From Basidioascus undulatus (Eukaryota), in NCBI GenBank assembly GCA_000826855.1, contig JTLS01000027.1, positions 1 to 42,636 on the forward strand: DNA of 42,636 bases. The letters are read 5' to 3'. This document shows positions 1 to 42,636 of this stretch, piece after piece. Position numbers and translations under genes: made by a program. The notes beneath the pieces are model-generated. The model ran no database searches and was not told where the DNA came from. It saw only the letters and a list, made by a program, of their open reading frames with translations. Position 1 is the first letter of the stretch. Each line of letters opens with the position of its first letter.

Positions 1-1207
1 CACAAGCCCGCAGTCCTCCAGCCGCTCGCGAGGGCGGGCGTGCGCGCGCGCGAGGGCGAGCTGGGCGCGGGCGTCGAGGCCGACGGGTGGGCGATCGCGA
101 TTTACCCTTATGTGAGTTTGCTGGAGAGAGGTATGGGCTGGGGTGGGTGGAAGCTGATGCGGGAAAGGTGTGGTAGACCGCGGATAGGGAGGACGAGTTC
201 GACGTGGCTGTGTGCGTGTTCCCATCCCCTCCCCTCCCATCTCTCTCCTACTTAATCCCTCACCTCCCCCACAAAGCGGCGATGTCTTCGCGATCGTCAC
301 TCGCGCAAAGGGGTGGTGGGTCGTGCAGCGCTGGCGCGCCCCCTCCTCCTCCCCCTCTTCCTCCGCCGCGCGGCCGCCCACGTCCCCGACCGCCGGGTCC
401 GAAGGCATCGATACGAGCGCGAGCGGGTGGGTCCCCACCGGGTGCCTGCTCGAGATCGCGAGCCCGCACGACGACATGCCGCAGATCGTCAGCTCCAGCT
501 TCGCCGCTGTCGCGCTCATGGACTATACCAAGGCCGGGACGGACGAGGTTGATATGAAGGTGCGTTTTTGAGGTTTATTTCTTTTTGGGGGAAGTAGGGG
601 GCATGGGGACTGATGTGTGCTGTGCGTGGGGAAATGGGAGAGCAGAAGGACGACAAGCTCCGCGTGTACAAGAAACACAACCAGTCCGTTTATTTTCTCC
701 TTCGCTCCGGGCGGTTTGAGTCGCGCTGACATGTGTGTTTTTGGTCGTGCAGCTGGTGCTACGTCGTCAAAGACGAGGGGGGCGACCGCGGATGGGCACC
801 GTCGTGGTGTACGCTTTTCCCCCTCCCTCCTCCTCCTCCTCCCACTCCGTCCTCTCTCTCCCTCCTTGGCCCTCCCTCTTCGCCCCCACCTCTACCCCTT
901 GCCCTCCTCTCTTCCTCCTTCTTACACCCCGGCCCCTCCTCCACCATCTTACCCACCCCTCCTTCCCCCTCCAACAGTCATCGGCAGCAACAAGCACCGC
1001 GAGCCCTCCTCGGCGATGCCGCTCTCGGCAGCGCCTATGACTGCCGGGCACGCGGACACGTCCTACTCCTCGGCCGCCTCAGCAGGCGAGCACTACCACC
1101 CCGACGCGGGCGGAGGCGGCGGGGTCGGAGGGATCGAGCGCGCTGCCCCCAGCCCGGCACCCAGCTTGGAAAGCCCCGGGATCGCCTTGAAGAACTCTTT
1201 CATCTGA
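1..1207 (+). CDS. STE50: Ste50/Ubc2-type MAPK adaptor, 3' part with two SH3 domains (5' end outside the window; 5 introns inside it)
   Basis: Spliced translation AIAIYPY|TADREDEFDVAV|GDVFAIVTRAKGWWVVQR...GWVPTGCLLE...ALMDYTKAGTDEVDMK|KDDKLRVYKKHNH|WCYVVKDEGGDRGWAPSW|FIGS... gives tandem SH3 domains like those of basidiomycete Ste50/Ubc2. All introns are GT-AG; stop TGA at 1205-1207. Confidence 0.85.
809..977 (+). repeat. C/T-rich low-complexity tract filling a 169-nt intron
   Basis: Runs such as ccctccctcctcctcctcctccc between donor GTACGC (809) and acceptor CAG (977). Confidence 0.8.
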
Positions 1208-1645
1208 GCTTTTGGTCGTTCTTGTGTTTCGCGGGCGGATGAGGGTCCCTTCTTCTTGCGGTCTCTCGAGCTATCTTACACTTCTCCTTTAGTCCTCTTG
1301 TCCACGCACTCGCAGCTTATCATCTCGCACACGGCAACTCGGCAGTCCTTGTTCTCTTTATTTCTTGTCGGTCGGGGTTATCATCACCCCACACTCTTTC
1401 GCTCACTCGCGCATCTTCTTCTGTAGTACGGTTCTTGATTGGGGTATTGTCAGACTGTCAGACGATCGAGCACATAGCATTGTTTCGAGTTGTATGCGGA
1501 GAGTGCCAGCTCGCCTGCCAGGGCACGGGGATATACCGGAAATGGGGAATCGTGGTGAAAGGAATGAATTGTGAAACCAAAATGGAAAGGGGAAAGATAA
1601 GCCCGGGGGGGAGAGCATCAGGCGGGGGAAAAGGGGTACAGGCGG

Positions 1646-4600
1646 TTACAAGTCGGCCTGAAAAGCGTTCGTGATAGGCAGACAGTCAACATTGGATATG
1701 TTGGCTAGGGGCGACGAAGGACTCACAAAGAAGAATGCGGTGTTGCGCGGGGGGATCGGGGCGGGGATGTGCTGCGGGATCTCGACGCCTTCGCCTGCGA
1801 GGTCGAGGAGCTTGATCTGCGGAGCGAACGCGGATTTCAGTTTGGACTCGTGGGATTTTCACAAGCGTGTCGGCTAGAAGGCTAATCTGACCTTGACGCC
1901 GAGATCGGTCAACGTCTGCCATCCCAGCCGAGTCCCCACGCATCAGTTCCACGGCCTCACTTCGAGATGTGACTGAGAGTGCTCACCTGTACCAGCTCAT
2001 TCGTCTGCGCGGTCGTCGCGACGCCCTCGTCGCGGAGGAACGCGATGCCGTCCACCCACTCGGAGAACTGCGTCTCGTCGACCGCAACGACATCCAGGAG
2101 CGGCGTGTCGTCCGAGAGGAGCAAGATGGAGAGCGGGCTCGGCGCGGGCCGCGCGGAGCTCGCGAGGGCGCCCGAAGGAATGCTTTGCCCGGTCACGGCG
2201 GCGGTGACGAGGGAGAGGTCGACTGCGGTCGGGGTGGAAGGGTGTGAGACGTGGAGTGCGATGGGATGGGAAGGGAAGAAAACGAAGCGTACCACGGTCG
2301 GGGAGGTCGTCGAGCCCCGGTAGGATGGATGACCGCTGCGGAGAGTCGACCCAGTGGATGAAGCGGCGATTTGGGGACTGTGGAAGTGTGTGAGCCGGCC
2401 AGAACAAGACGTCAGGGTACGAAGGGAACGCACGAGGCGAAGGAACCGATACGAGTGTGAGAGCTGCGCGCTGCTGCGGCTCGTCTCTCTCGACATGCGG
2501 CGGGAGGCGACAGGCGGCGTCGAGGATGCCGACATGAACCATCCGCCTTCGAGGAGACAGTTGATGCGCTGCTGCGAGACGAACTGGAACGCGTCGCGGT
2601 AGAGCCGGGTGCGCAACGTCCTGCGTCGGCGGCGTCAGCGTCAGCACTGGATTCCCTCAGTAGGACACAGTGAAATCAGCGCACCGTATCGGGGGCTTGC
2701 TCAGCACGTCGTCCTCGAGTTCAAGCTCCTGCAGCTGGCGCTCACTGCGCACACGCACGCTCAATCAACGAGGGGCGATGCGAGAGCGGAGCAATTTAGG
2801 CTGGGCACGCACCGAATCGTGCGATAATCGCTCTCGAGGAACTCGCGCTCGAGCTCGAACCAGCTCAGCTGGTTCTCGTTTGCCATTACCGATTTGACTT
2901 GCGAGCGGGTGAGCGCGGACACCCGCTCGAAGTCGGCAAACGTTGCGCCGCTGTCGTTCCACATGCTGTGGTTGTGGTCCGGTATCGCCCTGGTCAGCGC
3001 GATGCGCACAATTTGCAAGACGGCGAGGGGACGTACCGCATGAAGAAGCGCGTGACGAGGTCGTGTACGCGCTCGAAGGTGAGGAGGAACGGCCGGTACG
3101 AGGTCGTTGTCGCCGTTGTTGCTGCGCGCAACGGCTTCAGCAGCAGCCGCGAACCGAAGTGAGACGTACACGTACAGCCAGAGGAGTAGATCTGCCAGTA
3201 GTCTGCAAGCACGTCGACGACCTCGTTGGACATCTACAACAGTGTGTGAGCGCTTGGAAAGAGGATGGAGCGTCAAGAGCTGCGCACCTTCGCAACAGGA
3301 CACCTTCGTTCTTGAGATCTGCTATTTTGCTCGAGTACGAGCTGCGTAATGCGCATTTGTGAGTCTGGGGGATAGAACACTGAAGAACTAAAAGACAAGA
3401 CGCACGCTGGCGAATCGTTCGGGATCTTTCTTCGCGAATGCGGACTGCAGCACCGAAGGAAATGAGCAAGAGCGGCGAAGCCTGGAGTACCCCGCCAGAC
3501 GCACCAAGCAGTCAAGTCCCAGTAGCCCCTGCCCCTCAAAGTCACTCCGCAAGGTCGAGCTCTCGAACCCAAGCTTCGTCCAGTCGCGCCCGCCCACAAT
3601 CGGGTCCGGCAGATCCGCGGCCGCCCAGATGCCGTCGAGAGCTTCGCGTTGATCTCCGTTCGTCTCGGGAGACACGGGGGTGCGGCGGCGGGTGTAGATC
3701 ATACGGACGACCTGACAGGGCAACTGAGCTCAGGCTCTGATTGCGTGGGGCAAGGAAAGCTCGCACGTACGTGAGCCTGGAACTCGAGTATACTGGAAGA
3801 CAACTCGTCGTCGCGATAGCTGTTCATGAGCCGCTGTGCACAATCACTCGATCAGCTGTATTTTTGGCATGTGCGAACTATCAGACGCACTACAACAGCC
3901 TTGTTAACCTTGAGCTTGTGGAGCTCGGCGGTGAAGGGCTCCCATAACGCGTCTGGGACGTGGTGCAGCAGCGAGTTGATCAGGCCCATACTGCGCCCAA
4001 CAAGTCCATCAGTTCACTCCGTATCCGATAGTTCGGCCTGCCACTCACCTCGCTAGCGCCAGCGTAGTGTCGGCCGATTCTATTCGTTGCACCACCGCGC
4101 TCAAGAACGCCGGCGACTGTTGCATCGCGGCCCAGACCACCTCGAAGCCCTGTAAAGGGGCGGACGAGGACGACGACGTGTTGCCGCCGGCCCGCTGGCC
4201 CGAGACGACCAGGCGCTTCAGGATCGTGATGGCCGGTCGGCAGATGTTGATGGAATTGGCATGTTGGACAATGATGTCGGCGATCTGCGCGAGGAGTCAG
4301 ACCCGAGCAATGCAGTGGAAACGGAAATGCGGACGCACGCGGCTGACAAACTCCTGATCAAATATCTCCCAAGCGTAGTCGAGGAGCATGAGAGATTGCA
4401 GGGAGACAAGCGCGTACTGCAGGGCACGGGGATCGTCAGGACAATGAGCGTCCGTCGTAGCGCCAACTTTGGACTTACGGCCAAGGTGTTACCGGTGGCT
4501 ATTGAGATTATCTCGACCAGCTCTTTCAGACCATCGCGCCCGAGGAACGCCTCTGCGAACACGGGCTCCTTGATGTACTTTTGCAGCGAGAAGAGCGCGA

Positions 4601-5305
4601 GCTTCAGAACCTTGTCGTCTCGCGTCATCATCTTGTCGACCTGCACAGGTGGTCAGCGTCTGGGCTTAAATGTATACGCGGTAACAGCGCGTCGACCAAC
4701 CATCTCTGCCGCTTCGATGACCGGTGCAGAAACGAGCCTGTGCGACAAGATTACACGGCGTTCCAGTTGTGACTATTTACAGCTGCGTGCGCACCTCAAA
4801 GGCGTGTTCTGCTCGATCTTCTTGCGCAGATTGTCGTCCGTAACGAGCTCATCTGTGTCGTCTCTCAGGGCGAATAACGCTGCAGGCTCCTGCACCTTGA
4901 GGCCCGATAGGCATAGGTAGCGGATGACCTGTTATTGGGTGAAAGCGATCAGCAGGAAGCGATGCTGAAGAGGGAAGCTGAGAGCGCAAACCTCGGAGAC
5001 AGGCTGTGGTAATCTATATCAGCATTCAGTTAAAGAATCAATGCTGATGCTGCGTACGAGCGATGGATCGATCTTCGTCTTGATCTGCAGGGAGTGCAAC
5101 ATGCGCGACATTCAGTATCGGATTCCTCCACTTGGGAGGCGGACTATCCCACCGAAACGCCGTTAAATGAGACTGTGTTTGTAGCTTGAACATTCTTGAT
5201 CGTCACTGGAGGTGCGAAGCGCGCATGCGGCGAGGGTAGCGGAGGAGCCAGCGAGGTCGAGCCGGCTCGTGAGCTCGCGATCGAAGCGGGGCCAGAAGAG
5301 GGCAT
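1646..5305 (-). CDS. ELMO/CED-12 family protein with C-terminal PH-like domain (~22 introns)
   Basis: Spliced translation MPSSGPAS...LFALRDDTDELVTDDNLRKKI...LKLALFSLQKYIKEPVFAEAFLGRDGL...WTKLGFE...GLLGLDCL...RCPVAK|MSNEVVDVL...RMWNDSGATFADFERVSALTRSQV...QRINCLLEGGWF...EWVDGI...LTDLGVK|IKLLDL...AFFF|ADL*. ATG at 5303-5305; the last exon is 12 nt (1646-1657). Confidence 0.9.
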
Positions 5306-5626
5306 GACACGGCCGTCGAGGGACGAATGGAAAGCGGCTTGATGCTTGAAAATGTATGAGCGGGTTATGTACGAAGAAGATGTGAGTGTGGCCGAGAGAA
5401 CGACGAGAACGTGGAGGTAATGTAGGATGGAAGGCAAGCTGCTCAACGACGCGCTCAGGGCGCGTCAACTCGCGAAGGCGGGCACGGAAGCAAATGCCAA
5501 CTTAACCGCGACCGCAGACCGCAGCCTCCTGCGACCTTCCTCACCCCTTTACCTGACGTTCTCGAAAAGCTCCATCTGAAATCTCTTACAACGCTCACAT
5601 CTTTAGAAGGCCACGAGAAGAGTCTG
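5306..5626. promoter_or_regulatory. Probable bidirectional promoter between the divergent ELMO and OPT genes
   Basis: The two ATGs face away from each other 321 bp apart; several CGCG motifs lie at ~5448-5510. Confidence 0.5.
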
Positions 5627-8600
5627 ATGGGCGACCGCGCCCGCAACCACAATGCGGAGGCTGTTGAGCTGGCACCGCTCCGCACCTCTCAGGACGACGG
5701 CGAGGTACCGAAGGGTTCGGAGGAGAGAAGCGATGATGGCTGGGGGCTTGAAGATGAGGAGGAGGTGGTGATGCTTCGCCGGAGGACAGAGATGGGGGAG
5801 GGAATGGGGTTGGACGCGGACGACCCGGTGTCGCTTGTCGCAAAGGTGAGCATTGCTGACTCCCTTGCTTATCGTTCGCGAGGGTGAGCTGAACCGCCGA
5901 CTGCCTGCAGGTCGTACCCGAGACCGATGATCCGACTCTTCCAACCTTGACATTCCGTGTAAGCTCGCTCAATCCCGCTCATCTTCCCATTGCTGACCAA
6001 CATTGCACAGGCTCTCGTCCTCGGCTCGTTCTTTTGCATCATCGGCGCAGCTTTCTCGCAGTTGTTCTTCTTCAAGTACATCGCTCAGCTTTTATCTTCC
6101 ACGATCAAGTTGCTCATAGATTGCTGCGTCTGGGTAGGGACAATGCTCCGAACTTCAGCAGCTTGTCAGACTTGTCCTCCTCCCTACGATGGAGCACGTC
6201 GTGCTGACGCTCGGTGCCAGCTTCGTGATCCTTGCTTCTTATCCACTCGGCAAATGGATGGCACGGGTGCTGCCCGAGCGCGATGTGTCCTTCCTCGGTT
6301 ATTCGTTCTCGCTCAACCCGGGGGTCAGTTGACTCGTCGCTTTGCCTTGCACGGTTGCTGAACCTTCCTCATACAGCCTTTCAATGTGAAGGAACACGTG
6401 CTACGTGGGTAGAGTAAATTCTAGCTTTCATTGCAGGTCTCATGGAGTCTTCGAACAGTCGGAACAATCGCGACTACGGGAGGTACCTCTGTACGTCGTC
6501 AAACCCATCCCTCGATGCCGGCAGCGTCATCATCTGGCTCAACGTACAGCGAACGGCAGGCATACGCAACCGACATCCTGTCCATCCAAAACCTCTTCTA
6601 CCACCAGGAAATGGGCGCCGTCGCTAGCATCACTCTCCTTTTGACAACACAACTCATCGGGTTAGTCTTCGTTTTGTAACTCTGGTGCGCTTGGCTTCAA
6701 TCCTGAACCATTCGCCTTGCAGCTATGGACTCGCCGGCATCGTCCAAAAGGTCCTCGTTAGGCCTCCCAAGGTACGCAGCGTCTCGTCTTGCTTCGTCCC
6801 GTCTTGCTAACGTTCCCGGGCAGATGTACTGGCCGAGTTCCTTAGTCACTGTTTCTCTCTTTACGACCTTTCACGACACCAACGAGACGACTCAGAAGAA
6901 GACACAGGACAAGCTCCACTTCTTGTACGACCGCTCATTTTTTTCTACATACGGAGCCGATTGTTGAGGCCCTCTCGGTACAGCATACTTGCGTTCACCG
7001 CCTGCTTCCTCTATCATAAGTGTTCCGATCTGGGACCCGGGGCAATGTCGCTGACATGATTCTCGGTTACTACAGTTCTTCCCGGCAGTTTTCATGCCGA
7101 CGCTGACTTCCATCGCCACGCTGTGTGTCATTAACAACAACTCACTCGTGATGCGCACGCTCGGAAGTGGGTACAAGGTCCGTTGAGCACGAAGCTTGCT
7201 CCTCATATAAGACGTTACTTGCAACTTAACAGTGCAGTATCCCTTACAAACCCTTTTGTGTTGACTTTCCAGGGATTCGGCCTCGGCAACATCTCGCTGG
7301 ATTGGTCGGCGATATCGACGATTGGACCACTCTTGTGAGGTTCTTCGTCCCGCGACTTTCCCGGAATGCTGAGCACATTCATCAGTACACCTTGGTTCGC
7401 TCAAGTCAACTTTCTGGTCGGCCTAATCGGCATGATGTGGCTTGTGACACCGATACTATAGTCCGTACGGCTCCTTTGTGTATCTTCCGGCGCGAAGCTG
7501 ACTCCGCCGCTGCAGCTTCTCTAACTTCTGGTAGGGGTTCCGTCACTATCATGGCACGGGTAGCGCTCACGCCTATAGATAGGGACGCGCTCTCGTTCCC
7601 TTCGCCTGTGACCTCGGGTCTGTTCGACTCCTCGTACAGAAGGTACGCTGCCCCTATGCAGCAGTACTAGAGCTTGGCTGATCTGCAACGGCCCGTTCTA
7701 GCTTCGATGTCAACAGCGTCTTGAACCCTGCTGATCTGACGCTGAATGAAGCGGGTATGTCAATAACCCACCTCAGTTGCAAGGCTGTCGCTGAAAGATC
7801 CATCTCTCTCAGCATGGGAGCAACACAAGCCGATGCTGCTCACCCCTTACTTCGCCATCTCATACGGACTTAGTACGTAGCTTCCTTGAGTAGGCATGCG
7901 AGCATGGCTGAGGCGCGGCGCGGACAGGCTTCGCTGCGCTCAGCTCCGTTGTCAGCCATGTACTTCTCTGGCACAGCAAAGACGTACGCTCTATATCTCC
8001 GCATCTTCGTCAAGCGTTCACTACTAATTTTCTCTGCCGCTCGCAGATCAAGGAAGCATTTTTCGAGCTCAACAGTGCGGATGTGCGTGTCGCCGTTTAT
8101 GACGACTAAGCGCGCTCACGACTAACTCTCCCTTATCACTTCCAATAGGACGTGCACAACAGGTAAGTCCTTCTTTAAATCTTTCTATGCTTTGGATACT
8201 TACCTCAATCCGGACTCGCAGAATGATGCGCAGATATCCAGAAGTCCCTTCCTCGTGGTTCTTCGCCATGTTGGGCGGCACGTTCCTCTGCGCGGCTGTG
8301 CTGTGCATTGTTACGCCTATTCAGCTACCAGTACGTCTAAATTGATGCCGCCGGATAATCAAGCTTACAGCTTTTGCGGCAGATTTGGGCGCTAGCTTTG
8401 GCGATTTTGATGGCTGCGGTCCGTCGCTGCCGGCTCAGACGCGTTCTCTCCGAAGCCAGCGCCTCACACATTATTATGCAGGTATTTCTGATCCCTGTTG
8501 GGATAATCGCCGCCGTGTCAGGTGCGTCGAAGAAAACGAACTGCTACGCGTCACATGCCAGTGCTGACTCGGTCACTCTCGCCGGGGTGCCCTTTCAGGC

Positions 8601-10024
8601 ACGGCCGTGGGCCTGAACGTCATTACGGAGTTGGTGATCGGCTTTCTCTGTGAGTATACACTTAGTCCTTGAACGCCAGCGCACTCTTCATCGCTGCTCC
8701 TCTTGCTCCTTCGACACGGTCGAGAGCGAAAGCGGTCTCGGCGGGCGGTAGATCCTGAACTGATCCTGCTTTCCAACCCAGTACCCGGCCGCCCCATAGC
8801 GAATGTAGCCTTCAAGTGTTTCGGCTACCAGGTGTGAACCTGACCGTGCCTGCTTTTGTCGTTTGCGCTCACAAGCGTTCTCAGGCCCTTGCGCAAGCGC
8901 TAGGTCTGACGGAAGATCTCAAGGTACGTGCTGGACTGCTTTAAACAATCTCAATGTGGTGGTTAACAATACAGAGTGCATAAAAGCTGGGCCTGTACCT
9001 GAAAATTCCGCCCGTAAGCTCGTGCAACGCAATTGTTTGTCGAACACAACGCTGACCTGTTTCTTACCGCAGCGCAAGATGTTCATCACTCAATCACTTG
9101 GGACGGTTATCGGTGCTGTTGTCAATTACCTTGTAGGTTTCGCTCTGCTCTCCCTCACAGTGCCCGAGGCTCAGTCCCACGGAAGGTCCTGTCATCGGTC
9201 ATATCCGCGAAGAGACCATATCTTGACGGCACGTTGGAAGACCCGACGGGTCGTAAGTCGTCCATTCGTTGTTCGCCTTTCATCATGTTGATGAGCTGGA
9301 GCACAGAATGGACCGGTCGCAGCCCGCACATCTTCTTCTCGGCATGTCATGTGATTTTTGACTTTCATTTCCGCTGTTTCGCTAACCCGAATAACTCTGC
9401 AGGCCTCGGTCATTTGGGGGTGCGTAGGAAGTGCGCGATGCAACTGTCCTTTTTCGCTAACCAGAGCCCGCTGCTTCTGCAGTCTGATCGGACCCGCCCG
9501 TTTCTTCTCTGGCAAATATGCCCTGCTGTACCTCGGCTTCCCGCTTGGCTTCCTCGCACCTCTGATACCTTGGCTGCTTCACCGTCGCTGGCCAAACGTC
9601 GGGTTCAAATCCGTCACTTTCCCGATTGTCTGTCACGCAGCGATGCTCGTGCCGCAGGTGTGTCCATCTCCAAACACATCTGCTCGACGACCTCCTGACA
9701 GACGAAAGCGCGCAGGTACCGACCAACGTTATTACATCCGGTGCAATTGCGGCATATCTGTCGCAAGTTTACGCTGCTCGCAAGCACCCAAAGTAAGCAC
9801 TCAGCGTTCTCCCAAGGGTGGTTCTTTTGGTTTTTGCTGACAGCCCTGCGCGCAGGTGGTACGCGGCCCGCAATTACACTCTCAGCGCTGCGCTGGACGC
9901 CGCGACGAGTGTGAATGCGCTTGTGGTTTACGCCGTCTTCACCCTCTTCCTGGGCGGCTGGAGCGGGCCGCATTGGTGGGCGAATCCAACGGGAGACGCA
10001 GAACATTGTACGCCGGGGACGTGA
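5627..10024 (+). CDS. OPT family oligopeptide transporter (~34 introns, including one AT-AC and one GC-AG)
   Basis: Spliced translation has VVPETDDPTLPTLTFR, SLNPG|PFNVKEH, TTQLIGYGLAG, MYWPSSL, DVHNRMMRRYPEVPSSWF, GLNVITELVIG, PGRPIAN, DLK|LGLYLKIPP|RKMF, SVIWGLIGPARFF and NYTLSAALD, all OPT hallmarks. Stop TGA at 10022-10024. Confidence 0.95.
7016..7073 (+). other. Non-canonical AT-AC intron in the OPT gene (58 nt)
   Basis: TAT C|ATAAGT...GCTGAC...TTACTAC|AG TTC TTC CCG restores F-L-Y-Q-F-F-P; no GT/GC-AG pair keeps the frame. Confidence 0.75.
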
Positions 10025-10609
10025 AGGGGCGTATCTAGAGCTTGTTACACTTATATACCCAGACATATTTTTCTTGCGGTCGAGATGATGAGTTGAAGCC
10101 TGGCAATGAATTCTGTTCAAGCTTGTTGAGCAGGGAATGATGCTCGTGAGATGGATGATTGTCAAGTGCCAATTTGAGCATCGACGTGGAACGGGCACAC
10201 AGGCAATCCGTCCCTCGTGATGGTCCCCGAAAGCTCCGGAATCTTTCATGTTCTTGCGATTCTCAACAAAGATAATGAGTACTTCGAAGCACAACCGCAA
10301 TTGCAACCACCACCGTCGATGTCGCGCGACATCTGCCAGCCCTTCTCCTTCGCCTGACCAGTCAATCCCCATCGTCGCATCGCGGCGCTGCTGTTAGTGG
10401 TCGGCGTGGAGCAATAAATGAACACGAATGTGCGTCCAGCCTTCCGGAGATCGATTCTCTTCACAGAAAACCAACTCGAAATAGTGCCAGAGACGCGATT
10501 GCTTTCATCGCGCTCCCCGTCAGCAAAGCTGTCACGGCGACGCATCCCCCTTGGCTTGGCGCAGCAGATCCGTTCCCCGCAATGTCGTTTTAGCCGTCCC
10601 AACCATTTT

Positions 10610-10618
10610 TATATATAA
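10610..10618 (+). promoter_or_regulatory. TATA box ~95 bp upstream of the ATG at 10713
   Basis: TATATATAA in GC-rich surroundings, followed by a C-rich leader and ATG. Confidence 0.5.
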
Positions 10619-10712
10619 GGCCACCATCACCACCACGGCCACCATCAGCACCTCTTTGTCCACCGTGCTCCATCTTGCGCCTGAGCAATCCACGAACGCT
10701 GCTCGTTCAATC

Positions 10713-11960
10713 ATGGGATGGCACACCTACTGCACCGAAAGCCCCCGGCTTTCCTCCCTCTCTCTGATGCCAGGGTCTCGGTAGCACTCAAGCTCAATCT
10801 CTCCTCTGACTTGTTTCCTTGTTTCCTCCCCGCGCCCAGATTTCCGGCGGGTCGGACGAGGCTTGCACCGATGCAACTTGTCCCTCCCCTCCTTCCACAC
10901 GCTTTCCGTGTCGCAACAAGCTCATCCACCCCCCTACCCGCCCCCGGGCGCCCATCAACCATTCCAGATTAAGCAGAGCTTCTCCGAGCGTTTTTGGGAA
11001 GACGACCGTCACCCCGACCCCGCGGTGATCGACGCCGTCAAGTGCGCGGACGAGGGACGATGAGGCGTCCAAGGACCTCGTGCTCGCCGGGCCCTTCGGC
11101 GAGGGGGGCGAGGACCTGGTCGCCGAGGCTGCTGGCAGGGATGGGTTCGAAGGATTCCAAAAGAGGCTCGACGATCCTGGCAAGTCATCGCCTGCGTCCA
11201 GCAGCGTGTTGACAGCACGCCCGCTAACCCCTTCCCCTAGCAGACGGCGTCATCGTGTTCGTCGACCGGAGCACGGTCCGCGTCCTGTTCGACATCGTCA
11301 CCCAGCTCGGCACAAACGAGTACGGCGGCTACGACAGCAAGTGGACGGGGCAGGATTACAGCCTCGGGCCCAAGGGCTACTTCCTGGTAAACAGCGCGTC
11401 GCCTGGCGCGTGCTCAGCGCCGCTGCCCCCCGCGTGACCCCCCTTGAGCTCTGGGAGGCGGTCTCGACATCGTCCGGGGCGGGCAGGTGCGGGCAGGCCC
11501 TCCGGCCGCGTACGGCCCGACCGAGGGCAGTCACACGCAGTATGTGTAGCCCCTCGCGGTGGCGGACGAGCGGGATGGGGACGATGGGACGCTGGAGGCG
11601 CTGGAAGAATTGTGGAGGGAACTGCTGTTGGGGGGGAAAGAAGGCAAGTTGGAGACCCAGGAGGTGTGGGAGGAGGCATGGATGGGGCGGGGAAACCTAT
11701 GGGTCTTCAGGAGGCCAGACAGGTACGATTGGAGCCCATTTTACTCTTTTTCTCTATCCAGTGCTCTCACCCCGAGGGTACGTCCTGCCCTCCTCAAGCA
11801 CTGCGCTAAAAAAATTTGAAGAGGAGGGCGATGAGCGCAGGCGGCGTGGCGACACAGAAGGGAGGTGGTGGATTGTGAGGTGTGTGTTTGGTGAAGGGGA
11901 GGGGAGCGGGAGGGTGAGCGGGGGGAGCTGGCCGGAGGGGACACGCGAGGGTTGCGGGCC
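10713..11960 (+). pseudogene. Frameshifted pseudogene of an uncharacterised fungal protein (3' end uncertain)
   Basis: Coding-like fragments MGWHTYCT / IKQSFSERFWEDD... / DLVLAGPFGEGGEDL... / VFVDRSTVRVLFDIVTQLGTNEYGGY... / VAWRVLSAAAPRVTPLELWEAV / AYGPTEGSHTQYV* / ...EEAWMGRGNLWVFRRPDR join only through about three frameshifts (~11050, ~11395, ~11500) and an in-frame TAG at 11547-11549. Intron remnants are visible, e.g. 11180-11240. Confidence 0.6.
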
Positions 11961-14900
11961 GTAAGCAGACATTTCGGGAGTGGGTTGAGAAAGATGGAGA
12001 AGGGTTGAAGAAGGTAAGGGCATGCACGCGAGCAAAGGCATTTCATAGCAACATCTTGCTGCCAAAGTCGCGATTGCCCCAAGCTGTCCCCGCCCATCCC
12101 ATTGGACTCACCGATAAGCCGGTACAGAAGCATGCGACGAGCACGCGCTTCCCAATATTCTCCCAATATTCATCTATGTGCCGCAGGCGACGCTTACATA
12201 CCTCCTGTGCTTGACTGTGCTCAGACAAGTCAACACATCTTGACACATGGCGCGTCAAACCATTTCATTCGTTTTTGGCAGATCAGCTGTCCCCGCACGG
12301 CTTTTATGTTCTCACGATTCTGCTGAGCCCGCTTCGGCTTCCTCACTTTCATTATCCCATTAAGATTATCCAGTTTTACTGATCGTGAAATAACGTAGTG
12401 GAGAATGCTCCCGGGAGTGACAAGGACGTACTCGGAGGAATGGGGGAGGTGGAAAGATGACAGTGGGTTTACGCAAGCTACGCAAGCACTACTATTCATC
12501 AAATTTCCTTTAGCTTACTACCTCCAGTGCCGGGATCCTGCAAGCTTACCAGTGATTGAATTCATGGCCCGCTTTCCACGAGACCGCTTGCTGCCAGGCT
12601 TGTTGCAAGCAGCAACACCGGGATCCAGGCGCTTCCGTCTTTCGCCTCGGTTTGTTTAAGCGGAGACGCCGACTTGTCTTGTTGGAGTACTGCAACCGCA
12701 GGCCAAATTCTGTCAGCGCTTTCTTTCTTGTGCCACTCTGAGTGTCCAATCACCGACGGAGAAAGAAGGATTCAAGGAAATCGGGATAGGGAGCCTTGCA
12801 CACTTCCGGTACTGCACACTGCGTAATAGCACCCGTAAGCTCTGGCTTGCTACCGACGTGTGGACCATACTTAAAACACCTAGGGTACGGAGGCATCTTG
12901 GTACTCTCAGTTTGTAAGATATTTAGGATAGCAGCAATGCTTTCGTCCTCGCCGTGAGCTGTTCCAGTTTTTCGGAACCCCAAGGCTTTCAGCAGCTTTC
13001 AGGACCACCTTACAAATATAATATCATTGCAAATGTGAGTGTATGTAGAGAAATGGGGCTGTACGGGACTTGCAGAGGCTGGAGACCCGGCGATGGCGGG
13101 GTGAAGAGCAAGACTGGGAGGCATTGACCTGCAAAAAGGGCCTGGAGGTCGGCTTACATAGCTCACCCAAAACTGAACGGGTACACTTATAGGGACATGC
13201 AAGAAGCAGCTACCACGCGTTGCGAACGGTCCCTTTTTTCCAGGCGTTCTTGCCTGAAAGCTGAGAGAAATGTGTACAACATCTTGAGTGCGACCGTCTT
13301 GACGATACTGTTCCTACAGCATTGGCTCTCGAGAACGTCACGCACCTTTTCATGAGGAAGTAGAATTTATCTTGGCAAATGTATAGTGCGGAACAGAGGT
13401 ACAAGTTTCAGCTGCCTGCCTGTCAAGTTGATAGCAGAAACCCGTGGCACGAAATTTTGGATATTCAATGCATACCGCCGACTGGACTCGACTCGGACAC
13501 CTTGTCCCAATGAGTGTAAACTCGTTCCAGGCCTTTTTCAGTCTTTGCCTTTGTTGCAGCTCCTCCTCTCCCGGTTGCGGCGTCCGCACACCCATCGCCT
13601 CCGCCTCAATCGCTAGCTCCTCCGTCAACCGCTCCAGCCCGGCCGCTTCACCTTCTGCCTTAATGGCTAGAAGCATAGAAAAACGCCTTAAAGCTAACTG
13701 GGCATTCCGGTATGCGGATGAGAATCCAGTCCAGAAACTGGCAACTTACATGTCTGAAGTATCGCCACAGACGCACTGGTCGATGCCCAGCGGAGCCAAA
13801 ACGGGGTGCTCACCGAGGACAAAGTGAGTGGCCAGCTGGTTCTGTACACCATTCGAGTTTGTCTCGCGGGGTCTTCGAAATATTACACTCGAACTTCGAG
13901 CGCATGCGCCATCTTGATGGCGCTGTCGCTTCCTGGCAACGGCGACGCCCTGCAACGGCTGCGTGAGCAACGTCTTCTATCAAGAGCAGCATTCAAACAC
14001 TGACATTGCCGACCCGTCATCCGGAATCCTCGCGACCCAACCGCCCTCGAGGCCGCCCTCGCAATCGTCCATCGTGCGCAACTCCTTCCAACACCATCCC
14101 CTTCGGCTCGCACTCCTCTGTGTGACCTGACCGCAACCGGCTGTGGAGCGTTGTAGTTTGGATGAGGGCGAGCTCGATCGAACCTAATTGGAGAACACGG
14201 GAGGGACATGGGAGGGAGAGGGCAAGCGGAGGCTGCGGAGGGGCAAATCGATCATTGAGGAAGAGAGGATGAACACGTTCAGCGGCTCACTAACCGCCGA
14301 CTGTGAGATGCTGAGTGCCGACGGTGAGCAGAATGGGCTGTGCAGGACCCTTCGGTCATTACAAGACTATAAGGGAAGAGGGAGCAAACGCACTCCCAAG
14401 GTGTCAGCGACATCTCGGTGGGTGCGTTAGTACGCGAGAGCCGCCGGCCGCGCGCGACGCGGTTCGGAAGACATTCTGCAGCGGCACACCAACCTGCATT
14501 AGGGTAGTTTGGGATAAGTCCGCGAACGAAGCTAATACGTACCTTCAAGCGTTGAATAATTTGGGGAACAGCGGGCAAATGTGATCTTGGCGACGACCTT
14601 GTATTGCACCCTGCCGTGCCTATATCGCTCAAACGGAACGCTGGAATGCGGGACATCGAACGGCACGTCCCATCTGAAAAAAAGTCACATCTGTTGCCAA
14701 ATCCGAACAGAGAAAGTGCATATGGATAGGACGGACCGGTAGATCTGACCGTCTCAAGCACAAGGTCTTTCGCACCGGGGATAGACAGCGACCGGTGGTA
14801 CACCCGTTGATGCTCGAACGCACCGCTCGGGAACTGTAGAATAGAGAAATCAGCATGCTCAAATTTGTTTGGCCAGATTTGGGCAAGATTTACTTACTCA

Positions 14901-17149
14901 CAGAGATTCGTGCCCCACGAGCTTTACCGTCAGGCTCGCGACCTTCCTGGGCACCTCGTTGGCGGGCACCATCAAGTGGACCATCGGGAGCAGTATCGCG
15001 TCATCTGGATCCCATGTTTCTACGCCGTCTGATGTTGGGTGGAGAAAGAGTTTCTTTGCATGCGTCGTGATTGTGAGATTCACGACGAGCAAGAAGGGAG
15101 GCGTTGCCAACGAATGAGTCAAAACAAAGAGCCTTGTTGCTGGCGTTCGCATTTTGGGGCGTCGTGGCCTGGGAGCTACCTACATAACAATATGGAGCAC
15201 CTGTAACTTCCCCGAACCCCACCCTCTATCACGATGTTTTTCTCTCTCCGCTGAGAATGGATTAGGATACACGAAGAAAAACGTCAACCCAGAAGCAATG
15301 CACTTCGCGACGCCGCTCGCGCGGGACTTTAATCTTCGCTGCAAGACTTTGGGAAGATTCCAAACCCCCGACAGTCGCAGTAATTTTCAGGCTCTTCATT
15401 ACCATCTAACTGGAATTATATCACTCAGACGTGCTTTGCACAGCAAGTAATGTTAGTGATTGTACCGGATTTTGATCGGCGACGGCCCAGTGCCCCAGTG
15501 CCCAGCAGGCCGTGGAGGAGAAACGAGGGTGCAACTTTGACCGCAGGCAAAAGGAATATATGTGTGCAGCGTTTTACAAGCCTGTAGCGTTCATAGCATG
15601 GTAGATCATGCTAAGATTCTCAGCACATGCCTTAGTATACCCTGTTAGCTTGCATCGAGGGAACTTGACGGGTGTCAGCCGAATGCTGAGGAAGCGGGAG
15701 AATACAGTCCCTCACGTAGTTGGTCGAATAATAACCCCGGAAGAGCTATAAGGACAGGAAATACTGGAGAAGCGGACCTACTGTAGGCGCTTCCAGGCCA
15801 TCTGCACAGTGACCCGATCCACAGCGACGCAGTGTTCAGGTGCCGTTAAACGCTCGCGATGGCGAGCCTTCTGTGCCTGGATTAAATCTTCGTCTGTGCC
15901 AGGATGAGCCGAACAATTAACACTTTCTAGAACGGCCCACAGTTTCAGCTATTCGATTTAGGAAAACAACCTGGCAGTGCTGGTGACCTTAACGAGACTT
16001 GCTAGGGAGAAGAAACGTCATCACGCTTGATGATCGAGCTCAACCCTCCCTGCTGGTAAGGAAGTGTATGTAAATTTCATTCCTTTCACTTGGAAACGGG
16101 GGAATGCTCCCCAGCGGCCAGCCTTTCGAGGAGGTAGAAGTCGGATTAGAAGGCGTGCAGTGCAGACAGTTGAGCGTTTCAAGAGCAAAAAATCCCACAA
16201 TTATGGGTACGCGGCTCCAGTCCGTGCACGGTGCAGTCTCGGTCGTTGAATGTAGAGCTTCTGGGCGAAGTTGTCGTCAGTAAGCGTCTCCGTGCAGGCG
16301 TGGAGTAACTTGAGGGGAGCGAGGCCATCGCTTGCGCACGGCAGGTTCCGATTCCCTTTGAAATTTGCATGGAATATTGTGTAGCATAAGGAGGAGCGAC
16401 TGCACTATTGTAACATGTGGTAATGTGTCCCTTGATGAGGTAGTTATTTTTTTCTAGTACAAGTTTCGGCTATAGTGCTGGTCACTGATCTACCCAAAGC
16501 TTGAAACACTTTTTCATTGAGCGTAGTGTGTCCATAGTGCCCTTTGTTGTCAGTCTGAACGTCAGTCTGCGTGGTTTCAGGACAATGACAACGAGCGAAG
16601 CGTGAACCGTCAAAGTGTCTAGAGGACATTCTGAAATGAAAGACTGCGGGGTAGAGGGTTGTTCACCTTTTGGTGCGAGGGGGATTGTCAGGACATTCAT
16701 TCAGCTGGGTTCCCGGCCCCACTTGACTTTCTTTGCAAGGAACGCTCACCTCCGAGGCTCCCCGCCAGCACATGTTCAACCAGATTCTCCACCAATTCTT
16801 CTGTCCTTACCTTTCCAACCCAGGCCCTTCTCATGGTAGTCAAACAACAGATCTGCGCGCTCATTGAATCTTTGAAGCTTTGCACTCATTCATTGTGCAG
16901 CTGGGTCCAACCCCATGCCCTCCCGCCAGTACCTCAAGTGCTCAGCGCTCAACTCAGTGCAGGCATTGAGTAACCGTGGATTTAATCCTCCATTGTACCG
17001 CCAGTCTTGCATATTGGTTTGGTTTGTCCGCTTCTCTCTTACCGATCGTCTGTGCAGACCAGCCTTCAAGCTTGAAAACTCGACAAGGCTGCAAGAAAGA
17101 CCGGGGACGGCCATGGACGTGTCCACGGAATCTCAGCGAGGCTTTTCTA

Positions 17150-18170
17150 GCACTTCAAGAGACAAATGAGGTCTTGATAGTCCTTGGCACAAATTCATTG
17201 AGGCACTTCAGGCTGGTTTCGATTTTACACCCAGAGTGCCGTTGTGTTGCAAAGCGGCGACGGGTTGGAGGCAATGCAGTGCCACCGCCTGCAGACATTC
17301 TACAACGATCCAGGTCCATACTATATAGAAGATGTGAGGGGCTTCATAGTCTTCTAAAGTCTTCCGGCGTCTGCGCAGCCACGATGCACCTGTGCTCTGG
17401 AAGCTCGGGCGTGACGATCTATCGCGTAGTGCACGCGGTGACTGCAGCGAGACGACAGCCATCAAGTCTCCATGCATGCCTACATACGCGGGACGTGATT
17501 CTCTCGCGGCACATGTGCCCAGGGTTCACGCTTACCAATGCTTACGCAAGCGTCCCCAACGTGGAGCACAACCCTACGCGTACGGTTCACGGGGATGGTC
17601 TGCTTCGGTCGCTCCAATCCATGGATGGTCACAGGAGCCCATGCAGGTGATCCAACGCGACAGGTGCATCTGAGCAGTGCGAGTGGTGTGAGCCCTGCGT
17701 ACAGAGAGCTGAGAGCACTGAGGAGTAGTGTCCAAGGGGTTCTTGGGGGCCCGCTTTGCAGACAGGAGTTCGGGAAGGCTTGAGCACAGCTTTGGGGACG
17801 TGGCGACATCACAGGCTTTCAGACGCCCAGCGACAACCACTTCGAGCGTCACGGTCCAAAATATGTACTCTTCGAGAAACAACGCTCATGAGGACGACCA
17901 GATAATCGGACGGAGGCTTATCCGGCTCGACCCTGGATCAGGACCACGCAGCAGCCCAAAGCAGCCACGAGCTCGAGCGCTGCAGGCACGACGAAAAAGG
18001 ACCGAAAGCTTGGACAAAGGTGCTTTCAGGGGTATCAGGGAGTTGTACGTCATTTCGCCGACGACAGCAGAACTGTTTGCGTTTGCGTTCTCGGGCAGTC
18101 GACGATTTTTCCAGCTGATGTTGGGACATCGCGACGAGTCTGCACCACTGACTTTCGGCTGTTCCATGAT
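17150..18170 (+). pseudogene. Heavily decayed coding relic, possibly an APH/kinase-like (phosphotransferase) protein
   Basis: Fragments in shifting frames fall in the order expected for fungal APH-like proteins: SETTAIK...AHVPRVHAY-ASVPNVEHNPTRT-FTGMVCFGR...GGPLCRQEF...VDDFS. There are several stops and frameshifts; recognised by eye only. Confidence 0.3.
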
Positions 18171-18417
18171 GGCCACGTATGTCCAGGGGACAAAGAAAAA
18201 AGTGCTCTGCAGGACTTTGTAAGGCGACATCGTACGAGAATTATAGCGAGACAATATTGTGGCCTCATGAACACTATCGGAGGCAAATTCAAAGGTTATG
18301 GGCTCAGGTGTTCGCTGTCTGTCGCCCTTAATTCGCTCCGGCCGCCTTTCGACCGCCTTCTTCTGCGCCTCATCCCCAACGTCGCTCGCCTCTCCAGTCC
18401 ATTCGCCAGCACGAGCG

Positions 18418-21400
18418 ATGGACGCGCCGTTCAGCTCGCACAGCGCAAGCGCCAGCGCATCTGCGTCCACGACTCCCGCCGGCCAGCCTTCGCCGGCCAA
18501 TAAACCGCAGATCGGCCAGCAGCAGCCAAGCAGCTCGCGCCAAACGCCCACGTCCAGCATCCCGCCGGCGGCGGGCCAGGCCCATGTGGGAGTGGCCGCC
18601 GGCAGCACGAATACTCAACCGCCATCGTCGAGCGCGTCCACATCCCAGTCGGCGCATCAGCGCGTACAACCAGAGTCGCAACCTCCAGAATCCCCAGGCA
18701 GCCGTCCCGGGACGCCGAGTGGAGGCATCGACAAGTCGAAGAAGCGCAAGCGCTTGACCAAGGCGCGTCTTTTTCGTCTCCATCGGCTGGCCGGCTCCCT
18801 CTCCCATTTCCTTATCTCTGGACCCTGACGCGTCTGATAACGCGCCTTCTTTTCTTTTGGGATCCTTCTACCGGCTATACCTTACAGGCATGCGACGCCT
18901 GCCATAAAGTAAGTGCGAATCGATCGCGAAGTCACCATCCCTGCTCACCGTCGTGCTCCCCCCTCCCAGAACAAGCGACGATGCGACGGCTTCCTGCCCT
19001 GCTCGAACTGGTCTGTTTCTCTTTCATTTGTTGACGTACAGTGCTTACCGTGGTCCATCGCAACAGCGAGTTCTCCGGCAAGCACTGTAGCTACTCAGAC
19101 GCGAACGGCCAGCGTATACCACCGCCCCGTAGTCGCGACGAGAAGGAGCAGGAGGAGCGCAGAAAGCGGGCTGCGTTGGGCGAGCAGCCAGGGGCAGCGA
19201 ACACAGGGTCACCACCGGGCACAGTCGGCAAATCCGACCTTGACGCCACGCTCAAGCGTGAGCTCCTCATGCGTGCGTCTTCTCCCCTGCTTGTTGAGGT
19301 CGGAGCTTGCTTGACGTCCCCGTGTTACAGTCTTCCTTACGTACATGCACCCCTTCAACCTCGTCTTTCACCGTCCGACGTTCCTCTACAACCTGTCAAT
19401 ACTTTCCTTACATATACCGCATACATGCAGCTGAACCCACGCCCCCCGTACTGAACAGCTATCAAGACCGACTGCCCCCCTTCCTCCTGAACGCCATCTA
19501 CGCCCTCGCCGCCCGCTTCTCCCCACATCCCCGCTTCCGCTCCACTGAGCCTTGGCGCGCCGGAGAAGAGTTCGCCGAGGTCGCGCGGCGCATGATGTTT
19601 GACGACTCGGGCGGGGAGAACATCCTCGACCGCCCGAGCCTCGAAGTCGCGCAGGCCATGTGCTTCCTTGTCGTGCACGAGTGCGGGATGGGCCGCTTTA
19701 AGCGCGCGTGGATCTTCCTCGGTGGGTCCGCCCCAAAGCTGCTAGGTCTGCCGCCCCTTGCAGACGCTGACTGGCATGTTCGGTGTGTGGCGGGGCAGGC
19801 ATCATGATGCGCATCGTCAAAGACCTCGGCATCAACGACGACGACTGGTCGCAGGGCCAGAACAACCAGGACCTCAACCGCGACCTCTGGATCCTCAAGG
19901 AGACGCGTCGGCGGACGTTCTGGCTCGCATTCCTCATGGACCAGCTCGCGGCGGCCGTCACCGGTCGGCCGCGCGTCTTCCGCGAGCAGGACCTCCGCGT
20001 GTACCTCCCCATCGACGACACGAGCTTTGAGCTCGCTGTGGGCACGGTCGTTCCTACCGGTGTGTAGCGTACCTAGTCGCAGGAAGAGGCGACTGTACGC
20101 TAACTCGGCAGTGCCTCAGAATATCTCCCGCTACCAGCCGAGCATGTCCAGCAAGTGCACTCTATATCTGAGTTCGGACATCTCATCCGCGTCGTGAACG
20201 TCTTCTCCAAAGTGAGTCCTTCGCGATCGTCGCCGAAGTCTCGAGGCAGTCACTGAAGTGACTCGTCACAGGTCATGGCCTTCGTTTACGACCAAGGTAC
20301 AACTGGCACTCAGCTGGCTGTGTTCACTTTCCGACTTCAGCTCACTCTCTTTTCCCCCACCAGAAAAAGAGAAGATGATGCGCGCACGGGCGTCCGTGCC
20401 CGGCGCAGCGCAATGGTACGCCCCGCCGTCCGAGACGCTCACGGACTGCGAGCGCGCGCTGAACGCGTGGGCGACGAGCCTGCCGACGCACCTGCGCTTC
20501 AATGACATCAACCTGAGCGTGGCGATGATGAGCCTGCAGGGCGGCGTCGGCGCGGGCGGGTGGTGCTACGCGTTCATGCACTGCCTCGCCGAGTGCAGCA
20601 TGTTCTACTTGCAGGCGGTGAGTGGCATTGCGGAGGCTGGGCATTATCGGATGGGGTGTACTGATGCGGCGTGGGATGGGTGTGGGAATTGGTGGGACCA
20701 GTCGATCGACGTGAGCGACGACTACGAGGCTATGCGCAAGAGCGCGTCGAGGCAGACGCAGGCCATCGAGAACCTCGCTGTCATCCTGTCCTCCCTCGGA
20801 CCCGCCGGACGACGAAGTCCTCTTAGTGCGTCGACGCATGCCTGCTCTAAACTTCGCTCGCACGGCGCTCACCTGTCGCCCTCCCCATCTGCAGTGACCT
20901 ACACCCTTTACGTCGTCAGCAGTCCGTCAATGCTCTCCGCGATCGACATTGAAATCGCCACCCTGACCGCTGACACCCCGTCACAGAATGGCAGATGCAC
21001 ACGCAGGGCGCGACCGAACCCCGCATCACCGCTATGTGGGACGAAGAAGCGTCGCCGCTGTGGAACCTGAACAAGGTGCGCTCGACACCTTGAATTGCTT
21101 TGCCCGAGCAGCCGCTGACTGTCTTTTCTGCGATCGCAGGACATCCTCATGGCCACGGGAAACGGCCCTACCCAACAACAACAGCAGCAAGACCAACCGC
21201 AGCAACCTCCTCCCCGGCCGTCTCCCTCCGCCCAACCTGCCCCCATTCCGCCGCCGCAAGTCGCCCAGCCCCCACCACCCCAGCCGCCCGCGCACACCCC
21301 GCCCCTCCATCACCACTACTACGAGCCCTCTATCGCCGCGCAGTCCGTTCCGCCCTTTCCGGAGTCGGGCGCGCGCTCCTCCGCCGCCGCCGCCGCTGCA

Positions 21401-21646
21401 GCGGCCGCTGCAGCCGGGTACCCGGGCCTGCAGTCGTACCTGCCTCCTGGTGCGCCGACGCAGTACTACAGCGCCGGGGCGCAGCAGCCCATGCCGTCGT
21501 CTGTCGGATACGGCATGCCAGGCGCCGGCACCCCGGGTCCGTCGCAGCCACCGCAGTCGCAGCCGTCGCCGTCGGCGGCGCACAGCTCGCCCGCGCTGCA
21601 ACAGCAGGGCCCCGGCGGCGCCCTCGACAGCGGGTCGTTCTTCTGA
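18418..21646 (+). CDS. Zn(II)2Cys6 transcription factor with a fungal-specific TF domain and Q/P/A-rich C-terminus (~13 introns)
   Basis: KKRKRLTK|ACDACHK|NKRRCDGFLPCSNC|EFSGKHCSY is a binuclear zinc cluster; the middle region has LLNAIYALAARFS, RAWIFLG|IMMRIVKDLGI, ETRRRTFWLAFLMD and SEFGHLIRV. The first intron is GC-AG (18763-18887). Confidence 0.93.
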
Positions 21647-22330
21647 CTTTGACGAGACGTTTACGTATCGGGAATCGCTGGAGGGATCGCAACGGACCGC
21701 ATACGCCTCCCGTATTATCGTAGTGTTATTCTGCCGCATCTGCATTCGCATCATCAATCAATCGCATCTCACCCTGCGCACTCTCTCATGGATTTAGCTG
21801 CCGCATGCCTTTTCTGCTTGTGTTCCGTTCGCGCGGTTATTGTCGCTCTTCTAGATGCTCATCAGCCCATGGTCCACTCCCGTCGCTCGCTCGACCAGCC
21901 GCTTCGCCTAGATTCACGCTGAACGCTGAGAACGCAGCTGCCAGCGCTGGAGGCTGCTGCATTTGCGACAGCTTCCAAGCGAAGCTGAATCTACCGGACA
22001 ATGCTTCATCAGACTGCAGGCGGGGATATCGTATGTTCAGAGGAGTTTCGGTGAGTTGACGTTTGGTTGATATTGTCGAGCGGCAGGACTGGGAGACCAT
22101 CAAAGGCTACGAGACGCCGTTGCAGAGCACGGCCACCTGGATGTTGCTTCTGCAACCCGCATTCCCACAGTTCGACCCTACATATTGCACTGCTTTGGGA
22201 CTCTGGCCTGGAGATACGCAAACATGCTGTCTGCCTCACAGACTGAGTACTACCTTGCCCTCACTTCGCCACGAAGCCAACATCAATTCAACGTCACATG
22301 CATGCGATTGCCCTCCATACTCCTCCACAT

Positions 22331-23327
22331 CTATACCCCATGGCCCCCCGAACCCTTCTTCTCCATCTCCTCTGCCACCTTCACCAATTCCTTCTCCCTC
22401 ACGCTCCGTCGCGCAGCGGTCAGCCTGACGCGTCCCCACCGCTCGCGGCCCTCGCGCGCCTCGCCCAGGCTTCGCGCGGCGTCAAGGTGCCGCGCATCGC
22501 GCACATCGAGGATCGTGCTCGCTAGGATTGGGTGTGGCTTTGCTGAGGAGGGGTCGGAGGGGGAGGCGGAGGCCCATGGGAAGTGCAGCGGGTATTGGAT
22601 CGCGTTGGCGATGAGCGTCTGGCGGGAAGGGCGGTAAGTCGCAAGTCGCAAGTAGATAGAGCACGGTTACAGGACGTACCAAAAGGATGAGTCCAGAAAT
22701 GAACACCCCGTTCGAGGTGTAGTACGGCTCGTGCTTCCCTCCTCCCTGACCGGGATGGTTCTCCGCCGACCAGTAGAACTCGTGATCCCAGCCCTCGGCA
22801 TACCTCCTCCCCGAGTGCGCACCGGCGTTGCTCGCCTGCCCTCTGGTCCCCCAACTCGCCCCTTGGCCCCTCCACCGGTTCTCCAAGTCTCTCATTTCCG
22901 CCTCCCACCTCTCCCTGCTCCCGCCGCTGCTGAAGGACAGGCCCCCCCACCCCTCTCCCGTGCGGAGGTATCGTACCCTACGCGTATCGTCGCGCAGCAG
23001 GTCGTACGCGCGCACGAGCGTCTTGAACCGCTCTGTGCGGTTGAGCGCGCCCACATCAGGCGAGGACACCGAGGGCTGCGTGTCGGGGTGGTGGATGCGG
23101 ATGAGCTGGTAGTATCGCGACTTGATCTCGCGTCCGGTGGCGGTGCGCGGGAGGTGGAAAATGTCGTAGGGCGTGGGGTTTGGTGTAGAGGGATAGGGGA
23201 AGGAGAGCGGGGAGGAGGAAGGGGTGGCGTAGGACCGGCGGGGGAGGAGGCTTCGGCAGGCTGGACAGAGGTGTGGGGCAAGGAGGAAAGGTGAATTTGA
23301 GCGGGAAGAACGTATGTTTGGGCGCAT
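22331..23327 (-). CDS. JID1: Mitochondrial J-domain (DnaJ) protein, Jid1-like; one intron
   Basis: Arg/Ser-rich presequence (MRPNIRSSRS...RRSYA), then FPYPSTPNPTPYDIFHL...IKSRYYQLIRIHHPD (HPD motif)...RFKTLVRAYDLL, a hydrophobic segment NGVFISGLILL|TLIANAIQY, and stop at 22331. Confidence 0.8.
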
Positions 23328-23437
23328 AATGCAGAATAATCTGGCAGAGCGTCTGACTTCCGCTGGATATGAAAAGACAAGATAGCTGGTTGTTGAGAGC
23401 GTCGCGGTGGCCATTCGCGACGCATCCCAATCTAGGG

Positions 23438-23471
23438 GATCGCGTTATCACGATCGCGTTATCTTACGCGT
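23438..23471. promoter_or_regulatory. Tandem CGCG boxes upstream of the J-protein gene
   Basis: Direct repeat GATCGCGTTATC at 23438-23449 and 23452-23463, followed by ACGCGT (MCB-like) at 23466-23471. Confidence 0.45.
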
Positions 23472-23739
23472 GAGCTACACAATGCAAGCGAATGCCAAAT
23501 TATCTGCTCGACAACAAAGACATCAAACTCTGGGACTATTTGCTGAGAACAATTTCTGAAGCAAAGAGTGCTTTCTGTACACGTATTTGACCACTCACTG
23601 CCATTAAAGTGTTCAGGACTCGGTGCCGCTTGCCTTCTGAACATACCCCTGTCAACTTCTCTAACTATGGCGAGCCTTTCCACTTCATACTAATCATACC
23701 TAGATTCTGAGCTGTCGTCCCTTGAAGAGTAGATGAACA

Positions 23740-24345
23740 ACCATCTCTCAGTGGTTTCGCTTACAAAGAGTGTGCAGCTTTCACCTCGCTCCTTGATCTG
23801 TCAGCCAGCTTCGGTCAGACGGAGGGACTGTCTGTTGGTTAGAGTGCTGGTAGGTATTTTTATACTTGAGATTTTTTGCGTCGCTTTGGACCGGGAAGGC
23901 GCCCTAGCCAAGCGGAATATTCCACGTGCGAGGCTGCCGACTTCTTTCGGTAACTGGAAGGCTCGCTCGCTGCTCTCGTATGCTCTTGCTTTGATGGACA
24001 AAGAGTGACCATAAAATCACTAAATTCCGCTGCCCCATGAAGTCAAGGAAACTCACGGGATGACAATCTCATCCAGTGCTACATACGCGAGCGAAGCTCA
24101 AGAAAAATGCATGCTTTGGAAGGTCGCAACCCACGCTTGTCCGGACCGGCTGCACGTGTCACGAAAGCCGTGCATAACCTATAACAAGTTCATAATGCTT
24201 TCAAAAACTCTATTTTACAAATGCCCCCTTTGCGGAGCAGGAGCCGCTGAAGCTGAGCGAGGTGTTCGAGGTGTTCGAGGTGTTCGAGGTGTTCTCTCAG
24301 CTAATCCCGACCTCATTCGACGGTGTGAGTGTGAAGGCATTCTCA
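23740..24345 (-). pseudogene. Possible decayed leucine-rich-repeat (Sds22-like) gene
   Basis: Minus-strand fragments EHLEHLAQLQRLLLRKGGICKIEFLKAL* and QKISSIKIPTSTLTNRQSLRLTEAG*QIKE resemble LxxLxxLxLxxNxIxxIxxL repeats and are interrupted by stops. Confidence 0.25.
24258..24294. repeat. 9-bp tandem repeat (CGAGGTGTT)x4
   Basis: Four perfect copies starting at 24258, 24267, 24276 and 24285. Confidence 0.95.
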
Positions 24346-24554
24346 GTGCACCGATACCTAGAGTTTCTTCTTTAAAATACTCGCAAAGGACCCTCTGGGA
24401 AGCATCTGGCCTGGCTATCAGGCCAGCAGGCAGTGTAAATACTGGGGCTTCAGCTTCGCCAAGCAATAACCGCCACTGATCTCGTGTCTGTTGAAATTAT
24501 GAACATGTGGAAAATATCCAAGGTCCAATTTCACCGTCCTCGCACTTGATTGCT

Positions 24555-25314
24555 CTACGGTAGGCTCGCCCCGGGGATCCCCACTCCAGGGACTGCCGCG
24601 CCCGGAATGCCCACCCCTGGGGTGCCCCCTTCGATGGAAGCGCCGCTCGTGGCAAATCCGGGCGTCGCAATACCAGGCGTCGAGAAACCCCCAACACCAC
24701 CACCAGAGCCTGGGAGGCTGATGCCGGCGCTCGCGATTCCGGGAGTCGAGAAGCCCTCACCGCCTTCGGCGGCGCTCGCGATGCCGGGGCCGGCGGATGC
24801 GGAAGCTCCTGGGACCACGCCTATCCCTGGGGCGATGACCGACCCAGCAGTCGCCGACCCCGGCCCGCCGACCGAGCCGCCGCCTACGAATCCGGGCGTG
24901 ATGGTCACCCCGCCTGGTGTGATGATGCCCGGCGTGTAGATGTTCCCGCCTGCTGCTGCACCTGGGACGAACGGGTTGGCCTGGGAGTAGGGGTATAGGT
25001 AGGGGTAGGTGTAGTAGAGCCACCAGGGATAGGGGAGAAAGGGTAGCTGCGTGGTGGGGTGAGCGGGGTGGTTGTGTGAGGGAGCTGGATGGAAGAACTC
25101 ACGCCTGGTGGGACCGCTGGGAACTGTCGCTTCTCAAGCTTTGAGATATGGCTGCCCTCGGATGTCTGCGGTGAGTGGAAAGCAGCGCGGGGAGGGGGTT
25201 ATGAGTCTTGCTTTCAGACAACAGAAACATATGCAGGGAGCACTTAACCACGGGCAGCGCAGTCGCGCCGATGGCGATGCTGAAGAAGAACAGCTGTACT
25301 GTCGCCAGCCGCAT
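24555..25314 (-). CDS. Secreted Gly/Pro-rich repetitive protein A (206 aa): signal peptide, Kex2 site, Tyr/Trp/Pro block, elastin-like xPGxG repeats
   Basis: Exons 25314-25249, 25165-25103 and 25046-24555 (phase-0 GT-AG introns) give MRLATVQLFFFSIAIGATALPV|TSEGSHISKLEKR-QFPAVPPG|LPFLPYPWWLYYTYPYLYPYSQANPFVPG...TPGIITPGGVTITPGFVGG...GTPGVGIPGAAVPGVGIPGASLP*. Confidence 0.85.
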
Positions 25315-25746
25315 GTTGTGGTACGTTAGGAATTAAGGAAGAGGTCCTGGCGTGTGTGTGCAGATCTGGTTGTCTTAAAAGACGAAGTGGCCGAGGCAAC
25401 TCACTCCGAAACCGCCCAAGCGTCATCGCGGGTTTTCAACGAGAACGAGACCTGGGAATGCAACCGTGAGCTCAAGCGGGTTCAGGGAAGAAAAGTCTCA
25501 ATGCACTTCCGTGAATCAAAGCATATTCGGTCAAAGGAAAGGGACATGATGGAGCGGCCGTTACGGATGTAGGCGGTTGTTGCAATACTACCCACTGACT
25601 TTGTCTGCCACTACCGAATTATACCTGATGCAGAGACCGACCATATTCTTTGTCCAATCTGGCAGGCATCCAAGACGTTGCTGACATACAAATGTGAACG
25701 CCCAGTTCAATCACCAAGATCCAAGGCCCTTATCGTGGATCCAAAA

Positions 25747-26257
25747 CTACACTGGCGCGGCCACAATTCCACCAGGGACTACGCCTCCAGGGCCCGCCGC
25801 GGCCCCAGCTACGACCATGCCTGTCCCAGGGACGATCACAGAGCCGGCTGCAGCGGTTCCTGGTGCACTGCCGATCACGCCTGCCGCTGGGACGAAAGGC
25901 TGTGGAAGCGGAGACAGTTATAGAGGAAGATGAAGTTAGCAGAAGCACAGATATAAAAATCAAAGGGGTAATTGTAAAGCTTGAAATGTCGCCCTGAGGA
26001 GACTTGCAGGTGGATGGTGAAGGAAGGAAGAGCGACTTACGCCGGGAAGAAACTGTCGGCTTTCGAACTGCTGGTGGGTTTCCCTCGAGTTAATCACCTG
26101 CGGTTATGAAGGACAGATGACGAAAGATTAATGCAGGGAAATGGCACAAGAAAGGAAAGGGAGGAGACACAGAACAGAAGCAGCTACGTACCAGGGGCAA
26201 GGCACTCGCGGAGATCGCGGCGCTGAGGACGAGCAGGTACGTCTTGGTGAAATGCAT
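25747..26257 (-). CDS. Secreted Gly/Pro/Ala-rich protein B (91 aa), tandem paralog of protein A
   Basis: Exons 26257-26192, 26097-26041 and 25899-25747 give MHFTKTYLLVLSAAISASALPL|VINSRETHQQFESR-QFLPG|PFVPAAGVIGSAPGTAAAGSVIVPGTGMVVAGAAAGPGGVVPGGIVAAPV*. Exon 1 length and intron positions match protein A. Confidence 0.8.
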
Positions 26258-26846
26258 AGAAGGATCCGGAACGTGGAAGCTCTTGTAAGATGTGAAGTAT
26301 AGCTGGGGCGAGGACTGCAGACGTGGTCGATGCCTGGTGAGCAAACGCTTGTGGGGAAGTCCGCATGGAACTGGAAGTCGAGCGGCCCTCTCACTTCCAT
26401 CGTCATAGATACGATGGATACCTTTGCTATTCGCGGGATGGCTTCGCGGGAAACTGTGTAAACAGACGGGCACGGAACCTGTTGTTGCGGATGTTGTGAG
26501 CATCAGGCTCCAAGCTTCCCTCCGTCCTGACACGGGAGCCTGATTCAAGGAAGTTCAAACTTTCCTGATAATTTCAAGACGTCTTTAGAGGAGTCGACAA
26601 TCAGAACCACTTCAGAACTGCCCATGTCAAGCTCTTCTTGCGCTCCCAGTTGTCGCATTTGGCACTGAGACATTACATTGTGCTTAGTCAGCGGGATGCA
26701 CCCAATTCCCACGCGCCTCCAGTTGCGAAGTCGCGAAGCCGTTCCTTTGTTCTCCAGCACGACTGTGCCTCCTTCGGTGCCTTGTCACCGCTTCGGCTTG
26801 ACCTGCAACCATCACCATCAAATTGTCAGAACACACCAAGTCCATC

Positions 26847-28768
26847 ATGTCCTCAGGCGCTCTCGCACACCCTCCGGAGCCACTCCCGGACGACGATGTC
26901 CACACCGAGACGTCCAGAGCCCAGGTGCGTCCAGCATACACTGAGCTGCTTCCAGATGCCCCGGGCCTCATTACTTGGTCTCTACAGCGCCAAACCGAGA
27001 CTGCCATCCGTGCCCTCTTCCACGGCCCCCCAACATCCACCTCGCCCTTCACGCTCTCCCTCACCCTCGAGCGATCCAAGCACATCGCCTACTGCTCGCG
27101 CACGCTCGGCGGCCTCCCCGCAGGCTGGAAGGCCCTCGACGCCTCCAAGCCGTGGCTCATGTACTGGACGGTCCACTCGCTCCTTACCCTCGGCGCGCAG
27201 CTCGACCCGGCCTCCAAGACCCGCGCCATCTCCACCCTTCTCCGGTACCAGCACCCCAGCGGTGGGTTCGGCGGCGGGCCAGACCAGATACCCCATCTGC
27301 TGCCCACTTACGCGGCGGTCTGCGCACTAGCGATCGTGGGAGGGAGGGGGAAGGGCGAGGGGTGGGTTGCGATTGATCGGGAGGGCATCTATCGGTTCTT
27401 CATGAGGATGAAGCAGAAGGACGGGAGCTTCATCGTTCATGACGGCGGGGAGGTTGACGTCCGGTGCGTATTGATCCTTTCCCCACTATAGTGTCGCCTT
27501 GGCTAAGTAATTAGGGGGATTACAGCGGCGTGTACTGCGTATTAGTCGTCGCTACTCTTCTCGACATCCTCACTCCGGAGCTCGTCGACGGCACTGAGCG
27601 TTTCGTCTCCTCGTGTGTAGCATCTTCTGTCCCGCACTCTCCTCACCTGCCTTCTGATTTTTCCACCCTCACTTTTCACAGCTGTCAAACCTACGAAGGA
27701 GGCTTCGCCGCATCCTCGCACCCCTTCTACCCCTCCCCGACCTCCCCCCCTCTGTCCACCCCGAACCCGCCGCTCGGCGAAGCCCACGGCGGGTACACCT
27801 CTTGCTCACTCGCGTCCCTCACTCTCCTCCGCCCGCTCTCCTCCTCCGCCTCCGGATTCCCCCCCTTCGACCTCGGCGCGCTCGTGCGCTGGTCGGCGCA
27901 CATGCAGGGGCACCCGATCGAGGGCGGCGGCTTCCGAGGACGCTCGAACAAGCTCGTTGATGGGTGCTACAGCTGGTGGGTGGGCGGGACGTTCAATGTT
28001 CTCGAGGCGTGGATGCCGAAGGATGAGGCCAAGGAGGAGGAGCTGGTCAAGAGTGCGAAGGTTCAGGTGGAGGAGGGCGCGGAGAAGTCGAACGGGGGCA
28101 GCGCGGAGTGGGTGGACGAGGATGGTAAGTAGTTGGGTTTGCGGAGCATCGCTCGTCTTGCTGTTCGCAGCGCTGACAGTCAGATCCTGCAGGCGGTCTG
28201 TTCGATCGTGTCGCGCTGCAGGAGTTCATTCTCCTCGCCGCACAAGATCCCAAAGGCGGCCTGCGCGACAAACCGGGCAAGTGCGTACCATACTCTGTTC
28301 TTTCTCCATAACTATATACTGCCGTCTTTCCTGACACTGGCGCTCCCACTAGGCCCGTCGACGCCTACCACACCGCGTACAACCTCTCCGGCCTCTCCGC
28401 AGCGCAGCACCACCTCACCTACTCTCCCCGCCTCGCGGCCGCCCAATCCGCGCGCTTCAACCCTACGCCCGCGCCCGGCACGCCAGCCGTGTTCGCCCCC
28501 GAGGGGCGCGAGGAGCTGAGGAGGAACGCCTGGGGCGCAGCGGTCGCGTGGGAGGCGGACGAAAAGGAGCGGTGTGTCGTAGGAGGAGCGGAGAACCTCA
28601 CGGTGCGTTCCGGGTCTTGGCATGACGCTGGCAAAGTTGTAGCTGATGATTCCTCCGGGAGAACAGAACCCCACCCATCCCCTTTTCAACGTGACCACGT
28701 CCCGGGCATTCGCGATGATGGAGTATTTCTATGGGCAGGAGGAAGGCGCAGCGCTCAAGCGGGTTTGA
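26847..28768 (+). CDS. RAM1: Protein farnesyltransferase beta subunit (5 introns)
   Basis: LDASKPWLMYWTVHSL, GGFGGGPDQIPHLLPTYAAV, GGEVDVR|GVYC, CQTYEGGF, GEAHGGYT, GGFRGRSNKLVDGCYSWW, GGLRDKPGK|PVDAYHTAYNLSGLSAAQH and NPTHPLFNV. TGA at 28766-28768. Confidence 0.96.
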
Positions 28769-29160
28769 GTGTTTCTTTCCTTGACATTGTATTTCGCTTC
28801 TTTCATTTCGGACCGTAATTCTCCCGTTCGCGTACATTGTTACTCGCTTCGACCGCAACTGGGTCAGCTGCCGGTGGCGTGCTGTGCATGTGCGATGCGA
28901 GCCAGCAGACTGGTTCGACGACGCGGAGGTTTATGAGACCGAAAGACCCCCCGTGTTCAACCATTCTACTCCAACCGCACGCAGAGGACGAATCTGGGCG
29001 GCCAGAGGAATGGAGGCAACCTAATAGAGTGTTGTGAGTGCGTAGCTGCGTGTCAACCTTTCTTTTCTGTGCCGCGCGGCCTCGGGTTGCTCTCTTCCGT
29101 CAATCTGCCCCATATTCTCGTACAAGTTGATCCTTTCAGCTCATTAACGCAATCGAGAAC

Positions 29161-31180
29161 ATGGTCAAAGTCCTCGCTGTCCTCTACCGCGGCGGGAAAG
29201 CAGCCAAAGAAGAGTGAGTCGATCGCGTCCCGTCCGTCCGGCCGGCGCAGGCACGCAACTGCCTCGACTTTTCTGACGGCCACAACCGATTCCAGACCTC
29301 GTCTGCTTGGAACTGTCGAGAACGAGCTCGGCCTCCGTCCGTTCCTGGAGAATACAGGCCATACCTTCGTCGTGACGGACGACAAGGAAGGCCCGAACTC
29401 GGAGTTCAGGAAGCAGGTTAAGGACGTGAGTGTGGACTTCCCGCTCGCGCTGGGCTATAAGTTGGCTATACGCCTCCGCTGATGCGGCTTCGGGGCGTTG
29501 TTGTACACGGACAGGCCGATATTTTGATTACTACGCCTGTGCGTAACTCGCCTGTCCTTCCGGTAACCTCGGTCTGAGCCGAAGGATGATAGTTTCACCC
29601 TGCGTATGTTACCCGCGAAGTCCTGGACGAGGCCAAGAATCTCAAGTTGAGCGTCACGGCGGGTGTCGGATCGGATCATGTGAGTGAAGGCATTGGGGAA
29701 GTCAAGCAATTTGTCTGCATAGAGACTGAGGGAGATGTGTTCATCCAGGTCGACCTTCAAGCTGCCATCGACAAGAAGATCACAGTCGCCGAGGTGTCAG
29801 GGTCGAACGTGGTCTCCGTTGCGGAAGTAAATAGCTTTCCCAAAAAACCACGATGGCAACGATGCTGACCTTGGACTGGGCTGCCAGCACGTCGTCATGA
29901 CCATCCTAATTTTGACGAGGAATTTTGTTCCGGCGTGGGTTAGCAGAGACACCGTTTCAGAAGCGCTGCGTTGACCAGACAGGGACTCGCAGGCACGAGC
30001 AAATCGAATCGGGCGGCTGGGAGGTGGCACCCATTGCACGGGCAGCGTTCGACCTGGAGGGCAAGGTGGTGGGCACGATCGGTGCTGGGCGCATCGGACA
30101 GCGGTGAGTTTCCCACTTCAATCTATCTTGCTTAGTGAAGACAAGCTGATACGCTCGTCGATCTTCAGCGTTCTTGCTCGCCTCCAGCCTTTCAACCTGA
30201 AAGAGGCGCTTTACTACGACTACCAAGCTCTCCCGCCTGATGTCGAGAACGCGCTTGGAGCGCGAAGGGTGGACGGAGTCGATGCTTTGCTGAAGCAGGT
30301 ATGCCATCCAGGCTCATGCAAGCAGCAGGGTACTAAAGCTGTGGACGGCATCTTCCTTACTCGGGAAACAGTGCGACGTAGTCACTATCAATGTGCGCTC
30401 GGGCCATATCCACATGTTTATGCTGCATCTCACACTCTTTGCTCGTTGGTCCACAGTGTCCCCTCCACGAGAAAACGCGACACCTAATCAACAAGCAGAG
30501 CATCCAAAACATCAAAGTCAGCTCCCCGTTGCGACCACTGTCCGGCGCACAGCTGACACTGACCTTTCACAGCAAGGCGCATGGATTGTCAATACTGCTC
30601 GCGGAGCAATTTGTGAGAGAGAGGGTATGTTGTTTGACTTGCAAGTTCCTGGCTGATGTCATGCTGACACTCGCACGCTTCGCCTTCAGCTATCAAGGAG
30701 GCCTTGTCGACTGGCAAGATCAGCGGGTACGGCGGAGACGTGTGGGACTACCAGCCCGCTCCGAAGGTATATCTTTGGTTCTGGACCATAGGAAGGGAAA
30801 TTTATTGACTTATGCAACCCCCCTTCAGGATCACCCGTGGCGCACGATGAAAAACACGCTGGGAGGTGGAAACGCCATGGTACCGCACTGCAAGCTTTTC
30901 ATTTGTTTATAGCGCATTGGAAAAACTACTGAATACTTTATTTATAGACTCGGGGACAACTATTGACGCACAGCAGCGCTACGCAACGGGGACGAAGGAG
31001 ATCATCGAGGCGTTCTTGAGCAAGCAGCCTATCAAGCAAGAGTACTTGATCGTCACAGATGGGCAATTTGCTACGAAGGTTGGCATTCTTCCTGTCTTAA
31101 ACCAAAGAGCATGCGCTCATGTTTTTCGGGTTGCACAGGCCTATGGTCAGAACGACAAGGCGTATGCCAAAGGCAGTTGA
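29161..31180 (+). CDS. FDH1: NAD-dependent formate dehydrogenase (14 introns, one GC-AG)
   Basis: [12 protein letters not shown]...[102 protein letters not shown] and ATK|AYGQ. Confidence 0.97.
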
Positions 31181-32267
31181 GATGGCTTTGCTAAGGGTGG
31201 CTGTGGGGCAGTCCCAGTTGGAAGTGTTTGTTTGCAGCGGTTCAAATCCAGAGGATTTAATTGTGCTGGAGACCTGCGCTCATTCAACAGGTTGTAGTTT
31301 CAAGTCGACGTCCAACATAGTCGGCGAAAGAACAGACATTTGCATGATGCCAAGGATGATCCACCGCGAAATTCAGAGCCAAATTCTCATTTGAGAAGGC
31401 CATGCCGAAATCATATTGCTTTGTCAAGCCCCTCTCCCTTGATTGGGCTGCATCGGAGCAGGGGGGATGAGACGACTTCTAAGTGAAAGCGTTCACCGTA
31501 GTTCCGCACCCAGACGCACCTCTCCCGATCCGCACTTTTAGCGGATAAATGCCTAATTCTAGGGCAGAGGAAAGGGCGTATTGGCGAAAGGACCCTTAGC
31601 ACATCGTTGTCCCTCGTTTCTGCCTTCCACGCGCGTAACCCAGTCCTTGCAGGCGAGCGAGCATAACACTGACTTGTTATTTAATCTTTCTATATACCGA
31701 CCATAGCCTGGAGTGTGAATCTAGTATTAAGCGCCTCTGAAATGTACTGCCGCTGTCTGCAAGTCTGCCCTATTCCCCTTAAAGAATGTGAAAGAAGTTT
31801 TGGTGCCCGGGACACACAGGCTCGCACTGGCAGGACAGGCGCCTCAGGCGGATGTAATTCAGTACACAATTCTCGCACAGTAACTCTGAATTTTTGAAAT
31901 CGTTGAAGAGACTGACATGCTCATTTGTTGGGCAACGCGGAGGGACGCCGCGAGGCAACGAGCACGTCGTCGGTCGTGCGGCCGCTCCCTTCTTTTCCTC
32001 GACTCGCCGTTCTGTAGCAACCAATGCGCCCGCATTCAGACCCTATTGAACGTCCTTAGCTCATGGGCTCAGCCTTTCAGAATTGCTCATTGACTTTCCT
32101 CGACGGTCGCTTTTCTTCCAGCTCCAACCGAAGCGACCCCGCCGCCGCGTAAATACAAAGCGGCGCTGGACCCATACCACATTGTTATATGATATGACCA
32201 ATAATCACCGTAACTCATTAGTATAAACAGTCAACAAATGACGGTCTTGGAGAATTCAAACATGCAA

Positions 32268-32353
32268 CTTGGCAGAGCCTTGGCGTGTGAATGCCCCGCT
32301 CGGCATCTTCCCTCGTTCGCTGGCCGACCGCCTCATCTTCCCCGAGCCAAGAA
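32268..32353. promoter_or_regulatory. Cluster of PacC/Rim101 consensus sites (GCCAAG) upstream of the ENA ATPase
   Basis: CTTGGC at 32268-32273 and 32279-32284, and GCCAAGAA at 32346-32353, about 400-490 bp before the ATG. Confidence 0.5.
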
Positions 32354-32754
32354 GCAACCAAGCGATGTTACCTTTCTCGATGCAAACGTGCTCACTGCAG
32401 CTGGCTATTCGGCATGGACTAGCCGCCCGTACTCGCCTGAGAAATGTCCAACATGCTGGTCGGAGCTTGTCGATTTTGATTTTTTCCGCCAGATCTACTC
32501 ACCGGGCCCGAGTCCTTTCTGAGCTTGTACTCAGTTCTTCGTCGTCGCCTTCGTCCTCGTCGTCTTGTACACGCTCACCGCAACCTTTCCACTTCCTCGT
32601 ACCCGCCTCTGTGGTCCCATTCTCCCTCACCGGATCACCGATCCATGATCGCCGCTGCTCAGGCATTCGTTTACCCCGTTCTCAGCGCCCAATAACACAC
32701 GCTTTCCCCCTGAACACACACCCGCATTTACTTGACAATCTACCACTACATCTC

Positions 32755-35700
32755 ATGAGTGAGACTCAGCGCTCCCCCACGGAGCTCGAGAAGCGGACGA
32801 GCGTCTCAACCTCGTCCGACTTGACCGCCGCCAACCCTTCCGGTGCTGGCGCACCGCAATCGGAGCTCCGGCGTGGGTACTCTTTCTTTTTTATTTGCTC
32901 AGATAGCGTCTCCCTGGCTTACATATGTACCCTTTCCTTGCTTAAGAGCCGCCCCACACACTCCCTGCTGAAAAGATCCTGTCCACGCTCAAGGTCGACC
33001 CGTTGCTCGGCCTGGCCGAGGACAAAGCTGCGGAGACCTTGAAGCAGAATGGGCCGAACCGCCTCAAGCCGCCCGCAAAACCTTCAAGGCTTAAGATCTT
33101 GATCGGTCAGGTACGCTGCAGTTGCTTGTCATTGTACGGTACCGCCGCTGGGCACGGTCCTGATGATATCTCGGGCGTCCGGACTGTGCCTGTTTAGATC
33201 GCCAACGCTATGTGCATTGTGCTTATCGCGGTGCGTTAGCCAGAGCCCGATTTCTTGATACTGAGCTCGGAACACCCATGTTGACGAGGCGACCGTGTCC
33301 CAGGCGATGGCAGTCTCGGTACGCGCTTTGTCTGATCTGACTTGTAGAATAGAGCAGTTTCTCAAGTACGCCATTCTTACAGTTTGGAACGCAAGACTGG
33401 ATTGCTGGCGGTGAGCATTGTTTAGGCAGTTGATGGATTCTCACGCTGATTGTGTGCTGCTCACACAGGCGTCATTGGGTTGGTGCACCTGCTCCGCTCA
33501 TCTTCCGCTTGTGCTTACCTGCGTCCGTCGGCAGTGCTCTTGTATTCCTCAACGTCACGGTTGGATATTCTCAGGAATGGAAAGCGGAGAAGACGCTTTC
33601 GGCGCTGCAGTCTGTGCGTATTAGGCATGACACTTCACAACTGTCGCGGTAGCTGGGATTGACAAGAACGGTGCAATCGGCGCATAGGTCGGATCTCCGG
33701 TCGCTACCGTTGTTCGTCACACCGCGGGCGAGAAGGCCCGCGAAGGCAAAGTGGTCACCATTCCGACTGAGGAGGTTGTCGTTGGCGACATTGTGCTCGT
33801 CAAGGTTTGTCCCCCACCCTTTTTCGTCGTGCCGTGAACTCATATAAACCGTGGTTCATAGATTGGCGACGTCGTCCCCGCTGACTGCCGCGCGCTGCCC
33901 GGGCACCTCTCCAACCTCGAGTGCGACGAGGCCCTTCTCACGGGCGAGTCGCTGCCCGTCGCGAAGGTTGCCGAGCCGCTGGACGACCCGACGTGCCCTG
34001 TGGGTGATCGCGTCAATATGGTATGCATCCTTCGACTGCAAGAGAATGAGCAAGATTTGATTCTGATGGGCGGGGTGTAGATCTACTCTGGCTCGCAAGT
34101 TACAAAGGGGCGCGTCCGAGCCGTGGTCACCATGACGGGCATGGCTGTGCGTGCTTTGGCTTTCTTCCTTCCATATTATGTTCCACCATCTCACTGACAG
34201 CTTGCATGGATTGACAGACCGAGCTCGGCAAGATCGCGGACGCGCTCGAGCGCAAGGAGGCCTCCCAGAAGTCCGGCTTCGCCAAGACGTGGGAGTCGTT
34301 CCTGATCAAGCTTGGTCTTCGGGGCACGACACCGCTGCAGATCAAGCTCAACCAGCTCGCATATCTCCTGCTCGGCATCGCCATCGTCCTCGCCATCATC
34401 GTCGTCGCATCGACCGCGTTCCAGGACATCCCGGACTCGATCGCTACTTACGCCGTCGCGGCGGTACGTCTTCTCATCTCTATGGAAGACGTGTACTTCA
34501 CAGCCGACCCCCATACAATATTTACAGGCCGTGTCGCTCCTTCCCGCCTCGCTCGTTGCTGTCGTCTCGCTCACGCTCGCTATGGCCTGCCGAGACTTGG
34601 CCAAGCGGAACGCTCTGGTTCGCCGTATGGACGCTGTGGAGACTCTGTGGGTACCCGCTGTTACCTCATTTAATTACTGCGTCCGCTGACAATTAGTCTG
34701 GTTTCCGGTTATAGCTCTGGCGTTTCCGACATCTGCTCGGACAAGACCGGCACCATCACCGTCGGCCGCATGGTCCTCAAAAAGACCTGGGTGCCCGTCA
34801 AGTCGGCTTTCCCGCAAGGAGAATCGGCACGCGCCGAGATCGACACCAACCGCGGTCAGCTGTACAGCGTCGAGTCTGGTCGGGAGTGCGTCCGCGTTTT
34901 CTTTCATTTTCATTTGATCCTTTGCGTGGTTCCTGACAGCAAATCTCTTGCAGCCCCTACTACCCTCGCGGCACCATCCGTGCGTTCGCCGGTGCGTCGA
35001 CCCCCGAACGCCGCGGCTCGTCCAACAGCGAAGATGAAGACTACGACGACCCGTCCGCTGCGGATATCGTACACATCGAAAGCCTCGAGCCGGCCTTCCA
35101 GGAGCTTGTCCAGTCGGCGGCGCTGAACAACATGGCCACCATTCGAGCAGGCGACGAGGGCAAGGACTGGCAGGCAAATGGCGACCCGACCGAGGTGCGT
35201 GTTAGCCACTTCATTGCCAATCAAATCTTAACACTCGTTCTCCTCAGATCGCTCTTCAAGTTTTCGCGCACAAAGCGGGCCACGGCAAGTCTCATCTGAC
35301 GCACCCTCGTCGGCATGGCGCACCGCTCCGGGCCGTCTCGTCTCGCGCGTCGCAGCCATCGCAGCAACACCCACACACCCCGCTCCAACGTATCAAGAGT
35401 GGCGAGAGTGCGCACCACGTCGCGCCGCGCGCACGCGTGGATGGTCATTACGAGATGCTCAGGGAGGAGCCGTTTGACAGCATGATCAAGCGCATGTACA
35501 TTATGCTTTCCCCCCTTTCCAGAGAGCCGTCTGGAGGACTTGGCTAATTGGTGAAAGGTTCCAATCGACAGGTCCACAGTCTGGCAGTTTATCCCCTCTG
35601 ACCCGGCCGAGATGCCTTCGGACCAGGACCTCGTGATCTGTGCGTGTCTCCATTTGTTTTGAGACCGATATTGCGCAACCCGGACTTATATCAATTATCG

Positions 35701-38128
35701 TCCACAGACATGAAGGGCGCTGTCGAGCGCATCCTTGACCGCTGCACGCACATCGGCCTGAGCGAAGGCCGGCGTGAGCTCACCGCTGCAGACAGGGACA
35801 GTATCATTGCGAACATGGACAAGGCGGGTGATTTGCGCACTGGCACCCAGCATCGGTAAAAACTGCTGATACGGCTTGCGTGCAAAACAGCTCGCTGCAG
35901 AAGGTCTTCGCGTCCTCGCGCTTGCTGGGAAGACCGTGCCGTACGCGGACATGCAGGGCGTCAAGACCGCCACGCGTGACTCGCTTGAATCGGAGCAGGG
36001 GTTTCTTGGTCTTGTCGGCATCTAGTGTGTCGAGTTTGGTTCAGTTTCCCAAGGCAAACTTTGTGCTTATATGGGATTGCCTACAGCGACCCGCCTCGCC
36101 CCGAGTCTCGCAGGGCCGTCATGAACTCGCACAGCGCCGGCATTGTTCCTCGTATGCTCACTGGTGACCATGTTCGTAACTTTACTTGCACCCTCAGCCC
36201 CTTTTTAAGCGTAAAAATGTTAACGAAGTTGCCTCTACCCAGGCTGCTACGGCGTCCGCGATTGCCATGTCCGTCGGCATCCTTGCGAAGACGCACTCCA
36301 AGAGCGCGGTCATGGTTCACTTCCCCTTATAATAACCTCATATGTCCGCTGCTGACATGAATGTGCATCGAAACTTTAGACCGGTCAGGAGTTCGACGCC
36401 TTGACGGAGCAGCAGATCGATGAGCTGCCTGAGCTGCCGGTCGTCCTTGCGCGTTGTGCTCGTACGTATTTGCATGTGACTATTCTGTATAAGCAAACTT
36501 GACTAAACTTGTCTTCACTACAGCTGAGACGAAGGTCCGCATGGTCGAGGCGCTGCACCGCCGCGGGCGCAAGACGGTCATGACTGGCGACGGTGGTAAG
36601 TCAGCGCGGCTTCAGATTGCACAACATAATGGCTCACATACGCATGTCTCGTCTGCTAGTTAATGATTCCCCTGCGCTGAAACGCGCCGACGTCGGTGTC
36701 GCCATGGGCCTGAACGGTTCGGACGTTGCTAAGGGTGCGGCAGACATTGTGCTCGCCGACGACAACTTCTCGACCATTGTCCGTGCCATCCGCAAGGGCC
36801 GCGCCGTTTTCCAGAACCTGTCCAAGTTCCTTGTGTACCTGCTTTCCGGAAAGTAAGTAAATTAACGCCTAATCGTGGAACGCGGTTGACTGATATTCGG
36901 ATCGCCAATTTGCCCTACAGTGTCGCTGAGGTGTAAGCACCGCCAGCAACATGAATCTGACACCGTTGACTGATCTTTGTACCCCTTGCCGCAATACCAG
37001 GTTCGTCCTTCTCATCGGCCTTGCAGTCCGGCGCGACGGCATTGCCGTTTATCCTATCTCTCCCGTTGCTGCGCTCTGGTCCGTTTTCGGTTTGTTATAA
37101 TAAAGAGGCCACTGTATATCCACTTAACATGCGGTGTAACTCAGGGTCAACACGATCGCCGCTGGTCCCCCCGCCCTCGCACTCGGTCTGGAGCCGACTG
37201 CTCCGGACGCAATGGCCCTCCCTCCGGCGTCGTTCCAGAGTATTTTCACCGTTTCATGGTTCCTCGAGTAAGCCTTCGTCCATTTGCTGATGCGCCAAAA
37301 GCACTGAATAACTATGCGCCGCGCCCGCCTCCAGTGTTATCGGCTACGGCATCTTCATAGGCGGGCAAACTCTCGCCAACTTCGCGTACGTTTCGATTCC
37401 AGCATCTATGAAATGCAGCAGCAGCTAAGTTTCCCTCACGTATACAGTATCGTGCAGTACGGCGTTCACGATGGCGTTCAAGACATTGGTCTTGACTGCA
37501 ATGCCGGCGTGATGCATGACGATTGTGAGGTAAGCATTTGGTTGCTGAGCGGGGATTCCTGTTGAGATGCCTCACCGTAGTTGGAAATCGACACAGATTG
37601 TCTTCCAAGCGAGGGGGTGTGCCTTCGCGACGCTGCAGATCCTCCTCATGGTTCATGGTTTGACGTGCAAGAATCTGCTGCGGTCAATCTTCAAGATGAA
37701 CCTGCTCGACAACCCTCTCCTGCTCTGGTCCGTGGGCGCACTGGCGCTATCCGTCTTCCCGATCGTCTATATCCCGGTGCGTGCTCACTGAACGTGTCGC
37801 ATCAGAAACGGCCCTGACAAGTACGCTTACTGCTATGTTCTCCCAGGTTATCAACACTCGCGTGTTCCAAGTGACAGGGCTTACCTGGGAATGGGGCTTG
37901 GTGTTTGCTCAAGTTCTGGTCTACTTCATCGTGCGTACCTGCTCTTCTCGTCCTATCCCGCTGCATGACTGAGGTCTGCGGCCGCGTCGTACACAGTTTG
38001 CCGAGTCCTACAAACTTATTCGCCGCCGTTTTACGCGCACGCAGGCGCTCGTCGGCCATGACGAGGAGGAAGCTGACGACCGGACCATGCACCTCGAGAA
38101 CACCTTGGAGCCGTCGCGCCAGCTTTGA
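32755..38128 (+). CDS. ENA1: P-type IID (ENA-like) Na+/K+-exporting ATPase (~30 introns, one GC-AG)
   Basis: [20 protein letters not shown]4 [12 protein letters not shown], phosphorylation site [59 protein letters not shown] and DDNFSTIV. M4 lacks the PEGL motif of Ca-ATPases; TGA at 38126-38128. Confidence 0.88.
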
Positions 38129-38526
38129 AGTTGTTTCTTCACAAGCGCATCAATCATAGCCAGATCTCGTTCACGCGCACATGTTATTTACCTCGTTGCT
38201 TTGCTAGATCACGTCCACACATAAACTGTCCGGAAAGCCTTCCGTCCTTTCCTTTTCCTTAGTTACTTCGCTTGTCCAAGCGCCACGTTCCCAGATTTCA
38301 GTCCTTTCATCATACCGCGTGATAGGGTTTTGATTTTTTTTTGCGGCCAAATGCTTTGCACGGTGATGCATGCATATTGACGGGATACACCGGTGACAAC
38401 GAACCCGCACGAGGTGTTCCGCGGTCTGCCATCGCCACAGATGAACGTGGCCAAACATGGTCCTCTCCATGGGGGTATAATGCATGCGACAATAATCAAA
38501 TCGCTCCGTTCCAAGGACTCTGAACG

Positions 38527-41500
38527 CTACTGGTTCATGAGGTTGTAGAACGCCTCCTGCGGGACGCTGATCCGGCCGATCGCCTTCAGACGCTTCTTGC
38601 CTTCTTTTTGTCTGGAGACACCAGATGAACTCGGGTCAGAACCCATTTCGTGGTGCATAGGAGAGGCAAAAGGTAAGCACTTGTTCAGGTGCTTCAGCTT
38701 GCGATCCTACGTGCGAGAAAATGTCAGCGTCGGCGTACGGAGGCGGGGTAAGAGGGGACGCACGTAGTGACCACCGTACTAAAGCACAAAGCGAGATAGG
38801 CGCTGGTTAGTACGAAACAGAGAAGCAGGATACCGGAACGAAGGAAAAGCGTACAAGACCAGCCTGTCAAAAGCACCAGGTGGACGTAAGTACCACGCCG
38901 TGCTACGGAGCAGGGAGTACGTCTGCGACTTACAGTCACGTCCTTCCGCACAGCCTTGATCCTGCTCACCCACCATTAGTCAGAACCTTCCTCCCACGAC
39001 TTTCTGGCCCTGAGCAGACACACGTCTCCCTTGCAATAGCCTTCGACCCGATCGCAGCCTGGATGGCAACCTCGAACTGCTGACTGCAGAGCCCCCCATA
39101 TATCAGCTCCCTCGCGCAGAACAAGTACGGGAAGGAGAAGGCGTACCGGGGGATCACGTCCTTGAGCTTCTTCACCCACTCCCGGCCGGTCGCGATCGCC
39201 TTGGAGCGGTGCACGATCATCGCGAGCGCGTCGACGGGCTCGCCGTGCACGAGGAGGTTGAGCTGCGCAGCGCCTCATGCTTTCAGTCCAAGATCTCGTC
39301 TTCGAGTTGGTGGGCGGCAGACGGACCTTGACCAGATCCGACTTCTCATACCCCGCCTGCTGGTACTCGAACGACGCGTAGCCGGACGTGGCGGATTTGA
39401 GTTTGGAGTAAAAGTCGGTGACGATCCTGCGTGGCGGACCATCAACAACTGCAGTAAGTGCGAGCTGACCTGTGGGGAAGAGGGGAGGAACGCACTCGGC
39501 CAGGGGCAGCTTGTACCGCAGCCTAACGCGCGGCGGCGTCGACCCCTCGAGGTACCCGAAGTGCAGCTGGTCCCCGCGGTGGGTGTTCAGGAGGTCCAAG
39601 ACCGGTCCTGCGAGCGCACCACCAGCATCAGCTGGGCGAACGAGGAGGGAGGGGGTGAAGGGGACGCACCGATGAACTCCTCGGGCACGATCAGCTCGGC
39701 ATTCACGATCGGCTCTTGAAGTTCCATTTTGCGGCCGCCGGTCATCTGCGACGGCTCCGGGAACTCGGAGGGGACGCGGACGGTCACGGTCTCGCCGGAG
39801 GGGTGGATGACTGTGCGGTGAGAGGGGAGTGGGAAGTTAGGATCCGGGGTGGACTTAAAAACGAATGTCGGGAAAGCGGACCGTTGTACGGCACGGTAGG
39901 CGCGGTCTGTTTATGGTTCGGGGTGGGTGGTGAGTGTCTGGACTTCAGTGTGCGGCAGAAGTAGATGGATGACGTACAACGATCACTTCCGAGTCGTACT
40001 CGTCTTCCAGTCGCTGACGGAAGACATCCTACACCCGTCGTCCAACAATCAACCACATAAGCTCACCCCTCACTCCTGGTTCTCGCGTCTGCCCCGCGGC
40101 GCTCACCAGATGCAGCTGCCCCAAGAACCCGATCCTGCACCCTTGCCCGAGCGCAGCGGACGACTCGCGCTGGACGGTGACGCTTGCGTCGTTGAGGGTG
40201 AGCTGCTCGCGTGGAGAACGCTTGCGTAAGTCGTCCTGGCGAGCGAGAAGAGGGGGTGAGGGGGGACGCTGGACACACCCGCTTAACCGACTCCTCCAGC
40301 CGGAGGAAGTCCTTGTTGTCGACGGGGAAGACGCCTGCGGACTTGGGTGAGCATGCCGGGCGATTCGAGGGCGAAGGGAAGGGGAGGAGGACGGACCGGC
40401 GAAGACCATGGATTCTGTATTGGGTAAATTGAACTTGCGTGCGAGATATGTTGGAAAGAGCGGAAAGGACGCACTGGCAGGCTTGAACCCCGGCAGCGCC
40501 TCCACAGGTTGTCCAACGCGGTAGATCGTGTCCCCGATATGAGCTGCCTCGCCTCCAGTCCATCAGTCCCAGTCCAAATACCAGGCCCCCTCCCCAAACC
40601 GCGCGCGCACCCTCAGCAGACTGCTTCATCCCGCAAACGACGTAGCCGACTTGCCCGGCCTGGAGGTGCGCCGTGGGGACCTCCTCCGGGTGGAGCACGC
40701 CCACCTCGCTGACGGTGTACTTGCGCCCGCTATGCCAGGAGGCGATCTGGTCGCCTGGGGTAATTGGAGGATGGGAGAATGTTAGGGGGAGGGAAGGGGA
40801 GAGAGTGCGAGGGAAGGGGGGGGACGGACCCTTGCGCAGCGTCCCGGATTCCAGTTTGACGAGCGAGACGGCCCCGCGGAAGTTGTCGAAGCTTCCCAGG
40901 AACCCATAGTATTAGCGATTTCCACAGGCGAGTGTGAGGGTGGAAATGTGGGAGAGGGAAACCCACAAAGAATCAAACAGCAGCGCCTTGAGCGGGCCGT
41001 CGACGTCGCCCGCGGGGGCAGGGCAGCGCTCGACGATGGCCTGCAGGACAGCCTCGACCCCCCGCCCGGTCTTGGCCGAGATGGGGAGCGCGGACGACTC
41101 GGGGAGGTCGAATGTTGCGGCGATCTCTTGTGCGACGGCGGGCGCGTCGGCAGCGGGGAGGTCTATCTGCGCGGGGGGATGAGCGCGTGCGAAGGAGGGG
41201 GGAAGGGGGGAGAGGTACTTTGTTTATCACGGGCACGATTGTCAGGCCCCGCGCGGAGGCGAGCTCGAATACCGAAAGCGTTTGGGCTTGGATCCCCTCT
41301 GTGCGTTGGGCTGCGTGAATGAAAAGGGAGCAGGGTTGGAAGGGAAGGAGGGCCCACGTGTTGCGTCTACAAGGAGGAGGGCGCCTTGGCACGCGGTGAG
41401 GGAGCGGGAGACTTCGTATGACTGGAGGAGAGGCTTCAGTGTGGGCCGGCTTGGGAAGCTGGGAAGGAGCGCACGAAGTCGACATGGCCTGCCGACTGAA

Positions 41501-42084
41501 TAAGCAGGTGTGTTCGGAGTGAAGGATATCATGAATGTGAGGCGCACCAGGTGTATCAATCAAGTTCAACAAGTAGTCCTTCCCCTCCCAATTGTAGATC
41601 ATGCTGCCGGCCCCGCATCAGTTCCCTGCCCAGACGAAGCTCACGAAATAACGCACCTCGCACTGTTCGCCTTCACCGTGATCCCTCTCGCCCGCTCCAC
41701 CTCCAGCTTATCCAAGATCTGCTTGTTCCCGCCCTCCGGGATCGTGCCCGTCATCTCGAGCAGCCGGTCTGACAGGGTCGATTTCCCATGGTCGATGTCT
41801 GCCGAGCCTCCCTCCTTTCAGTACTCTCTCCTCTCTTCACATATCGGAGGGTAGTGCGCACGAGCTATGACCGAAAAGTTCCTGATCTGCTCCGGGGGAA
41901 AGTCGGCCATGTCGATCTGCTTCTTTCGTGCAGCCGCCTTCTTGGGGATCGTCGCTGCGAGGGCGGCTGCGCTCTGGCAGAAGGTGCGGCTGGCTGCGGG
42001 GAGGGCGGTGTGCGGGCGGAGAGCATATTGGAAGGCGAGGAAGGTGTATCGCCTGCGTGAGGTTAGGCTTGCTGGGGTGAGCAT
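38527..42084 (-). CDS. GUF1: Mitochondrial translation factor GUF1 (LepA/EF4) (~24 introns)
   Basis: Presequence, then [94 protein letters not shown] and [34 protein letters not shown] at 38527-38529. Confidence 0.97.
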
Positions 42085-42253
42085 CGGGCGAGGGAACGGC
42101 GCAGCGAAGGGGGAAGACACAGGGCAAGGGGAAGCGGGGAAACTGAAGTCGAGGCGGCGTGGGAGTTTGTGATGTCAGAACGCGTGCCGTCCACACACTG
42201 GAGCCAGGCTGCCAGACGGGGCAACTGTTGACCATTCACTGTTGACGATAGCG
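42085..42253. promoter_or_regulatory. 169-bp bidirectional promoter between GUF1 and the next gene
   Basis: Head-to-head ATGs at 42084 (-) and 42254 (+); ACGCGT at 42180-42185. Confidence 0.55.
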
Positions 42254-42636
42254 ATGTCCTCCCCTCCGCACACGCACAACGCATTCGACGATTTAATATC
42301 GAAATCGACGACATACACCCCCCCAGAGCCAGAGGACAACCCCTTCGCAGACGTCGTTTCCGCCAACCCGTACGGCTCAGTCTACACCGCCGCACCGGAG
42401 CCAGGGCCTGAGCGGCCTCGCAGCCCGGATGCCAATGGCTTCGCGAGTGAGGAGGCGGAGAGGGCAGGAGGCGAGCAGCTAGGAAGCCCTGTGGTTCCTG
42501 CACCAGGGCCAGAGTCCTCGCAGCCTAGCACCCCTGCGACGCCCCCGCCTCCTCCCCCGCCCTCCCCCGCCCGTCCTCCTCCACGCGCTCCCGCCCGCCG
42601 TAGTCCTCATGCGGCTTCCGCGGGAGGGCAATGATC
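42254..42636 (+). CDS. 5' end of a gene with a Pro/acidic disordered N-terminus, possibly sorting nexin Vps5-like; probably continues beyond the window
   Basis: MSSPPHTHNAFDDLISKSTTYTPPEPEDNPFADV...; the FDDL...DNPFAD pattern recalls basidiomycete Vps5 N-termini. The TGA at 42632 may lie in an intron starting near 42600. No PX or BAR domain is visible in the window. Confidence 0.45.

Follow-up and report, generated by a model that had tools for sequence, protein, structure and literature searches.

A probable U2-type AT-AC intron in an OPT oligopeptide-transporter gene of Basidioascus undulatus

The transporter gene and its introns

The window analysed here is a stretch of 42,636 nucleotides of Basidioascus undulatus DNA, and all positions refer to its forward strand. 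It carries an OPT oligopeptide-transporter gene with 34 introns, of which 32 are GT-AG, one is GC-AG and one is AT-AC (Table 1). Their median length is 59 nt, and the gene is free of internal stops and frameshifts once all of them are removed. The first-pass annotation had described a gene of about 34 introns that is intact except for the need to remove an AT-AC intron of typical size, and the sequence agrees with this description.

Over its entire length, the spliced product can be aligned with an OPT protein of Naganishia albida (P0003), a carrier of PF03169, with 390 of 759 residues identical (51%). In a Pfam scan of stop-to-stop fragments, 6 of 15 matched PF03169 at ascending profile positions from 32 to 486. 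Owing to the shortness of the exons, none of these matches individually reached the cut-off of 25.8 bits. Judged from its sequence, the gene product is an OPT oligopeptide transporter and a member of Pfam PF03169. Its nearest OPT matches are Naganishia proteins. Protein searches found no annotated protein of the gene itself, the best matches being 75-80% and 52-76% identical. The window also contains a GUF1-like fragment, for which two Wallemia proteins were the best matches (54-57% identity, 34% query cover). On the strength of these best matches, the analysis assigned the fungus to the basidiomycetes. An Rfam scan of the 42.6-kb window gave no matches.

The gene model was obtained by spliced alignment to P0003 and adjusted by eye and with the joints seen in contigs of a third sequencing run (X3). 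This run is labelled "DNA?" in the run listing, which is a guess; it was taken as cDNA solely because its contigs lack introns. At the start of the gene, an X3 contig is continuous across 5520-5843, followed by an exon donor at 5846. An intron proposed at 5558-5622 was rejected as false, as the contig runs unbroken across it. A 135-nt GC-AG intron at 8014-8148 was rejected too and replaced by two GT-AG introns (7984-8046 and 8083-8148), which flank a 36-nt exon placed by eye in agreement with P0003. Among the X3 joints listed (15 of 31), all 13 simple GT..AG joints match introns of the model; the introns 7984-8046 and 8083-8148 and the 132-nt intron 8650-8781 are absent from these listed joints.

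Table 1 Coordinates of the OPT gene and of the parts of its AT-AC intron
Feature	Positions	Strand	Remarks
OPT oligopeptide-transporter gene	5627..10024	+	start codon to TGA; 35 exons, 34 introns, 763 aa
Upstream exon	6984..7015	+	32 nt; ends TAT C, i.e., Tyr and the first base of the Gln codon
AT-AC intron	7016..7073	+	58 nt, phase 1, within the Gln269 codon; removed in the X3 contig
5' splice site ATAAGT	7016..7021	+	A at +1, remainder as in the U2-type consensus
Nearest GT, weak decoy donor GTGTTC	7020..7021	+	without G at +5
Putative branch site CTGAC	7051..7055	+	motif match; branch A at 7054, 19 nt from the last intron base
3' splice site TAC	7071..7073	+	C is the last intron base
AG directly after the intron	7074..7075	+	exonic, bases 2-3 of the Gln codon; potential competing acceptor
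Downstream exon	7074..7177	+	104 nt; AG TTC TTC CCG; encodes the conserved FFPAVFMPTLTSIATLC; X3 piece 7073-7175

Excision of the 58-nt segment and the reading frame

Around the intron, the window reads CTC TAT C / ATAAGT...GCTGAC...TTACTAC / AG TTC TTC CCG. If the true genome read TATCAG/GTAAGT, a normal GT-AG intron would yield the same mRNA, and an error of sequencing or assembly could not be told from an AT-AC intron by the mRNA alone, as both give TATCAGTTC. The contigs of two DNA runs, X1 (2014, study P1, depth 17.8) and X2 (2025, study P2, depth 48.1), cover 5500-10100 with no other letters and no gaps. Thus, in two studies eleven years apart and at word depths of 17.8 and 48.1, no letter is inserted or missing over 4601 bases, with the restriction that X1 or X2 may be the window's own source and independence is sure for only one of them. 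Because both sets of contigs are identical to the window and free of indels, the loss of a GG during assembly, named in the first-pass annotation as a refuting case, is excluded. An error at this position is therefore hardly credible.

The transcript evidence comes from one assembled contig of one run. In X3, a contig of 1219 letters (record 3, depth 13.6) joins 7014 to 7073 and skips 58 nt; by record arithmetic, no letters lie between the two pieces. On the same contig, the joints 6924 to 6984 and 7014 to 7073 give the bounds of the upstream exon, 6984-7014 being identical to the 31 record letters that separate the pieces on either side. The joint forms the Tyr-Gln-Phe junction that had been predicted for the mRNA, and it lies next to GT..AG joints on the same contig. 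Contigs drop rare forms and give no splicing proportions. The placement of the junction is ambiguous by 2 nt, as CA..TA (7015-7072), AT..AC (7016-7073) and TA..CA (7017-7074) are equally compatible with the contig. To our knowledge, CA..TA and TA..CA are no splice classes, and AT..AC is the only known class among the three placements. Within this 2-nt ambiguity, AT..AC is excised from the transcript at these boundaries. An origin from the opposite strand was rejected, as on that strand the boundary pairs of the three placements read GT..AT, TA..TG and TG..TA, and no canonical pair is among them.

The 2-nt microhomology and the single contig could also point to an artefact, i.e., template switching of the reverse transcriptase on the 2-nt CA repeat or a misassembly of the contig, in which case the gene would actually be broken here. 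This is very improbable in view of several observations. The skip is the consensus path of a contig of depth 13.6 that also carries neighbouring normal joints. It restores the reading frame and a conserved Gln, and it is located where a relative has an intron. The skipped segment resembles the gene's own introns in size, donor and branch motif. Moreover, the remaining 33 introns and all exons are intact.

The conserved Gln had been suggested as a point of comparison between orthologous OPT genes, and indeed all of the 20 related metagenome loci have it before F[FLI]P. The product of the downstream exon is 75-80% identical to Naganishia OPT proteins, and P0003 (FFYQFLPSVFFPTLTS) aligns with the spliced window gene (FLYQFFPAVFMPTLTS). 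To rank the junction, all possible excisions of 30-150 nt in the surrounding exon block were formed, which gave 1103 distinct stop-free in-frame products, and these were aligned to the Naganishia albida homologue. The AT..AC product took rank 1 of 1103, and because of this top rank the junction is more than a chance fit. The best canonical alternatives in the ranking lose or substitute conserved residues.

Other junctions fail in different ways. Pairing the nearest GT (7020) with the AG ending at 7075 removes 56 nt, shifts the frame and leads to stops, as the first-pass annotation had claimed for the frame; GT7020 with the AC also gives stops. Excision from AT7016 to AG7075 takes out 60 nt and runs into a stop in the altered frame, and retention of the intron meets a stop at 7057-7059. 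Two candidates stay in frame, GT7022..AG7088 (67 nt) and GC7042..AG7075 (34 nt), but they rank only 230 and 120 of 1103, respectively, and both are contradicted by the X3 cDNA.

Splice signals and the spliceosome

The segment 7016-7073 is very probably a genuine and functionally required AT-AC intron of the OPT gene that is removed, most likely, by the major (U2-type) spliceosome. Its donor is identical to the published consensus of U2-type AT-AC introns, /ATAAGT (PMC5029451, PMC1557818). Scored with a position weight matrix in which +1 was ignored, it reaches 4.75 bits, above 19 of the 33 donors of the same gene; the decoy at GT7020, with -2.75 bits, exceeds just one of the 33 real donors. 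Of the 33 other introns of the gene, 32 share the G at +5 and 21 the T at +6. The intron has 58 nt compared with the gene median of 59. A CTGAC motif, which had been placed about 20 nt from the intron end, was found 19 nt from it, inside the gene's range of 13-31 nt; 20 of the other 33 introns contain a CTNAY motif at this range of distances (median 17). The consensus donor, the donor score and the distance of the CTGAC motif support the earlier assignment to the major-spliceosome AT-AC type, at the level of sequence.

A U12-type intron, removed by the minor spliceosome, has to be considered, since AT-AC ends are mostly U12-type in animals and plants (PMC7072748), and for rust fungi an older screen reports isolated candidates for U12 and U4atac (PMC2396436). 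However, the donor ATAAGTGT agrees with the U12 donor ATATCCTT in only 4 of 8 bases, and all positions from +4 to +7 are mismatched. U12 branch sites are TCCTTAAC-like and lie about 10-15 nt from the 3' end. The best match here, TCGGTTAC, agrees in 5 of 8 bases and is wrongly spaced, its last base lying 3 nt from the 3' end. The U12 donor and branch signals are hence absent, in line with the first-pass annotation, and only the terminal dinucleotides are shared with U12-type AT-AC introns. In addition, a survey of more than 3000 genomes reports not one convincing minor intron from Ascomycota or Basidiomycota, the host group of the window being thus described as devoid of the minor spliceosome (PMC10639083). 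On the sequence, the U12 reading is close to refuted, and we consider it very unlikely. Splicing would accordingly depend on U1, U2, U4, U5 and U6 rather than on U11, U12, U4atac and U6atac, as suggested by the splice signals together with the reports that Basidiomycota have no minor introns.

The identity of the spliceosome, the branch point and the pairing between the intron ends can be combined into a putative course of splicing. U1 and later U6 would pair with TAAGT (+2 to +6) and fix the cleavage site before A7016, where the branch A7054 of CTGAC would attack. In the second step, the A at the first position would pair with a C, not a G, at the last position, according to the known first/last-nucleotide rule. 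Owing to this pairing, the exons would be joined directly behind C7073, bypassing the AG that follows within two bases, and the conserved Gln codon would be formed from C and AG.

Parker and Siliciano reportedly changed the first base of a yeast intron from G to A and the last base from G to C in 1993 (cited in PMC1557818, PMC5029451 and PMC6726248). As in that double mutant, the A-first/C-last pairing is expected to permit the second step, and it may explain the use of the AC despite the AG 2 nt downstream. The yeast mutant was made in the laboratory and spliced at lower efficiency, whereas the intron described here is natural and the gene depends on it. The rescue of a first-base G-to-A change by a last-base G-to-C change is described in yeast and human (PMC1557818), and in a mutated yeast intron AT-AC was given as the most efficient pair after GT-AG (PMC6726248).

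Natural examples are known as well. About 610,000 introns of five species included 24 U2-type (type II) AT-AC introns, e.g., in human SCN4A and SCN5A (PMC1557818). These animal introns, as reported, share with the present one the AT...AC ends, a /ATAAGT donor that is normal except for +1 and an ordinary branch site, and like it they are used constitutively in protein-coding genes. They differ in that the host here is a basidiomycete with very short introns (58 nt), and in that the dependence on major snRNAs was reported for human cases and is only suggested by the signals in this fungus. In Saccharomyces cerevisiae, a nested AT-AC intron of RPL30 is reported in 1-2% of mRNAs (PMC5029451) and an AT-AC event in the SUT635 protointron (PMC6726248). 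Both are, by these accounts, cases of AT-AC splicing in a Dikarya fungus without a minor spliceosome; in contrast to them, the conserved protein is here obtained from the AT-AC form alone, and the intron has the textbook donor /ATAAGT.

Other fungal records consist of bulk counts or predictions. AT-AC made up 0.03% of introns in the RNA-seq-backed SnowyOwl models of Aspergillus niger, Phanerochaete chrysosporium and Thermomyces lanuginosus (PMC4084796), and fungal xylanase genes were hypothesised to contain type II AT-AC introns (PMC1557818). As far as these sources describe them, they concern rare AT-AC introns in Dikarya, one basidiomycete included, whereas one individual intron is supported here by DNA, transcript and comparative evidence. 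Three further papers (PMC5389616, PMC3936741, PMC12230235) refer to AT-AC solely as one of the accepted classes of junction. Several literature matches to "AT-AC" were discarded as polyketide-synthase strings of the kind KS-AT-ACP (e.g., PMC3091305).

Because the three boundary placements look alike in the mRNA, a real excision by another route could be imagined, either by a non-spliceosomal enzyme or by the major spliceosome at CA..TA or TA..CA. The latter two belong to no splice class that we know of. For the RPL30 intron, the mechanism was left open by its authors (PMC5029451), but unlike RPL30, the present intron has the exact U2-type /ATAAGT consensus and a standard branch motif. Such a route appears extremely unlikely.

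A GT-AG intron in a relative and the meaning of the AT-AC intron

In a Naganishia-like relative (locus L001), the gene is interrupted by an ordinary GT-AG intron, 2 nt downstream of the position of the AT-AC intron. Its acceptor AG stands directly before the Phe codon, and the exonic AG 7074-7075 of the window is found at the corresponding place. An AT..AC "intron" that the aligner put at 1650-1703 of L001 was rejected as spurious, being located in the unconserved N-terminus. By eye, the two introns show no obvious similarity beyond the splice signals. Because of this dissimilarity, their lengths of 58 and 60 nt are no evidence for a deletion.

The 2-nt offset hints at a conversion by a 2-nt indel at the donor, balanced by a 2-nt shift of the acceptor. 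It is conceivable, if somewhat doubtful, that both go back to one old intron and that a single change, neutral to the frame, turned one form into the other. If the donor lost 2 nt (TAT CAR/GTAAG to TAT C/ATAAG), the intron would begin with A. With A in this place, ligation would shift 2 nt upstream, from the AG to the AC, and the old acceptor AG would supply bases 2 and 3 of the conserved Gln codon without any change of frame. The change may also have run in the opposite direction, by a 2-nt insertion converting AT-AC to GT-AG. In the open-access papers searched, no description of an individual tremellomycete AT-AC intron or of a 2-nt boundary shift between GT-AG and AT-AC was found.

The intron belongs to a rare but already known type and is a well-documented example rather than a new principle. 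The new element is the ordinary GT-AG intron 2 nt downstream in L001. For genome annotation, the consequence is practical: a gene finder restricted to GT-AG and GC-AG cannot build this transporter and would give a shortened or frame-shifted protein. Furthermore, the A-first/C-last rule, derived from budding-yeast mutants and a few animal genes, seems to be valid in basidiomycetes too, since a natural and required /ATAAGT AT-AC intron occurs in a group in which, according to the literature, the minor spliceosome is missing. With an AG two bases downstream, the intron is a built-in test of site choice in the second step. Finally, the 2-nt offset from the GT-AG intron of L001 suggests a simple route by which AT-AC introns may arise or revert. 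If true, the first/last-base pairing rule would let an intron boundary "slide" by 2 nt without the gene ever being broken.

The junction in genomic and transcript contigs

On the plus strand, the junction in the OPT oligopeptide-transporter gene reads ...CTC TAT C / ATAAGTGTTCC...GCTGACATG...GGTTACTAC / AG TTC TTC CCG... (slashes mark the intron ends). An assembly deletion of GG, which would hide an ordinary GT-AG intron here, had been named in the first-pass annotation as an explanation that would undo the AT-AC reading. Three public sequencing runs, none recorded as RNA, were compared with window positions 5500-10100. Runs X1 (2014, study P1) and X2 (2025, study P2) each span this region in one contig, without a single differing letter or gap, at word depths of 17.8 and 48.1, respectively, which excludes the deletion. 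The window may itself derive from one of these runs, in which case the other represents separate, independent sequencing of that DNA.

The third run, X3, shares its sample with X2 and is catalogued, by guess, as 'DNA?'. As the OPT introns are missing from its contigs, these are read as cDNA; X3 behaves as a transcriptome of X2's sample. Its record 3 (1219 letters, depth 13.6) has at least 15 joints. Among those listed, 13 are simple GT..AG joints, all identical to introns of the final gene model, and one is a compound joint across the 15-nt micro-exon. A further joint, from 7014 to 7073, skips 58 nt with the ends CA..TA; because 2 letters can be placed on either side, AT..AC at 7016-7073 describes the same joint. 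Exactly 31 letters lie between the pieces 6822-6924 and 7073-7175, and these correspond to 6984-7014, which leaves no room for an insertion at the joint. The contigs give the presence of the 58-nt skip and not the share of transcripts spliced in this way.

Gene model and reading frame

The stop-to-stop reading frame behind the junction matches Naganishia OPT proteins (4 proteins with E <= 0.01 among 6 candidates, 75-80% identity), all 4 of which bear PF03169. The OPT profile is matched, in ascending order, by 6 of the 15 ORF fragments of the region, and the shortness of the exons keeps each of them under the cut-off. The gene was modelled with a protein-to-genome aligner permitting GT-AG, GC-AG and AT-AC introns, with the N. 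albida OPT protein P0003 as guide; the final model also uses the X3 transcript contig and direct reading of the sequence. It has 34 introns (32 GT-AG, one GC-AG and one AT-AC) of 51-132 nt, median 59, and shares 390 identical residues with P0003 (759 aa). Since it contains no stop or frameshift, the gene is intact except for one unusual junction.

Features of the OPT gene and of the related Naganishia-like metagenome locus L001 (L001 coordinates refer to its own contig)
Feature	Position	Strand	Details
OPT gene CDS	5627-10024	+	763 aa, final model
AT-AC intron	7016-7073	+	58 nt, AT at start, AC at end
CTGAC, putative branch site	7051-7055	+	its A 19 nt before last intron base
AG directly after intron	7074-7075	+	exonic, within Gln codon
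Micro-exon, 15 nt	7516-7530	+	X3 compound joint, letters between pieces
Micro-exon, 14 nt	8149-8162	+	model only
GC-AG intron, the gene's sole one	9342-9402	+	GCATGT...CAG, 61 nt; fits X3 compound joint 9343 to 9482
Micro-exon, 17 nt	9403-9419	+	X3 compound joint, letters between pieces
L001 intron	2956-3015		60 nt, GTAAGG...CTGAT...CAG, phase 0, right after Gln codon CAA

The frame arithmetic of the first-pass annotation holds: codon position 1 falls at 7015 in the upstream frame and at 7076 in the downstream frame, so the excised piece must be 1 modulo 3 in length. Excision of GT7020..AG7075 (56 nt) or AT7016..AG7075 (60 nt) ends in stops, and intron retention also encounters them. Enumeration of all excisions of 30-150 nt in the junction exon block gave 1103 distinct stop-free in-frame products, among which the AT..AC product gave the best alignment to the homologue (P0003 ..CFFYQFLPSVFFPTLTS.. 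vs ..CFLYQFFPAVFMPTLTS.. in the product). The best canonical pairs, GC..AG (34 nt) and GT..AG (67 nt), ranked 120th and 230th.

Some side observations concern the same stretch. In an X3 contig of low depth (2.4), 7633 is connected to 7812 with 2 intervening letters, so that the 53-nt exon 7702-7754 would be absent; the reason may be exon skipping, a different isoform or a misassembly. An antisense frame of 176 aa without stops (6892-7422, minus strand) overlaps the junction region, has no Pfam match and is probably a by-product of composition. Neighbouring gene fragments lie at 1957-2634 (-), 22482-23444 (-), 27515-28132 (+) and 38976-41617 (-) and bear a PH domain, a DnaJ domain, a prenyltransferase repeat domain and a GUF1/LepA-like GTPase, the last with Wallemia proteins as best matches. 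These matches and those of the OPT gene to Naganishia are the basis for placing the host among the basidiomycetes.

Relatives and a possible origin of the boundary

Scanning metagenome contigs gave 159 matching stretches, and 20 of them were confirmed as loci. All 20 encode a Gln immediately before F[FLI]P, and in 17 coding is uninterrupted at this point. Two others (L016 and L017) have, by eye, an apparent intron some 7-8 codons upstream. L001, 80% identical to the Naganishia-like protein P0001, is the only one with an intron at this place. Its 5' end lies 2 nt downstream of that of the window intron, and its acceptor AG occupies the position of the window's exonic AG of the Gln codon.

Tentatively, and with slightly less than even weight, the two may be the same intron, interconverted by a 2-nt donor change. 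The offset is consistent with the loss, in one step, of 2 nt from an ancestral ..CAR/GTAAG.. donor; this loss would place A at +1 and move ligation to an AC already present right ahead of the former AG, with the frame kept. The reverse event, a 2-nt insertion, would equally be one step, and with one intron-bearing comparator and outgroups without the intron, the direction of change cannot be set. L001 has TC, not AC, before its acceptor AG, and beyond the offset the introns are too diverged for alignment by eye.

The L001 intron is a multiple of three without an in-frame stop; its retention would thus add 20 residues and not truncate the protein. The window gene is far more intron-rich than L001, which lacks introns at window 6925-6983 and 7178-7272; only some positions are common, e.g., before ..VPxTDDP... 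In N. adeliensis, the OPT model P0004 passes from ..VVVGT directly to FLPSVFF.. without the six residues VCFFYQ present in P0003, a gap that probably arose because the donor of the homologous intron was mis-called.

Splice signals, probable mechanism and class

The gene's other 33 introns served as the comparison set. Their donors have G at +5 (32/33) and often T at +6 (21/33), their 3' ends are CAG (27), TAG (4) or AAG (2), and 20 contain CTNAY 13-31 nt (median 17) from the 3' end. In a matrix built from these donors with +1 omitted, real donors being scored leave-one-out, ATAAGT reaches 4.75 bits; it exceeds 19 of the 33, and only 1.2% of all positions in the gene reach that score. The neighbouring GT7020 (-2.75 bits) exceeds one. 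The signals do not fit a U12-type intron: the donor matches 4/8 consensus bases and the best branch match is 5/8, ending 3 nt from the 3' end. By its sequence, the intron has the features of a U2-type (type II) AT-AC intron.

Judged from these signals and the published first- and last-base rule, splicing most likely proceeds as follows, the observed part being the resulting junction. U1, then U6, would pair with TAAGT (+2 to +6) and set the 5' cut before A7016, where the A of CTGAC would attack. At exon ligation, the first-base A would prefer a last-base C, so that AC 7072-7073 and not the AG two bases further would be used, and C7015 would form the Gln codon with AG7074-7075. On translation of the alternatives, ligation at the AG or use of GT7020 would shift the frame of the message and bring early stops, a possible cost of this intron for expression.

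In five species, about 610,000 introns included just 24 of the rare U2-type AT-AC class (0.003%), which is defined by a donor of normal U2 form except at +1 (PMC1557818) and has 'a very strong /ATAAGT' as donor consensus (PMC5029451). The window intron resembles these introns in its donor, normal except at +1 (/ATAAGT). A last-base G-to-C change is reported to rescue a first-base G-to-A change at lower efficiency (PMC1557818). In a mutated yeast intron, AT-AC was second only to GT-AG in efficiency, and the same paper gives none of the standard budding-yeast introns as AT-AC (PMC6726248). Ascomycota and Basidiomycota are described as having no convincing minor introns (PMC10639083), and for rusts an older minor-spliceosome screen gives no more than isolated candidates (PMC2396436). 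Type II AT-AC introns have been postulated in xylanase genes of fungi (PMC1557818), and AT-AC junctions made up about 0.03% in RNA-seq-backed models of three fungi, one a basidiomycete (PMC4084796). Searches of an open-access library yielded neither an individual report of a U2-type AT-AC intron in tremellomycete yeasts nor one of a 2-nt GT-AG/AT-AC boundary shift. X3 could serve a genome-wide junction survey. The intron at 7016-7073 is a well-supported addition to a known rare class and not a novel type of element.
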